Of a DNA stretch of 64,000 nucleotides, positions 1 through 64,000 are shown piece after piece (the first letter of the stretch is position 1; the number at the start of each line of letters is the position of its first letter). This stretch comes from Candidatus Bathyarchaeota archaeon. GTDB lineage: Archaea > Thermoproteota > Bathyarchaeia > 40CM-2-53-6. Under the pieces are notes generated by a model. That model did not search any database. It saw nothing but the letters and a program-made list of their open reading frames with translations, and had not been told where the DNA came from. The stretch spans positions 64,001 to 128,000 of the forward strand of contig CAWHWX010000012.1 in assembly GCA_963833125.1 (NCBI GenBank), read 5' to 3'. The translations under genes and the position numbers were made by a program.

Positions 1-1167
1 GCCTGCTACGCCGTAGAAATTGTTCGCGACACCTGGCAAAGCGGCTTGCACGGCGGCTCCGTCATTTTTGCCAACCGCTAGAATGGTTAGTGCTGCAACC
101 CAAGTGGCGTCGTATGCTGAGTATGCGTATGCATCAGGTTGTCCACCGTATTTGGCTACGTAGGCAGCCGTGAAAGCTGCGTACTTGGCTCCTCTTGTGG
201 GTGCGTAGATTGTGCTTAGTGATTTGACCGCAGCGGCGGTACTGCCTGATGTCGAAGCGACCGTCCCGCTTTCAGCAGTTCCGTCCGTTCCGAACCACAC
301 TGTCTTGGTCAATGCTGGGTAGCTTGATAGTTGCTGGTAGACTACTGACAATTCGTCGAATGAGACTGCGACGACTGCGACACTGCTTGCGCCGTATTTC
401 GCGACTGCAGCGTTGTAGTCGCTCGTCATTGTGGTGAGTTGGGCTGAGAAGTCGTAGGTGCCAGATGAGATCGGGGTGTATTGTACGGTATCAACGATGG
501 TTCCTCCAAGAGCTTGGTATTTGGTTTCAAAGGCGCCGCTGAGTCCGTCACCCCATGTATCATGGCGTGCGAGGACTATCGCGTCCTTGACTCCGTATGA
601 CCAAACCACACGCGCCACTGCTGCGCTTTGCGCGAAATCGGTTGGGACCAGCCTGAAGAGGTAGTCGTTGGGGATTCCTAGATCCTCAGCTGTTGATGAT
701 TGGCTGATGAGTACTAGGTGGTTGGTGTTGGCGTAAGATAGCACGTTTCTTGCTTCGGCGCTTGTCATTGGGCCAACATAGACTTGAATTCCTTGAGCGG
801 CTAGGGTTTGGAGTTTCGACAAACATGTAGCTGGGTCTGTCGCTGTGTCTTCGTGGGTTACTGCAAACTGGACGCTAGAACCTGTCGTTGATAGCCATGA
901 GTTTATGTCCGATATGGCCATGTCGATAGAGTTCTTACTGCGTTGGCCGTAGGCTGATAGGTCCCCGGTTAGTGCAACCAAGTCACCGATCGTAATTGTT
1001 CCCGATAGGCCTTGAGCCATTGTAGTAGATGCCGTCATGCTTGAACTGGACGTTGATGTTAGCCCCAATGATGGGGCTGCTGCGTACATTACAACCATGC
1101 CGACTAGTATGCCGACGATTAGAGTAGCAATTGCCATTTTCGAGGATGATTTCTTGCCTTCTGACAT
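1..1167 (-). CDS. Branched-chain amino acid ABC transporter substrate-binding protein (LivK-like), 3'-truncated by window edge
   Basis: Manual translation from ATG at 1167: MSEGKKSSSKMAIATLIVGILVGMVV (TM anchor) ... TIGDLVALTGDLSAYG ... WFGTDG ... NFYGVAG. Same frame at the start, middle and window edge. Divergent from the LivH/LivM permeases. Confidence 0.85.
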   Translation of the reverse strand, partial: MSEGKKSSSKMAIATLIVGILVGMVVMYAAAPSLGLTSTSSSSMTASTTMAQGLSGTITIGDLVALTGDLSAYGQRSKNSIDMAISDINSWLSTTGSSVQFAVTHEDTATDPATCLSKLQTLAAQGIQVYVGPMTSAEARNVLSYANTNHLVLISQSSTAEDLGIPNDYLFRLVPTDFAQSAAVARVVWSYGVKDAIVLARHDTWGDGLSGAFETKYQALGGTIVDTVQYTPISSGTYDFSAQLTTMTSDYNAAVAKYGASSVAVVAVSFDELSVVYQQLSSYPALTKTVWFGTDGTAESGTVASTSGSTAAAVKSLSTIYAPTRGAKYAAFTAAYVAKYGGQPDAYAYSAYDATWVAALTILAVGKNDGAAVQAALPGVANNFYGVAG

Positions 1168-1282
1168 AGAAATTCCTTAAACCTAATCCGGGCTTTGGAA
1201 AGATATTTAAGACTTCCCACAAAGAGGTACTGGGCCTCTTGAGGCTAAGCTGAGTGGAAAAATCTCTGGCCTGCAGCCGTTT

Positions 1283-2194
1283 ATGGCAGATGCGATAGTC
1301 TACGGTTGCCTATTTGCCCTGATGAGTATGGGCCTGACGCTAACCTACATGACTACCAAAGTCCCGAATTTCGCGCACGGATCTTTCGTTACGGTCGCCG
1401 TTTACCTCGCCTTCACACTTTATCATTTTGATAATCTTTCAGCCTACTACTCTATCCCATTCTCATTCCTACTCGTAGGAGCGACTGCGGCTGCAATGTA
1501 TCGACTAATTCTGAAACCGCTGTCAGCAAGAGGAGCGTCACTAGTTTCGTTAATGATTTCGACTCTAGCAGTGGACATAGCATTCATAGGAATCTTCGGC
1601 ATCTTCTCGGACACGCTTTCCAACGTGTACAAGGTCTTCAACAGCAAATTTTTCCTCCTAGCGGATACGGACTTCAGTATCTTCGGTTTGAGAGGATTGG
1701 TGGTGATAGCGCCGATTTTTGTTGTGTTGGTAACTGCGATTTTATGGCTATCTTTAACCAAGACTAAGTTCGGAATCGCGATGCGCGCCGCGGTTGAGAA
1801 TCCGAACCTTGCTGGCGTTCTCGGAATTAATATTGAACGGGTGTATCTTGTTTCTTGGTTTATCGCTGGCGGATTAGCAGGGATTGCAGGGTCCCTTATG
1901 GTACTGTGGCTTCCGGGAAACCCTCACGTCGGATCAGACTTCATCGTAGCGATTTTCGCATCTAGCATTCTCGGCGGGCTTTTGAGTGTTTATGGAGCTG
2001 TAATAGGAGGGCTGATGGTAGGGGGTTTGACGGTGCTTCTTACTGTCTATGGCAGTGAACTCTTGGGGTCGTGGGTTTCGGCTTGGGAGGTCGGAATGCC
2101 GATGCTGATCATGGTGGCCTCCCTTTTGGTAGTTCCTGAGGGCGTCACTGGTGTAAACTGGAAACGCATTCTTGCGGCTTTCCGGAAGCGGTGA
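1283..2194 (+). CDS. livH: Branched-chain amino acid ABC transporter permease (LivH-like)
   Basis: GLTLTY...NFAHG and TKFGIAMRAAVENPNLA..LGIN motifs; multi-TM. Confidence 0.85.
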   Translation: MADAIVYGCLFALMSMGLTLTYMTTKVPNFAHGSFVTVAVYLAFTLYHFDNLSAYYSIPFSFLLVGATAAAMYRLILKPLSARGASLVSLMISTLAVDIAFIGIFGIFSDTLSNVYKVFNSKFFLLADTDFSIFGLRGLVVIAPIFVVLVTAILWLSLTKTKFGIAMRAAVENPNLAGVLGINIERVYLVSWFIAGGLAGIAGSLMVLWLPGNPHVGSDFIVAIFASSILGGLLSVYGAVIGGLMVGGLTVLLTVYGSELLGSWVSAWEVGMPMLIMVASLLVVPEGVTGVNWKRILAAFRKR

Positions 2195-3306
2195 GTGAAA
2201 TGCAGCTCCCACAGATCTTTTTCCTTGGCATAAACGTCATACTCTTCGGCCTGGATTTGCTTGCGTTCTTCGCGCTCTATTTAGCGATCAGTTTGACCTT
2301 GAACTTAGAATTCGGTTATACGGGTATTGCGAATTTCGGTAAAGTATTGTTCATAGCGGCAGGTGCGGCGGTTGGGGGGTCTTTTGCAGGAAGATTTGCC
2401 GCATGGATCTTCAACGTAAGTACGCAGGGGGATTTCATCAGGTACAACGCGAATATTATTCCGCAAGTCAATACCGTCTTGTCCACGAGCCTGCCCGCCT
2501 CGATTGGGCTTCTACTTGTTTCTGTAGTCGTGGCGGGGGCAGTTGGTGCTTTGTTCGGATTCCTGTTCTCGTACCCAGCCATCAGGCTCAAGCAGGATTA
2601 CTTGGCGATGACGCTGCTGGCCATGGCTCAGTTCTTCCAGATCTTTCTTAACAATTATTACCCGCTAATCGGTGGGAGTTTAGGCTTGGAGCTCCCGGAT
2701 CCATATGTTTGTGCTGGCGGTCTTAGATATGTCGTTGCGACGGGAGTGCTGGTTGTATTCGCTGCGCTGGTCTACATCTATTGCGAAAGGATAGCGCATG
2801 CTCCGCTTGCGAGAACACTGAGGGCGGTGCGGGATAATGAGGCTGCTGCGGAAGCGTTGGGCAAAGACGATGTTGCCATTCGACGAAAGACTTTGATGGT
2901 CGCGTCCGCCATTAGCGCAATCGCAGGGTTGCTATACTCATTCTACACCGTAGACGTGCTTCCCGCAACTTTCGGTCGCGTTGTTTGGACTTTCTGGCCG
3001 TGGGTGATTGTAATCATGGGTGGGGCGGCGAATAATTTGGGCGTAGGGATCGGTGTCTTCGTCTTTTGGTTCATGATCAAGGCCATCGATTCAGGAAAAT
3101 TCATCTTCTCGCGCTACATTCCGTTTGACGTTACTTGGCTTGAGTATCTGCTGATAGGAGCAATTCTGATAGCCATTTTGATAATTCGTCCGGAGGGAAT
3201 TCTGCCAGAGAAGTCCACCCCGACTTTGTCTAAATCCAGGCTTCGAGCGATCTTAGCGAAGTATGGGAAAAAACCTGAAGATAGTCCAAAAGCCAGCTCC
3301 GCATGA
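2191..3306 (+). CDS. livM: Branched-chain amino acid ABC transporter permease (LivM-like)
   Basis: LNLEFGYTGIANFG, RLKQDYLAMTLL and LRAVRDNEAAAEALG motifs; GTGA overlap with livH. Confidence 0.85.
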   Translation: MSEMQLPQIFFLGINVILFGLDLLAFFALYLAISLTLNLEFGYTGIANFGKVLFIAAGAAVGGSFAGRFAAWIFNVSTQGDFIRYNANIIPQVNTVLSTSLPASIGLLLVSVVVAGAVGALFGFLFSYPAIRLKQDYLAMTLLAMAQFFQIFLNNYYPLIGGSLGLELPDPYVCAGGLRYVVATGVLVVFAALVYIYCERIAHAPLARTLRAVRDNEAAAEALGKDDVAIRRKTLMVASAISAIAGLLYSFYTVDVLPATFGRVVWTFWPWVIVIMGGAANNLGVGIGVFVFWFMIKAIDSGKFIFSRYIPFDVTWLEYLLIGAILIAILIIRPEGILPEKSTPTLSKSRLRAILAKYGKKPEDSPKASSA

Positions 3307-3345
3307 CGAAATCTTAGGTTTCAGTTATGAACGGAGAGCATTCAG

Positions 3346-3657
3346 TTACTTCTTTCGCGGATTCCTGCGTTTCACAATTGAGTATGTCGCGAAACAAAGA
3401 AGCAAGGCTGCAAGCAGGAGCAGAACAGGCGCTAATGGCGAGCATGAACTAGGCGGCGAATTTAATGGGTAATCCATGCACTCTGAGAAAGGAAAGGGTT
3501 GCGACGGGCCTGATCCAAGTAACGCTATTAGCAAACCAAGTGAGACGGAGAGAACAATCGTGATCGTTACTCCAATGGCAAGTCGCAAATCTCTCACTTG
3601 ACAACTCAAGGTCCTCGGACAACTTATAACAGAATCGGGATCGCAGAGGCGGGCCAT
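3346..3657 (-). CDS. Small hypothetical two-TM membrane protein
   Basis: Two hydrophobic segments and a basic C-terminus (KRRNPRKK); no family recognised. Confidence 0.4.
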   Translation of the reverse strand: MARLCDPDSVISCPRTLSCQVRDLRLAIGVTITIVLSVSLGLLIALLGSGPSQPFPFSECMDYPLNSPPSSCSPLAPVLLLLAALLLCFATYSIVKRRNPRKK

Positions 3658-3809
3658 TGTGAGGAAGCATAATGGGAGAGCAAGAGCAGGTTCGTAATTA
3701 TAACCCCACGCTCATGACTCATCCGGTAGAATCTGTAGTCGAGCGTCTTGTCGGTTATCGAACGGACTAGACTAGATGTTTGTCTTGGCGCATGCTAGGT
3801 GTGAATAAG

Positions 3810-3919
3810 TGGTGGGCCTGGCCGGATTCGAACCGGCGACCCCACGATCTCAAAGCTGCGCTTATCAGTCGTGTGCTCCAGCTGCACCCTAAGATTGGCC
3901 CATGCTGAGCTACAGGCCC
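3810..3919 (-). tRNA. tRNA-Ile(GAT) with two introns (D-loop, about 18 nt; 37/38, 14 nt)
   Basis: Reverse complement: GGGCCTG TA GCTC AGCATGG[GCCAATCTTAGGGTGCAG]CTG GAGC A CACGA CT GAT A[AGCGCAGCTTTGAG]A TCGTG GGGTC GCCGG TTCGAAT CCGGC CAGGCCC A CCA. BHB-like pairing at both introns. Confidence 0.9.
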
Positions 3920-4090
3920 TTCGATTCGCTCGTATTCTCGGTTTTGTTTAAGGATTTGTTAGGCGTCCGCATTAGCCTAGCCGGTTTGGCGGTTCATGTG
4001 TCGCATAGTATTTTCCATCTATAGAAACGATGCGGTATTATAATTAGCATTTACCCGATGCTCGGTACTAATTACTGGAGCTAGGAGAAC

Positions 4091-4646
4091 ATGCAGGAGA
4101 TTCGATTCCACGGCCGCGCCGGGCAAGGCATCCTAACCGCAAGCCGCTTGTTTGCGCAAGCCGCCATTACTGATGGCAAATACGCCCAGGCGTTTCCCGA
4201 CTTTGGTCCCGAGAGGTTAGGGTCGCCACTTGCAGCCTTTGCGCGCATCGACGACGAGACCATTGAGATCAGAAGCCAGGTCTACACACCGAATGCGGTC
4301 GCGGTGTTCGAAGAAAGCCTCCTAGAAACCATTCCCAGTCACCAAAGGAATGCCTGCCAAAGGGTTCTTCGTAGTGAACTCTCCTGACGGAAAACTCGCG
4401 GCGGTTAAGAAGATGGGCGAGGAAGCTGCGGTTGTTCCCTATGCGATTGATGCGTCAAAGATCGCGATTGACCTCATCGGGAAGCCCACAGTGAGTACTA
4501 TTATGCTCGGTGCCTTGGCTGGAGCCTCAGGTTTTGTCACGGTTGATTCGTTAGAATCAGTAGTTAAACAGCGTTTTCACGGACCGATGGGTGAGACAAA
4601 CGCAAGGATGGTACGATCAGGGTTCAAGGAGGTTCATGAGATTTGA
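4091..4646 (+). CDS. porG: 2-oxoacid:ferredoxin oxidoreductase gamma subunit (one frameshift near 4340)
   Basis: [11 protein letters not shown]...[10 protein letters not shown]-terminus in ORF 4091-4387; C-terminal half (IDASKIA...TIMLGAL) in ORF 4350-4646. Confidence 0.85.
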
Positions 4647-4927
4647 ATACTGAAAGCAAGCCCGGTTGGCGGCAACTTGCACGCGGCGCCGTAATCGTTG
4701 AACCAGGGTCAGCCAAGCAATTTCACACTGGAGATTGGCGGACCAAGAAACCAATCCTACAAGAGTCGAAGTGCACCAACTGCCTATTCTGTTGGATCTG
4801 GTGCCCCGAACCCGCGATAATCCGCGAGCCTAAGGTAGTCTCCTTCGACTACGACCATTGCAAGGGATGCGGCATCTGCGCCGTGGAATGCCCTGTTCAT
4901 GCCATCACAATGATAGAGGAGCGATGA
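4643..4927 (+). CDS. porD: 2-oxoacid:ferredoxin oxidoreductase delta subunit (2x[4Fe-4S])
   Basis: [19 protein letters not shown] and [12 protein letters not shown] motifs. Confidence 0.9.
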
Positions 4928-6121
4928 ACTCGTTGAGTATAACGAAAACCCAAATGGTTCCAATGAGTGGTTCTGAAGCGATAGCAAAAGCGGCGGTACA
5001 ATCGAACATTGATTTCATCTCCGCGTACCCAATAACACCACAAACAATAATCGTAGAGCGCCTAAGCGACTTGGTCGCCGAAGGGGAGACGAAAGCAAAG
5101 TTCGTGAACGTTGAATCCGAACACTCTGCGATGTCCGCGTGCGTAGGCGCAAGCCTAGCCGGCGGCCGTGCCTTTACCGCCACTTCAAGCCAAGGTCTCG
5201 CTCTGATGCATGAGGTTCTATACTTGGCCTCAGGGTTGAGGTGCCCAATCGTTATGGGTGTCGCTAACCGTGCACTTTCGGCACCGATCAACATACACGG
5301 CGATCACTCTGACATGATGGGTTCTAGAGACTCTGGTTGGATTCAGTTGTATGTAGAGAACGGCCAGGAAGCGTACGATTGGGTTCTTCAAGCCTATCGT
5401 ATTGCGGAAGACGAACCGCGTTTCCTTGCCATTTTCTGTCAACATGGACGGATACGTAATCACTCACTCCGTAGAACCAATCGCACTGATCGACCAAGAT
5501 GCCACGAGCAAGTTTCTGCCGCCAAGACAGGCGTTGCTAAAACTTGATGCCGAGAAACCCATCACGATTGGGACACTTACGCTTCCTGACTACTACACAG
5601 AATTCAAGCGACAACAAGAAGAAGCTATGCGAAACGTTCCATCAGCGTTCGCTGACGTGACGAAAGACTTCACACAAATGAGCGGCAGAAGCTACGATCG
5701 CTTTCTACCATACGAAATCGAAGACGCGAAAGTCGCTATCGTCTCGCTGGGAAGTGCAAGTGGCACAGTGAGATGGGTTGCGAGGAATCTGCGCAAGAAA
5801 GGCTTGCCCGTTGGAGCTTTGAAGATCGCACTCTACAGACCGTTCCCACACGAAGAAGTCGGGAGAATGTTGGAGGGGCTTGATGTTGTAATAGTACTTG
5901 AGCGAGCTATGAGCTTAGGCTCCCATTGCGGCCCCCTCGCGAGCGACATAGTCTGTTCACTATACAACCGTTCGGAACAACCGAAAGTTTTGGATGTGGT
6001 CGCGGGACTCGGAGGGCGCGACCTCTCACCTGATAGCATCGAGCAAATCTTTCGAACAGGGCTAGGAACATCTCCTGGCTCAACTGGGTTGGAGATGGAG
6101 TTTGTGGGGGTGCGTGAATAA
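4924..6121 (+). CDS. porA: 2-oxoacid:ferredoxin oxidoreductase alpha subunit (one frameshift near 5415)
   Basis: [25 protein letters not shown] and [16 protein letters not shown] motifs; continues in ORF 5402-6121 to GLGGRD. Confidence 0.88.
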
Positions 6122-7042
6122 ATGGTAACCCTCAAAGAATTACAGGTCGAAGAACTCTACGGCCCAGGCCACCGCATGTGCGCTGGCTGCGGCGGCGCCG
6201 TTACCGCGAGAATGACCATGAAAGCAATGAAACGCCCAACATACGTGGTAAACGCCACCGGTTGCTTGGAAGTTGCAACAACTATCTACCCGTTCACGGC
6301 ATGGAGTGTTCCCTGGGTGCATGGCCTGTTTGAGAACGCCCCAGCCATCGCTAGCGGGATGGAAACCTACCTCAAGTCGAAAAACGATGGTAATCTCCAA
6401 GCCGACATCATAATCTTCGGGGGAGACGGCGGAACCTTCGACATCGGCTTACAAGCACTTTCAGGCGCATTTGAGAGAAGACATGACTTCGTCTATGTCT
6501 GTTACGACAACGAAGCCTACATGAACACCGGAATTCAACGATCGAGCGCAACACCCGAAGGGGCGTGGACGACCACGACGCCGGTTAGTGTTGCGTCACC
6601 AGGTAAGATCGGGCCGAAAAAGGATCTAGTCGCCATTGCCCTAGCTCATCACGTCGATTACGTAGCCACTGCCTGCACATCTTACTGGAGTGATTTCATC
6701 ACCAAGGTTCGTAAAGCTGCTGAGGTTGAAGGTCCAGCTCTGATTCACGCGATCGCCCCGTGTCCGCTGGGATGGCGTTTTCCGACGGATCAGACAATTC
6801 AGATGGGACGACTTGCGGTGCAGAGCCGATACTTCCCGCTCTACGAAGTTGAGAAAGGAAAGTACAAGATGAGCATCAGCCCACACCAAGTACCGCTTGA
6901 AGACTTCCTACGTCAGCAAGGTCGTTTCAGCCACCTGTTCCAACCTCCGGGCGCTCAGGAGCTTATGGTCTTGAAAACACAGGTTGAACAGCGCTGGGCT
7001 GCATTACAAGAACTCTGCCAAGGAAGACATCCAACGTGGTAA
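6122..7042 (+). CDS. porB: 2-oxoacid:ferredoxin oxidoreductase beta subunit (TPP-binding)
   Basis: GHRMCAGCG, GGDGGTFDIG, YDNEAYMNTGIQRS and PCPLGW motifs. Confidence 0.92.
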   Translation: MVTLKELQVEELYGPGHRMCAGCGGAVTARMTMKAMKRPTYVVNATGCLEVATTIYPFTAWSVPWVHGLFENAPAIASGMETYLKSKNDGNLQADIIIFGGDGGTFDIGLQALSGAFERRHDFVYVCYDNEAYMNTGIQRSSATPEGAWTTTTPVSVASPGKIGPKKDLVAIALAHHVDYVATACTSYWSDFITKVRKAAEVEGPALIHAIAPCPLGWRFPTDQTIQMGRLAVQSRYFPLYEVEKGKYKMSISPHQVPLEDFLRQQGRFSHLFQPPGAQELMVLKTQVEQRWAALQELCQGRHPTW

Positions 7043-7300
7043 CCTCACACGAATGACCTACTGAGATGGAGGTGAGAGATTCTTGGGTATGATCGGAAGA
7101 TGCGCCGAATGCCGCGATGCCTACGGAAACGACTGCGGAGTATGCACAGTATGCGGAGCCGCTCCTCACGAAGTATGTCTCCACTGCCCACCTAGTCTGA
7201 CACTCAGTGGCTAAATCAGTCTCCGGATGAGCCACTATCTTCAACGAGATTAGGGGATTAGATAAACGGTTTAAGTTAGTGTGGGTTTTGTGGCATTCCA

Positions 7301-7417
7301 GGGCCGGTAGTTCAGCCTGGTATGCCCGAATTTGCTTAGGGGCCAAAGAACGTCCGGTTCGCATCCACGCGAAGGAAAACCGGAAGGCCGCGGGTTCAAA
7401 TCCCGCCCGGTCCACCA
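7301..7417 (+). tRNA. tRNA-Ala(CGC) with two introns (D-arm, about 24 nt; anticodon loop, about 15 nt)
   Basis: GGGCCGG TA GTTC AGCCTGGTAT[GCCCGAATTTGCTTAGGGGCCAAA]GAAC G TCCGG TT CGC A[TCCACGCGAAGGAAA]A CCGGA AGGCC GCGGG TTCAAAT CCCGC CCGGTCC A CCA. G3:U70 Ala identity pair; TATA-like TTTAAG at about 7270. Confidence 0.9.
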
Positions 7418-7713
7418 ACAATCATTATCATTCATTCCACTCATTCTTCTTCCGACAAAGACTCATTTCAGATTATCAATGATAGGCGAATTCGAAATTC
7501 ATGAATCCGTCCCTCCTAGAGTTCTAGCTGAACCATCATAGAGACGAGCGGAATTGGGGAGTGAACGGCGACGGCGTTGACTACGATATATGCATCTAAA
7601 ACCGGTATACACAAAAGTCTCAATGGGCCGACGCAATTTTGGCTTGACTCTATGTTTTAGCTTCCGCAGTACTTTTCACAATCTACTTTCGGTGATTTTC
7701 ACGCACCTTTGTC

Positions 7714-8487
7714 ATGAATGATTTTCCTCTCCGGTGCGTCGTTTCAATCGAAAGGTGTGGGCGCTTGCAAAGGATGTTCCTCTTAGTACTTGTAGCGTTG
7801 ACTATTTTCGTCCCAGCCCCTAGCAGTATGGCGATCGCCCCTAAGGCACCATCTAGAGTTCTGATTCTCTCGTCCGTTGAGAGCCAATATCCGATGCAAT
7901 ATATACTCGACGTGAGGGCGGAGTTGAAACAGGCAGGCTATAACGTTACTTTCGTGAAGGGTGCGGCGATAACAATCAGTCTTCTCACGACTCAACTCGA
8001 TAAGTACGACATCGTAATTTGGCGAACCGACATGTACGTGCACGGCAACACAACTTACTGGTACCTCGGCGAGCCTGCTAACCAAACAACTCAGGAAGCA
8101 TATGCGGGAGCAATATCGCTCAGGACAATCGATGTTTCAAACGGAATGCTTGCCGTCAGTGCTGACTTCTTGAGCAGCAACTTCAGCCCAAACTCGCTCG
8201 CGAACGTCAAACTTGCAATTCTCATCTCTAGCATGTCAATAACAATCGCTCAGATATTCATCACGGCAGGAGTTAAGACAACCATTGACTTCTACCAACC
8301 CCTCAACACGCCCCTCAGCCTATTCGACTGGGTCACGAAATCACTCGTTGACTACATGACGACGGGAAGTAGCGTGAAGGATGCCATAGCAAAGACCATC
8401 TACAACTACGAATATGTGAGCTCACTCAGTGACACTTATTTGCCGCCAATTTCTTTCCTCGGCGATGGGAACCTACAAATCATCTGA
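7714..8487 (+). CDS. Hypothetical secreted protein
   Basis: 257-aa ORF with a signal-peptide-like hydrophobic N-terminus; no family recognised. Confidence 0.6.
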   Translation: MNDFPLRCVVSIERCGRLQRMFLLVLVALTIFVPAPSSMAIAPKAPSRVLILSSVESQYPMQYILDVRAELKQAGYNVTFVKGAAITISLLTTQLDKYDIVIWRTDMYVHGNTTYWYLGEPANQTTQEAYAGAISLRTIDVSNGMLAVSADFLSSNFSPNSLANVKLAILISSMSITIAQIFITAGVKTTIDFYQPLNTPLSLFDWVTKSLVDYMTTGSSVKDAIAKTIYNYEYVSSLSDTYLPPISFLGDGNLQII

Positions 8488-8934
8488 CCCAACACCCACT
8501 CGTCTGCAAGGTAAGTAAATACTCTCGAAGACCCACCGTTTCTTCGTCAGTAAGTCTTTTTAGCTATCGAACGAGCATCGCTGAACAAATCCGAAACACG
8601 CGGGTGCACACAAATTATGGGCAATAGCCGTAGAGACCTGACTCCGAACCAAACAGCCAGGCCAGCCGTCGCGCTCGCGTTCGTGATCGTGGGGTCCATC
8701 CTGGCATGGGTCCTGAGGTCCCCCGATCTTTCAACTCTCCTTATCGCCGTGATTGGAAGATTCCCACAGTTGCTTGACCCAAGTCTTCACTTGGACGGTG
8801 TGGTTTTTCTACGAAGTCAAATCGAACTGCTGCAGAACTTCTCGACCCAGATTGTTGCGAAAAGTGATTGGGTTACAGGCGAGATGAGGCCGCGCCCGGT
8901 CGCGGTCGGAATCAAACTCAAGTTCTTCTTAGCG

Positions 8935-9648
8935 GTGGCGACGACCGACGTTTCAATAGTAATTCCGACATGGAATGAAGAAAAATACCTAACCAAATGT
9001 CTCGACTCATTAATCAATCAGTCTTGGCACGGCTCGTTCGAAATTATCGTAGTCGATGGAGGCAGCAACGATCAGACCGTGCAAATCGCTGAGAAATATG
9101 CTGACAAAGTGCTTATCGAACCAAAGCTCCGGGTGGGGGCAGCAAGGAACGCAGGCGCTAGAAATGCGGAGGGCGATATTCTCGCATTTATCGATGGTGA
9201 CACGATTGCTAACTCGCATTGGCTAGAAGCAATCACACGTGGGTTTCATGAGGAATCTATGGCAGTCGGACTTACAGGGCCTACTCTGCCATATGATGGT
9301 CAGCTTTATGATGTTATAACCTATCGATTGTGGACAATTTATCTTCAAAGAATTCTGCTCCACTTTGAGATGCCCCACGTGATTGGTTTCAATTGCGCCT
9401 ACAGGCGTGCGCCGTTCCTGCATGTCGGAGGCTTCGATGAGGAGAATGTAATGTCAGAGGACATTAAACTCGCTCATAAGATACGCCGGTACGGTAAGAT
9501 CAAGTTCGATCGGCACATGTCAGCCCTGACGTCTGCGAGAAGGTTCAGAAAATATGGCCGAACCTACATTGCTGGTCTATACATCATGAACGGTTTCTCA
9601 ACACTCCTGCTCAACAGGAGCCATTCCGATTATCCTCCCGTCCGCTGA
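8935..9648 (+). CDS. Glycosyltransferase family 2
   Basis: VSIVIPTWNEE, IIVVDGGSND, AFIDGD and GGFDE...SED motifs. ORF is open from 8617, but the GT2 fold starts near GTG 8935. Confidence 0.88.
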   Translation: MATTDVSIVIPTWNEEKYLTKCLDSLINQSWHGSFEIIVVDGGSNDQTVQIAEKYADKVLIEPKLRVGAARNAGARNAEGDILAFIDGDTIANSHWLEAITRGFHEESMAVGLTGPTLPYDGQLYDVITYRLWTIYLQRILLHFEMPHVIGFNCAYRRAPFLHVGGFDEENVMSEDIKLAHKIRRYGKIKFDRHMSALTSARRFRKYGRTYIAGLYIMNGFSTLLLNRSHSDYPPVR

Positions 9649-9877
9649 ATGTCAGTTAATCCTTAAGCCGCTCGAACTTACACGTTTACCGTCGCAGAAT
9701 CCCACCGGGAATGCTTAAAGCTCAATTTCAATCGCATTCAAATGGATTGTAATGCAATTTCATTTAGGCCACTATTTGTCGGTGCGCTCGTCCTCATTTG
9801 GGGGATCGTCACGATAGTGGGCCAGATAATCATTAGCCTGTGGATTCTTTCGCACGCAATCAGGAGAACGTAGGGGA

Positions 9878-11191
9878 TTGGGTTTGAAGGAATCGCAAAT
9901 TTCGCTCCCCGTCAACGAACTCCCCACTAAATGGTATAACATTGTGCCTGACCTCCCCGTGAAACTTCCGCCCCCCAAAGAACCTGGAGATGGTGAATCA
10001 CGCTTTGAAGCCTTGGGGCGGAGGCTGGTTGGAGAATGCTTGCGACAGGAATCCTCTGATTCACGTTGGATCGACATACCTGACGGTGTCCGAGAACTCT
10101 ACATTCAGGCTGGCAGGCCACGTCCACTCTACAGAGCCTATAGACTCGAAAAGAAACTAGGCCTCAGCAAGGTTCGGATTTACTACAAAAGAGAGGATCT
10201 GAGCCCGACTGGTTCACATAAAGTAAACACAGCGTTGCCTCAAGCATACTACGCTGCGAAAGAAGGTAAGAAGGTTCTCGTGACGGAGACAGGGGCCGGA
10301 CAGTGGGGAACCGCCCTAGCTTACGCAGCATGTCTAATGGGACTCTCGACGGTCGTCTTCTGGGTTCGAGCAGTACACGAGTGGAAAAGCGCGCGTCGAG
10401 CGCTGATGCAAATGTACGGCGCAAAAGTGTTCGCCTCACCAAGCGCCGAAACAACGTTTGGCAAGCGCCTGTTGAGAGAGAATCCCAAACATCCTGGATC
10501 ACTAGGTATCGCGGTATCAGAGGGGCTTGAGTACACGGACGGGTCACCCGAGAGAGTTTACTGCCTCGGCTCCGTCCTAAACCACGTCCTCATCCATCAA
10601 TCGATCATAGGACTTGAGGCGATCAAACAGTTCGACTATGTAGATGACTCACCAGATCTAATCGTCGGTTGCTTGGGAGGAGGATCAAACTTCGGCGGCA
10701 TTGCACTCCCATTCATGGGCGAAGTACTCGCTGGCAAGAGAACATGTGAATTCCTCGCGGCCCAATCCGAAGCCGCGCCCAACCTAATCCAAGGGAAATA
10801 CCAGTACGATTACGGCGACTCGGCAGGGCATACGCCCCTACTGATGATGTACACACTTGGTCATGAGGCGGAGATGAAGCCCATACGATCCGACGGCCTC
10901 CGGTATCACGCTGCCGCCCCCATCATAAGTGCGCTGAGGCACAGTGGACACATCAGGGCGGTAGCTTACCCCGCAGATGAGGTGGCTGTATTCGCTGCTG
11001 CTAAAATCTTCCTCGAGTCCGAAGGATGGCTAATCGCAGGGGAATCCGCCCACGGAGTTCGCGCCGCGATTGATGAAGCGAAAGCAGCCGAATCTAAGGG
11101 CGAAAAGAAATGCATACTCGTTAACATCAGCGGACATGGGTTCCTAGATATGGACGCATATCGCTCAGTCCTTAAACTGGATAGCCAATAG
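9878..11191 (+). CDS. trpB2: TrpB-like PLP-dependent enzyme (tryptophan synthase beta type 2)
   Basis: WYNIVPDLP, SPTGSHKVNTA (PLP Lys), TETGAGQWG, GGGSNFGG and GLRYH motifs. Confidence 0.9.
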   Translation: MGLKESQISLPVNELPTKWYNIVPDLPVKLPPPKEPGDGESRFEALGRRLVGECLRQESSDSRWIDIPDGVRELYIQAGRPRPLYRAYRLEKKLGLSKVRIYYKREDLSPTGSHKVNTALPQAYYAAKEGKKVLVTETGAGQWGTALAYAACLMGLSTVVFWVRAVHEWKSARRALMQMYGAKVFASPSAETTFGKRLLRENPKHPGSLGIAVSEGLEYTDGSPERVYCLGSVLNHVLIHQSIIGLEAIKQFDYVDDSPDLIVGCLGGGSNFGGIALPFMGEVLAGKRTCEFLAAQSEAAPNLIQGKYQYDYGDSAGHTPLLMMYTLGHEAEMKPIRSDGLRYHAAAPIISALRHSGHIRAVAYPADEVAVFAAAKIFLESEGWLIAGESAHGVRAAIDEAKAAESKGEKKCILVNISGHGFLDMDAYRSVLKLDSQ

Positions 11192-11213
11192 CAGAGCATC
11201 TAATCGTTGACGA

Positions 11214-12110
11214 TCAGAGACCGAGCAATTTCCTAGCATTTCCCGAAAGGATCATCGTTCTCACTTCAGGCTTGAGCGGCAGTGCCTCGAAGTCCTGAAG
11301 CCATCTGCTCGGGCTTAACATCGGGTAGTCTGTCCCAAACAGAAACTTGTGAGGAATCAATTTCGACATGTAAGTTACCAAGAGTGGCTGGAAGTATTTC
11401 GGAGACCAGCCTGAGAGATCGATGTACGTATTCTCTTTGTGCATTGCGATCGCGAGTTGCTCATCCTGCCATGGCCATCCAGGATGTGCCATTATGAGCT
11501 TCAATTCAGGGAAGTCTGCCGCCACATCATCCAAGAGCATAGGATCCGAAAAACGCAGCTTCAAACCTCCACCTCCGTCCAGCCCTGCACCCCAATAGGT
11601 CGAGCCTGTGTGGAACGTAATTGGTATCTTCAGTTCGACACATTTTGAGTATATCGGGTAATATTTGCGATCGTTCGGCTCAAATGCTTGGGCTTGAGGA
11701 TGCAGCTTCAACCCTCGGAGTTTCAGTTCCGTAACGGCGTGCTCAAGATCTTTTACGGCAGACTTCTTGTGCGGGTCCACCGAAGCGAACCCTATAATCT
11801 GATCCGGGTACTGTTCAGCGATCTTTGCCACGAATTCATTCGTGACTGGTGGTCTGTGGCTTGCTGTTTCGGCGTCCCATGCGAAGAGCACAAGCTTCTC
11901 AACTCCGCAATTTGAGTACTCTTCGAGCATCCCCTCAATCGTCTTTAGTTCTATATCGTGCCCAAATTTCTTTGCCGCGGCGGCGACTTGTGCGCCGCCC
12001 GATTCTATGAGAAATTCCTTAGTTGGAGGGTGCACGTGCATGTCGATGAATCCACCCCTATTGTGCTGCAGCGCGTACACCTTTGATTGAGTCTTGAATC
12101 GACTAAGCAA
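11214..12110 (-). CDS. Amidohydrolase family 2 protein
   Basis: IDMHVH, GLKLHP, FHTG, IMAHPGWPW and FGTDYP motifs. Confidence 0.88.
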   Translation of the reverse strand: MLSRFKTQSKVYALQHNRGGFIDMHVHPPTKEFLIESGGAQVAAAAKKFGHDIELKTIEGMLEEYSNCGVEKLVLFAWDAETASHRPPVTNEFVAKIAEQYPDQIIGFASVDPHKKSAVKDLEHAVTELKLRGLKLHPQAQAFEPNDRKYYPIYSKCVELKIPITFHTGSTYWGAGLDGGGGLKLRFSDPMLLDDVAADFPELKLIMAHPGWPWQDEQLAIAMHKENTYIDLSGWSPKYFQPLLVTYMSKLIPHKFLFGTDYPMLSPSRWLQDFEALPLKPEVRTMILSGNARKLLGL

Positions 12111-12136
12111 TCATAAAAACACACAATGTGAATCTG

Positions 12137-13352
12137 TTAGGACGTTTCGATCGCTACGGGTTTGTCAGTTACCTCGCTGATCTGGTCTTCAATAGATGTC
12201 TTGTGCTTGAGGACATTCTTTGTCAGCTGGTCCATTCGTCGACGCAATTCTGAGTTATGAGCGGTGAGGGTCTCTTTCTCGCGGTGAATACTCGCTAAGG
12301 ATTGGTCCAATTGCTCCATTCTATCAAAAAGTCCAGAAGCCTTCAGCTGGCGAAGTGTTTCCTGGATATTCGCTTGAATCGCCAAATATTCTTCACGCAT
12401 TTTGTCGACGACGCCAGCCTTGAATTGTTGTATCACCTCTTCTGCTCTATGGAGCCTTCGTTCCTCGATATCTAGATCTCCGCGCGCCAGTTCATCGCTT
12501 AGTTGGTCGAGCAGTCGAGTCAAGGCAAATGTTTGTCCGCCTGCGACCGTATCTATCGTGATTATCAATCAGGCTGCGCAGCGTCCCAATATCCACGGTT
12601 TTGTTCCGGTTTGATGCGGCCTCTCGTTCGAGTTTTGTGAGGGGCTTGATTACCGGCTGGAAGAACTGCTTTATCTCGTCTCCTTTAGCTTGTAGCGAGT
12701 TCTCATAGCCTTTCAATTCAAGATATGCTTCCTCAGAAGCAACGTTCTCCTTAGCTGCCTGTATTTCCTTCTCTTTGCCTTTCAATTCTTCAAGAGAGTT
12801 AGTCTGTTCGTTCTCCTCGGCTCTGAGTTTCCGGAGTTCACTGTGCATCTGTGGTAGGAGTTGCGCATCTTTTTGCAGCAGCTCGAATTTATTTCCTGGG
12901 GATTCATCAAGCGCTTTACCCAATGAGCGAACGGCTGATTCCATCCTCCCTAGGGCAACATTAAGTGCCGCCATTTCAACTCGTAGTCCACGGCGGAGTT
13001 TGGGAAGGTACTTGCGAACGGTCTTTATGATTTTATTAAGCGCCTCAACAGAGTCATCGTGAAACTTCTCTAAGTCTTGGTAGCTTGTCGAGGTTTGTTG
13101 TCGAGAAAGATTCTTGGATGTTTCCTGGATCGTTTGTGCCATACGGGTTCCGTAATCTGAGGCGGACTTATCCATCGTTCCCCATGCGTTCCGAACAGCC
13201 GCCTCTAACCTAGACGCTGCGCTTTCAAGGCTATTGCACGCCTCCTTCACAGCCCTGGTTCTTTCGGCAAACCGTTTCTCATGTTCATTCATTACTTTGC
13301 GTTCTAACGATTGACAGAAATTAGGCAGGTCATCGACGCCAATATCCGTCAA
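12137..13352 (-). CDS. Long coiled-coil hypothetical protein (frameshift near 12575)
   Basis: ORFs 12492-13352 and 12137-12568 overlap in different frames; both are heptad-rich in E/K/Q/R/L. Confidence 0.6.
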
Positions 13353-13354
13353 TC

Positions 13355-14272
13355 CTATCCCGCCACTCGATTGTCCGTGTTTCCCGAAGTCGACGAATCC
13401 TCTTTCTGAGCGTCCTGACTTTGGATCCTAAGTCGGTCTAGAGAGGCCTCTACTGCTTGGCGAATTTGTTCGCAGACGCTTCTTCTAATCTCCAATCCAT
13501 CGTCTACCGTACTTTCTTTCAATTTCGCCAACTGCTGCCTTAACTCCGCTTCTTGCACGCTGACCTGTTTTCGTTTTTCCTGATAGTTAGATCTCAAGCC
13601 GTCCAGTTGTAGTTTGAGTTTCTCTTCCTTACCATGTAGGGCGCTTTTTTTCGATTGAAGCGAATGCGAGCTACCTTCAATTTTGACTTTCGACCTGCCG
13701 AGGATCCTGTCGAGCACGGTAGGCTTCTTGCGGAGCAGCTTCAGCCTTTCTGCATCGAGGGCATCAATCTCGCCGCGAATCTTATCTATGGATCTCTCAT
13801 ACCCTCTTCTCGCTTCATGTGTCCGGTTCCTTTGCTCTCTTTCCAGATCAGAAATTTCAACATCATATATCGACAACTGCTTTTGTAAATCCGTGACTTG
13901 AGTAGAGAGGGCCATCTCTCCCTCGATTCTCTTTGTGAGTTCGTTTCGTATATTCGTCATCAGCGTTGTTATCGTGGCCTCGTATTGCTTGTCCGCTGCA
14001 TCAGGTATGGAATCCTTGAAGTCGGCCAAGACACTCTCTATATCCTTCAACCAACGCTGGAAATGCTCGTAGAACGGAGGTAGGGCGAAGCGTTGGTTTC
14101 CTAAATGATCGAGCGCGTTCGTTATTCTTGATGAGACATCATGAGGGTTTACCGGGATTACTTCTTGATAGGGGAATGCGTTTTCTGGTCTAGTTCTTTC
14201 TTCTTTGAGGGCGGGTTTCTTCGTCGATGCTCTACGAGAGCGCATGCCGCGAGTACGTGGTTCGTAGCTCAT
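13355..14272 (-). CDS. Coiled-coil hypothetical protein
   Basis: 305-aa ORF, heptad-rich, 2 bp from the next gene. Confidence 0.7.
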   Translation of the reverse strand: MSYEPRTRGMRSRRASTKKPALKEERTRPENAFPYQEVIPVNPHDVSSRITNALDHLGNQRFALPPFYEHFQRWLKDIESVLADFKDSIPDAADKQYEATITTLMTNIRNELTKRIEGEMALSTQVTDLQKQLSIYDVEISDLEREQRNRTHEARRGYERSIDKIRGEIDALDAERLKLLRKKPTVLDRILGRSKVKIEGSSHSLQSKKSALHGKEEKLKLQLDGLRSNYQEKRKQVSVQEAELRQQLAKLKESTVDDGLEIRRSVCEQIRQAVEASLDRLRIQSQDAQKEDSSTSGNTDNRVAG

Positions 14273-14323
14273 GGTTGGTCCGTTCGATTTTCTCTGTATA
14301 TATGTAAAGCGTGAGTCGGCGTT

Positions 14324-14873
14324 CTAGTGGCTCTCAGGGCTCCTTAGCCAATAGTGGCGTATCGTTAAACCTGCGACTATTCCGCCTGCGTGGGCCAGAA
14401 AACCGCCACCCGCGAAGACATTCAATCCGATGAATAAGATCATACCGACGAGTCCCTTCCAGCCTCCCGCTGCCGCAAGCAGTCCAAATATTGCCCCGGA
14501 GGCACCCACGCCTATCGCGTTGCCTCCAAGAAAGAGGAACGCAATATTCCCAGCCAGTCCACTTGCGAAATATGTAACTAACCATTTCTTTCTTGAGACT
14601 TGCTCCTCGAGAGAGGTTCCGAAGATTAGGAGAAACAGTACGTTTCCACCGAGGTGTGAAGGGTTCGCGTGAAGGAATAACGATGTGAACAGCATCCACA
14701 CTGCGCCTTGCCAAACAGCTGAATTTACTTGAGCAAGCGGGTAGAACACATCGTAATTAAGGGAAAGCAAGTTGCCGCCAACAATCCCCGTAATCAAATA
14801 AACAACAATCAGCGACGCCTGACATTAGCACTGACGGAGAATCTCTGATTCTAGAATTTCGCTGCTCCGCCAT
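14324..14873 (-). CDS. Rhomboid family intramembrane serine protease (probable 5' frameshift)
   Basis: FLHANPSHLGGN, GASG catalytic Ser motif and AHAGG catalytic His. The ATG at 14873 is in another frame. Confidence 0.85.
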
Positions 14874-14924
14874 ACTCAAGCGTCCTCTTGGGTGAATTCG
14901 TTGCTTTTCAGCCCGATTTAATAA

Positions 14925-15825
14925 GTGACTCTCCCTCACCAGCAGCTTGTGACAGTCTCATCGACGCGAGCGTTTCAAATTGGCGAAAGAATTGCGAGAC
15001 TCTCAGTCCTAACCCTCCTGGCGATAGGCGTTGTAGAATTAATTGTTGGGTTTTGGACTCGCAGTCTGGGGTTGAAAGCTGATGGCGTCGATTCACTTTC
15101 TGATTCCGTTGTATCCCTAATTGTATGGGTTGGTTTGCACTATTCTAGGCGTAGGCCTGACGCACGTTTTCATTTCGGATACCATAAGGTGGAGAGCCTA
15201 TCCCGCGCTCGTCGTGTCGTTCGCAACGGTTGGGGTAGCGATGTATATTATGTATAATGCCTACCGTACCTTCCTGAACCCGAACACGATCGCATATCCA
15301 ACTCTGGCCCTCGCGACGTTGGCCGTGTGCGGTTCCATCTCTGCATACCGAGCTTTTCAAATGAGAGCCATAGCGAAAAAGTATGGGCTGCTCTCTCTCA
15401 GGACGGACGCAAACAATTCGATCAAGGATGCTACCGGAACCCTGGTGGTCTTCGTGAGCATAATCGGAGCTTCACTGGGGATTCATGTCCTCGACGCCGT
15501 CGGTGGTATGATCATCGCAATTTACATTCTCGGCGTCGCCTACGTCGCAATTCGAGAATCATCACTGATTTTGCTGGACGCCTGTGAAAGCCCGGAGCTC
15601 AGTGCGGTGTTGGCTGGGGCATTGAAAACCGTTGAAGGTATAGAGGAGGTTGGGAATATCAGGATGCGGCCGTCTGGCCCCTACATTACGGGGATCATAT
15701 CCGTCCTTGTTGACGGGCGAAGAACAATCGATGAGACAGAGCAACTACGTCGCAAGGTTTTGGAAGTAGTGTCAGCAATAGTTGATCCAGTGGGAGAAAT
15801 ATCGATCGTGTTCAGGCCAAAGTGA
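14925..15825 (+). CDS. Cation diffusion facilitator family transporter (frameshift near 15200)
   Basis: ADGVDSLSD and FHFGYHKVESL in ORF 14925-15257; the remaining TMs and the ZT dimer domain (RMRPSGP) are in ORF 15121-15825. Confidence 0.82.
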
Positions 15826-15850
15826 GTAGAATAGGAGGTTTACTACGTGC

Positions 15851-16474
15851 TCATAGTCGGTCCACGTTGTCATACCAAGCAGTCAGTTTCTCGAACTTGT
15901 CAGGAAACTGGTTGCCTGAGTATGGAAGTGGTGTGACCGCTCCAAAAGCTGCGAAGTCTGCAAGGCTAGGTTTCTCGTCAATCAAGAATCTATGGTCCGT
16001 CAGCATTTCCTCAAGAATTTGAAAGTGGTTTTCCATCTGGATCTTCAGCTCGGGTCTCCTAGCTTGGAGCAGTTCTAACGAGCCACGTTTTGTTTCTTGG
16101 AGCTCGACGAAGACCCATCTTTCAACGTCATCTTTGAAGGTTTTCGGAAAATCAGGGACGGCGTACTGCCAAACAACATCCTCGAGGCGGTAGTGAGCCC
16201 AATTCTCGATCGCTTTCGCCTCGCCCCTTGTATGGTTCGGGTAAATGCTTGGCTCTGGAACCATTACCTCTAAGAAATCAGGAATTTCAGCGTAAGTTAT
16301 GATCTGATTACCGTCAACAAGGGCGGGGACATAATCTTGTCCGGTAGCTTTGAGTAATTCTCTTTTGTCGTGGGCTCCTACCGAGTTGATTTTGTACTTG
16401 ATCTTTTTGTAATCCATTATTTTTCGAGCTTTGACACACCAGTGACTCCAGGGTTCTTGGAATAGTGTGAGCAT
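15851..16474 (-). CDS. Glutathione S-transferase family protein
   Basis: MLTLFQEPWSHWCVKAR thioredoxin-like N-domain, GQDYVPALVD cis-Pro loop and PSLADFAAFG C-domain motif. Confidence 0.75.
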   Translation of the reverse strand: MLTLFQEPWSHWCVKARKIMDYKKIKYKINSVGAHDKRELLKATGQDYVPALVDGNQIITYAEIPDFLEVMVPEPSIYPNHTRGEAKAIENWAHYRLEDVVWQYAVPDFPKTFKDDVERWVFVELQETKRGSLELLQARRPELKIQMENHFQILEEMLTDHRFLIDEKPSLADFAAFGAVTPLPYSGNQFPDKFEKLTAWYDNVDRL

Positions 16475-17199
16475 AAGACGGCTATCCTTCGATCTTCTCG
16501 ACAAGCAAGCATCTTGCCGAGAGTGGTTAAGATGACTTTGGTCTTTCCTCTGGAATGTCTCGTGGCTCTCGCGAGGCCTAGGTCAATTAAGCCACGGGCG
16601 TCTTCCGATCCGTGGATGTGGTAGCTCAAAAGCGGTTTCCCGTAATTGGTCAGCTTGCTAAGTTCGTCTAGGCTGTCAACCTCTCCACCTGCCTTATCCA
16701 ACGCTCGGAGTATGCTCATCTTCACCTCCGATACCATTTCTGTATAGCTTAGCTTCATTGGTGGAAGCATCACGCATTCATCTCCTTTGCAGAAGAATGC
16801 CTTGAAGCCTAGGATGAATGAGGTGACGGCTGCCGCGATGCAAATCATCTTGTCTCCTCCGCTGACGTTCAGCAGAAAGTCTTCGTAATTGTCGCGGTTT
16901 TTCTCGACGATCTCTGAAAATACTTGCATGATATCCTTGTATGAGTGTTCGGGTCTAATCTTATCGTGTACCTCCACTTCTGTCTTGAGCGTTTCACTGA
17001 TAGTCGTAGCGAGGCGTTTAGCAACCTCTTTGTCACGCTCATAACACAAGAGAACTAGTTTGTTCGCAGGCGCGTTTCTCACTCCTGAAAGGACTCCATC
17101 AGAATCGTCACCTACAGTTGCAATCTGCAATGTCTTCCGGAACGTCTCCTCTCCGTCATCCTCGGATTTCTTGGTTTGTCGAGTAGTAGCAGTCGGCAT
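16417..17199 (-). CDS. CARF/DUF6293-like domain plus winged-HTH transcriptional regulator (Csa3/HFX_2341-like)
   Basis: IATVG...LLNVSGGDK Rossmann-like N-domain; SLDELSKLTNYGKPLLSYHI...LTTLG wHTH. True stop is probably near 16482 after a 1-nt indel. Confidence 0.7.
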   Translation of the reverse strand: MPTATTRQTKKSEDDGEETFRKTLQIATVGDDSDGVLSGVRNAPANKLVLLCYERDKEVAKRLATTISETLKTEVEVHDKIRPEHSYKDIMQVFSEIVEKNRDNYEDFLLNVSGGDKMICIAAAVTSFILGFKAFFCKGDECVMLPPMKLSYTEMVSEVKMSILRALDKAGGEVDSLDELSKLTNYGKPLLSYHIHGSEDARGLIDLGLARATRHSRGKTKVILTTLGKMLACREDRRIAVLCSHYSKNPGVTGVSKLEK

Positions 17200-17371
17200 A
17201 ATGGACTCCCTAACCCTTCATTTACGAACCAGAATATGGCGACAAGTAAAGTCTGCCGGTCGAGAGAGTCACGGGTCAATCTGTCTCTCAGCTATCCGAA
17301 GACCGCGACGTACCGTGCCGCGTGAAAATGCTTCTTAACTGAGCCCGCCAGTATTCCACACAGGACGAACG

Positions 17372-18187
17372 TTGTCGCTTAGGATAGGCTGCAGTGGTTG
17401 GTCGTACGCGGATTGGGTGGGGCCGTTTTACCCCAAAGAGACTGAGGCGAATCAATACCTAAGTCTCTATTCAAGAGTATTCGACTGCGTGGAGATAGAT
17501 TCCACATTCTACCGCGCCCCGACACCCAGCATGGTCCAGCAATGGTACACCAACACTCCGAACGGATTCATATTCGCACCCAAACTCCCAAAACGAATAA
17601 CGCATGACCAGCATTTGGAGGACGTTTCATCCTACCTATCACATTTCACAAGAACACTGGAACAGCTTCAAGAAAAACTAGGGCCATTTATCATACAACT
17701 TCCACCTTCATTCAAACTTTCCAAACATGAAAAGGCCCTAACGAACTTCATAGCAGAACTCAATCCGAAATCGAGGTATGCGATAGAGTTTCGACACAAG
17801 TCGTGGTTTAACCCGGACACGCAGAAGCTACTTGAGAATAACAATATCTGCCAAGTCTGGTCCGTTAACCAATACCTCACAACTCCTCCAACCGTCACCT
17901 CTGACATAGTTTACCTTCGTCTCGTTGGAGACCGGGCTTTGACAGAGTTCAAAGAGAAGCAAAGGGATCAGACCGAAATAATGCAAACGTGGAAGAAAGC
18001 CCTAGATGAGGTAGGCGACTCGGTGAAGGATCGCTTCATTTTCTTCAACAACCACTTCGCCGGTTTCGGTCCAGCCTCCGTTAACGAATTCAGGCGCTTG
18101 ATGGGATTGGTGGAGTTGGACTGGTCGAGCCTGACGGGCGGCTCTAAGACGCAGAGGACACTCTTCGACTTCGCAAACGGAGGCTAA
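17372..18187 (+). CDS. DUF72 (YecE-like) TIM-barrel protein
   Basis: IGCSGWSYADW.G.FYP, VEIDSTFY, QLPPSF, EFRHKSW and FFNNH motifs. Confidence 0.9.
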   Translation: MSLRIGCSGWSYADWVGPFYPKETEANQYLSLYSRVFDCVEIDSTFYRAPTPSMVQQWYTNTPNGFIFAPKLPKRITHDQHLEDVSSYLSHFTRTLEQLQEKLGPFIIQLPPSFKLSKHEKALTNFIAELNPKSRYAIEFRHKSWFNPDTQKLLENNNICQVWSVNQYLTTPPTVTSDIVYLRLVGDRALTEFKEKQRDQTEIMQTWKKALDEVGDSVKDRFIFFNNHFAGFGPASVNEFRRLMGLVELDWSSLTGGSKTQRTLFDFANGG

Positions 18188-18198
18188 CAGCGCTGGCG

Positions 18199-19305
18199 TT
18201 GACACGTGTCATTTTCCACGTTGACCTAGACGCATTCTACGCCTCTGTCGAACAGAGAGAGAATCCCGCGCTACGCGACGTTCCTCTTATCATTGGTGCA
18301 GATCCGAAGAAGGGAAAGGGGAGAGGTGTGGTTGTTGCGTGCTCTTATGAGGCGAGAAAACGAGGGCTCCACTCTGGGCAGCCAATCTCGAGCGCATATC
18401 GGCTCTGTCCCGAGGGCGTGTATGTTCGACCAAATCTCGCGTTATACGGTCAAGTCTCTGCTGATGTCATGGATCGAATCAGGAAATATGCTGACAGGTT
18501 TGAGCAAGTAAGTATAGACGAGGCGTTCCTAGATGTTTCCAAGCGATCCCAAACCTCCGGCGGACCAATTGCTCTGGCGAAACAAATCAAGACTGAACTC
18601 AGCGAAAAAGAACGACTAACCTGTTCTATCGGAATAGCTCCAAACAAGTCCGCCGCCAAAATCGCCTCAGATTACCAGAAACCAGACGGACTTACGAACA
18701 TTGAGCCCGAACGAGTAAAGGAATTCCTCGCACCGCTTGCGGTCTCAAAGATTTCAGGAATAGGAAAGAAGACCGAGGCACGACTCAACGAGCTTGGAAT
18801 CAAAACAATCGGTGACCTAGCCAAATATTCGCCGCGGTCCCTCTACAAGCAGTTCGGGAAGTCAGCAGTCTGGCTCTGGGCGATAGCGAACGCCGAAGAG
18901 CGTGTCGAAGTCCAAGAGAATTACGAGATGAAGTCGATTGGTGGAGAACATACCTTCGAGGTCGATACGAACGATTGGTTGACCGTGAATGAGCAATTGG
19001 TTAACCTGGTCGATTATGTTCACAAGCGTTTGATCGAAGCGAACATGACTTTTCGCACGGTGGGATTGAAGATACGTTTCACGGGGTTTGAAACATATAC
19101 ACGAGAGAAGACTTTGCGATTCTCAACCGCCGACAAACAGTCAATCCTAAGCACAATTCAAGAACTTCTTGAAGAATTCAGAGGCCGCCCCAAGAAGGTA
19201 CGACTGGTTGGAGTAAGACTAACTGGTCTCACCGAAACGCCAGCGAAATCTACAACGAAAGCAACGTTAGATACATTCGTGTCCCCAGGCGCTAGGAAGC
19301 TGTGA
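18199..19305 (+). CDS. dinB: DNA polymerase IV (Y family)
   Basis: FHVDLDAFYASVE, CSYEAR, SIDEAFLD and AKIASDYQKPDG motifs. Confidence 0.93.
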   Translation: MTRVIFHVDLDAFYASVEQRENPALRDVPLIIGADPKKGKGRGVVVACSYEARKRGLHSGQPISSAYRLCPEGVYVRPNLALYGQVSADVMDRIRKYADRFEQVSIDEAFLDVSKRSQTSGGPIALAKQIKTELSEKERLTCSIGIAPNKSAAKIASDYQKPDGLTNIEPERVKEFLAPLAVSKISGIGKKTEARLNELGIKTIGDLAKYSPRSLYKQFGKSAVWLWAIANAEERVEVQENYEMKSIGGEHTFEVDTNDWLTVNEQLVNLVDYVHKRLIEANMTFRTVGLKIRFTGFETYTREKTLRFSTADKQSILSTIQELLEEFRGRPKKVRLVGVRLTGLTETPAKSTTKATLDTFVSPGARKL

Positions 19306-20197
19306 CGAGTTCCGGCACCAATCCAATCATGATTGACCTTAGAGCTGCAATTTCTTCGGTGTTCATTTGGCGTAATGGCGGCCTAACATTCCCTGATTTC
19401 AGCCCTCGCATCTTCAAGACCTCTAGGAGAGGGGTAAGAGGAGGACTGCTCATGGCGGCGCGCAGGGAGTGAATCTTCTTTTGCAGTCTTCCTCCCTTCG
19501 TAAGGTCGCTCGCCTTGTAGGCCTCATACATCTCCACAAAGAGTTCCGGAAATGGATTGGCGGTTGCCGAGACGCCAGCGTTCACCCCCGCACATAGTGC
19601 TGAGAATAGGTAAGAGTCGGTTCCATTTATCACAGAGAACCCTTGCGGCGCGGCTCCCAAATAGTCCAGCAACTGTACGAAGTCACGGCTACTGTCCTTG
19701 ATTCCCACGATATTTGGAATACGACTAAGTTGAACAAGCAGCTTAGCGTCGACATTATTTCCAGTGTTGCTAGGAATATTATACACTAAGACTGGCAGCT
19801 TCGTTGACGCAGCCAGACGCTTGTAATGTTCTATGGTTGCATCATTTCCAGGATGATAATAGAATGGCGTCAAGGAGGCTATGGCGTCGGCCCCACAGTT
19901 CTCTGCATGTCTCGCCAAATCAATGCTCACGGTAGGATCGGCTGCGCCTACCTGAACAATAACGGGGACTCTGCGCTGCGCCTCCTTCACCACAATCTCC
20001 GCAACCCGCTTCCTTTCCTCCGTTTCCATCGCCGGTCCCATACCGGTCGTACCGAGCGGGAACAAGCCGTTAACGCCACTCTTGATTTGGAATTGGACGA
20101 GCTGGCGAATAGCCTCCTCATCGACTTGACCATTATTCGAAAAAGGCGTAACTAAGGCGGTAATGATTCCGTGTAATCGCAAATCTCTCTGCATCAT
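19292..20197 (-). CDS. DapA/KDG-aldolase family class I aldolase
   Basis: ALVTPF, GTTG, YNIP and GIKDS (Schiff-base Lys) motifs. Confidence 0.85.
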   Translation of the reverse strand: MMQRDLRLHGIITALVTPFSNNGQVDEEAIRQLVQFQIKSGVNGLFPLGTTGMGPAMETEERKRVAEIVVKEAQRRVPVIVQVGAADPTVSIDLARHAENCGADAIASLTPFYYHPGNDATIEHYKRLAASTKLPVLVYNIPSNTGNNVDAKLLVQLSRIPNIVGIKDSSRDFVQLLDYLGAAPQGFSVINGTDSYLFSALCAGVNAGVSATANPFPELFVEMYEAYKASDLTKGGRLQKKIHSLRAAMSSPPLTPLLEVLKMRGLKSGNVRPPLRQMNTEEIAALRSIMIGLVPELVTAS

Positions 20198-20333
20198 GAG
20201 TCTCTTGCACCGAGGATGGGAAGTTCAGGCCTAGCTCATGAGTACAGTCATATAATCCCATACGCAGCCTAGTCGGTTTTCCCAAATCGACGAGTATCCG
20301 CGTGTGCGGAATCGTCGACTTTTTTTGGTGAGA

Positions 20334-20921
20334 CTAGGACTTTCGCCGTTCTAAGAAACGGGTGAGGCGAGTGGCCATTTTTAGGGCGATTCTCCCTGGA
20401 AGAGTCACCAGGTAACGCCCACGGTCTCCCTCCTGAATTACAAGCCCAGCCTCTTGAAGTATTTTCAAGTGGTTCGAGATCGTGCTTGGAGAAATGTCCT
20501 TGAGAACAGATTCGATCTCGCTTGCGTATCTCCCACCGTAAAGTAGTTCGTTTAGAATCCGCAGTCGATGTTCGCTAGCCATCGCACTCATCAATGTTGC
20601 AGCGCGGTCGGCTTCTGCTGGGGTGATCGCTCTTGCCTGTACTCTCGCTATGTGACGGTCGAACCAAGCCCCGGTTGGATCGACGAAGACTGATTTTTCA
20701 ATCTCAGAGGAAATGCCAGACGTAACGCTCTCGACAACGTCGTTCACATATTCTGATAATGATTGAGCAAAGTTTCGTTTGGGCGATTCATTGCCTCGCA
20801 TGTTCTGCGGCGGTATGGCATTTGAGATTCGTTGAACTTCTTCACGGAGTTTGGCAACTTCTTCCTCTAGTTGGTCGATGTTTGATGAAGGGTTCGATTT
20901 ATCCACCATGTTAATCATCAT
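20334..20921 (-). CDS. ArsR/SmtB family transcriptional regulator with N-terminal coiled coil
   Basis: AMASEHRLRIL...SPSTISNHLKILQEAGLV wHTH. Confidence 0.8.
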   Translation of the reverse strand: MMINMVDKSNPSSNIDQLEEEVAKLREEVQRISNAIPPQNMRGNESPKRNFAQSLSEYVNDVVESVTSGISSEIEKSVFVDPTGAWFDRHIARVQARAITPAEADRAATLMSAMASEHRLRILNELLYGGRYASEIESVLKDISPSTISNHLKILQEAGLVIQEGDRGRYLVTLPGRIALKMATRLTRFLERRKS

Positions 20922-20956
20922 CGAATTGAATTAGTGTAACATCGAATTAGATTCGA
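20919..20956. promoter_or_regulatory. Putative autoregulatory operator of the ArsR gene
   Basis: Perfect inverted repeat TCGAAT-TAG-ATTCGA at 20942-20956; CATCGAATT repeated at 20919 and 20940 (21-bp spacing) at the gene start. Confidence 0.5.
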
Positions 20957-21078
20957 GAATAATAAAGCTTTCGTGGAATAATCCGCCAAGTCGTTCTTTT
21001 AGTTTAGAGATTGGAAAAACGGGGGGACTCCAGTCCTAATCCGCTTATATCGGGTGCTCTCGCGATGGGGACTAACCC

Positions 21079-21921
21079 ATGCAGGAGATCGCTACGGGCG
21101 CAATTTCTTCTCTCCACGCCAGCGGCGAGCATGTTCCTAAGGATGTCCTCGCGTTAGAATACAACCCGGAGAAGAAGCTCGCACACTTTGTGGTCACACT
21201 GAGGAATGTGCCGGGAGCGCTTGAGTTCTCGGCCGCGATTGCCACGAAGCATAAAGTAAACATCCTGTCGGGGTTCCATCACGCTCCATCTGCTTCCAGC
21301 CAGGCATTCTGGAGCTTCTTCGCGGACTTTACCGACGCGGGAATCGGCCCAAACGAACTCGCAAAGGAGCTCGAGTTTCTTCCATCGACTGTGGAAGTTC
21401 GCTTCAAAGTTCCACGAAAAGGTCTGTTGATCGATTCGTTCCATTTTCCACTTCGGTGGGGTGGACAGCGTGCAATCATATTGCGGACGGAATCCATCGC
21501 ATCAATCTTCTCTCGAATCATGGGCGTATTTGGTGACGGAGCAGCGGCGAGGGTCGTGATGTATGAAATGGGGGAGGCAGCGGGCAGGGCGATTATGAAA
21601 GATCTTCTCGCTCAACTTGGAGGAGATATCGTAAGGGATGAACTTCGTTCAATAGTTGGGTTATACTCATCGAACGGATGGGGCATATTCGACCTGGTTT
21701 CAATGGACCTGGATCAAAAGAAGGCTGAATTTCGGGTTCGCGACAACTTTGAGTGTGTACATTACAAGGAATCCGTTCTCCCGAGAAGTAATTTCCTTCG
21801 AGGTCACATTGCTGGTTGGTTCTCGGAACTAGTCGGCAGCCGCGTAGAAGTGGTAGAGCAGTACTGTGAGGCGAAATCGGATCCATTCTGCTATTTTGTG
21901 GTTCGGCCCACAACCCTGTGA
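21079..21921 (+). CDS. ACT domain plus V4R domain protein
   Basis: LRNVPGAL...VNILSG (ACT); GWG, FLRGHIAGW and CEAKSDPFCYF (V4R). Confidence 0.8.
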   Translation: MQEIATGAISSLHASGEHVPKDVLALEYNPEKKLAHFVVTLRNVPGALEFSAAIATKHKVNILSGFHHAPSASSQAFWSFFADFTDAGIGPNELAKELEFLPSTVEVRFKVPRKGLLIDSFHFPLRWGGQRAIILRTESIASIFSRIMGVFGDGAAARVVMYEMGEAAGRAIMKDLLAQLGGDIVRDELRSIVGLYSSNGWGIFDLVSMDLDQKKAEFRVRDNFECVHYKESVLPRSNFLRGHIAGWFSELVGSRVEVVEQYCEAKSDPFCYFVVRPTTL

Positions 21922-21983
21922 TCAATGTTTGCTTACTCTACGATAGATTGAAAGTGGGGAAAGACAGCTACAACGCCTTGGTA

Positions 21984-22329
21984 ATGGAAAACGGAACTAA
22001 AATCTGCTGATTTCAATGGCGAATTTCTGAGGAATAAAGATACACTTGCGGTGCTTTTCCTCGCGTCGTGGTGTCCGTTCTGCACTCGATTCTACCCGTT
22101 ATTTCAAACCACCGCGGAGAAGAATAGCATTGCTTGGGCCACTGTGGATATTAGCGAGGACGAGAATCCACTTTGGGAGATATTCAGCATCGGGGTCGTC
22201 CCAACCATTATCATCTTCAAAGAGGGTAAGGCAGTGTTTAGAAGGGACGGGAGTCTCGGGCGAGGCCTTTCTCAGAAGGCGATTGACGAGAGTATAACTC
22301 AGATGAAGTTACTATCGACGACAAGCTAA
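21984..22329 (+). CDS. Thioredoxin family protein (5' indel)
   Basis: ASWCPFC active site and VVPTIIIFKEG. The ATG at 21984 is out of frame by one A in an A-run. Confidence 0.8.
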
Positions 22330-22346
22330 GCCGCCTGCGTGGATCA

Positions 22347-22646
22347 TTATTCGTAGACGAGTTCTCGTTCCAGAGGCCTACCTTTCCGATACTTCCATAT
22401 CTCTACCCTTCCGCGATAGGCCTTGCCCCAAAGCTTCAAGGTTCTTCGTTCTGCTTCCGTTGCCCTTCCTTTCCCGCTCTTCACCTGAACCATAAGAATT
22501 CTTCCCGCCCGACCTGCGAAGATATCTACGGGACCATGTGAGGCTGCGCTACGACTGCAAAACCATCCTTCCTCCCGTAGTTTCCTTAAAACTTGGTATT
22601 CGCGGCTACGACCTCGTGTGTACGGCGTCGAGACCATTCTTTCCAC
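22347..22646 (-). CDS. Hjc-like PD-(D/E)XK nuclease (Holliday junction resolvase family)
   Basis: GRSRE...L...GW...RSAAS.GPVDIFA...VQVKS pattern. Confidence 0.75.
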   Translation of the reverse strand: MERMVSTPYTRGRSREYQVLRKLREEGWFCSRSAASHGPVDIFAGRAGRILMVQVKSGKGRATEAERRTLKLWGKAYRGRVEIWKYRKGRPLERELVYE

Positions 22647-22902
22647 TCCATCCTCCTAACCCCAAATTAGTTCCCCTTTCTCTCTTAATCACGTCGAGTG
22701 CCTCTTGATCGTTAACTTAGACTCGTGCCCAGCTAGCTTAGGGTGGCGGGACATGACTTGATTCATAATAGACGTACGGGTTGATCCAATTTTCATTGAA
22801 CCAGTCTAAAACGAATCCTCTTTCAGCAATTAACCAACACCATAGAGTGTTGTAAAATACTTAAGCTTCGAAATCCGACACGTCGAATCGAGACGGCTGA
22901 CT

Positions 22903-24558
22903 TTGGGGTCTTCAGGGCGATTGCTAGCGATTATTGCCTTATCCATCATGTTCGCCGCTCTCCATGTATCCTACGCATTTGCTGACAACAGCTACACAGT
23001 TACTATCACAGTTCAGGGTTTACCGTCTTCCCTTTCAACGAAAGTCTACGTTGATGGGAGTTATAATGGAACACTGAGCGGTGGGAGCTCAGACACGTTA
23101 ACGCTTTCAATAAATGACAACCCGCATGCCATCTTGGTTGATTCTTATGTGCAAGGGACCGGAAATGGGACACGATATTACGAGAATGATACAGTGTGGG
23201 GTATCAGCTCACCAGGCAGCCATATGTTCACTTACGTCGCTCAATATTTTCTGTCCGTGGAAACCGCCTTTAGCTCAGCTACAGGCCAATCGTGGTACAA
23301 CGCAGGTTCGACTGCTCAGGCCGTGCTTAACGATCAACAAATTGTCGAGGGGCAAGGAACGCGAAACATATTCACAGGTTGGTCTGGCGACGCGACAGGG
23401 ACGCAATTGACTTCGAATGCAATAATTATGGACGGACCAAAGGTCGCAACCGCGAATTGGAAAACCCAGTTTTACTTAACCATTGAATCTAACCCAGCGA
23501 ACGTCACTAGCTTGACAGGTTCTGGGTGGTATGATTCGGGCGTAGACGCTAACTTTTCTGCTGTTATGGTAGCGTCTGGGACATCGAATACGCGCTTGGA
23601 GTTCGATCATTGGAGCGGTGAATACACAGGGCAGCAACCTTCGGGGATGGTGTTGATGGATCGTCCAAAAATTGTCAGTGCCAATTATCTTGTTCAATAC
23701 CTTCTGACCGTTATGTACTCCTCACCGAGCGTTTCATCCTCATACAACGAGACTCACGCAGGTTGGTACGCTGCGAATTCTAGCGTGCAACTCGGGCCCG
23801 CACCATCAATTATCAATTTGAGTACCGTGGAGCGGTTGCGATTTATCGGTTGGTCTGACAACGGTTCTGTATCGAAGAATCTATCGTACTCTGTTTTGGT
23901 AGTTGGGCCACTAAACGTAACTCTCTCCTACACGACGCAATACTATGTTGACGTACGCTCTACATACGGAACGGCTTCCGGTTCGGGTTGGTACGATCGA
24001 GGGACAACCGCAACGATTACCTCCCCAACTACTTCAGGCACCTGGCCCGTTTCGTATGCGCTGACCGGGTGGAGCGTTGACCCGCCCACCGGAACTCTGA
24101 ACAGTACAGAGAATTCGTGGATGTTAACCGTCAATGGGCCATACGTAGTACAGGCAGAATGGGGAGTAGATTACGTCCCACTGATCCTGCTCTTTGGCGG
24201 GAGCGCCGTCGCGTTTGCTGCTGTGGGAGTTACTGCGGTGGTAGTTCACAGGAGGAGTAAAGTTACCGGCAGATCTACTGCTCCTCGCCCGCAAAAAACC
24301 GGCCAGGCTATGTTAGGGTCGCTGGTAGTTTGCAACAGTTGCGGTAACAATGTGCCGAAGGGCGCGGAGTTCTGCGAGAAATGCGGAGCCCCGATCGCGC
24401 CACTCATCGAACCTTCAACGGAGAATAAGGTATACGACTACATCGTAAAACACGAGGGTATAATTTCCTTGAGCGAAGCATCAGCAGATCTTGCGATACC
24501 TGTTGAGCAGCTAAAGGAAATAACTGAGCGTTTGAAGAGAGAGGGCCGTTTAAGTTAG
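22903..24558 (+). CDS. Membrane-anchored surface protein: InlB-B-like repeats, TM, cytoplasmic zinc ribbon and winged helix
   Basis: Signal peptide; repeated GSGWY...F.GWSGD...QY.L.V units; TM; CNSCG...FCEKCG; C-terminal KVYDYIVKHEG...L.REGRL wH. Confidence 0.75.
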   Translation: MGSSGRLLAIIALSIMFAALHVSYAFADNSYTVTITVQGLPSSLSTKVYVDGSYNGTLSGGSSDTLTLSINDNPHAILVDSYVQGTGNGTRYYENDTVWGISSPGSHMFTYVAQYFLSVETAFSSATGQSWYNAGSTAQAVLNDQQIVEGQGTRNIFTGWSGDATGTQLTSNAIIMDGPKVATANWKTQFYLTIESNPANVTSLTGSGWYDSGVDANFSAVMVASGTSNTRLEFDHWSGEYTGQQPSGMVLMDRPKIVSANYLVQYLLTVMYSSPSVSSSYNETHAGWYAANSSVQLGPAPSIINLSTVERLRFIGWSDNGSVSKNLSYSVLVVGPLNVTLSYTTQYYVDVRSTYGTASGSGWYDRGTTATITSPTTSGTWPVSYALTGWSVDPPTGTLNSTENSWMLTVNGPYVVQAEWGVDYVPLILLFGGSAVAFAAVGVTAVVVHRRSKVTGRSTAPRPQKTGQAMLGSLVVCNSCGNNVPKGAEFCEKCGAPIAPLIEPSTENKVYDYIVKHEGIISLSEASADLAIPVEQLKEITERLKREGRLS

Positions 24559-24995
24559 AAGAACGGATTCATGCCGTGTTCTGGTTGCTGGTACGTCGCC
24601 GGGTACTGTTGGTATTGGTACGGTTGGTACTGCTGTTGGTACTGCTGGGACTGCGCACTGAACTTCGGAGCTAGGCTCCAATAGCATTCCATGCAGAAGC
24701 TTAGAACTCCGTATTGCTTGTTGCAACCTGCACAAATCGACCTGCCGCACCGCGAACAAACAAATGCAGATGGTAGGTCATGGTGGTAGTAGCAGCTGCC
24801 CGGAGTTTGGATCTGTCTGGGAGTGTACATTGGAGGGGCTCGTGGGGTTGGAACGGTCTGGCCAGTTAATGGGGATTTCACTTCAACTTTGACTGGGGGA
24901 AATCTTGAAAGTGCAGTGCCGCAACTGAAACAGAATCGTGCGTCCTCGGCGTTTGGTCTGCCGCATGATTGACAGGGAATCATATTCCGAACCAC
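24555..24995 (-). CDS. Zinc-ribbon plus B-box-type zinc-finger protein with Q/Y-rich tail
   Basis: CQSCG...FCFSCG; CYYH-x7-CSRC-x4-CAGC-x9-CMEC. Confidence 0.72.
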   Translation of the reverse strand: MVRNMIPCQSCGRPNAEDARFCFSCGTALSRFPPVKVEVKSPLTGQTVPTPRAPPMYTPRQIQTPGSCYYHHDLPSAFVCSRCGRSICAGCNKQYGVLSFCMECYWSLAPKFSAQSQQYQQQYQPYQYQQYPATYQQPEHGMNPFF

Positions 24996-25142
24996 TAAGC
25001 AAGTGTTTGTAGGCCGTTCTTAACGATTGCCCATTGAGAGAAGGCACGTGGATGGTTCGATTTCCCCATAGAAGCATGGAGTTAGGAAGGTTAGGTGGGA
25101 GGGAGTGTGTGAGAAACTGACATGAATATTTCAAAATCGATG

Positions 25143-26393
25143 TTAAGTCAATCGAAGTATTGATTCATGGAGTTCTTGGTTCTTGCCCTCAGCCAAGACT
25201 CTCAGGTAATCCCCCCGCTTGCCAGCCCTACGAAGTGGTGATTTACCCTCTATTTTCCGTGTCCCCTCCGAGTTTTCGGCGAAAATCGTGAGCTCTCCAT
25301 CCCCAAGGTTAGACGCTTTACGAATTGATTCTTCTACCGTGGCCTTAGCAGCACGTGGGCTATCTAGCGGTAGGTCGTTTCGCGGGACGACGATCCTTCC
25401 CGTTCCGTCCTTCCCGCAAACAATGCATCGCACGCTTCGTTTGAGATCCATGGTGCTGTAGCGGTTGTTCTTGAGATCGACGAACAGGATTGATCTGAGC
25501 GGTTGACCAGTTGTTTCAGGCCACTTCGTGGTTGTCTTGTATGCCTCTAAACCGAGGATTACTTTGACCGCTTCTTGTGCGAGGATAGACGAGACTAGGG
25601 AAATTGATGTCGCAAAGGAAGGAACGGTTTCTTGTTCCAGGGGTCCCTCGCATGGGTTGCGGAGGCCGGCGATGCTCGAATACTGGTTCGCGGGAAACAT
25701 GCAAACTGGGCAAGCGTCATCGGGTGGTAGGTAGGAGTGAACCCTTCCGTTCAATCCAATAATTCCCGCGTCGATCAGAGGAATTGAGTATTTTCGGCAG
25801 GTTTGAGTAAGGAAGATTCGTGAGACGACATTGTCTAAACCGCAAACGATCACTTGGGAGTCCAGGTAAAGTTTCAATGGCATACGTTCGAGATCGCCGC
25901 GGTAAGCGGTCGTTGTTACGAATGGATACTTCAGATGAAGGTTCTTAGCCAAAAATTCGGCCTTGTTCCTGCCTAAGTCTTTAGGTTGGAAGAAGATCAT
26001 TCGGCTTACGTTTGAGAGTTCGATACGGTCGCGGTCAACAATTACGATTCTCCCGACTCCCAGCATGGCGAGGTTTTTAGCAGCCTCGTTACCTATAGCC
26101 CCCGCGCCCGCCAAAAGCACCGTTGCGCTTCGAATCTTCTTCTGTCCTTCGGCGCCCCAGACAAGTAGTTGCCGAGCCCAGAGATAGTCTAGGATGATTG
26201 GGTCCTTTTCGGTTTTGAGTTTGGCAACGGTTGATGTTTCTGCCAGTCGCTTACCGTGGAACAGGCATTTTGTAAGGTCAGATTCTATGCCTAGTTTTCT
26301 ACAGGCTAATTGTTTGAATTCCCTGATCGTTCTTGTAGGGGGTAGATCAATCTCAATTTCCTTATACCGCGGGATAGACGCACGAAGTTTCAT
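25143..26393 (-). CDS. Ubiquitin-activating enzyme E1-like (N-terminal Ubl domain plus ThiF/E1 adenylation domain)
   Basis: aa 1-70 are ubiquitin-like (TIREFKQ...LFHGKRL..TSTV). WARQ...GQKKI, GAGAIG, DRDRIELSNVSR, GLDN; Zn ligands CPVC and CIVC; candidate catalytic Cys in RNPC (about C248). Confidence 0.88.
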   Translation of the reverse strand: MKLRASIPRYKEIEIDLPPTRTIREFKQLACRKLGIESDLTKCLFHGKRLAETSTVAKLKTEKDPIILDYLWARQLLVWGAEGQKKIRSATVLLAGAGAIGNEAAKNLAMLGVGRIVIVDRDRIELSNVSRMIFFQPKDLGRNKAEFLAKNLHLKYPFVTTTAYRGDLERMPLKLYLDSQVIVCGLDNVVSRIFLTQTCRKYSIPLIDAGIIGLNGRVHSYLPPDDACPVCMFPANQYSSIAGLRNPCEGPLEQETVPSFATSISLVSSILAQEAVKVILGLEAYKTTTKWPETTGQPLRSILFVDLKNNRYSTMDLKRSVRCIVCGKDGTGRIVVPRNDLPLDSPRAAKATVEESIRKASNLGDGELTIFAENSEGTRKIEGKSPLRRAGKRGDYLRVLAEGKNQELHESILRLT

Positions 26394-26986
26394 TATCGCG
26401 GCGTCCGATTGCCCTTACCGGGGATGGTGAACGTCACTAAATCACCAGGTTGAGAGAGTACCGTTGGGGCTCTCGGGATAGGGACTATGTTGAAGTGAAC
26501 GGTATCGTCCGATTCCTCTTTCGCTTTGTGCCTAGTCATTCTCGGAAACCCATGTGATCGGCAAACGTCGGCAGCTTTCAAGGCGCGGGGGTTATCGAAA
26601 ACACTTTGTGGGTTCGGGTCCGTTAGGAGGTAGTGTAGTGAATTGACGACCGAAATTAGTTTGAGCCGTGGGTCCCATTTTTCTCCGAGGACAGATACGC
26701 AAACTGCGTTTGGTATGTTCGGGACAATATTCGGGTGAGAGATATCGGTGAGCCAAGTCGCCACGGGAGGCTTCAATGGATATTCGGGTGGCAGGTCGAG
26801 TTTGAATCGATTCCAGTTCACGTACTCGGTGAAGGGCCAGACTCCTTTCTCGGCAAGTCGTCTCACCTCTCCTTTCTCGCACCGGATTAGGCCCTCGAAT
26901 TGGGTAGGGGGGTCATTTAGCGCTGTGATTGTCGGGAATTGGTGGTTGAGGAGGCTCTTCTCCTTGTAAAGCAGGGTAGCGTCCAA
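26393..26986 (-). CDS. Ubiquitin-conjugating enzyme E2 (UBC fold)
   Basis: LPPEYPLKPP...SHPNI...VC(96)VSVL..KWDP...LLTDPNP.S UBC signature; TAATG overlap with E1. Confidence 0.92.
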   Translation of the reverse strand: MDATLLYKEKSLLNHQFPTITALNDPPTQFEGLIRCEKGEVRRLAEKGVWPFTEYVNWNRFKLDLPPEYPLKPPVATWLTDISHPNIVPNIPNAVCVSVLGEKWDPRLKLISVVNSLHYLLTDPNPQSVFDNPRALKAADVCRSHGFPRMTRHKAKEESDDTVHFNIVPIPRAPTVLSQPGDLVTFTIPGKGNRTPR

Positions 26987-26998
26987 GCGGTTTCAGCC

Positions 26999-27241
26999 CT
27001 ACCCGCCAATTATGTTGTATGGCATGAGGGCGAGTTGCGCATTTTCTGGAATGCCGGATCTCGCTACGGTAGTGCCTTCGTCTAATATTGCGCCTCCGTA
27101 CATGAGAGCGACCGTTGTTGGGTCAACCCCAAATGACGTACACACCTGCTGCTTAATCTCTGCAACCGTGTGGTCAGGGATTACGTCGATCTCTGCCAGA
27201 CCTGTCTGAGGGCCTATGGGGGCTTGAATGAATAATTTCAT
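26999..27241 (-). CDS. Ubiquitin-like protein with free C-terminal GG
   Basis: 80 aa; beta-grasp pattern (IDV.PDHTVAEIKQ...LMYGGAILDEGTTV...GI) ending IIGG-stop; GGAGGTGA RBS at 27252-27259. Confidence 0.88.
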   Translation of the reverse strand: MKLFIQAPIGPQTGLAEIDVIPDHTVAEIKQQVCTSFGVDPTTVALMYGGAILDEGTTVARSGIPENAQLALMPYNIIGG

Positions 27242-27296
27242 CTTCTATCGTTCACCTCCACTCATGCTGCCTTGTCTCTCCATATAGGAGCCTAAA

Positions 27297-28835
27297 CTAC
27301 CTTACTGTAAGCTCGACAGTTAGGGCGTGTACGAGCCCGCCTCCAACTGCCTCTATCGTGATAGGGTAGGTCCCTCCCTTTGTAAAGGCTGGTATTGTTA
27401 TTTGGATTGTTATTGTAGTCGTTCCGGGGCCTCCAGGTAGAACAGTCGGGTTGCTTGTCAAGGTATACTTTGCTCCTTGAGGGAGGTTCAGCAAGGTTAT
27501 GTTCACAGGGTCTACGAACCCTTTTTGGAGAGTTAACCTAAGATTAAGTGTCGCCTTTGAACCGGTCTGTACTGTGACACTGGTTGGCGAGATTTGCAGT
27601 GAGAAATCGGCTACCGTTATGTTAAGTACTGTTTGTCTGGTTACATACGGTGATTGAGAGGGTAGGTAGTCGGCAATCAGAGCTATTGGATAGGTGCCGT
27701 TAGGGGTAGTCGAGTCTGCGGTCACATTCAAGCTCACGGTTGTTCCTGTAGGAGCAGGGTTTGTCGAGAATGTGATCGTTAAGCCGCTGGGGTTTCCGTT
27801 GGCCGAGAGCTGGACTTGTTGTGCGAACTCATTGATTGACACTATCTGGATCTTTGTGACTGCATACCTCGTTCTGTACACTGTGAGCGAGCTGGTTTGT
27901 GGTAGGATGTTGAAATCCGCAATGACGATGTGGTATGTGTTCGTGTTGACTTGCTTGCCTGTAGAATCTGATGCTCTGATGTAGTAGGTGATGTTTCCGG
28001 TCACCTGATTACTTGGGATGACGTAGCTGAATTCTCCGGTCCCAATCGAATTCATGGGGACTTGTGTGGTTGGGCCCTCGGTTGCTGGGCCATAAACCAA
28101 GGTTACGTTATGCGCAGGACCAGTTGTGTTGGCAGTAATCGTAATTGGTGTTCCAATGGTCCCTACCGAGACGGGGTTATGAATGATGGCTACCGACGAT
28201 TGCGGGGATGTCTTGTAACTATAGATTAGGCCTCCAAATACTGCCAGCAACACAACCAGAACAACCAAGACCATGGCCAGCGCTGCACGCTTTGTCAGGA
28301 CTTGTCGTGCAGGTGGTCGTCGTCTGACTTCTACAGTCGGCGTGGGCGCTACAACCGTAGCTGTCGTTTGACGCGGTGGGGTGGCGTCCTTTGGATCAGA
28401 GTAAACTATTATGTTCGCTTCGGGGATCCGAATGGCTTTGTCAGTTCCTGGGATCACCCTGAAGTATCCGACTTCTCCGTTTCTTGAATCAACCACCAAG
28501 CCTGTAATCAATGCTGAGAATTGCTGTAACTTTTTTTGAGTTGAAATGTCCGTCTCGGAAAAGAATAATCCATCCCTAGTGTGTGAGTGGTACCATCCTA
28601 CGATGTTGCCTTTGAGGCGTCCAGAAACGAGTTGATCGGCTATGATTGCTATGGAGCCGGGCGGTAGTGTGGCGCGATGAGGTTCGGATGAGAATTCATG
28701 AGTGGTTGAGTCTTCGATGATTATTGTGTCGTCTTGGAGTTTGCCGAGTAGTAGCCCAATAATCTCGGTTTCGGTGTCCCGTGCAGCTTGGACAATCCTG
28801 TCCTTGACAGGTTTCGAGATGCTGACGTAGGACAT
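27297..28835 (-). CDS. JAB/MPN+ metalloprotease fused to a TM helix and external beta-sandwich domains
   Basis: E24...GWYHSH(83,85)-x7-S93-x2-D96 intact JAMM motif; basic linker; TM at aa about 184-205; about 300 aa of Thr/Asn-rich Ig-like repeats (DF.I.P...S.TV...G.Y.I). Confidence 0.88.
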   Translation of the reverse strand: MSYVSISKPVKDRIVQAARDTETEIIGLLLGKLQDDTIIIEDSTTHEFSSEPHRATLPPGSIAIIADQLVSGRLKGNIVGWYHSHTRDGLFFSETDISTQKKLQQFSALITGLVVDSRNGEVGYFRVIPGTDKAIRIPEANIIVYSDPKDATPPRQTTATVVAPTPTVEVRRRPPARQVLTKRAALAMVLVVLVVLLAVFGGLIYSYKTSPQSSVAIIHNPVSVGTIGTPITITANTTGPAHNVTLVYGPATEGPTTQVPMNSIGTGEFSYVIPSNQVTGNITYYIRASDSTGKQVNTNTYHIVIADFNILPQTSSLTVYRTRYAVTKIQIVSINEFAQQVQLSANGNPSGLTITFSTNPAPTGTTVSLNVTADSTTPNGTYPIALIADYLPSQSPYVTRQTVLNITVADFSLQISPTSVTVQTGSKATLNLRLTLQKGFVDPVNITLLNLPQGAKYTLTSNPTVLPGGPGTTTITIQITIPAFTKGGTYPITIEAVGGGLVHALTVELTVR

Positions 28836-29196
28836 GAGTTTGTTTCCCTTTACTTTCTTATCTTATAGCTTGATTGGATGGCCTAATCTTTCGACATAGG
28901 ATGATATGGATTACGCGGTTTCCTGGCGTCCATCTGGGCATTGTATAGAGTGAAGCACAAGATGGGGAGCTGCAGTCTAGCGTTGTGAAGCATGGTTCAA
29001 AGCGAACAGATGTTATTGGGCCCGGGTTAATGGAACAACAGAATCATGGATTAGGGACAGCTTGTGGATGTTTGAAACTATCCAGCAGTTCTAACAATCT
29101 TTTCGGACTGAAGCTCACTAGTCAGCTTTAGGGCTCGCTGGTCCCCACTGGAGACTGAGCGTCCCGGAAGTTTACAGGGAAGAAGTGAAAGATAAG

Positions 29197-29213
29197 AAAA
29201 AAAAATTTGGGGG
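29197..29213 (-). terminator. Archaeal oligo-U terminator of the 29226-30068 gene
   Basis: T9 tract on the minus strand about 20 nt after the stop codon. Confidence 0.5.
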
Positions 29214-29225
29214 TGCCCTACGCTT

Positions 29226-30068
29226 CTATCGTCCAAGCATGCCGAGTATTCCGCCCAGCACACCTAAGACGAAGCCGGCCACAAAGCCTCCACCGATTAT
29301 GAGGCTTAGCACTGCCATCGGGAAGACGACGATGCTTCCGATTGTTCCGTAGCCAAGCAGCATCAGTATTGACCCGATTACCAGTATTAGCCCTATGATT
29401 ACGCCGATTGCGAATGATAGGCTAGCAGGGCCGAGTGCTGGCAACCAGAAGAATACTCCGACCCACATCGCGTAGAACCCAGGCGCAAGCAAAGCTGCTG
29501 CGTTGAGGATTACAAGTATCCCAGCGATTACTGAGAGAATGAATCCCCATAGTGATCTGGGTGACGAGGGGGCGTACATTGGCGGTGGTGGATACACTGG
29601 GTAGGCAGCTGCTGGTGGAGCCATCGGTGGTGGACCGAATGCTGGTCCAGCCATAGGTGGAGCCATCATAGGTGGCGCTGCCATAGGCGGTTGGCTATAG
29701 GATTGAGCCATTGGCTGTTGGGGCGGGCTATAGGCGGCTTGTGCTGGTTGTTGTGCTACCATTGGAACGACTCCTGCGTAACATTGCGGGCACAGGACGA
29801 GATCCATGTATGCTTTTGAGTCATCGCAACAAATCGACCTTCCACAGCGGTTGCAGACGTATACTGCTGGGAGGTTGGGGTGATAATAGCATTGTCCTGG
29901 TGCGGGCACACGAATAGGTCCGCCTTGGCTGACTGGTGTTACTACGCGGACGGATGGGACTGGTTTGAGTGAGGGGACCGCGCTGCCTGCGAGAGATGCT
30001 CCACAGCTTGAACAGAATGATGCGTCATCACGATTGTTGTAGCCGCATGATGGGCATTTCTTGACCAT
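29226..30068 (-). CDS. Zinc-ribbon plus B-box, Pro-rich linker and C-terminal multi-TM membrane protein
   Basis: CPSCG...FCSSCG; CYYH-x7-CNRC-x4-CCDD-x9-CPQC; PPMA-rich linker; about four hydrophobic helices; GGAGG RBS. Confidence 0.75.
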   Translation of the reverse strand: MVKKCPSCGYNNRDDASFCSSCGASLAGSAVPSLKPVPSVRVVTPVSQGGPIRVPAPGQCYYHPNLPAVYVCNRCGRSICCDDSKAYMDLVLCPQCYAGVVPMVAQQPAQAAYSPPQQPMAQSYSQPPMAAPPMMAPPMAGPAFGPPPMAPPAAAYPVYPPPPMYAPSSPRSLWGFILSVIAGILVILNAAALLAPGFYAMWVGVFFWLPALGPASLSFAIGVIIGLILVIGSILMLLGYGTIGSIVVFPMAVLSLIIGGGFVAGFVLGVLGGILGMLGR

Positions 30069-30553
30069 TTTTCTAATTTTCCTCCTTTAGTTAATTGACT
30101 CTGACGCACGGAGGGCCTATAAATGCACTTAAGCGTTTGGTCACGTATTGTCACATTGGTGAATGGTGAAAGTCAGATTATACCATTTTTTAACGCAAAA
30201 AGTTAGTGCACGCAACGTGACAGCCCTACCCCAAACCTCCGGCGTTTGCTTGACCTGTCATAATCTCATTTTACCAATTGGCTTGAATCTGCAGTTCCAG
30301 CGCCCTGATTTACGGCTCACGCATTGTCGAATCACCAATCAGGCTCGGTGTGTCGTGTAGGATTGTGCAACCATGCCGTTCAAGATCGCTTGCCCGTATT
30401 TGGAGGTAAGCTAAGGAAATCGGTCGCACGGTTAGCGTTTAGCCCTAGCTCATCTTCAACTTTCTATCTTGAAGTTTTGATTCCTCCAACGCATTGAGCA
30501 TCCAGATGCCAAGGTTAATTAGCAAACATTCCAACGCCTCCAGACCGACAAAA

Positions 30554-30662
30554 GCCCCGGTGGCTCAGCCTGGTAGAATCACCTAATGCCACAAGCGCCG
30601 CCTTGGTAACGCACAAGACGATTAGGCGAAGGTCGCGGGTTCAATTCCCGCCCGGGGCTCCA
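30554..30662 (+). tRNA. tRNA-Thr(GGT) with two introns (22/23, 17 nt; anticodon loop, about 15 nt)
   Basis: GCCCCGG TG GCTC AGCCTGGTAG[AATCACCTAATGCCACA]AGC G CCGCC TT GGT A[ACGCACAAGACGATT]A GGCGA AGGTC GCGGG TTCAATT CCCGC CCGGGGC T CCA. One C:A mismatch in the anticodon stem. Confidence 0.85.
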
Positions 30663-30757
30663 AAACCCATTGACTCGTTAAACTGAATTCGATACTTTTA
30701 GACTCTGTTCGATTCAACTGAAATTGGGGGAATTTGGGTGAAGTCGTTCTGTGCCGA

Positions 30758-31267
30758 CTAGTGGCATTGAAGAGAATTTCTCATGGAGTCCATGATCCTA
30801 TCGTATCTGCCACCGCTTCCGCTTGGCGTCATAGTGTACAGCACGTAATATCTGTTTGATTTGGGGCAGTGAACGTGTAAGGAATATGCTTCCCTCGGAA
30901 TGCTCTTGCTTCCAGTTAGGCCAGCTGATCTTTCGTCGAACTTAACCTTGTTCACGGAAACTTTGTGATTGTGTAGGGATAATGTGTCACGGGATACTCG
31001 CTCGAAGTTCTTCACATTCTTGCCCTTCTTCATGGCGTCAAGGCTGAAATCTGCGTGTTCTTCGGTAGTTGGGAATCGTTTAGAGACCTTCTCCAAATCT
31101 CCCCAAGAGAGGTATATTCTAACCCGGTCCACTTTGTCGGGGAGATGGAACACGACGTCGCCTGATTCGCGCCGCCCTTTCGAGTTGAATTCGACCCGGC
31201 TCTCTTCAGGGTAGTCTAACGAGAAGCCGTAGATGCTGAAATTTTCGAAGGAATCTGTCACAGCCAA
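30758..31267 (-). CDS. Hypothetical protein
   Basis: 169-aa ORF filling the gap between tRNA-Thr and the next genes. Confidence 0.6.
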   Translation of the reverse strand: MAVTDSFENFSIYGFSLDYPEESRVEFNSKGRRESGDVVFHLPDKVDRVRIYLSWGDLEKVSKRFPTTEEHADFSLDAMKKGKNVKNFERVSRDTLSLHNHKVSVNKVKFDERSAGLTGSKSIPREAYSLHVHCPKSNRYYVLYTMTPSGSGGRYDRIMDSMRNSLQCH

Positions 31268-31394
31268 TCTCGAAGAGAAACGAATTCGTTAGACTTAACT
31301 CTGTTGCACATTCATTTTCGATTAAAAATATTACAAAAGAATGGATATTATTGGATCCCCACAGCGAACCCAGGGGGCTAGGACGCCTATACCC

Positions 31395-31484
31395 TCAATG
31401 CGCCGTCTTTGCGTGGGTTTCCAGTTCTTCCTTGGTCTTGAAGAATTGCTTGCAGGCTGGACAAACATATGTTCCTTGCGACAT
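31395..31484 (-). CDS. 29-aa C2H2 zinc-finger microprotein (not in ORF track)
   Basis: MSQGTYVCPACKQFFKTKEELETHAKTAH*: Y-x-C-x2-C-x3-F-x5-L-x2-H-x4-H; GGTGA RBS upstream. Confidence 0.75.
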   Translation of the reverse strand: MSQGTYVCPACKQFFKTKEELETHAKTAH

Positions 31485-31605
31485 CAATCTCACCGAGAAA
31501 TAATGAACGATTCTCCAATATATGACTTAGCTCTTACAGCTCAGTTTATTCATCTCATTAGCCGAAGTAAACGATTCGCATAGACGTAACAAGACGTAAA
31601 AGAAC

Positions 31606-32877
31606 GTGGGCAATCAGCACCACCCAGCCAGGCCGCACGGGGAATTTGGTTTCTTGGAAGGATCATTCGCCGAATCAATTAGGCTCGCTACACGGTTCCG
31701 CGAACTCAATGACGAGCAGCTGAGTATCCTAGAACGTGTTGATGAAGCATGTCAGGAACTTTACTTACCAGAATTCGAGCATTACATCGCACACAAGTAT
31801 AATGCCGAACTCCCCAAGATTCTGAAGAAATACAACCTAATGGGTTTGACCGTATCGCCCGATTGGGGCGGCGCAGGCGCAGACCCGCTTACTTGGGCCT
31901 TGGCTCTAGAACGTTATGGACAGTTGGGACTCGGCGTAGTCACGTTCGTCGACGTCCACTCCCTACTTGCCTCACTTGCAATCCAACAGTGGGGAAGCGA
32001 TCAACTCAAGAGACATTATCTCATTCCCGCAGCGAAAGGAGATATTATTCTCGCGTATGGCCTAACAGAGCCTGAAGCCGGAAGTGAGCCTACCTCACTC
32101 AAGACCAGTTATGAAGAGCGGGATGGCGGGTACGTGTTGAATGGGACCAAGTATCTGATATCGAATGGATCTATCGCCGATTCCCTAATCATATTCGCAT
32201 ATCCGAAAGGAAAGAGGGAAGGAATGTCCGCATTCATAGTGGACTCGAAGACAGACGGTTTCTCAGTCGCCATGCATCTCGAAGAGAAGATCGGGCTCTT
32301 CACCTCCGATACGGCCATGCTTGAAATGACCAATTGCAAGGTACCCAAGGAGAACCTTGTAGGCCAATTGGGCAAGGGGCTCCACGTTGCCTACTCCGCC
32401 CTCCTGAACGGAAGGATCGGAATAGGATCAGGGTGCGTTGGCATCATTGGGGATTGTCTAAATTCAGTAACGGAACGTGCGAAATCAAGAGTTCAGCATG
32501 GTAAGCCGATTGGAAAACACCAATTGATTCAGCGTCATGTTGCAAACATGGCTATGAACCTGGAAATGGCCAGATGGCCAACTTACTTCGCCGCAGCTGA
32601 GAAAGCGAGGCTAGATGCAAATCCCACCGACCTCGAACTTCGCAACAAGGTAGACCTACAATCAGCAATCGCCAAACGTGTCGCGTCGCGGTTAGCGTAT
32701 GAGAGCGCTGATTTGGCAGTTCAGGTGTTCGGAGGTTTCGGTTACTCTTTGCTTTCCCCAGTGGCAAGGCATCTTTGCGACTCTAGGGTTGCACGAATTT
32801 ACGAGGGGACAGATGAGATTATGGAGCTGAAGATTGCGTCGCTGGTGCTCGGAAAAGGATTCGAAGCTTACAGTTAG
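31606..32877 (+). CDS. Acyl-CoA dehydrogenase family protein
   Basis: AYGLTEPEAGS, LNGTKYLISNG, R.QHGKPIG..Q and AVQVFGGFGY...RIYEGTDEI motifs. Confidence 0.92.
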   Translation: MGNQHHPARPHGEFGFLEGSFAESIRLATRFRELNDEQLSILERVDEACQELYLPEFEHYIAHKYNAELPKILKKYNLMGLTVSPDWGGAGADPLTWALALERYGQLGLGVVTFVDVHSLLASLAIQQWGSDQLKRHYLIPAAKGDIILAYGLTEPEAGSEPTSLKTSYEERDGGYVLNGTKYLISNGSIADSLIIFAYPKGKREGMSAFIVDSKTDGFSVAMHLEEKIGLFTSDTAMLEMTNCKVPKENLVGQLGKGLHVAYSALLNGRIGIGSGCVGIIGDCLNSVTERAKSRVQHGKPIGKHQLIQRHVANMAMNLEMARWPTYFAAAEKARLDANPTDLELRNKVDLQSAIAKRVASRLAYESADLAVQVFGGFGYSLLSPVARHLCDSRVARIYEGTDEIMELKIASLVLGKGFEAYS

Positions 32878-33332
32878 GTATGCGCTTTCGAATTCAGTTT
32901 GTTCTTGAAGTTTTCTACAACCTGCTCAATCATTTTGGTCGATGTGGAATCCAGCATCCTTGAGCCCAACCCAGCGATTATCCCACCCATCGTCACATCA
33001 GCAATCCAACCAACCTTACATCCTGATCTCAGTTCTTCCAGTGTGAACCCAGTTTGAATCTCAACTGAACTTCCGACTCCACGCCCTGTCCCAACGAGCT
33101 TAGCGGACATGGGGGGAACCTTGTCCACGACTCGAAATTCGAAATCCATATTCCCCCTGACTAAGCCAACCCCTACCTTTACTTTGGCACGGAAGCTATC
33201 CGGACTGAGAACCTCAACTGATTGCAAGTCGGGGAGGCAAGGGGCGATATCGTTAGGGTTGAGTAAGAAATCATAAGCAATCTTACGAGATGCAGGCGTC
33301 TCGAATGAACCTTCCAAATGCATAACCCTCAC
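32874..33332 (-). CDS. CoxG/SRPBCC family protein
   Basis: LEGSFE...DFLLNP..IAPCLP...KVGVG...GG.IAGLGSR pattern. Confidence 0.8.
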   Translation of the reverse strand: MRVMHLEGSFETPASRKIAYDFLLNPNDIAPCLPDLQSVEVLSPDSFRAKVKVGVGLVRGNMDFEFRVVDKVPPMSAKLVGTGRGVGSSVEIQTGFTLEELRSGCKVGWIADVTMGGIIAGLGSRMLDSTSTKMIEQVVENFKNKLNSKAHT

Positions 33333-33521
33333 TCCTATGGTAACTAACGCATTTTGATGCGTCGGATGGTAAAAGATTTGACTTTTGTACCCAGCAAAAG
33401 CGGGACTATGGCCATTGTTTGAAAGGGCCAGCCGGTGCTGTCTAGAATGGAGTCTGAGTAGGCCGCGAAGGTATTATTACACCCAGTCCCAGATAAAACA
33501 CGAGTAATTCAGGGGCAGGCT

Positions 33522-34160
33522 TTGGTAAACCTCGTGACACACATCGCCTTTTGGAAGAAGAAAGAGACACAAACAGCCCCTCAAGCAAAGCGAATTATCC
33601 CGCTTCCAAATCTGCCCGGTTCAACATTGGACACTCAGCAGCCGACCTCGATTGAGGCGGTAAATAGAGCTAGAGAGTCATTGAAGGTGCTGAAACTTGA
33701 AAGACAGATCCTCGGTTCCGCTGTAACTACAATCTACGAATCCCACACCAAGGGCGTAATTAGTGAGGTCGAGAGGGATCGGATGCTCGAGAAGTACAAG
33801 GTTGACCTCAAGAGGTTAGAGAAGGCTATACAAGAAAATCAGCAGATCGTCGATCTTCACGATCTAGAGATTGAGAGGGACGAGGTTGTTAAAGGCTTCA
33901 AAGCCAAACTTGCAGAGATCGACGCGAAACTCAAGGATCTCAAAGCAGGAACTTCTGCCGTGCCTGGGAAACCTGAACGGTCGGAAGGCAGTGGCGGCAC
34001 GGTAAGCAATGGTGGAAGTCAACAGTCAAGTCACGACGAACAGTCGAAAAATAAGGAGGATGATCAGGGGATTACTGATTCGGAAAAGCGGATTGTACAG
34101 ATTCGCGAGGAAATCCTCAAGGCTATGGATCGCCTTGAACAGATCGAAGCGGAAGGGTGA
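33522..34160 (+). CDS. Coiled-coil hypothetical protein upstream of rpiA
   Basis: Heptad-rich; G.ISE.ERD.MLEKY segment; ends EEILKAMDRLEQIEAEG; GTGA overlap with rpiA. Confidence 0.7.
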   Translation: MVNLVTHIAFWKKKETQTAPQAKRIIPLPNLPGSTLDTQQPTSIEAVNRARESLKVLKLERQILGSAVTTIYESHTKGVISEVERDRMLEKYKVDLKRLEKAIQENQQIVDLHDLEIERDEVVKGFKAKLAEIDAKLKDLKAGTSAVPGKPERSEGSGGTVSNGGSQQSSHDEQSKNKEDDQGITDSEKRIVQIREEILKAMDRLEQIEAEG

Positions 34161-34855
34161 ACTTGACTTCAATTGAGGAGGCTAAGCGGCGTGCCGTCCT
34201 CAAGGCGCTCCAACCCATAAAGAGTGGATGGATCATCGGGCTTGGGAGCGGAAGTACCACCGCTTACGCGCTTGCGGAAATCGCAAGGTTATCGAGAGCA
34301 AGGCATTTCGAATTATCCGTTGTGCCGACATCGCATCAAATTGAGAATCTGGCAATCTCACATGGGCTGCGAATCAAGACTATGAATGAGGCTCATACGG
34401 TCGATTACGCGATAGACGGTGCGGATCAGGTCGAGGTTCCGTCGCTTAACGTCATCAAGGGTGGGGGCGCCGCTTTGTTGAGAGAAAAGGTGGTCGACTC
34501 GGCGGCGCATAAGCTAGCGATCGTTGTGGATGAAACTAAGATTGCCAAGCATCTGGGCGACAAGCAACCTATTCCACTAGAAGTCTTCCCTTTTGCTTAC
34601 AAGTCGGTTCAAGTAAAGCTCACAAACATGGGTGCACGCGCCCGCCTCCGTGAAAGCAGCGGAAAGGTCGGCCCAGTTATCACCGATAACGGGAACTTCA
34701 TCCTGGACGCTGATTTCGGCAGAATAGAAAATGCGCTCCGGTTGGAACGACAGTTGAAGATGCTGCCTGGCTTGGTAGAAACAGGTCTCTTCTTGAAGAT
34801 GGCTGACCGTGTGTACGTTGGCCGAGACGACGGAAGAGTGGACGTTCTCGAATGA
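34157..34855 (+). CDS. rpiA: Ribose-5-phosphate isomerase A
   Basis: GLGSGST, DGADQV, IKGGGAALLREK and TDNGNFILD motifs. Confidence 0.95.
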   Translation: MNLTSIEEAKRRAVLKALQPIKSGWIIGLGSGSTTAYALAEIARLSRARHFELSVVPTSHQIENLAISHGLRIKTMNEAHTVDYAIDGADQVEVPSLNVIKGGGAALLREKVVDSAAHKLAIVVDETKIAKHLGDKQPIPLEVFPFAYKSVQVKLTNMGARARLRESSGKVGPVITDNGNFILDADFGRIENALRLERQLKMLPGLVETGLFLKMADRVYVGRDDGRVDVLE

Positions 34856-34933
34856 GCCTCATCCTCAACCGCTAAAGTAGTTTACTATTCCCTAATCTCA
34901 CAGCTCACGCAAATCGTAGAAATCGCAGTTGTA

Positions 34934-36163
34934 TTGCATCAGGAGCGGCGTCCGATTCTTCTAATTGCCGAGCTTTCTCATGCCAAGCATTTTAGGGGAT
35001 CCGTGCTGGATATTAATTCGGCGTTAACGAGTTTGAGAGCACGCTCATTATTGCTGGCGTTAACTCTCTCCTTGGGTGTTCTTTTCCTCCTGGTTCCTGT
35101 GCACGCTCAAACGATCAGTGTATCGAACTTGCAGTACTCTCCTACTTCGGTCCTCGGGAGACAAATGACGGTTACATTCACGGTTAGCTATGATGGTGCA
35201 AGCGTCGGCAACTATCTTGTCGCCGGAATTTGGGATGTTCAAGCAAACAGTTTTGCTTTCGGTTCCACAATTAGCTCCAACCCTTATTCTTGCCCGCAGA
35301 CGACCGGAAGTTACAGTTGGGCCGCTGCTTGTGTTTATGCAATATCAGATCTGCAAGGGTCAGAAACGGTAAGTTTCTCTTTAGTGATCTTATCCCCAGG
35401 CAATTACCGGTTTCTTGCACTCGCAGGTTTGGAGGATAAGAACTCCAAAGTAATAGTTCGCACACCTAATGAGCAAACTACTGGTAACCCGAACGTATTT
35501 TCTGTGTCAGTGATAGACAAGTTCACGTTGGCTGTTAGTCTTCCTGACCAAGTTTCAGTAACCCTCGATGGCGTTCGAGAGGGTCCTGGGTCTATTGGCT
35601 TGCAGATGTTTACGGGTACGCATTACATCTCGGTTCCTGACATAGTTCAACTCAACCCGACTTCAAGGTTGAAGTTCAAAGGTTGGTCGGACGGCTCAAA
35701 TCAGGCAACGAGGACATTTGACCTAGAAAGTGATTCAGAAATAGCGGCAACATACGTCACACAATATTTAGTGACTGCGACAACGGATTCGACGCTGCAA
35801 TCAGGCTGGTACAATCAAGGTACAGTTCTACAGTTTACGGTTAACAACACTCAATTGGTTAACAATTATCGGCTGCTTCTGGGCGGATTTGACGGATGGT
35901 ATAACAACGGTGAGTTGATAGCGATCTCGCCGAGCGCTTCGCTCACGATTGAGGGCCCTCTTACGGTAAGCGGTAGATGGAATTATCTGCCGTACATTCC
36001 TCTCTTGCTAATTGGGGTAATTGTAGCCATAATTCTGTTCTTTGCAAGGCGGAGGACTGTTCCTGCCCGACGATCGCCTTTGCTCAAAACCTCAAGTCGT
36101 AGGCGGTCCAGTGAACGAACTAGAAAAACGAGGTCGAGGAGACGGCCGAAATCAAGGAAGTAA
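34934..36163 (+). CDS. Membrane-anchored surface protein with InlB-B-like repeat and basic cytoplasmic tail
   Basis: Signal peptide (LLVPVHAQ); RLKFKGWSDG...YVTQY; C-terminal TM followed by an Arg-rich tail. Confidence 0.7.
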   Translation: MHQERRPILLIAELSHAKHFRGSVLDINSALTSLRARSLLLALTLSLGVLFLLVPVHAQTISVSNLQYSPTSVLGRQMTVTFTVSYDGASVGNYLVAGIWDVQANSFAFGSTISSNPYSCPQTTGSYSWAAACVYAISDLQGSETVSFSLVILSPGNYRFLALAGLEDKNSKVIVRTPNEQTTGNPNVFSVSVIDKFTLAVSLPDQVSVTLDGVREGPGSIGLQMFTGTHYISVPDIVQLNPTSRLKFKGWSDGSNQATRTFDLESDSEIAATYVTQYLVTATTDSTLQSGWYNQGTVLQFTVNNTQLVNNYRLLLGGFDGWYNNGELIAISPSASLTIEGPLTVSGRWNYLPYIPLLLIGVIVAIILFFARRRTVPARRSPLLKTSSRRRSSERTRKTRSRRRPKSRK

Positions 36164-36215
36164 AACCATCTAAGCCGATCAAAGGCCACATGTATTGTAT
36201 TCGTTAGGTTCGGTT

Positions 36216-36230
36216 GTGGTGCCGGGGGCG
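36216..36230. repeat. Direct copy of the tRNA-Met 3' end (putative att site)
   Basis: GTGGTGCCGGGGGCG is identical at 36216-36230 and 37740-37754 (18/19 when extended). Confidence 0.65.
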
Positions 36231-36352
36231 TGGTATCTGCAAGTATTGTTTTTCCGTAGGCTTGTCTCCACGGTTGGTGGATGATGGAACGAACTGACAG
36301 TCCCTCAATCCGAGGGAGAGTCTGGTCTCAATTCCCTCATATCGTCAGTGAC

Positions 36353-36964
36353 CTACGTCGATCTCGGCGAAAAACGATTTTTTGAGTTCGGCAACTGAAG
36401 CCACATTCCGCATGATTTTGCGTTTTCTTTCATAAGCCACTTTATACCGGGAAAACAACATAATCGTCGCTTTCCAGAATCAAGCATATCGCAAGCTTTC
36501 TCGATCCGGCGCCTGCGCGTTTCCGGTTGCTTGGCTGAGCTTATCGAGAAAATCCAGTCCCGGCGCGCCATTGGTGTGATATCCGCCCACGATGCCTGCG
36601 CCAGCGGGACAGCCGCAAGGGCTTTGCGTAGATCCATTGGCACTCTGGTCTCCGGTTCTTCTCCGGCCCGCGTAATCTCCACTGTTACGGTGTCTCCAGC
36701 GTCTGCGCCTATAGCATCGTGCATGGCTTTGTTAACCCTGAGCCGGTGACTTCCTTTTCCGTTTGGTTCGAGAGCGGCTCGAAAAGGGACGCTATTGATA
36801 GTTCCCTCAACCATCGTCATACCTCGTGATGGAAGCTTCGCACTCGCGTTCTTGGGCAGAGTTAGAAGGGTCCACGATCCGCTCTTTTTGGTTGCCTTAG
36901 GTCGAGACAACTTGCCACTGAAGCGAATCGTTGATTGAGATGCTTGCCGCTTAGCCAGTTTCAT
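36353..36964 (-). CDS. DUF1905 plus YdeI/OmpD-associated family protein
   Basis: LPSRGMTMVEGTIN..PF.A.LEP; VP.DL..AL...W..ITP.ARRDWI..I.SAKQPETR.RRI. Confidence 0.8.
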   Translation of the reverse strand: MKLAKRQASQSTIRFSGKLSRPKATKKSGSWTLLTLPKNASAKLPSRGMTMVEGTINSVPFRAALEPNGKGSHRLRVNKAMHDAIGADAGDTVTVEITRAGEEPETRVPMDLRKALAAVPLAQASWADITPMARRDWIFSISSAKQPETRRRRIEKACDMLDSGKRRLCCFPGIKWLMKENAKSCGMWLQLPNSKNRFSPRST

Positions 36965-37188
36965 ATCGATTATCTGATCGCTTTTTCTATTTTATTTTTC
37001 CCCCGGTCTCCCGGTTGAAGCTCCCTACACCCTCCCCACGTTCTTGGCGCAGTAAAAGGTTCGAATTGAATGATCTGCTCACGACGTCATGAGTTCACAT
37101 TTAGTCACCCGCGCCTACCCGCCCCGTGACACATAGGCCGAAAGCGTAATTAATTCAACCTAGCGACAACTCCGTTTGATGATGGAGC

Positions 37189-37599
37189 ATGGTCCATTTA
37201 GTTGATGAGGGCAGCGTGTTTGATGCCTCGATCGATAAGATTTGGAGATATCTATCGTCCGAAGACCACCGCCACCCTAGCTTCCAAAACGTAACGCGGG
37301 AAGTAACCGGAAACGTAGTCGTCATCACTTCCGAGCGGAAAATCATGGGTAACCTAGTGAAAGTGAAGATCAAGAACACTATCTATCCACCAATCGGGTA
37401 CGTATCGGAACATCTCGAAGGTCCCACCGCAGGATCTCGATCCTTCCTCTACTATACCCCGATGGACGATAAGACGAAGGTGACAGTCGTCGGAGATTTC
37501 AAAATTGGTGGCCTCGACGAAAAGGCAACAAAGGATGCCGTCTTGGCGATGATGCAGGTCACCTTTGACGAGGATAACGATAACCTCAAACGAATGTAG
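37189..37599 (+). CDS. Hypothetical protein (SRPBCC-like)
   Basis: FDASIDKIWRYL N-terminus and EGP.AGS motif; C-terminal helix FDED..NL. Confidence 0.65.
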   Translation: MVHLVDEGSVFDASIDKIWRYLSSEDHRHPSFQNVTREVTGNVVVITSERKIMGNLVKVKIKNTIYPPIGYVSEHLEGPTAGSRSFLYYTPMDDKTKVTVVGDFKIGGLDEKATKDAVLAMMQVTFDEDNDNLKRM

Positions 37600-37740
37600 T
37601 TAACTCCACGGTCGATGCTCTTCCGCCCCGAACTAAGCCGTTCCCGGACGGAGACCATTAAGCAGATCTTGCGTACCCGACCTAGACGAGCAAGCAAGCC
37701 GACGCCGGATAACCAACACCCCGGTAACAACAAGTATCGG

Positions 37741-37852
37741 TGGTGCCGGGGGCGGGGTTCGAACCCGCGGCTTCTGGGCCCACTGCTTTCCAGATTATGA
37801 GTTTCGTCCCACTAAGCCTGACTGGCGCTCTACCAGGCTGAGCCACCCCGGC
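37741..37852 (-). tRNA. tRNA-Met(CAT), elongator type, with introns at 30/31 (19 nt) and 45/46 (16 nt)
   Basis: Reverse complement: GCCGGGG TG GCTC AGCCTGGTA GAGC G CCAG[TCAGGCTTAGTGGGACGAA]A CT CAT AA TCTGG AA[AGCAGTGGGCCCAGAA]GCC GCGGG TTCGAAC CCCGC CCCCGGC A CCA. Confidence 0.88.
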
Positions 37853-37930
37853 ACGCGCCAGATGACCGGAAATTAGGGTAAAAACGTTCCCAATCCGAAG
37901 TCGATAAGGCTGGAAAGGCATTAAGTAAAC

Positions 37931-39193
37931 ATGCCCGTATCATTGAAATCGTCGGTTGGCGTCGAATGGATGGAGTTCCAATATCTAACTCTCGACGACT
38001 TCAACCTGCGAGACAAGGCTGTACTGTTAAGGTTAGACATCAACGCGCCACTTGACCCCAGCACTAATCAAATTCTGGATGACGGAAGAATCGTTGCCGC
38101 CAAACCAACTTTGGACGCCTTGTCCGAAGCTAAGGTCGCCGTTCTTTCTCATCAGAGTCGGCCGGGGAGGGGAGATTTTACTTCTCTTGAGCTTCACGCC
38201 GGAATCCTACAGAAAATTTGCTCTCAGCGAGTTTCTTTCATAGACGATGTAATGGGGCCCGCCGCCCGGCAGGCGGTGAGGGATATGAGGAAAGGTGAGG
38301 TCGTGGTCTTGGATAACGTTCGGTTTTGTTCCGAGGAGATTCTGGAAGATAAGGCTGAGAAGCTCGCCAACACGAACCTCGTAAAACGGTTGGCGCCGTT
38401 GTTTGATCTTTACGTGAATGATGCGTTCGCGACGGCTCATCGATCGCAGGCTTCACTTGTCGGTTTCCCATACCTTCTCCCATCTGCGGCTGGGAAATTA
38501 ATGGAGGGGGAGCTCTCCGCGATCGAGAAGCTTATGAGTAATCCAGCTCGGCCAATCACATACGTGCTCGGTGGTGCGAAGGTTGAGGATAAAGTTCCCG
38601 TGGTCGAAAACATACTATCGACAGGGAAAGCCGACCGCGTCCTAGTCGGAGGTAACGTAGCAAAAGTGTTTCTGAAAGCAACGGGTACGAAACTCGGTCA
38701 GGCGGATGAGGAAGAATTAGGAGCGGTAACTGACGAGGTGCTCAAAGCTAATCGCATCCTATCCAAGTACAGTAAACGGATCGTGTTGCCAACTGACTTC
38801 GGAACCTCAAGGGGCGGTAAGCGTGTGGACGAACCTGTTCGAAGATTGACGAAAGCTGATAGGGCCCTCGACATCGGTTCTGAAACAGCTGAGAGATTCT
38901 CAGAGATTATTGCGGATTCAAAGACAATCGTGGCTTCGGGACCAATGGGCGTCTTCGAAGAAGACGGTTTCGAGAGTGGGACCAGAACTGTTCTACAGGC
39001 GATAGCAAACACCAACGCTTTCACGGTGATCGGCGGAGGCCACTTGGCAGGTTACGCGGGAATCCTCGGCATCGCAGAGAGGCTGTCCCATGTGAGCACC
39101 GCTGGGGGCGCGATGCTTTCCCTCTTGGCCGGAGAAGAACTCCCCGCAATAACCGCTCTTGTTGCAGCCGCAAAACGTGAACGGCGGAAATAG
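37931..39193 (+). CDS. pgk: Phosphoglycerate kinase (archaeal type)
   Basis: LRLDINAP, SHQSRPG, NDAFATAHRSQAS, LGGAKV, GPMGVFE and HVSTAGGA motifs. Confidence 0.95.
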   Translation: MPVSLKSSVGVEWMEFQYLTLDDFNLRDKAVLLRLDINAPLDPSTNQILDDGRIVAAKPTLDALSEAKVAVLSHQSRPGRGDFTSLELHAGILQKICSQRVSFIDDVMGPAARQAVRDMRKGEVVVLDNVRFCSEEILEDKAEKLANTNLVKRLAPLFDLYVNDAFATAHRSQASLVGFPYLLPSAAGKLMEGELSAIEKLMSNPARPITYVLGGAKVEDKVPVVENILSTGKADRVLVGGNVAKVFLKATGTKLGQADEEELGAVTDEVLKANRILSKYSKRIVLPTDFGTSRGGKRVDEPVRRLTKADRALDIGSETAERFSEIIADSKTIVASGPMGVFEEDGFESGTRTVLQAIANTNAFTVIGGGHLAGYAGILGIAERLSHVSTAGGAMLSLLAGEELPAITALVAAAKRERRK

Positions 39194-39242
39194 TCTGGCC
39201 GGTCGTGAGAATTTTAAGCACGAATGTTCATACTCGCGTTGC

Positions 39243-39350
39243 GCCTCGGTGGCTCAGCCTGGCAGATCAAAAATGACCAGAGAGCGGCCGCCTTGTAACA
39301 AAAGCCAAGAGAGCGGCAGGTCGCGGGATCGAATCCCGCCCGAGGCTCCA
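39243..39350 (+). tRNA. tRNA-Thr(TGT) with two introns (D-arm, 17 nt; 37/38, 14 nt)
   Basis: GCCTCGG TG GCTC AGCCTGGCAG[ATCAAAAATGACCAGAG]AGC G GCCGC CT TGT A[ACAAAAGCCAAGAG]A GCGGC AGGTC GCGGG ATCGAAT CCCGC CCGAGGC T CCA. Confidence 0.88.
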
Positions 39351-39560
39351 GAACACGAACCCGAGGCTCGGTGGCGATGTTCCTACTGGCCTAACGGCCA
39401 GTCGTTGGGCCGATTCACCTGGTTTAACACTTGGAGGCCCATTCATACCACTTAGTAGAAATGGAGTAATATTACCCTTTTCGACTGTATCTACAAGCCA
39501 CCTTAAATACATAGTCGGTATATATGCATCTTCTAGATGAGTTCTGGAGGTGTTTGAGAG

Positions 39561-39641
39561 ATGGCGAAGAAACGTAAGGTTAAGATGAAGTTAGGTACTG
39601 AGCACGACAAGAACGTTAGACAAGAGGAAATGGTAGCATAA
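39561..39641 (+). CDS. 26-aa basic microprotein (not in ORF track)
   Basis: MAKKRKVKMKLGTEHDKNVRQEEMVA*; GGAGGTG RBS at 39546-39552; AT-rich TATA-like boxes upstream; terminator downstream. Confidence 0.55.
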   Translation: MAKKRKVKMKLGTEHDKNVRQEEMVA

Positions 39642-39653
39642 GGCTACTAACCG

Positions 39654-39686
39654 AGGGCGACTTGATCGCCCTAATTTCTTTCTTTA
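39654..39686 (+). terminator. Hairpin plus U-rich terminator
   Basis: AGGGCGA-CTTGA-TCGCCCT perfect 7-bp stem followed by AATTTCTTTCTTT. Confidence 0.6.
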
Positions 39687-39772
39687 TTGTATCAAGTTGT
39701 TAACTCAACATACCTGCTCCGAGTCGTAATCTGATGTCGAGAGTCGAATAAGGTCTTATTACCTTCCAAAAC

Positions 39773-40219
39773 GTGACCTACACTAGGGTTCTTTTCATGA
39801 GATTTGGAAAGGCTTGGGTAAAGTACGCCTTGCTTGTGGTGGCCGTTTTGGCCTTGACAACTACTATCATTCCTAGTGGTAGTTCACTGGCTCCGATGTT
39901 CGGGGGATGTGTAAGCCCCACCATTACGGAGTCTATAGCAACGACCGTGACAACATCAACTTCGCCGACGCCAGTTGCTGGGTTAACTGCCGTCTCTACT
40001 CTCTCATCCTTTCAAGTAACGAGCAGCTCTAGTAGCCCATCCTGTGATTTAGGTACTGGTGAAAACTTTCTGTTCATCCTTACCCTCGTTACCGTAGCGA
40101 TTATTCTTGGAGTGCCCGTGGTCATTCCCGAATTTCCCTTCGGCCTATTCATACTTGCAATCCTCACGGTACTTGCATACAGCATTATCCGACGTCGAAC
40201 TCGAAACCTTAAAACCTAA
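39773..40219 (+). CDS. Small surface protein with PEF-CTERM-like sorting signal
   Basis: Signal peptide, S/T-rich body, IPEFPFG-TM-RRRTRN. Confidence 0.7.
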   Translation: MTYTRVLFMRFGKAWVKYALLVVAVLALTTTIIPSGSSLAPMFGGCVSPTITESIATTVTTSTSPTPVAGLTAVSTLSSFQVTSSSSSPSCDLGTGENFLFILTLVTVAIILGVPVVIPEFPFGLFILAILTVLAYSIIRRRTRNLKT

Positions 40220-40253
40220 ACTGAGTTAAGTTCGTTTGGCCGAAGCGTGAGCG

Positions 40254-40289
40254 CAGGCCCAATCGTTCCAGTACATTCACGATAATGCT
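40254..40289 (+). repeat. Conserved non-coding element downstream of the PEF-CTERM genes (copies at 41489-41524 and partial at 40851-40877)
   Basis: CAGGCCCAATCGTTCCAGTACATTCACGATAATGCT versus CAGGCCAAATCGTTCAAGTACATTCACGATAATGCT (34/36). Each copy is preceded by a GGCC arm that can form a hairpin. Confidence 0.75.
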
Positions 40290-40348
40290 TCTCGACACGT
40301 TACGTTATATAGATATGGCTTCCTCACATTGAGTGGCTTGGGGAGCTT

Positions 40349-40837
40349 ATGGTTCAAAGATTCAGGTTGATTGCCGTTGCGATACTGGCAATCGTTGCGT
40401 TTACGGTCATGTTGAATGTGGGCAATGTTTACGCCCAGACGGTTGTCCTAACCCCGAACCCTGTCACCGCAGGTACATCTGTTATGGCAACTGGAAGCGC
40501 GTTTCCTTCAGGCGATACAGGAGCACTTACGTTGTATCAAGTCAACACGGGTGCTTGCTCGGGTTTGGTGTTCGGCCCCGTGTTGCCGTTTACTGTCAGT
40601 GGCGGTGGAGGTTTCGTGATTAGTGGTATATCCACGACGGGTCTGTCTGTTGGGTCACACTGTGTTGCTGTAGGCTACACTAATGGCGAGGTCAACTCTG
40701 CTCTCTTCCTTGTCTTGACCGTTAACGCACCCGCGCCACCAATCCCTGAGTATCCTTTCGGACTACCTTTACTCGCAATATTTACGATAATTGGGTACGG
40801 CCTAGTCAGACGAAAGACTCGAAACGATAAAGCCTAA
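40349..40837 (+). CDS. Small surface protein with PEF-CTERM-like sorting signal
   Basis: Signal peptide (NVYAQ), Ig-like body, IPEYPFG-TM-RRKTRN. Confidence 0.75.
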   Translation: MVQRFRLIAVAILAIVAFTVMLNVGNVYAQTVVLTPNPVTAGTSVMATGSAFPSGDTGALTLYQVNTGACSGLVFGPVLPFTVSGGGGFVISGISTTGLSVGSHCVAVGYTNGEVNSALFLVLTVNAPAPPIPEYPFGLPLLAIFTIIGYGLVRRKTRNDKA

Positions 40838-40995
40838 GTTGCGTAAACGGTTGGGCCGTCGAGGCCCAATCATTCCAATGGAAAATCCAATTCATCTTAG
40901 TGAAGCGAAACATTGCTGTTCCAACTCGAAGCTAGTGATGATTAGAAATAAGTCATAATAGGTTCAGGAATCAAGCTCTGCTGGGGTCCTCGTTC

Positions 40996-41469
40996 TTGAG
41001 ATATGGAACGGTCGGGTTTGGTTTACTACTTGTCATTCTGCTCGTTTTGGTCGCAGGCTACTCGACGCAGATATTGGAAGTCGCTGCAGATGGAGCGTGT
41101 GCTAATGTTCTTTTTTCCTCTTCAGAACAGAACGGAGTTACCAGCAATCTTGGAACAATAACTGCATTCGGCGACGAAATGGTGCTTCCAAGAACTCGTG
41201 GACCTTGTCCTGGAAGTTACCCGATAGTATACACGCCTGCCGGAGGCTACATTTTTGTAAGCTGGCAGACAACTGGCGGCTGCAGTGTAGCAGATGTTAA
41301 CGCCGCATCTACGACATTGATTGTTGTCTCGGATTGCTCAGTGACTGCGATTTACAGTGTGGCACCACCACCGATACCTGAATACCCAATCGGCCTACCA
41401 ATCATAGCAATCCTCGCGATAATCGGTTACAGTTTAGTTAAACGTCGAACAAGAAACTATAGCACCTAG
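40996..41469 (+). CDS. Small surface protein with InlB-B-like repeat and PEF-CTERM-like sorting signal
   Basis: TTG AGA TAT GGA reads directly on the + strand at 40996, so the minus label in the ORF track is wrong. PAGGYIFVSW; IPEYPIG-TM-KRRTRN. Confidence 0.75.
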   Translation: MRYGTVGFGLLLVILLVLVAGYSTQILEVAADGACANVLFSSSEQNGVTSNLGTITAFGDEMVLPRTRGPCPGSYPIVYTPAGGYIFVSWQTTGGCSVADVNAASTTLIVVSDCSVTAIYSVAPPPIPEYPIGLPIIAILAIIGYSLVKRRTRNYST

Positions 41470-41522
41470 ATTTCAAGCGACTGGGCCACAGGCCAAATCG
41501 TTCAAGTACATTCACGATAATG

Positions 41523-41747
41523 CTAGGTCTCTTCGACCTGTCCTTTGGAATACATCGCGCGACCTACAGGTACTGAAGCAGTGGCTCCGCATGAGCACTC
41601 GTAGTTTTCATAAAGAATTCTCAACAGTGAAGAAGGAAATCTGCCCTCAATGGGGCCATCCATAGTTTGCTGGGTGGTTGATTCCTCGTGCAGATTAAGA
41701 GACATCGGGTTTCCGCATGCTGGACAGTTTGGGATTTTCTTAGGCAT
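41523..41747 (-). CDS. Small zinc-ribbon protein
   Basis: CPACG...YECSCG. Confidence 0.55.
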   Translation of the reverse strand: MPKKIPNCPACGNPMSLNLHEESTTQQTMDGPIEGRFPSSLLRILYENYECSCGATASVPVGRAMYSKGQVEET

Positions 41748-41872
41748 GAAGTAAAATTGCTCCGGTCGCTATAAAACAGTTAGCGTGAGACTTTCGGGTC
41801 ATCTCTGTTCTGGAAAATCGTTTCGGTTGGGAAAGGCATTTAAGCCCATGTAGCTGCGTGTAACTGATTTCA

Positions 41873-42055
41873 ATGGATTCGAAATCGAAATCCTACCTTG
41901 CGATTGCAATGGGGATAGTCATAATCCTAGCCGACATATACTGGTTAGTTGTGGGGGCTTCTTACACTTACCCACCTTGGCTTGCTGCGGGGATAATAAT
42001 CTTCGTTGCGAGTGTGGTCTGGATCTGGGTCGATTACGACCTCATGAAAAAATAG
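41873..42055 (+). CDS. Small two-TM membrane protein
   Basis: 60 aa with two hydrophobic helices; TTTAAG TATA-like box upstream. Confidence 0.6.
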   Translation: MDSKSKSYLAIAMGIVIILADIYWLVVGASYTYPPWLAAGIIIFVASVVWIWVDYDLMKK

Positions 42056-42069
42056 GCAAGGACACCTAT

Positions 42070-42576
42070 CTAGGTCCGTACCGTGAGGTCTTCCTTCACG
42101 GTTCGAAGAACGATGATGCTCTCGGTTCCTGCGATTCCATCAATAGTTCCCACCGCATCCATTATCTTACCTAAGGCGTCTGTTCCGCTGGTTCGAATTT
42201 TCAGGATCGAATAGTACTCCCCCGTTACATCGTATATTTCGTAAATGTCATCGAATTTCTTTAACGCGTCAAGTGTTCCCGGAAACGCTTTGGGATTCGC
42301 CCGGACAAGTACAATTGCTGTAAGGTCTTTCCCTACCGCTTTAGGATCGACGATCGCGCTAAAACCCTTAATCACGCCGCCCTCCTGCATCTTCCTCACT
42401 CGTACGAAGACGGTTCCTTCACTCACGCCGACTTTCTGAGCAATTGTTTTGAATGAGATTCGGGCGTCGCGTTGGAGTTTGCGCAGAATCTTATGATCAG
42501 CGTCATCGAGTTCCATCCGCTCGCTCTCCCTAGTTTGTCTCTTTTCCATCGCTGAGATCGTCATAACTGAATCCAC
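42070..42576 (-). CDS. Lrp/AsnC family transcriptional regulator
   Basis: LDDAD.KIL..LQ.DAR..F..IA..VGVSE.TV..R HTH; YDVTGEY RAM domain; divergent from argG. Real start is probably MELDD. Confidence 0.88.
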   Translation of the reverse strand: MDSVMTISAMEKRQTRESERMELDDADHKILRKLQRDARISFKTIAQKVGVSEGTVFVRVRKMQEGGVIKGFSAIVDPKAVGKDLTAIVLVRANPKAFPGTLDALKKFDDIYEIYDVTGEYYSILKIRTSGTDALGKIMDAVGTIDGIAGTESIIVLRTVKEDLTVRT

Positions 42577-42655
42577 AACTCCAAGGAATATTTATTAGTG
42601 ATAACATAATGTATAGGCCAAATTCATAAGGTTTCCTTAACAAGTGAGCTGAGTT

Positions 42656-43915
42656 ATGCCTGAAAAAGTCGTTCTAGCCTATTCCGGCGGTCTCGATACC
42701 TCCGTTATGATCCGCTGGATCAAAGAAAAATATGGATACGATGTCGTAACCGTAACCGCAGACGTCGGGCAAGCGGATGATCTCGCAGAGGTTGGGAAGA
42801 AAGCTAGACTGGTCGGAGCGATTAAGCACTATACCCTGGATTTGAAGCAGGAATTCCTGCAAGACTATGTATTCCCGGCAATCAAGGCTAACGCTCTCTA
42901 CGAATCCAAATACCCCGTCAGCACAGCCCTCGCGAGACCGCTGATCGCCAAGAAACTCGTTGAGATTGCCCACAAGGAACACGCGCAAGCGGTTGCGCAT
43001 GGATGTACGGGAAAGGGCAACGACCAGGTTCGGTTCGAAGTTACCATCAAAGCCCTCGACCCGAAGCTGAAGATCATAGCTCCTGTACGAGAATGGAAAC
43101 TTCCGAGGGAGCAGGAAATCCGTTACGCTGAAGAGCACGGCATCCCCGTCCCAGTCGACCTCGAAAACCCCTACAGTGTAGACCAGAACATCTGGGGGCG
43201 CTCGGTCGAGTGCGGAATACTTGAGAACCCAGCCATCGAACCACCCCAAGAAGCATACGAATGGACCAATTCACCCGAAAACGCTCCCGCAACCCCTGAA
43301 TACTTCACCATCGAGTTCGAGAAGGGCGTTCCGATAGCCGTTAACCTAAGGCATCTCAACCCCGTCGACCTAATCAAGAAACTCAACTATATCGGCGGAA
43401 AGCACAGCATTGGCCGAATCGACCACATTGAAGACCGTCTCGTCGGAATTAAATCCAGAGAAGTCTACGAATGTCCTGCAGCGACCATACTGATCGAAGC
43501 CCATAGGGAACTGGAGAAACTCGTGCTGACGAGGCATGAGGTATGGTTCAAACAGAAAATTGACACGGAGTGGACGAACCTCGTATACACTGGACTTTGG
43601 AACGACCCACTCAAAGAAGATCTTGACGCCTTCGTCGAGCAAACTCAAGAACACGTTTCGGGGGAAGTCAAGTTGAAGGCTTACAAAGGCGCTGTCACTG
43701 TGGTCGGGAGAACTTCGCCTATGTCACTATACGATACGGCGCTCGCAACCTACGGTGCATCTACTACATTTGACCAAACATGGTCCAATGGATTCATTGA
43801 GATCTGGGCAATGCCAACGGTCGTAGCGAACGCTCGAAAACGGGAACATTCCAACAAGCCAATGCAGTACAAAGTCGCTGCGAAGGCGACCACGCAAGCG
43901 CGTAAGGCAAAGTAG
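42656..43915 (+). CDS. argG: Argininosuccinate synthase
   Basis: LAYSGGLDTS, HGCTGKGNDQVRFE and GIKSREVYE motifs. Confidence 0.96.
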   Translation: MPEKVVLAYSGGLDTSVMIRWIKEKYGYDVVTVTADVGQADDLAEVGKKARLVGAIKHYTLDLKQEFLQDYVFPAIKANALYESKYPVSTALARPLIAKKLVEIAHKEHAQAVAHGCTGKGNDQVRFEVTIKALDPKLKIIAPVREWKLPREQEIRYAEEHGIPVPVDLENPYSVDQNIWGRSVECGILENPAIEPPQEAYEWTNSPENAPATPEYFTIEFEKGVPIAVNLRHLNPVDLIKKLNYIGGKHSIGRIDHIEDRLVGIKSREVYECPAATILIEAHRELEKLVLTRHEVWFKQKIDTEWTNLVYTGLWNDPLKEDLDAFVEQTQEHVSGEVKLKAYKGAVTVVGRTSPMSLYDTALATYGASTTFDQTWSNGFIEIWAMPTVVANARKREHSNKPMQYKVAAKATTQARKAK

Positions 43916-43986
43916 AACGCCTCCACGCTGGCACCCAAGGGTCGTGTTCGCTAGACTAGTCGTTAATTTTGATGGAGGTGAGCGGA

Positions 43987-44159
43987 TGTCTATTGAAAAA
44001 TGTGTTGATTGCGAAGCTCAAATTACTGTCCCAGATGACGCGGTGAATGGGGAGGTTGTCACCTGCCAAGACTGCGGGCTAGACTTCGAGGTCGTAGTCA
44101 CTCCACAAGGCCGCTCGATCAAACCAGTCGTGATTGAGAAAGAGGACTGGGGTGAGTAA
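43987..44159 (+). CDS. lysW: Amino-group carrier protein LysW/ArgW
   Basis: CVDC...GEVVTCQDCG...EDWGE C-terminus; GGAGGTGA RBS. Confidence 0.92.
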
Positions 44160-44180
44160 GTAACGGTCAAGGTTGGTCTG

Positions 44181-45017
44181 GTGTACGATCAGTTAAGGCC
44201 TGACGAGCGGCTCATCATAGATGCAGCAAAACGCGATGGCATAGATCTTGTGCTCTATGACACGAATCAACTCGCATGGGACGTCACAACTGAGAACGAC
44301 GGAATCGTACTAGCGGACGCTTTCCTTCAACGTTGCATGTCATTCTTCAGGAGTATACATGTGACCGCCACGTTGGAAGCGAGAGGCAGACCCGTCGTCA
44401 ACTCCTACAAGGCAGCCTCAACCTGCGGAAACAAACTTATCGCATCGATATGCCTCAGTCGCACGAAGATTCCAACCCCACGAACATTCCTCACCTTCAC
44501 CCAAGAAGCGTCACTCAAGGCATTGGAGCAACTAGGTTATCCGGCAGTGGTAAAGCCGATTGTGGGAAGTTGGGGAAGGCTCGTTGCACAAATCAAGGAC
44601 CCTGAATCGGCAGTTGCAATCCTTGAACCAAGAGAGTACATGCACCCCGTCCAACAAGTCTACTATCTGCAGGAGAAAATTAAGCGCCCCGAACGCGACA
44701 TCCGGTGTTACGTGATCGGCGATGAAGCCGTCGCCGCCATTTACAGAAACGCCCCGCCAGACGATTGGCGAACTAACACGGCGCGGGGAGGCGTTGCTGA
44801 GAATCTGGCAGTAACTCCTGAACTGGCAGAACTTAGCATAAGGGCCGCTCAAGCTGTCGGGGGTGGTGCTTTCGGCGTAGACTTGATGGAAACTGAGTCC
44901 GGCTTCGTTGTTCACGAAGTAAACCACACTACCGAATTCAAGAACACTGTTCGGGTGACGGGGATCGACATTCCGAAGCTGTTACTCGAGTATACGATTC
45001 GGCAGGCCAAGAAATGA
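44181..45017 (+). CDS. lysX: LysX/ArgX ATP-grasp LysW ligase
   Basis: VVKPIVGSWGRLV, WRTNTARGG and EVNHTTEFKN motifs. True start is probably GTG at about 44152 with a 1-nt indel. Confidence 0.9.
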   Translation: MYDQLRPDERLIIDAAKRDGIDLVLYDTNQLAWDVTTENDGIVLADAFLQRCMSFFRSIHVTATLEARGRPVVNSYKAASTCGNKLIASICLSRTKIPTPRTFLTFTQEASLKALEQLGYPAVVKPIVGSWGRLVAQIKDPESAVAILEPREYMHPVQQVYYLQEKIKRPERDIRCYVIGDEAVAAIYRNAPPDDWRTNTARGGVAENLAVTPELAELSIRAAQAVGGGAFGVDLMETESGFVVHEVNHTTEFKNTVRVTGIDIPKLLLEYTIRQAKK

Positions 45018-46066
45018 TAAGCGTCTCCGTGATGGGCGGGTCAGGGTATGTAGGGGGCGAGCTGCTACGTTTACTCCTTACCCATCCAAACTGCGAAGTC
45101 CAGGCAGTCACCTCGCGGCGGTACGCCGGAGAACCACTCTTTCGAGTTCACCCTAACCTCAGAAACGTAACCGCGCTCAGATTCCAGAAAGAGGGGTTGG
45201 AGACTGCTATTGCTGGAAGCGACGTTGTCTTTACCGCGCTGCCACATGGAAAATCCATTGAAGTCGTTCCACAACTGCTCGAGCGAGGGGTGAAAGTGAT
45301 AGATCTCACAGCAGATTTCCGACTGAAGGATGCCAAAGCATACGAGGAATACTACGGATTTAATCACCCTCGTCCGGACCTCTTGGAGAAGTCGGTCTAC
45401 GGGCTACCCGAACTTCACCGAGATAGAATAAAGTCAGCGCAACTCGTTTCGGTACCGGGTTGCATGGCTACCGCGGCAATCCTGAGCCTCGCTCCAATTG
45501 TGGGAAGAGGATGGATTGATCTGAACAGAATCGTCATTGATGCGAAAATCGGCTCCTCAGGTGCCGGAGCTACTCCGACAATTGCAAGTCACCACTCCGA
45601 ACGCGCAGGGGGTGTCCGTCCGTACAAGGTTACAGGACACCGGCACATCGCAGAGATTGAGCAGGAGCTTGACAAGGTCGCGGATAAGATACTTCATGTT
45701 TCATTCACTCCTCACGCGGTGAACATGATCCGCGGCATCCTCTCCACCTCACACACCTTCATGACCAGTAGCTTGGAACCTCGAGATGTCTTCAAGGCAT
45801 ATCGAACAAAATGCGAATCAGAACCCTTCATCAGGATCGTCTCAGACAAGAAAGGCCTTCACGGGTTACCCAATCCAAAAGTTACGGTCGGTACAAACTA
45901 TTGTGATGTAGGATTCGAGATCGATGCGCATTCACAGAGACTGATTCTCTTCTCTGCCCTAGATAATCTGACGAAGGGGGCTGCCGGGGCGGCGGTTCAG
46001 TGCTTCAACCTAATGTCAGGCCTCGATGAGAAAACCGGCTTGAATCTCGTGGGCTTACACCCTTAG
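45014..46066 (+). CDS. lysY: LysW-gamma-aminoadipyl/glutamyl-phosphate reductase (LysY/ArgC)
   Basis: GGSGYVGGEL, YGLPE, PGCMAT and DNLTKGAAG motifs. Confidence 0.9.
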   Translation: MISVSVMGGSGYVGGELLRLLLTHPNCEVQAVTSRRYAGEPLFRVHPNLRNVTALRFQKEGLETAIAGSDVVFTALPHGKSIEVVPQLLERGVKVIDLTADFRLKDAKAYEEYYGFNHPRPDLLEKSVYGLPELHRDRIKSAQLVSVPGCMATAAILSLAPIVGRGWIDLNRIVIDAKIGSSGAGATPTIASHHSERAGGVRPYKVTGHRHIAEIEQELDKVADKILHVSFTPHAVNMIRGILSTSHTFMTSSLEPRDVFKAYRTKCESEPFIRIVSDKKGLHGLPNPKVTVGTNYCDVGFEIDAHSQRLILFSALDNLTKGAAGAAVQCFNLMSGLDEKTGLNLVGLHP

Positions 46067-46882
46067 TGATTTCCATGGTTATCGTTGTAAAAGTCGGAGA
46101 CAAAGTAATGGGCGACGCCTTCTCAGAAACTGCACTAACTGATTTCGAGGCTCTGACGCACCAGACGGCGACTGTTTTAGTCCACGGAGGGGGCAATACG
46201 GTTACAAGTGTCGCGGAGAAACTCGGAGTACATCAGCAATTCGTAACTTCCCCTGAAGGTTTCAGGAGCAGATACACGGACGCTGAGTCCATGCAGGTCT
46301 ATACTATGGTTATGGCAGGGAGAGTCAACAAACAAATCGTCATGCAACTCCTCAGCAGAAAGATTCCAGCGGTCGGCCTTTCGGGGTTAGATGGCAGCAT
46401 AATACGGGCGGAAAGAAAGAGAAAGCTGATCATTAAGGATGAGCGAGGCCGGAGGAGAGCGATAGATGGAGGATACACCGGTATGATTACGCATACTGAC
46501 GGAACTCTTTTGAGAACTTTGATCAGCAGTGGCTACGTTCCAGTTATAGCACCAATAGCACTCGGCTCCGATAATGAACCTCTGAACATCGACGGTGACA
46601 GAACAGCAGCACATATCGCTGCAGCTCTGCAGGCTGAAATTTTACTTCTCATAACAGATGTGGAGAGGCGTCTCTCTGGAGTCAGGTGTCGTGCGTCACC
46701 TGAATGCTGAGGAAGCGAAGAAGGACCTGCCAAAGCTCGGACCGGGAATGATTACCAAGGTTTACGCTGCGCTCGAAGCACTTTCGAAAGGAGTCGGCAA
46801 GGTTGTGGTGGCTCCAGGCACGGGCACAGCTCCATACACAGCCGCAATCAATGGGGAATCCGGGACTTTGATCACGGCATGA
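46066..46882 (+). CDS. lysZ: LysW-aminoadipate/glutamate kinase (LysZ/ArgB), frameshift near 46665
   Basis: VHGGG, SPEGFRSRYTD, GGYTG and NIDGDR motifs; C-terminus (GPGMITK) in ORF 46658-46882. Confidence 0.87.
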
Positions 46883-48078
46883 CTGAGCCGGATGCACGTA
46901 CAATTGAAGACGCGCACTATGCAAAGTACTATGCACGCAAGCCAGTTACGATAGTTCGCGGAAAGGGAGTGCTGCTATACGACGATGTTGGTAGAGAATA
47001 CGTTGACCTGACTGGAGCCTACGGCGCTTGCATCGTGGGCCACGCACATCCACGCGTCGTAAAGGCGATAGCCGATCAAGCCCAGAAGCTTATCGCATGC
47101 CACGGCTCAGTGTACAATGACGCTCGAGCAGAATTCACCTCAAGACTAACCAATATTCTACCCTCGGGCCTCGAGAGAATATTCGTAAGCAACAGCGGCA
47201 CCGAGGCTGTCGAATGCGCAATCAAAGTCGCGCGGAAATCCACCGGAAAAAGAAAGATCGTAGCCGTCAAGGGTGGGTTTCACGGTAAGACTCACGGAGC
47301 ATTGTCGGCCACTTGGGACGCTAAATACAGGAAAAGTTTCGAACCTCTCGTCCCAGGCTTCGTTCACATCCCCTTCGACAACGTCGAAGCCGCCAAAGAA
47401 ACTATCACTAACGACACTGCTGCAGTTCTGGTTGAGCCCGTCCAGGGGGAAGGTGGAATCCGGGTCCCTTCGAAGAGCTGGATGAGTCTCTTGCAAGATT
47501 TGGTTCATGATGCGGGTGGGTTGCTCGTGGCAGACGAGATTCAGACTGGATTCGGCCGAACTGGAAAATTGTTCGCTTCCGAACATTTAGGAATGCAGCC
47601 AGACATCCTTTGCCTAGGAAAAGGCGTCGCAAGCGGATTACCGATTGGGATAACCGCAGCTAACTCAGAGACAATGGGCTCACTCTCCGTCGGAGAACAT
47701 ACGAGCACGTTCGGAGGAAACCCTGTCGTATGCGCCGCCGGATCCGCCACCATCGACGTTCTGTCTGATGAACGATTGGTGGATAACGCGGCGAAAGTTG
47801 GGGAATATTTCAAGAATGGTCTTCTGCAGTTGATGAATGCTCATCGGATAATCAGAGAAGTTCGGGGCCTCGGCCTTATGCTGGCCATTGAGACACGTTT
47901 TGACGTCCACCAAATTATCCTAGACGCCTTACAGCAAGGAGTTTTGATGCTCGATGCTGGACGAAACATTCTCAGATTTCTACCACCACTCTGCATCCAA
48001 CCAGAGCACGTAGATCGAGTTCTTGGCGTTCTTCCGAAGGTCTTGGAGAAAGAGGAGCTTGCAAAGTTATCCGGTTAA
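46879..48078 (+). CDS. lysJ: LysW-aminoadipate semialdehyde/ornithine transaminase (LysJ/ArgD)
   Basis: NSGTEAVE, FHGKT, EPVQGEGG, DEIQTGFGRTG and TFGGNP motifs. Confidence 0.9.
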   Translation: MTEPDARTIEDAHYAKYYARKPVTIVRGKGVLLYDDVGREYVDLTGAYGACIVGHAHPRVVKAIADQAQKLIACHGSVYNDARAEFTSRLTNILPSGLERIFVSNSGTEAVECAIKVARKSTGKRKIVAVKGGFHGKTHGALSATWDAKYRKSFEPLVPGFVHIPFDNVEAAKETITNDTAAVLVEPVQGEGGIRVPSKSWMSLLQDLVHDAGGLLVADEIQTGFGRTGKLFASEHLGMQPDILCLGKGVASGLPIGITAANSETMGSLSVGEHTSTFGGNPVVCAAGSATIDVLSDERLVDNAAKVGEYFKNGLLQLMNAHRIIREVRGLGLMLAIETRFDVHQIILDALQQGVLMLDAGRNILRFLPPLCIQPEHVDRVLGVLPKVLEKEELAKLSG

Positions 48079-49189
48079 ATTACTTGGAGAAAATGCTGGA
48101 ACTCTACAGCCCGAGCGGATCTGAAGCCGAGCTAGCTGAATTCCTTCGCAGGGAAATGCAATCAAAGGGCTTCGCGGCGCGAAGATTGACGAAGCTGGGA
48201 ACGTAGTTGGCGTTCTTGGCAACGAAGGTCCGCGGATTCTACTGTGCGGACATATGGACACGGTTCCTGGCCGGATACCGATTCGACAGGACGCTGATCT
48301 GCTCTACGGCCGGGGCGCCGTAGACGCCAAATCGTCCTTGGCAGCGATGATCGTTGGCGCTGCTCTCGCTAAGGAAAGAAGTTCATACCCTTTCCAAGTT
48401 ACCGTAGCGGCCGTCGTGGAGGAGGAGACGAGCAGCAAGGGCATTCGTGCGATAATTGATGATCAAACTCAGTACGCGATGGCGGTATTCGGAGAACCGA
48501 GCGGCGTTTCAAACATGATCATCGGATACAAGGGAAGCCTCAAACTGCACGTGACCTTCACTACTAGCGGAGGCCATTCGGCTTCACCTTGGCTCTCGGC
48601 CAGCAGCTACGAGGAATCAAGCTTGTTCTGGAGAGCGTTTGAAAAAAGAATTCTGAAGACCAAGTCTCAATCCAAGTTTGATACTGTAACCGGTTGCGTC
48701 ACCCGCACGGAAGCAGGTGAGTTAGGAAACAGCGTGCCGACACACGCGACCTTAGATGTTGATCTCAGAATCCCGCCTGCGCTGTCGCTGAACGATCTGG
48801 TTGCCAAAATTAATGAATTTACAAACCGGTACAATTCAACTCGAAAAGATGTGAAGATCCAGGTAGGTTTCGAGGACCCAACCGAAGCTTTCCTCGGTTC
48901 TCCCAATTCCACCGCGGTCTCAGCTTTCCGGTGGGCCATTAGGAAGATGAAAGGCGGCCAGGTTGCCATGGTGAAGAAGACTGGCACAAGCGACATGAAC
49001 CTCTTTGTCCAACGCCAGAATATCCCCATGTTTGCCTATGGTCCAGGGGATTCGAGGTTTGATCACACTGAGATTGAACATGTGAGAATCTCGGAGTACT
49101 TAGGATGTATCGAAGTCTACGCCCGCGCTCTCCCAAGGTTCGTTGAAAAAGCCAGCAGCTCACCACTCCTACCAGCTCCCACACAGTGA
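48059..49189 (+). CDS. lysK: LysW-lysine/ornithine hydrolase (LysK/ArgE, M20), two 5' indels
   Basis: Upstream YSPSGSE and IDEAGNV segments in shifted frames; GHMDTVPG, GRGAVDAK, EEE, TGTSDMN and YGPGDS..DH motifs. Confidence 0.85.
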
Positions 49190-49195
49190 CCTCAG

Positions 49196-50650
49196 ATGTC
49201 GTCTGTTCTGAAGGGTGGCCGGTTAAGACGAACACGAAAAGATGTAGTGCATTTTATTTCATCACTTGAATCCGACAAGCGAATAGCATTATCAACAGTC
49301 CTGGTCAACGAGGCGCACGTGATTGCGCTCGCCAAATCTGGCACTATTGAGAAGCCTAAGGCTCGCAGAATTTTGAGGGCACTGAGAAGCCTTGAAGGTT
49401 ACAATTTTCCTGAGCGAAACGCGGAAGATGTTCATGTGGTGATTGAGGATTCTGTCACGAAACGTACGGGTAGAGAGGTGGGAGGTCTTCTTCATCTCGG
49501 CAAGAGTCGGAACGACCAAGTCGTTACGGCCATAAGAATGACTCTCCGTAACGAGATAATCGAACTCTCGGACCAAATACTTGCTCTCGAATTCTCAATC
49601 CTGAACTCGGCGAAGAAACATGTCGCTACTGTATTCCCAGGCTATACCCATCTTCAGCCGGCGCAGCCAATCAGTTTCGCTCATTATCTGCTTGCAAACT
49701 GCGCTTCTTTGTCGAGGGACGTGGATCGGCTAACCGAGGCTTACTTTAGAGTTAATCGTTCTCCGATGGGTGCCGCGGCGTTGGCTGGAACAAGTTTTCC
49801 GCTGAATCGGCGGTTGATCGCGCGTCTGCTTGGTTTTGATGGGCTTGTGGAGATTTCTTTGGACGCGGTTGGCGGTCGAGACTTTGCCTTAGAGGTTCTG
49901 GGAGGCTGTGCCCTTTTGGCTTCAGATCTCTCCCGTATCGCAACAGATCTAATCTTCTACAGCTCAGCGGAAGTCGCGCTCGTATCGATTCCAGACGAGT
50001 TTGCCTCGACGAGTAGTATCATGCCTCAAAAGAAGAACGCTGACCCACTAGAGCTAACCCGTGCAAAGTGCGCGAAAATCGCAGCTAATTTCAATTCAGG
50101 TCTCTCAATAATGCATGGCCTGCCCTCAGGATACAATCTCGACTACCAGGAGCTAACGCCTCTTCTCTGGGAATCGATTGATGAACTCAAAGCCTGCCTG
50201 CGAATTCTCACAGAAATCATATCTAGGATAACCGTCGACCGTAAGTTGTCGAGCAGGCGATACCTAGAATTCACAGCGGCAACCGAAATTGCCAACCTCC
50301 TAGTAAGAAAGGAACATTTACCCTTCAGAACCGCCCACCATCTCGTTGGTTCAGTTGCACGATCAGCCCTTAGTCAAGGCATGACATTCAAAGACATGAA
50401 GCGATCAGATTGGGAACGAGCCCTAGGAAGGTCAATCAGCTCTCGCACGATGAGTTCAATCGGTGAGGCTTTGAATCTGGACCGGCACCTTCGCATGTAT
50501 CGAACTAGCGGCAGCCCTAACCCACAAGAAACAAGGAGGCTTATCGCACAAGAGCTTCATTTGTGCGAGAAATCGCGCACACGTAACGCGCGATTACAGG
50601 CAAAGCTTCGAAAGGGCATGCAAGAGCTTCGGGCCGCCTCGAAGATATAA
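49196..50650 (+). CDS. argH: Argininosuccinate lyase
   Basis: SRNDQV, PGYTHLQPAQP, SSIMPQKKN and PFRTAH motifs. Confidence 0.94.
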   Translation: MSSVLKGGRLRRTRKDVVHFISSLESDKRIALSTVLVNEAHVIALAKSGTIEKPKARRILRALRSLEGYNFPERNAEDVHVVIEDSVTKRTGREVGGLLHLGKSRNDQVVTAIRMTLRNEIIELSDQILALEFSILNSAKKHVATVFPGYTHLQPAQPISFAHYLLANCASLSRDVDRLTEAYFRVNRSPMGAAALAGTSFPLNRRLIARLLGFDGLVEISLDAVGGRDFALEVLGGCALLASDLSRIATDLIFYSSAEVALVSIPDEFASTSSIMPQKKNADPLELTRAKCAKIAANFNSGLSIMHGLPSGYNLDYQELTPLLWESIDELKACLRILTEIISRITVDRKLSSRRYLEFTAATEIANLLVRKEHLPFRTAHHLVGSVARSALSQGMTFKDMKRSDWERALGRSISSRTMSSIGEALNLDRHLRMYRTSGSPNPQETRRLIAQELHLCEKSRTRNARLQAKLRKGMQELRAASKI

Positions 50651-50652
50651 CC

Positions 50653-52304
50653 TCAAAGATACTTCTTTTTCGTCATAACTACTACCACCGCCGCAACGAT
50701 TACGAACCCGGCTAAGATCTGCAACGCCTCCTGTTCACTTAAGAGCGGGGGCTGGTCGTTGGTGATTGGTAATCCGCTAATCGGGCTGAGCATTGTATCT
50801 ACTGGTGCATAATTGTCCGTGAGTGCCGGTGGGTTGTTCCCGGTAGGAGTGAAGTAGTTGGTTAGGTAGTCCTCCATACCCGGAACCTTCACTATCGTGC
50901 TCGTTGAGGCGAGTTCCTCAAAATCTGAGGCAGCTAAGTGATGAGTTGAGAGCGTGGCGACGATTATCACGTTTTGTGCGCTCGTGTCCGACGATCCTTC
51001 TACTGCGAACGTGTAGACGTTTGGAAATACTTGGCCAATCGTTGTGGTTTCGGCGGTGAGTAACTGATCGTTACTAGAGGTTGTTCCCGAGATTAGGTTT
51101 GAGATCACGATACCGTTAGAGGTTAGGTGGGAGTCGATGAGTTGGAAGAATTCTAGGGTCATTAATTGGAATGGGACGTAGGTCCTGGAATAAGCGTCGA
51201 GCACGATGAGATCGTATCTTTGCTGAGTGCTTTGAAGGAATACTCGACCGTCGTTGATGTAGATGTGAAGCCTTGGGTTGCTGGCGTTCACCGCGAAATA
51301 TTGTTCTGCGACCTGCACAACCTCAGGGTCGATCTCAGCGACATCAACGGTCACGTTTGGATAATCTCTCAGGAATGCTTTCGGGCCCGTAAAACCGCCT
51401 CCACCAATGAATAGGACGTGAGTTATGTTCGGGTTAAGCAGTAGTCCGACGTGGAAGTAGTCAGTGTAGGGAAAGACGGTTCGGTTAGGATTTTGTAAGT
51501 CCATCGCACTGTGCAGGTTATCATCCATTATCAGATAGCGCGTCGTGGAGTGGGTTGACGGGTCATATGCGTCTGCGACAATGAGATGATGGTAAGGAGT
51601 GTCGGTTTCGTAGATTGTGTCACCCAAAGCCAACGTGTAGGTGGCAACTGTCAGTTGGCGGTTAACCATGTAGGGCGCAGCGAACGGGAGGATGATTAGG
51701 ATGAGGAGGACGAGGAACTTGAAGCGATAACTCAAACCAAGAAACGCAACGACCAGTAACACAATTCCCAACACAAAGATGATCTTGTTAACTCCAAAAA
51801 GTGGAATGAGGAGGAAAACGGTCAGAAACACGCCTATGATGCTCCCTACGGTCGAGAGAGCGTAAAGATTCCCAGAGGCTCTGCCTAATGTTTCAAAGCT
51901 CTCAGCTACCAACCGAATAGCATACGGCGAAACCATGCCCAGAAGGACGCTCGGCGGGCCTAGCAATAGGGTCGTGGCGAGTAGAGGAGCATAACGCTCG
52001 CCGAGATTCAACCTTATCGCAAGGTCGAAGAGGGGAGGGGCGATCGCAGGAAGCGCCAGAACCATTAAACCTGCAATGAAGATTACGATTGATAGTACGT
52101 TGAAGTTGGGCTTGATGTCGGCCAGTTTCCCGCCCAAATAGTAACCCGCGCTAAGCGCTGACAACACCACACCAATCAAACTGCCCCAAACGAAAATCGA
52201 ACTTCCGAACACTGGCGCCAGCAGCCTACTCCCAAGAGTTCAAGCGCCATCACCACAGCGCCCGAAACGAAGACCGAAATAAGCAAGCGAAGTTGGCGTG
52301 GCAT
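50653..52304 (-). CDS. Fused MFS-like membrane domain / spermidine synthase family protein (5' indel)
   Basis: FVSGAVVMALE from ATG 52304, then FGSSIFVW; LFIGGGG, EIDPEV, DGRVFL and DLIVLDAY; LTDNYAP. Confidence 0.85.
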
Positions 52305-52350
52305 TCAGATTCCAGTCAAGAAATTGGATTGGAGCGAATCTTATCTACGG

Positions 52351-55300
52351 TCACCCGAGGGTTTTTGGAGTTTGTCGTAAGTGCGCTTTGACACTCAAAG
52401 CACTATTCGTAGAGTTTGAGGTAACGGGCGAGATAAGCTGACTTGAGGGTTGGTAGTTGTCCATCCAGATTTCCATGTACATGTCCGAGCCCGGCGGGAC
52501 GGCAATCATAGTTGAATACGTCTGCGTATCCCTCCAAAGCCACTCCCATCCCATACGTTCCCTCTGGAACCCATACTTGGAAGGAGCCGTCGAGGCTGGA
52601 TGTTGTGTAGTTTCCAGGCCTAACATCAATTATGTCTGTGAGCGTGCTGTTGTTTGGCTGAAGCGTGATTGTTGCCCAAGATAAGTAACGGGCAGCGCCG
52701 AAGTAGTCTGGCCCCATCACTGTCCCGTAAATTCGGGATGCACGATCCATGAAAGTGACTACGGAAACATTCTGTGGTGCGGTAACAATTACTCGTAAGG
52801 GTTGTAGCTGGTAGTATCCATCGACCCATATTCTAATTGTGTACGTGTGAGGCGACAGGTTCCATGGGTATAAAATCAACCCACCAGGAGTTTGGCTCGC
52901 TCCATCCGTCGTATCATAGAACCCTGACCAGATCAGCCGCGGGTCTCCGTAGTAAAGGTCGAACCCAGATAAAATAAAGTGGGCAGTGTTGGTCGGTTGA
53001 CCGTTCGTTAGTTCGGTATATACGTTGCATTTGCCGCAACAAAGCGTCCTTGATCATCGAAAACCTCAATGCGCGTCGGCGTGGCGGTCAAATTGTTAAT
53101 CGGTTGGGCGAAAGGTAAAGTGGAGTCGATCGAGCTGAGAAGGGCCTCATGCGTGAAAAATATAGTCAGATCGATTACTGGGTTCGCGAATCATGTAGAT
53201 AGCCACGTCAGCAATAGACCCAAGCCTGACGTACACGTGGATTATCTGCTGCTGAGTATAGCCGTGGGTTTGGATTATCACCGTATAGGTGTTAGTTAGA
53301 AGCCCATCGTAAGCGAATGTTACACTTGTTGAGTTTACTGGTTGTGTCGAATTTGTCTGGTAGACGTTTCCGTATGAGTCTATGATCAACAGCTTAATTG
53401 TCGATCCAGGGTACCCCCAATTCCCACGAACGGAATTTGATACTTGAGGAATTTGATAGTTGATCGAGCGGAGAGTCAGTAGAAGGCCTCCAGCGCGGTA
53501 CAATGAGAAGCTGATTAGAGTTTCTTCTTCGCTGAGTCCGATAGTAGCTTTGACGATGTCTGTTTGGTAGTATAGATCACGGATTCCAATGTTCGCAAAT
53601 CCTGCGAAAACCGGAGAGGACGTAACACGAGCCACGATGTAATATGTCCCTGGCCGGAGGCCATAATTCTGTGAGAATAGCGAGAAAGTACCGAAACCCC
53701 TAGTGTTGCTGAAACCTTGCAAGTCAACAGTTGCATTCGTACTGCCTGACGGTACGAACGTCACATTTTGTGCTCTGAGTATGCCCTCCTGATCGTATGC
53801 TGAAACAGTCAGAGTACCCCCAACAGTGACATGTCCCCCGCTATTGTTGAAGGTCGTTAGCGGTTCTGCTTCCAGTATGTTGCTTGAGTACCTGAAGTGG
53901 ACAGTTACTCGAATGCTTCCCGATCGGATGAGAGGCTAACACCGTTTCCGTGTCCGCAGTCGAATTAGCCACGTGTACCCGAACTTCGTCGACTTGGATG
54001 TAGGATGTTACGTAGGCTTGGAGCAGGTAGTCGCCCCATGTTAGGCCTGAAGTGTAATTAGCGTAGTCTTGTGGGATGCGTCCGTCGAAACCAACTTGGT
54101 CTTGAATGATAAAGTCAAATGACGTTGCGGTGGGGTCCGTAAAACTCGTTGTGCGGTAAGGGGCTGATGTGGATGCTACCAGATTGCCTGCTAGATCTAG
54201 AAGGTCGATCGTGATGGCTCTCGGTACTGTTGAAGTGCCGTTTATCCCAGCAAGTGCCCCCCAGGGGATCAAGTTTCCTTCCGGGTTCTTGGACAAAACC
54301 GTCCCACTAACAATTACGCTCTCATAGAGATACACATCCACTCCTTCCAAAGATTGAGCGGCAGCGACGCTCACAGTCCACGGTCTAACTGTTGGAAGAT
54401 ACCCTGCAGCGTAAGCGGTTATGTTGTAAGTGCCCGGCGCCACTCCGAATAATGTATAATTCCCACCAGCGGTCGAATTGAGAAACGCTTGAGCTGAAAC
54501 TGCTCGGCCGAGGTAATCGTAAGCCCGTCGCTAGGACGCGAGCTCCAGTCCCGTTCGGGAGGAGTTATTGGTTGTCCCGCTCTCGAAGCGTTCCGGTCGC
54601 CCGAGTCTCGCAGGACGCCGGAAATGTATGCAGGGTCCCGGCTGGCTTTGACTACGAGAGTTGGGAAATTTCCCGCTCCGATTGAGATACCGTTTATGAA
54701 TGCTTTGAAGAAATACCGTCCCGCCGTCGTTGGGGACGTTACTTGAAAGAGTCTGATGTATTGCGTTCGATCGATTGGGAAAGTCTGATTTCAGGATTCA
54801 CGTCGCTTGGATTATTGGTGACGGAAAGCGAAAATGCAACTTTCCACCAACTGGGTCCAATCTGATCAGAGGCTGATTGTCTTGACAATCGGATGATGTG
54901 TGGGTCGTAGTTGTTTGTGAAGCTGGTCCAGGTTTGGCTTATTGTCAACCCGGAGAAGTCAGGCGGGATGTATATGTCGAGCGTAACCGGTACCGAGATT
55001 GGTGGTGAAGGATCGGGGGCAACACTCTGGAAGTTAACGTTGCGTCAGTGGGAGCAAGCCAGCCGATAACCTGAAAGCGCTACGTTGCCATGTCGCCAGT
55101 GCAGCCTGTTGCAGTAACGCTGTATGTGCCTGGCCGAACTTTGGCGACAACGAAGGAACCGGATGTGATACGTGCCACCTACAATCGTGCAGCTGGTAGG
55201 AGGGCCACTGGAATGCCTGAAAATGAGCAGACTCGTGTCACTCAAGGAAAATCCTGAGCCCGTCACTGAAATGGTCATCCCTGGTGGTGTCCAAGGACGG

Positions 55301-56148
55301 ACTGAGCGTGATTTGTGGAGTGAGGCGGAGTGTGGAGGAGTATCTGTGATGGTGAAGAAAGCGTTAGCTTCTCCCGTATCGCCCCCGTTGGTTGTAACAG
55401 TAATAGTAATAGGTGCCAGGGAGTGGCAGGTGGACCTGCAACAGTAAATGTGCCTGTTAGGACACCACCCGCAATTTGCAGCTAGAGGCGGATACGGGGC
55501 TACCATTCAAGGTGCAAGAAGTATCGGGGAGTCGAATAAAATCCAACCCCAGAAACCTTACAGTCACCCCGGCCTGGCCGGAAGATGGATTCAGAATAAG
55601 TGACGGGGGAAGGACGGTGAATGAGGCTGAAGAGTAATCGCCTCCCGCGCATGACAGCCCGTTGCAGTAACAATGTAAGAGCCAGCGGGCACATTGCCGA
55701 CATTAACGAGGCGGTCAGAATGCCGCTGTGAGATTGGAGAAAACGCACAGGTCGAGGGGCGACTGGTATGCCTGACAGCGTACAACTCGTATCCTCGGAA
55801 GAAAATCCCGATGCATCACCAGAACTCGGACTCGGAAGAGCAGGAGACCCATACTTGGGCGGAGGTGGGGTTGAGCATGAGTGGGTTTAGGGTGACGTTG
55901 AAGAGAAGGTCTCCTGTGCTATTTGTTAAGATGGCGCTGTCCGGGTAACTCAGTTTTACCGAGCCGAACGTTGGGAAGTCGTTGCCAAGTGGCAGGTCGT
56001 ACTTGCCGGGTGATACGCCGACTGTTGAGGTGTTGGTGCCGCTTGAATATGCTGGGTTGGCGGCGACCTCTACCAGAATCAGGGTCAGTAGGAGGGTTGC
56101 TGCGACGATTTGTTTGATGCTTGGTCGCCCAGCAGTGTAGCCGGACAT
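52351..56148 (-). CDS. Large secreted/cell-surface protein with carboxypeptidase-regulatory-like and IPT-like repeats, fragmented by many indels
   Basis: Signal peptide at 56148 and successive same-strand fragments (YIPPDF...WTSFTNNY; GVAPGTYNITAYAAGY; L.PGTY; DGSFQVWVP.G.Y). Confidence 0.6.
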
Positions 56149-56168
56149 TAGAACAGCCAGGGTGTAGC

Positions 56169-56608
56169 TTAGGTTTCTTCTAACTTCTTCTCTTCAGCTT
56201 GATCCGTTTGATCTGCTTCAAGCGCTTCCTCTTCCTCAGCCTTGGGGCCTCTGAATCGAACATAGGCCAGGGCAAATAGTACGATTGCGAGAACGATGAG
56301 AAAGCCGGTTATGAACGATGAGAGTAGGAAGGAGTTCTCTGAGCTCGCTCCCCTGCGGCGGCTCTGAAGGATCCGCCACCCGTGAATGTTCCTCCGCCAG
56401 TAAATGTTCCACCAGTGAAGGTACGAGTGAAGGTTGGTGGAGGGGCTAGTGTATAGATTAGAAAGGCGTATGCAGTGTTGAGCAAGCCGGAGACGAGAGA
56501 AGCGATTAGCAGTCTCTTCTTTGTAATTTTTCTAGTTTGAGAGACGAGTATAGAGCCTAACGTGATTCCGGCGATTATCATTGGGATTATGATTGGGGTT
56601 GTGGGCAT
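56169..56608 (-). CDS. Small membrane protein with Gly/Thr/Phe repeat linker (frameshift)
   Basis: Hydrophobic helices, FTGGTFTGGGTFTGGGSF linker, acidic tail in a shifted frame. Confidence 0.55.
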
Positions 56609-56644
56609 CGCAATCTGACCATGCTACGCGGAGATTCAAACGAA

Positions 56645-56673
56645 TTTATATAAGGCTAACTACAGGCGGTAGT
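56645..56673 (+). promoter_or_regulatory. TATA box plus putative BlaI-family operator
   Basis: TTTATATAA at 56645-56653; inverted repeat ACTAC-N5-GTAGT at 56659-56673. Confidence 0.6.
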
Positions 56674-56689
56674 CGGGAACTGGTCACCG

Positions 56690-57118
56690 TTGAAATTACA
56701 GGTTCTTCACCCAAATAACAAGGACATTCGCTTTGCCTTGGGTGATCTGGAGGCGGCGATGCTCCAAGAGCTATGGAAGTCGCCAACGGCTCTCTCTGTT
56801 AGAGAGTTTCATGAGAAGATCTCACGTAGCAGACCGCTCGCAGTCACCACCGTTGCTACGATCTTGGACCGATTGTACCGGAAAGGTGTTCTTTCACGAA
56901 AACTTGTGAAGGAGGGTGGCCCGCATTACCTGTACTCCTCACGCCTCACAAAGGACGTGTTCAAACATGTTGTCGTGAACAACGTGATGGGAGCCCTGCT
57001 TCGCGGCTTCAACGACGTAACGGTCGCATACCTGGCTGAGAAGATGGCGGACAAACCAGAGGATCGCAGAATTATATCCAAGTACCTGAACAGGTTGAAG
57101 AGTGACGGCGGCAAATGA
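56690..57118 (+). CDS. BlaI/MecI/CopY family repressor
   Basis: LGDLEAAMLQELW...SVRE...LAVTTVATILDRLYRKG wHTH. Confidence 0.88.
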   Translation: MKLQVLHPNNKDIRFALGDLEAAMLQELWKSPTALSVREFHEKISRSRPLAVTTVATILDRLYRKGVLSRKLVKEGGPHYLYSSRLTKDVFKHVVVNNVMGALLRGFNDVTVAYLAEKMADKPEDRRIISKYLNRLKSDGGK

Positions 57119-58065
57119 TACCAGCTCCTGGGCTGCTGATGTTTGTCGCGTGGGTTCTGGTAGGACCACTCAGCCTCCACCATGAGTTATGGCTGCCAAC
57201 GTTAGTTCTCTCGACTCTTTCATTCGCCGCTTTGGGCTTAACCATCATCGTGAGACGATCGTATAGATTTCAGTCCACAGCCCTTCTAGCAGCACTGGGG
57301 ATAATGTTCTTTGAGAGCTTGCAGACAGTTGCAAGTTGGTTGCACATCGAGCTGTTTGATCCCTCCTTCGTAAGAGGAGATGAGGTTCGACACTTTCTAT
57401 CATTCTTCTTTACGCTAAATGCTGGCTTGGCTGCAGTAGGAACGGCCGCCGCCGTGGGCGTTGCTCTATCCTTAGAACTAAGGAAGTCCCATCTTCCGCT
57501 GGCAAAGCTATTTCCGGAAATGCAATTTGAAACCGCACCACCCGAAGTTACGAAATCTGTCGAAAGGCTTTCCGAAACTATGGGCGTCGCTCCACCGAAA
57601 GTAACCCTAATCGATTCGGGAAACCCAGCCGCGTTCATCACACGTTCGAAACGGGAATACGTGTTGGCAGTTTCAGTAGGACTTCTAGAATCGTTGAGTG
57701 CCAATGAGCTGGATGCTTGTCTTGCACACGAATTGTCGCATGTTAAGAATAATGATTTTTCGGTGAGGACATTTGCGACTGCGGCGAGAGTTGCGTTATT
57801 TGCACATCCGTTAGGCCATTTGATTGAACCAGCCGTTTACAGGGCTCGAGAATTCCTCGCGGACAAGACGGCTGCAGATCTTGCTGAGCGCGGCGCACTG
57901 ATATCTGCTCTTTCAAAGCTTAGGGAATCCCAGAATTATGTCGCGGTGCACAGGTCAATCGGAACTGCTTGCTTGTTCAATTCCGTTGGCACAAATCCCT
58001 TGTTCAGGTTATTCGATAAGCATCCAACACTCGAGAAAAGAATAAGTGCTCTTCAGGAGCAGTAG
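57115..58065 (+). CDS. Membrane Zn-metallopeptidase (M48/M56, HtpX/BlaR1-like)
   Basis: Three N-terminal TMs; GLLESL...EL.ACLAHELSH, REFLAD, L.SAL.KL and HPTLEKRI motifs. Confidence 0.85.
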   Translation: MIPAPGLLMFVAWVLVGPLSLHHELWLPTLVLSTLSFAALGLTIIVRRSYRFQSTALLAALGIMFFESLQTVASWLHIELFDPSFVRGDEVRHFLSFFFTLNAGLAAVGTAAAVGVALSLELRKSHLPLAKLFPEMQFETAPPEVTKSVERLSETMGVAPPKVTLIDSGNPAAFITRSKREYVLAVSVGLLESLSANELDACLAHELSHVKNNDFSVRTFATAARVALFAHPLGHLIEPAVYRAREFLADKTAADLAERGALISALSKLRESQNYVAVHRSIGTACLFNSVGTNPLFRLFDKHPTLEKRISALQEQ

Positions 58066-58068
58066 GCC

Positions 58069-58947
58069 TTGACCTGGTCTACAGGGCGTCGAATCCTGAT
58101 CATCATGGTATTGTTGCTGCCCTTGTTTACGCAGCTGCCTGACTCCAACGCCCAGAGCGCTGCGCATCTATCGGTTTCCGTGACGGGACAAACATTGGTT
58201 GCGGGTTTGAACAATACAATGACCGTCACCGTATCTAACAACTATAGTGGATACATAGCAATCTACGACGTCGACATTTCAGTCTCTTTACCAGCACCCC
58301 TGGTCATACAAGGCGACAATCACTGGCATTATGACTCAATCCAATACGGACAGAGCGTAACAGTCACCTTCCCCATCTACGCTCCATCGTCCGCGGCTGG
58401 CAGCTCGTATCAAGGCACCGTTACGGGAACGTACAAGCAGTTAGGCGATGTTTCCTACACTCAGGAAAGCCATGTGTTGGGCGTATCGGTTACTGGATAC
58501 ATCAGTTTGGTAGTTTATGGAATTCAATTTACTCCCTCTACAATTTCGTCAGGTGGCAATACGACGATCTCGGGGAATGTGCTGAATAACGGAAACCTCG
58601 CATCCTACAACGCCAACGTCACCGTTGAATCTGACTCAATCATACCAGGCCCGCAGAACAGCGTCTTCCTAGGAGAGATTGATCCAAACATTCCAAGGCC
58701 CTTCAGCGTTCTAATTGTCTTCCAGCCGAATCTCGCGCCGGGAAACTACACGGTCACCGTCAGGGTAGCCGTCACCGACAATAACCGCCCTGGAATTCCA
58801 ATAGTGAGCGGAGCCTCTGGACAGGTTCAAGTGATAAAGCCGTCCCAAACCGGAGGGGGCCGAGGTCAGGGCCTCAGCGTAATCGGCCTAATTCTGACCT
58901 TTCTCCGCAACCTATTCAACACCTTCTTCGGCTCAAGCTTCCCGTAA
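58069..58947 (+). CDS. COG1361-like secreted S-layer-family protein
   Basis: Signal peptide; Ig-like repeats (ISGNVLNNGN.ASYN, FLGEIDPN.P.PF); C-terminal amphipathic anchor. Confidence 0.65.
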   Translation: MTWSTGRRILIIMVLLLPLFTQLPDSNAQSAAHLSVSVTGQTLVAGLNNTMTVTVSNNYSGYIAIYDVDISVSLPAPLVIQGDNHWHYDSIQYGQSVTVTFPIYAPSSAAGSSYQGTVTGTYKQLGDVSYTQESHVLGVSVTGYISLVVYGIQFTPSTISSGGNTTISGNVLNNGNLASYNANVTVESDSIIPGPQNSVFLGEIDPNIPRPFSVLIVFQPNLAPGNYTVTVRVAVTDNNRPGIPIVSGASGQVQVIKPSQTGGGRGQGLSVIGLILTFLRNLFNTFFGSSFP

Positions 58948-59024
58948 CCATGAGATGAGCCTGGCCTCCGGCCAGTGCTTCAAGTCGAAGGTGCGTTTGA
59001 ACCGAATGTCTCGGTAAACGATGG

Positions 59025-60296
59025 TTATTCGTACTTCAGCGCAACAACCGGGTTCATTCTCGAAGCTCTCCATGCAGGATACAACCCTGCAACAGTCGCT
59101 AGGAGGACTGGGAATGTGAGTGCGAAGATTATGAGCCCTGTTGAGAAGACGGGTTGAATACTCGGTGCTGCTGCTCCGCCTCCACCCCCCCTCCCCCAAA
59201 TCTTACTCCGCCGCCTCCTAATCCTCCTAGAAACCCGCCCATTAGGAACGAAAGTGCGTAACCAAGCATTAGGCCACAGACCCCTCCTACTACTCCAGTT
59301 AGCGCGGCTTCGGACAAGAACATGCCCATGATTTGCTTCGGTCGATACCCTATAGCTTTCAGGATACCGATTTCTCTCGTGCGTTCCATAACCGAGACAT
59401 ACATTGTGTTGACTATCCCAACCGTTGCGACGAACAACGACACTGCTCCAATGCTGCCTAGAAATACCGTGAGTTGCCCTGTGATTCCTTGGATGCTGGA
59501 TAGAATCTGTCCGGGGCTAATTACGCGAACATTGCTGCCGTAATATGTTGTTATTGTATTCTGAACGTTCGCGACGTCACCAGTGTTGTCAACGACAATG
59601 TAGATTCCGTTGAAGTATGGCGTCTTTGAGAGAATCGTAGCCGCTTGAAGTGAAATGTAAACCGTATCATCGATGTTCGAGAAAAGTGCTGTCCCGTATT
59701 GGGTGAGGATTGCGCTTGCAAGCACCGAGTATGCAATGGCTGATTTGGCTCCTTTAATTCCCGTAAGAGACATTGAAACCAACTGATGGAGGCCGATCGG
59801 CGTTCCTGAAGTAGGGTTCGCAATGGACCATCCGATTGCGGCGGAAGTGGTATCCCCTGAAAGAGGAATGCTGCCCTCAGCAACCGTTAGCCCGTTATAC
59901 AAAACTGGCAGGGCTGAAAGATCGATTCCGACTACAGAGGCTTGAAGCGTTGCACCCCCATTCATGATGGAGGCTCCGAAGGAATAGTAAGGATAGGCCT
60001 CCGCCACACCGGGAACGCTCTTCAAGTAGGTGATGTCAGATTGGCTTAGTTGATATGTATTAGATGAGCCAGCCTCAAAGAAACCGCCCGCATTACGAAT
60101 TGTGAGGATGTTCGCCCCTGTCTTCTGCGATGTTGGCAGTAATTCCCGCGCTAAGCCCACTTGAACTCGCAATCAAGGCTAAGATTATGGCGGAGCCTAC
60201 CGTTATCCCGAGAATGGTTAGGACGCTGCGTATCTTTCGGTCGAGCAGCGCTTTGGCCGCCAACTTGAACATATCAGTGACTAACATTTTTCTCAA
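59025..60296 (-). CDS. ABC transporter permease (MacB/FtsX type), frameshifted
   Basis: RKIRSVLTILGI..G; GIVNTMYVSVMERTREIGILKAIG; end AGLYPAWRASRMNPVVALKYE* in a third frame (stop at 59025). Confidence 0.85.
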
Positions 60297-61048
60297 CCCA
60301 ACGAGTAGGAATCCAGTCTTTGAAGGTATTGCTCTTTTTCGACTAGTCCGTCTCGAATAGAGATCACGTGTTGAGTTCTCTCCGCGATATCTGGATTATG
60401 GGTGACAACAAGTATGGTGGTGCCGAATTGCTTGTTTACACTGACAAACTGATCAACCACCTCACTAGTGGTCTTTGAATCCAGGTTTCCAGTCGGCTCG
60501 TCGGCTATGACGAGGGCCGGTAATGTGACTAAGGCCCTGGCTATTGCGACGCGTTGCTGTTCTCCACCGCTAAGCTCAGCGGGTCGCTTGCTCGCCTTTG
60601 ATCCAAGGCCCACTGCACTGAGCATCTTCAAAGATTTGCTCCTTCGAATCTTCTCAGGCATACCGCGAGAGATGAGAGGCATCTCGACATTCTCTACTGA
60701 CGTGAGGCGTTGAATCAGGTTGAATGATTGGTATACGAATCCAAGCTTGCGGTTTCTGAGTATGGCTAGCTTATCTTCGCTTAGCTTTCGAATGTCGATT
60801 CCGTCAATGATTATCCGACCAGCCGTTGGCCGGTCGAGTGCCCCAATCAGGTTGAGAAGTGTCGATTTACCGCTGCCTGAAGGCCCCATTATGGCAACGA
60901 ACTCGCCTTTGTCAATCTTCAAGTTGATTCCTTTCAGGGCTGGGTAGTCTGTATGGCCTACTCGGTAGACTTTCGTAACGTCAATTGTTTGAACTGCTAG
61001 GTTGGTCTTTGGGCTGGTCGGCGCTGTGGGGGGAGGCATCTTATTCAT
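60293..61048 (-). CDS. ABC transporter ATP-binding protein (LolD/MacB type)
   Basis: GPSGSGKST, LSGGEQQRVAIARAL, ADEPTGNLD and VTH motifs. Confidence 0.93.
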   Translation of the reverse strand: MNKMPPPTAPTSPKTNLAVQTIDVTKVYRVGHTDYPALKGINLKIDKGEFVAIMGPSGSGKSTLLNLIGALDRPTAGRIIIDGIDIRKLSEDKLAILRNRKLGFVYQSFNLIQRLTSVENVEMPLISRGMPEKIRRSKSLKMLSAVGLGSKASKRPAELSGGEQQRVAIARALVTLPALVIADEPTGNLDSKTTSEVVDQFVSVNKQFGTTILVVTHNPDIAERTQHVISIRDGLVEKEQYLQRLDSYSLG

Positions 61049-61065
61049 AACTACACGCCATAGTT
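61049..61065 (-). promoter_or_regulatory. Second putative BlaI-family operator
   Basis: AACTAC-N5-ATAGTT immediately upstream of the ABC ATPase start codon. Confidence 0.55.
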
Positions 61066-61117
61066 GGTAAATTTACGTGTTATGCTCTCACACGTTGTCT
61101 TCAGAGAGTTGATGGCT

Positions 61118-61218
61118 TGGTGGGGCCGGCCGGATTTGAACCGGCGGCTTCGCGGTTGCCTCGGAGCAACTCACGCGGGCCCAAGCCGCGTATCATAACC
61201 ATGCTAGACTACGGCCCC
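61118..61218 (-). tRNA. tRNA-Pro(TGG) with a 23-nt intron at 45/46
   Basis: Reverse complement: GGGGCCG TA GTCT AGCATGGTTAT GAT A CGCGG CT TGG GC CCGCG TG[AGTTGCTCCGAGGCAACCGCGAA]GCC GCCGG TTCAAAT CCGGC CGGCCCC A CCA. Perfect BHB. Confidence 0.92.
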
Positions 61219-61387
61219 TAACCTGCTGATAGGCCTGGGGGTTTATGTGCTTGTTGAAGCGATGCTATCAGCGAAATTGAGCAAGTCGCGTGGGCTATGC
61301 CATGGACTTCCCTTGACCTGAAACTCAATCCATGTTTCCACAAAGCTTTTTCAGTATCTTGGCAGAAACAGTTGCTCGTGTTTCGGT

Positions 61388-61545
61388 TGTCGGAAGATCA
61401 AGTTGAGGAAGTCGAATTGGTCATGGTTGGCCCGCCGCTTGAAGTCCTGGGGGATCTCTATGTCTGCGCTAGTTGCGGAGCCCCGCTCACCGAGATTCCG
61501 GCATATAATCGGTTCTATTGTGAGAACTGCGGCTTACACTACTAG
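61388..61545 (+). CDS. Small zinc-ribbon protein
   Basis: CASCGAPL......RFYCENCG; start approximate (ORF is open from 61297). Confidence 0.55.
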
Positions 61546-61608
61546 GGTCTAGCCGCTCAGAAAGGTTTGTTTAACCATCGGAGATTCCAACCCTGGCGCA
61601 GCTAACAG

Positions 61609-63180
61609 TTGCGAGATAACAGAGAGCGGCAACCACGCAGCCATTGCCATATGGCGACCGCTTGCATTCTCGTTATTGCGATCACTATAGTGTGCACCGC
61701 CGTGGCTCAACACTCAGTCGCAGCAGTTGCTACCTCACCACGGTACATCGACGAGTATGACGTGCCGACTCCAAATTCTGCTCCGCTCGCTTTGACTGTG
61801 GATCGGAATGGAATTGTTTGGTTTACTGAGTCGAATGCAACTAAACTCGGTCGGTTCGATCCGAGGACAAACTCCTTCACGGAGTATGCGGTTCCTGGGG
61901 TGGGAGATATGTGGGGAATAACTGTTGATCAGAGCGGAGCCATTTGGTTAACCCAATACTCCCTCAAAGGTTCAGTAAACCCAGGAGGAGCAATCGAACC
62001 TGGAGGAAACGGAAGACTGGTTCGGTTCAACCCGAGTGATGGAAACTTCACGGTCATCACAATTCCGACTCCCGGATCTTTCCCGTTCAGAATAATCTCA
62101 GATGCACAAGGCCAACTGTGGTTTACGGAACTGTTAGGAAATAAGATAGGTTCGTACGATCCATTCTCTGGCAAACTTGAGGAGTATCTTGTTCCAACTC
62201 AGTTTGCCGGCCCGGCGGATCTAACATTCGACAGTCACGGTACATTATGGTTCACCGAAGCCTACAACGAATCAGTTGCAAGGTTCGACCTGCAAACGAA
62301 AACGTTCATCGAGTACCATTTTTCCTCAATAGACCCCACACAGTACGTTGGCTCCCCGGTCGGGATCGCCGTCACACCAGGACGGAGTCGTGTGGATAGC
62401 TGATCACGGCGGAAACTGGATTGTAGAATTCAACTCCACGTCCCAGCAAATAATCCGCTATCCAACCCACGAACCCCCACCACAAGTCTATCCAATTTCG
62501 ATACCAAACGATTTGCTGCTAGACGGAGAGGGAAGAGTATGGTTCTGCGGAGCATGGCGGCAACAGCATAGGCTTTCTAGAACCCAGCACGCAGAAGATG
62601 GTTGAGTTCGCCATTCCAACTGGACCGATCAGCACCGCTCTATGGATCGCCTTGGCCCCCGATGGGAACGTATGGTTTACTGAATGGAGTGGAAACAAGA
62701 TTGGAGTCGTCCAAGCGAACCAAACAGTTCCCTTCGCTGTAAGCGCCTCTGAAAGTCAGTTAGATCTGCAGCCCGGCGGGCAAACCAGTTTAATGTTGTC
62801 AGCGAGCGGTGTGCAGAGCTCCAGGAAACGGGACTTATGTTTACTCCTGGCCGTCATACACTCCTCAAGACGTTAACGTAACCTACTCTCCGCAAAGTGC
62901 ATCACTCATGAACCTCGCCAACAACCCAAGTCAGGCTACTATCACGGTCTCCCCACGCACGACACCTGGACAGTACGTTCTCGGGTTGGGACTCGACGCC
63001 GGTACTGTGAGAGTTTGGGCTATGGTCAAGACTGAAGTGAGCGGTAAGGCAGCAGTGACGTTCCTGCTGCCTAATACAGACTGGTTCATTATTGGCGCGG
63101 CGGTCGTAGTTGTGGTTCTGATTCTTGTAAGGCAAAAGCGACTTCAAAAATCGAGTCCGAAGACGGCTGTTCGGCCCTGA
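61609..63180 (+). CDS. Secreted, membrane-anchored Vgb (virginiamycin B lyase)-like beta-propeller protein, three indels
   Basis: Repeated G.VWFTE...KIG.FDP blades across ORFs 61609-62403, 62348-62605 and 62598-62876; Ig-like domain and C-terminal TM in 62809-63180. Confidence 0.75.
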
Positions 63181-63219
63181 CGATGTTAATTTAAACCTAG
63201 ACCACAGTCCTTAGCCTGG

Positions 63220-64000
63220 ATGATTTCCTTGGCGGCGTCCCAAAAACTCTCTCAATTCACTGAATCGGTCATTCGTGAGATGACGCGGCTTAGCGAACAG
63301 TACGGTGCGATCAACCTCTCGCAGGGAATGCCCGACTTTATTCCATCCCCGAAACTGGTTGAAGCCGCTGTAGAAGCGATTAGGCGTGGTTCAAACCAAT
63401 ATTCGATCACTTGGGGTCACAAAGGGCTAAGGGAGGCGATCTCTGCGAAAGCGAAGGAGTATAATGGGATTGATTCAGACCCGGAGAAGAATGTAACCGT
63501 AACGTGTGGTTCGACTGAAGCTGTCGCTTCAGCTATTTTTGCGTTAACAAATCCTGGTGATCGCATCGTTGTAACCGATCCATTCTACGAGAACTACGTC
63601 CCAGACGCAATACTCGCGGACTGTGAACTGCTATACGTGCCTTTCAAGGGTAGAGCTCTAGAACTCGATGAAGAGAGCCTCAAGAATGTTATGACGAAAC
63701 ATCCGAAACTCTTCATCCTGAACACACCCAATAATCCAACCGGCCGCGTCCTAGAGCCAGAGCAACTAAAGTTAATCGCCGATCTCTGTGAAGATGAAGA
63801 AACCATCGCGGTCACCGACGAGATATACGAACACATACTCTACGACGGCAAACAACACCTAAGCCTTGCTTCACTGGGAAATATGCACGACAAGACCGTG
63901 ACAGTGAACGGCGCCTCGAAGACTTACAGCGTCACCGGATGGCGAGTGGGTTGGGCAATAGCCGAAACAAACCTCACGAACGCCATACGAAAAGTGCACG
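63220..64000 (+). CDS. PLP-dependent aminotransferase class I/II, truncated by window edge
   Basis: Manual translation: FTESVIREMTRL...AINLSQGMPDF...NTPNNPTG...DEIYEH...SKTYSVTGWRVG. Confidence 0.88.
   Translation, partial: MISLAASQKLSQFTESVIREMTRLSEQYGAINLSQGMPDFIPSPKLVEAAVEAIRRGSNQYSITWGHKGLREAISAKAKEYNGIDSDPEKNVTVTCGSTEAVASAIFALTNPGDRIVVTDPFYENYVPDAILADCELLYVPFKGRALELDEESLKNVMTKHPKLFILNTPNNPTGRVLEPEQLKLIADLCEDEETIAVTDEIYEHILYDGKQHLSLASLGNMHDKTVTVNGASKTYSVTGWRVGWAIAETNLTNAIRKVH

What the first reader, a model, noticed from the sequence alone, without database searches (positions are those of the whole stretch)
27297..28835. Receptor-like deubiquitinase: cytoplasmic JAMM protease, TM helix and external Ig-like domains
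Seen: intact JAMM motif (E24, H83, H85, S93, D96); a Pro/Thr linker; a basic stretch (RRRPPARQVLTKR) before one hydrophobic helix; then about 300 aa of Thr-rich beta-sandwich repeats. That region has at least seven N-x-T sequons (NTT, NVT, NIT, NVT, NGT, NIT, NIT); the JAB part has none. The positive-inside rule and sequon distribution imply JAB inside and Ig-like domains outside. The Rpn11, AMSH, CSN5 and archaeal JAMM proteases I know are soluble. Inference: an external cue (ligand, virion, cell contact, S-layer state) could control deconjugation, making this ubiquitin-based transmembrane signalling in an archaeon.
Basis: partly seen in the sequence, partly recalled or inferred. Interest (0 to 1): 0.88.

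Follow-up and report, generated by a model that had tools for sequence, protein, structure and literature searches.

The report
Membrane-anchored Rpn11-like deubiquitinase in Bathyarchaeia
A soil archaeon's ubiquitin operon encodes its ubiquitin-removing protease as a membrane protein, with the enzyme inside the cell and three sugar-coated Ig-like domains outside, which suggests this archaeal ubiquitin system works at the cell membrane.

Summary
Window 27297-28835 (-) is an intact 512-aa gene. It has an N-terminal JAMM/MPN+ domain (E24, H83, H85, S93, D96), a disordered Pro/Thr linker, a basic stretch, one TM helix and three beta-sandwich domains. It is not a chimera: 112 of 120 listed homologues are full length. 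The gene is the second gene of a conserved Bathyarchaeia cluster: Zn-ribbon/B-box-like membrane protein, JAB-TM-Ig, ubiquitin ending in GG, E2, E1, a soluble Zn-ribbon/B-box-like protein, and a convergent surface protein with a conserved cytoplasmic tail. Charge bias (69 of 70 homologues), conserved sequons and the cytoplasmic Ub/E1/E2 put JAB inside and Ig outside. The JAB domain is closest to the Caldiarchaeum Rpn11-like enzyme, and a model docks the operon's Ub tail into its active site. The receptor/signalling inference is not supported. Relatives at the same operon position carry JAB fused to DUF998, a tail-anchored JAB with no ectodomain, or TM-Ig3 with no JAB. So membrane tethering, not Ig-to-JAB coupling, is the shared theme. 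Best reading: a membrane-tethered deubiquitinase of a membrane-associated ubiquitin system. This is a new variant of a known kind, and six literature searches found no description of it.

The parts
27297..28835 (-). JAB-TM-Ig3 gene, 512 aa, including the stop codon
   Evidence: ORF. 112 of 120 listed homologues cover at least 98% of it.
28386..28835 (-). Residues 1-150: JAMM/MPN+ domain with E24, H83, H85, S93, D96. Predicted cytoplasmic.
   Evidence: Pfam JAB 43.3 bits. PDB best hit is the Caldiarchaeum Rpn11-like protein, E 1.2e-11. Foldseek 6fnn_A TM 0.83 normalised to target. pLDDT about 90.
28287..28385 (-). Residues 151-183: Pro/Thr-rich disordered linker ending in the basic stretch RRRPPARQVLTKR
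   Evidence: pLDDT below 50 for 156-180. 6 K/R in the 15 residues before the helix.
28212..28286 (-). Residues 184-208: single transmembrane helix (signal anchor, N-in)
   Evidence: Hydropathy maximum 3.16. Model helix 182-209. K+R is higher on the N-side in 69 of 70 homologues.
27921..28193 (-). Residues 215-305: Ig-like domain 1, family-specific, with conserved sequons at 236 and 243
   Evidence: Beta-sandwich. Sequon conservation 59 of 70 and 55 of 70. Nearly invariant positions listed.
27612..27920 (-). Residues 306-408: Ig-like domain 2
   Evidence: Homologous to repeats in 1000-3500 aa proteins that carry NEW3/BiPBP_C/DUF5980-type Ig families plus Kelch or cohesin.
27300..27611 (-). Residues 409-512: Ig-like domain 3
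   Evidence: Weak NPCBM_assoc/PKD hits. Repeats in giant surface proteins.
26999..27241 (-). Ubiquitin, 80 aa, ending ...NIIGG then stop (already mature)
   Evidence: PF00240 E 2.2e-09. 79-99% identical in Bathyarchaeia loci.
26393..26986 (-). E2 (UQ_con), 197 aa, with an HPN motif and a Cys
   Evidence: PF00179 E 3e-16. Found in 34 of 40 relatives, and co-occurs with the JAB-TM/TM-Ig gene.
25143..26393 (-). E1 (ThiF), 416 aa, with an N-terminal ubiquitin-like domain
   Evidence: PF00899 E 9.4e-50. PF00240 E 1.1e-06 at residues 10-67.
24555..24995 (-). Soluble Zn-ribbon plus B-box-like protein, 146 aa (candidate E3 or adaptor)
   Evidence: Zn_Ribbon_1 E 3.4e-06. zf-B_box below threshold, E 0.012. 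Conserved position.
29226..30068 (-). Zn-ribbon plus B-box-like plus Pro-rich linker plus about 4-helix membrane domain, 280 aa (candidate membrane E3 or adaptor)
   Evidence: Invariant or nearly invariant C5, C8, C19, C22 and C60, H63, C72, C75, C80, D83, C93, C96. Membrane helices at pLDDT 80-90. Immediately upstream of the JAB gene in the loci.
22903..24558 (+). Convergent surface protein, 551 aa: signal-like N-terminus, InlB-B-repeat ectodomain, TM, cytoplasmic Zn ribbon and a conserved 45-aa helical tail
   Evidence: PF18998 E 8.7e-10 and Zn_Ribbon_1 at 477-498. The tail is conserved while the ectodomain varies.

Best explanation
The gene encodes a type-II (N-in, C-out) single-pass membrane protein of a soil/peat Bathyarchaeia archaeon. 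Its cytoplasmic head is an Rpn11-like JAMM metalloprotease, and its outside part is a glycosylated stalk of three Ig-like domains. It belongs to a conserved seven-gene ubiquitin module comprising mature Ub, E1, E2, two Zn-ribbon/B-box-like proteins (one of them polytopic in the membrane) and a surface protein with a conserved cytoplasmic tail. The most likely mechanism is as follows. The JAMM head hangs on a flexible tether of about 30 residues at the inner face of the membrane. There it binds the Ub C-terminal tail in its zinc site and cleaves Ub from conjugates made at or near the membrane. This would confine deubiquitination to membrane-proximal substrates, such as membrane proteins, possibly including the neighbouring gene products. 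The ectodomain would place or hold the enzyme in the cell envelope rather than act as an obligatory sensor. What is shown: gene integrity, domain order, conservation, synteny, co-occurrence with E2, intact catalytic motif, and a fold like CsRpn11. What is inferred: topology (charge bias, sequons, location of the partners), activity on this Ub (motif plus a docking model), membrane-proximal substrates, and the role of the ectodomain.
For: Gene integrity and conservation. 112 of 120 listed homologues cover at least 98% of the query at 44-100% identity. Full-length relatives go down to about 29% identity among 50%-identity representatives. By my reading of the rows, 22 of 41 related genomes hold an uninterrupted full-length match. 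An 814-nt DNA contig from another run spans 27654-28467 (end of JAB, linker, TM, Ig1-2) without gaps.

Catalytic site. H83, H85, S93 and D96 are invariant in 70 of 70 sequences, and E24 is present in 63 of 70.

Fold and nearest relatives. AF2 mean pLDDT is 87.6. The best PDB sequence hit is the Caldiarchaeum Rpn11-like protein 6fjv at 1.2e-11, followed by CSN5, Rpn11 and BRCC36. Foldseek gives 6fnn_A target-normalised TM 0.83 and 5u4p_B 0.79.

Topology. Mean K+R is 4.4 on the N-side against 1.0 on the C-side, with N greater than C in 69 of 70. Sequons run at 1.61 per 100 aa outside against 0.23 inside, with three conserved positions. The genome has an STT3/AglB gene. Ig2-3 are homologous to repeats of giant proteins that carry Kelch or cohesin domains.

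Operon. The order ZnTM280, JAB-TM, Ub, E2, E1 is kept in 27 loci (L002-L012, L014-L028, L031; some pairs come from the same genome). The two other loci with a membrane JAB end at a contig edge. E2 is found in 34 of 40 relatives. By my reading, 33 of those 34 have a JAB-TM or TM-Ig match of E 1.4e-20 or better and one (G034) has only 1.4e-14. None of the 6 genomes without E2 has such a match.

Ub docking. Complex prediction of JAB 1-150 with the operon's Ub scored 0.87 against a best control of 0.01. That mark was reached by 58 of 80 solved complexes and 2 of 110 mismatched pairs. The runs agree in at least 99% of contacts and the partner pLDDT is at least 89. Ub residues 73-80 touch E24, H83, H85, S93 and D96. 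A similar complex is solved (6fnn), so this pass may come from likeness to it.

Membrane tethering as the shared theme. The JAB-DUF998, JAB-TM-Big_7 (Thermoplasmata), tail-anchored JAB and two bacterial JAB-TM forms are all membrane-bound.
Against: No experiment shows activity, topology or glycosylation. The query's own sequon count is not beyond its composition. In 7 of 70 relatives the catalytic Glu is replaced by Q or R, and one family lacks JAB at this position. Catalysis at this position is therefore dispensable in some lineages. The Ub here needs no C-terminal processing because it ends in GG, so one known role of CsRpn11 does not apply. No substrate is known. The B-box assignment of the neighbours rests on a Cys/His pattern and sub-threshold Pfam hits only, and the AF2 model of that region was poor. 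The cluster is not universal: 22 of 151 sampled Bathyarchaeia genomes match at E up to 1e-25, mostly in the window's own order.
Confidence: 0.72

Rival explanations
1. Receptor-like transmembrane signalling. Binding of an external ligand, virion or envelope component to the Ig domains changes clustering or orientation of the protein. This switches deubiquitination of cytoplasmic targets on or off. The convergent surface protein with a cytoplasmic tail may act as co-receptor or substrate.
For: The topology is that of a single-pass receptor. Ig1 is family-specific with many nearly invariant positions. The ectodomain is conserved at 46-51% mean identity. The conserved neighbour has a variable ectodomain, a TM helix and a conserved cytoplasmic tail. 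A second neighbour joins a cytoplasmic Zn domain to a membrane domain.
Against: The linker is disordered. The ectodomain is swapped for DUF998 within the same genus, and that form is nested in the Ig-type clade with SH-aLRT 97-98 on a quick tree. The ectodomain is absent in the tail-anchored form. TM-Ig3 persists without JAB in one family. Ig2-3 are generic surface repeats. No ligand-binding feature was identified.
Confidence: 0.17
2. Envelope scaffold. TM-Ig3 is the primary functional unit, organising the membrane proteins of the module. The JAB head serves mainly as a ubiquitin-binding (receptor) domain and its catalysis is secondary.
For: TM-Ig3 without JAB occupies the same operon slot in family f2 (L092-L094). 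The catalytic Glu is replaced in 7 of 70 relatives while the zinc ligands stay. A soluble 145-aa JAB paralogue exists elsewhere in the genome and could supply activity in trans.
Against: In this protein all five catalytic residues are intact. JAB is the best conserved part, at 66% mean identity against 46-51% for the Ig domains. In the model the Ub tail docks into the active site.
Confidence: 0.07
3. Antiviral defence module, analogous to bacterial Ubl-conjugation defence operons (Bil, CBASS Cap2/Cap3). The outside domains would meet virions and the Ub machinery would tag incoming or assembling viral proteins at the membrane.
For: Bacterial E1/E2/JAB operons are described as antiviral in the abstract of 10.1101/2023.09.26.559546 (listing). 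The module is patchy at class level, 22 of 151. Its membrane and outside parts vary.
Against: PADLOC models matched only the E1 adenylation domain, and none matched the JAB, Ub, E2 or Zn-ribbon proteins. Synteny is stable and single-copy across an order, with Ub 79-99% identical. That pattern is unlike typical defence islands. No nuclease or other effector gene lies in the conserved block.
Confidence: 0.03
4. Assembly or gene-calling artefact: a soluble JAB gene fused by error to a downstream surface-protein gene.
For: A few relatives are split or interrupted: G036 has a TGA, G028 is in two pieces and G016 has a TAG near the 5' end.
Against: The same fusion occurs in 112 of 120 listed protein clusters from NCBI, JGI, ENA and Logan assemblies and in 22 of 41 related genomes without stops. 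An independent DNA contig spans the junction without gaps.
Confidence: 0.01

Closest known systems
Caldiarchaeum subterraneum Rpn11-like JAMM protease (CsRpn11; PDB 6fjv, 6fnn; PMC6043591 and PMC5654768, passages read via 'find')
   Same: It is the best sequence match among solved structures (E 1.2e-11) and has the same MPN+ fold (6fnn_A target-normalised TM 0.83, 29% identity). Both sit in an archaeal operon with eukaryote-like Ub, E1 and E2. The predicted Ub-tail docking matches.
   Different: CsRpn11 is a soluble protein, transcribed divergently beside its operon, and it matures a pro-ubiquitin (PMC5654768). Here the enzyme carries a TM helix plus three outside Ig-like domains, is co-directional with Ub-E2-E1, and the Ub already ends in GG. 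On a quick tree the Aigarchaeota enzymes and the Bathyarchaeia membrane forms lie in separate groups.
Eukaryotic Rpn11/PSMD14, CSN5, BRCC36 and AMSH (JAMM deubiquitinases)
   Same: They share the catalytic motif and the MPN+ fold. PDB hits are CSN5 at 3.2e-10, Rpn11 at 9.1e-07 and BRCC36 at 0.004.
   Different: Those enzymes are soluble subunits of larger complexes or, for AMSH, are recruited peripherally to endosomes (recalled, not from a call). None has an integral TM helix or an extracellular part. No Rpn8-like MPN- partner gene lies in the conserved block.
Transmembrane-anchored cysteine deubiquitinases of eukaryotes (USP30 on mitochondria, USP19 on the ER; recalled, not from a call)
   Same: The logic is the same: a deubiquitinase fixed to a membrane so that it acts on membrane-proximal conjugates.
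   Different: They have a different catalytic fold (USP) and a different domain of life. Their non-cytoplasmic parts are short, not a 300-aa Ig stalk.
Bacterial JAB proteins of Ubl-conjugation defence operons (BilC, CBASS Cap3)
   Same: A JAB protease is encoded together with E1, E2 and a Ubl.
   Different: No PADLOC model for these matched the JAB, Ub or E2 here. Those JABs are soluble (recalled). The module here is stably syntenic across an archaeal order.
Haloarchaeal desampylase HvJAMM1 (PMC4443979, abstract seen in the listing)
   Same: It is an archaeal JAMM/MPN+ enzyme that removes a Ubl.
   Different: Only a weak sub-threshold match to the NCBIfam desampylase model was found (23.2 bits against a cut-off of 130). 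That enzyme belongs to the SAMP/E1-only system, has no E2, and is soluble.

Membership tests
JAMM/MPN+ metalloproteases (Pfam JAB PF01398) | Profile match above the curated cut-off | tested here: met
   43.3 bits against 22.5. Prok-JAB 38.6 against 25.
JAMM/MPN+ metalloproteases (Pfam JAB PF01398) | Catalytic motif E...HxH-x7-S-x2-D | tested here: met
   E24, H83, H85, S93 and D96 on the translation. H, H, S and D are invariant in 70 of 70 relatives, and E is present in 63 of 70.
JAMM/MPN+ metalloproteases (Pfam JAB PF01398) | MPN fold | tested here: met
   AF2 pLDDT about 90 over residues 1-150. Foldseek 6fnn_A target-normalised TM 0.83, rmsd 2.3; 5u4p_B 0.79.
JAMM/MPN+ metalloproteases (Pfam JAB PF01398) | Zinc-dependent isopeptidase activity on a Ub/Ubl | not testable with these tools
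   Only a docking model is available: score 0.87 against a best control of 0.01, with the Ub tail at the active site. This may reflect likeness to the solved complex 6fnn.
Proteasome lid subunit Rpn11 (the name some sources give the homologues) | C-terminal helical region that builds the lid bundle, and pairing with an Rpn8-type MPN- subunit | tested here: not met
   After residue 150 come a disordered linker, a TM helix and Ig domains. No second MPN gene lies in the conserved block. The only other JAB found in this genome with this query is a 145-aa MPN+ paralogue elsewhere.
CsRpn11-type archaeal ubiquitin protease | Soluble enzyme that matures a C-terminally extended pro-ubiquitin | tested here: not met
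   The protein has a TM helix. The Ub ends in GG followed by a stop. One distant relative (L095) has Ub ending GGTL together with a tail-anchored JAB.
Single-pass type II membrane protein with an Ig-like ectodomain | One TM helix, no N-terminal signal peptide, positive-inside bias with the N-terminus in | tested here: met
   One hydrophobic segment, modelled as helix 182-209. K+R on the N-side exceeds the C-side in 69 of 70. This is prediction only; no dedicated topology predictor was available.
Single-pass type II membrane protein with an Ig-like ectodomain | Extracellular exposure and N-glycosylation of the C-terminal part | tested here: inconclusive
   Conserved sequons at 236, 243 and 379, AglB/STT3 in the genome, and homology to surface-protein repeats. 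The query's own sequon count is within composition expectation.
Signalling receptor | Ligand binding outside coupled to activity inside | not testable with these tools
   No evidence was obtained. The modular variants argue against obligatory coupling.
Known anti-phage Ubl systems (PADLOC: Bil, CBASS E1-E2/JAB) | Matches of the JAB, Ubl and E2 components to the system's models | tested here: not met
   Only the E1 adenylation region matched, partially. There were 0 families for JAB, Ub, E2 and the three neighbours.

The most novel reading that the evidence does not exclude
The seven-gene block may be a self-contained, membrane-integrated ubiquitin pathway of Bathyarchaeia. A polytopic B-box-like protein would act as a membrane E3. 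A surface protein with variable ectodomain and a conserved cytoplasmic helical tail would act as sensor or substrate. The JAB-TM-Ig protein would be the opposing, envelope-positioned deubiquitinase. Together these would give an archaeal counterpart of ubiquitin-controlled membrane-protein turnover or of ubiquitin-dependent release of a membrane-tethered factor, that is, ubiquitin-based signalling across a prokaryotic membrane.
Probability: 0.2. Interest if true: 0.88.

Novelty: new variant of a known kind. Interest (0 to 1): 0.66.

Why it matters
Archaeal eukaryote-like ubiquitin systems have been reconstituted only from Caldiarchaeum, with soluble parts and no known cellular targets. Here the protease is an integral membrane protein, and two more conserved components of the cluster are membrane proteins. 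This points to a place of action, the cell membrane and envelope, and therefore to a class of candidate substrates. It provides a testable entry into what ubiquitin does in an archaeon. It also shows that fixing a deubiquitinase to a membrane, known for eukaryotic organelles, was reached independently with a JAMM enzyme. The family is abundant in soil, peat and sediment Bathyarchaeia, with more than 100 protein clusters at 90% identity. Sources that name it label it 'proteasome lid subunit RPN8/RPN11' or 'Mov34/MPN/PAD-1 family protein', which hides the architecture.

Tried and rejected
Chimera or frameshift: rejected.

Read laying. All four runs were Logan contigs, and no run held half of the sampled words. 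At 90% likeness the RNA-library contigs (X4, X6) lay only on the Ub gene and on the 3' end of the upstream gene, not on the JAB-TM gene. This says nothing about expression of the JAB gene, because parts without cover are uninformative with contigs.

AF2 of the upstream Zn-ribbon/B-box-like membrane protein. Mean pLDDT was 64.5 and below 50 across most of the Zn-finger region (29-59, 62-69, 80-115). I therefore ran no fold search, and the B-box/RING-like idea stays a sequence-pattern lead.

Profile search of the surface protein's conserved tail against PDB sequences. Nothing was significant. The top hit is a designed repeat with no stretch passing on its own. A full-domain alignment to the Sulfolobus ESCRT-III winged-helix fragment 2xvc had E 0.71, which is a lead only.

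PADLOC: no defence-family membership.

ESM Atlas: returned only the protein's own cluster (63 members, JAB, mostly Bathyarchaeota).

Spacer between the upstream gene and JAB (window 28860-29200): unique in the genome, so not a repeat.

Tree: only the quick tree was obtained. The careful search did not finish in 300 s and I did not rerun it. Deep relations between the Bathyarchaeia membrane forms, the soluble 143-150 aa paralogues and the Thermoplasmata forms are unresolved.

An ectodomain-to-ectodomain complex with the surface protein was considered but not run. That protein's ectodomain is replaced in lineages that keep Ig3, which lowers the prior, and the single job went to JAB with Ub.

No dedicated TM or signal-peptide predictor was available. 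Topology rests on hydropathy, charge counts and the AF2 helix.

Supplementary Fig. 1 of PMC5654768 (operons of other archaea) could show related architectures, and I could not see it.

Full report
**1. What is there**

The window is archaeal. It has two intron-bearing tRNA genes that Rfam found and ARAGORN missed, and its close relatives are titled Candidatus Bathyarchaeia MAGs from peat, soil and sediment.

On the minus strand, 27297-28835 is an uninterrupted 512-aa ORF. Pfam JAB scores 43.3 bits against a cut-off of 22.5.

After the domain come, in order:
- a Pro/Thr-rich stretch and the basic run RRRPPARQVLTKR;
- the only hydrophobic segment (hydropathy maximum 3.16 at 186-204);
- a Thr-rich (17.2%) C-terminal 300 residues that hold all seven N-x-S/T sequons.

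An AlphaFold2 model built on 70 homologues (mean pLDDT 87.6) gives:
- an MPN domain, residues 1-150;
- a segment with pLDDT below 50, residues 156-180;
- a helix, residues 182-209;
- three beta-sandwich domains, 215-305, 306-408 and 410-512.

**2. It is a real and conserved gene**

A word-indexed search of 5.8 billion clusters gave 444 proteins at E up to 0.001 among 8000 scored candidates. Of the 120 listed, 112 cover at least 98% of the query at 44-100% identity and 501-534 aa. They come from NCBI, JGI, ENA and Logan assemblies.

An exhaustive HMMER search of 50%-identity representatives found 3045 proteins at E up to 0.001. Full-length relatives go down to about 29% identity. Residues about 300-511 also match repeats, up to 30 per protein, in proteins of 1000-3500 aa.

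Of 41 genomes (the window's genome plus 40 relatives), 22 hold a full-length match without stops by my reading of the rows. A DNA contig of another run spans 27654-28467 without gaps, covering the end of JAB, the linker, the TM helix and Ig1-2. The chimera explanation is therefore rejected.

**3. Context**

The gene belongs to a conserved block, listed here in order:
- 29226-30068 (-): a 280-aa protein with an N-terminal zinc ribbon, a second Cys/His cluster, a Pro-rich linker and about four membrane helices;
- the JAB-TM-Ig gene;
- 26999-27241 (-): an 80-aa ubiquitin ending in GG followed by a stop;
- 26393-26986 (-): an E2;
- 25143-26393 (-): an E1 with an N-terminal ubiquitin-like domain;
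- 24555-24995 (-): a 146-aa soluble paralogue of the N-terminal part of the 280-aa protein;
- 22903-24558 (+), convergent: a 551-aa protein with a hydrophobic N-terminus, an InlB-B-repeat ectodomain, a TM helix, a cytoplasmic zinc ribbon and a conserved 45-aa helical tail.

The order of upstream gene, JAB-TM, Ub, E2 and E1 is kept in 27 loci. The two other loci that hold a membrane JAB stop at a contig end.

E2 was found in 34 of 40 relatives at E up to 1e-20. Comparing this, 33 of those 34 also hold a JAB-TM or TM-Ig match of E 1.4e-20 or better. In G009 the match is cut by a contig end next to the E2. One genome (G034) has only a 1.4e-14 match. None of the six genomes without E2 has one; their best hits are the soluble paralogue or Ig repeats.

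In an even sample of the class, 22 of 151 genomes matched at E up to 1e-25, nearly all in the window's order.

**4. Topology**

Three lines of evidence place JAB inside and the Ig domains outside.
- There is no N-terminal signal peptide, since the conserved start MSYVSI leads straight into the MPN fold. Mean K+R is 4.4 in the 15 residues before the helix and 1.0 after it, and the N-side is higher in 69 of 70 homologues.
- Ub, E1 and E2 are cytoplasmic, ATP-dependent partners.
- Sequons occur at 1.61 per 100 aa outside and 0.23 inside across 70 homologues. That is 351 observed against 224 from shuffling outside, and 30 against 43.8 inside. Conserved positions are 236 (59 of 70), 243 (55 of 70) and 379 (46 of 70). 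The genome encodes an STT3/AglB homologue.

For the query alone the sequon excess is not significant: 7 against 4.7, reached in 16% of shuffles.

Ig2-3 resemble repeats of giant proteins that also carry Kelch, cohesin and NEW3/BiPBP_C/DUF5980-type domains. This is the make-up of surface proteins.

**5. The protease head**

The closest solved sequences are the Caldiarchaeum Rpn11-like protein (1.2e-11), CSN5, Rpn11 and BRCC36. Foldseek aligns the head to 6fnn_A (target-normalised TM 0.83) and to 5u4p_B (0.79). The rest of the model matches generic tandem Ig structures.

H83, H85, S93 and D96 are invariant in 70 of 70 relatives. E24 is E in 63, Q in 5 and R in 2, and the replacements are all in the distant branch.

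A complex prediction of residues 1-150 with the operon's Ub scored 0.87 against a best control of 0.01. That mark was reached by 58 of 80 solved complexes and 2 of 110 mismatched pairs. The runs agree in at least 99% of contacts and the partner pLDDT is at least 89. Ub residues 73-80 lie against E24, H83, H85, S93 and D96. Because the CsRpn11-Ub complex is solved, this pass shows likeness to it. It does not show that this copy binds.

**6. Variants that bear on mechanism**

Relatives carry different architectures at the same operon position.
- Four loci of the same genus encode JAB fused to a polytopic DUF998 domain (E 6.7e-21) in place of TM-Ig3. On a quick tree these are nested inside the Ig-type clade of the genus, with SH-aLRT 97-98.
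- Two Thermoplasmata loci encode JAB, a TM helix and a different sequon-rich ectodomain with a Big_7-like domain, followed by Ub, E2 and E1.
- A Bathyarchaeia genome of another family (L095) has a 212-aa tail-anchored JAB with no ectodomain and a Ub ending GGTL.
- Three genomes of family f2 (L092-L094) have a 388-aa-type protein with a short Pro/Arg-rich N-terminus, a TM helix and the three Ig domains, but no JAB.
- Two bacterial records (L039, L084) also have JAB followed by one hydrophobic helix.

So membrane attachment of the operon's JAB recurs with at least four different membrane or outside parts, and the TM-Ig3 unit can exist without JAB. JAB is the most conserved part (66% mean identity). 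The Ig domains are at 46-51% and the helix at 32%.

**7. Interpretation**

The best-supported reading is a membrane-tethered Rpn11-like deubiquitinase. It would act on conjugates at the inner face of the membrane, within a ubiquitin module that has three membrane-bound components. The ectodomain most likely positions the protein in the envelope.

The receptor reading is not excluded, because clustering could regulate the enzyme. It has no direct support, and the modular variants and the disordered tether weaken it.

A scaffold or Ub-receptor role, an antiviral role and an artefact are less likely. PADLOC matched only the E1 adenylation region.

**8. Comparison with what is known, and novelty**

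The head is a member of the JAMM/MPN+ family (profile, motif and fold all met). It is not a proteasome-lid Rpn11, having no lid-forming C-terminus and no Rpn8-type partner in the block. It differs from CsRpn11, which is soluble, divergently transcribed and processes a pro-ubiquitin (PMC5654768 and PMC6043591, passages read with 'find').

Six full-text searches and 'find' look-ups in six papers turned up no description of a membrane-anchored JAMM in an archaeal ubiquitin operon, and none of a Bathyarchaeia ubiquitin operon. The papers were PMC6043591, PMC11354881, PMC5654768, PMC4594999, PMC4327156 and PMC9534799. One paper only lists an M67 isopeptidase among Bathyarchaeota peptidases (PMC9534799).

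The library lacks most subscription journals, and supplements were closed. Absence from print is therefore stated only for these searches. I rate the finding a new variant of a known kind.

**9. Limits**

Everything about activity, topology, glycosylation and substrates is inference. The tree is the quick version. The B-box-like assignment of the two neighbours rests on a pattern that is invariant or nearly invariant (C-x2-H-x8-C-x2-C-x4-C-x2-D-x9-C-x2-C) and on sub-threshold Pfam hits (E 0.012 and 0.082). The structure model of that region was poor.

Noticed in passing
window 29226-30068 (-) and 24555-24995 (-): Two paralogous proteins share an N-terminal zinc ribbon and a second cluster, C-x2-H-x8-C-x2-C-x4-C-x2-D-x9-C-x2-C. 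Six of these eight positions are invariant and two nearly invariant in 22 sequences, and the pattern resembles a B-box/RING-like binuclear finger. One protein is soluble and the other ends in about four membrane helices. A KPVPSVRVVTP motif between the two fingers is nearly invariant. They are candidate E3s or adaptors of the module.
   Followed up: partly
window 22903-24558 (+); loci L012-L025, L092-L096: The convergent surface protein keeps a 45-aa C-terminal cytoplasmic helical tail (LDExVYxYIVKHxGVISLSxASxDLG..ELK.STERLK..GRL) in all 17 aligned relatives. Its ectodomain is replaced in some lineages (650-703 aa forms) and the zinc ribbon is sometimes missing. The tail looks like a small helix-turn-helix or winged-helix unit, but no significant match was found.
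   Followed up: partly
L092-L094 (genomes G025, G123, G119), same operon slot: In one family of the order, the gene between the upstream Zn-ribbon membrane protein and Ub encodes TM plus three Ig domains without any JAB domain (388 aa in L092).
   Followed up: yes
L018, L019, L020, L024 (same genus): JAB is fused to a polytopic DUF998 membrane domain in place of the TM helix and Ig domains, in an otherwise identical operon.
   Followed up: yes
L095 (G051:C5), 6003-6944 (-): A tail-anchored 212-aa JAB with no ectodomain sits next to a ubiquitin ending GGTL. This is a pro-form that would need processing, unlike the window's Ub.
   Followed up: partly
window 25143-26393 (-): The E1 carries an N-terminal ubiquitin-like domain (PF00240 E 1.1e-06, residues 10-67) ahead of the ThiF domain. 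The Caldiarchaeum E1 is described with a C-terminal UBL (figure legend in PMC5654768).
   Followed up: no
G000:C16:269840-270277 (L097 5840-6277, -): A soluble 145-aa MPN+ paralogue, 38% identical to the JAB head, is present in this genome and in most of the related genomes searched. It lies between a 210-aa and a 247-aa ORF, with an ATPase-like 596-aa ORF about 2 kb away, and no Ub, E1 or E2 ORF is evident among its neighbours (neighbours read by eye only, no family search).
   Followed up: partly
alignments A1 and A2, position 24: The catalytic Glu is replaced by Gln (5) or Arg (2) in 7 of 70 full-length relatives, all in the distant branch. The zinc ligands, Ser and Asp stay invariant. These may be inactive or altered enzymes.
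   Followed up: partly
window 28880-29196: The 390-nt spacer between the upstream gene and the JAB gene is much longer than in many relatives (about 57 nt). One DNA contig of run X2 joins 28879 to 29197, skipping 317 nt. The stretch is unique in the genome.
   Followed up: partly
window 37744-37852 (-) and 61121-61218 (-): Two tRNA genes of 109 and 98 nt, probably intron-bearing, were found by Rfam but not by ARAGORN.
   Followed up: no
L011, L048; protein P0056: Contigs carrying this archaeal operon or its soluble JAB paralogue are filed under bacterial bins (Nitrospiraceae, Methylomirabilota, Terriglobales). L011 carries the JAB-TM, Ub, E2 and start-of-E1 genes at 61-98% identity to the window. 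These are probably mis-binned contigs.
   Followed up: no
L069 (Helarchaeota), L061 (Deferrimicrobium MAG), L036 (Thermoproteales MAG): Other JAB proteins with a hydrophobic segment after the MPN domain (241, 244 and more than 538 aa) suggest that membrane-anchored JAMM forms occur outside Bathyarchaeia, including in an Asgard MAG.
   Followed up: no
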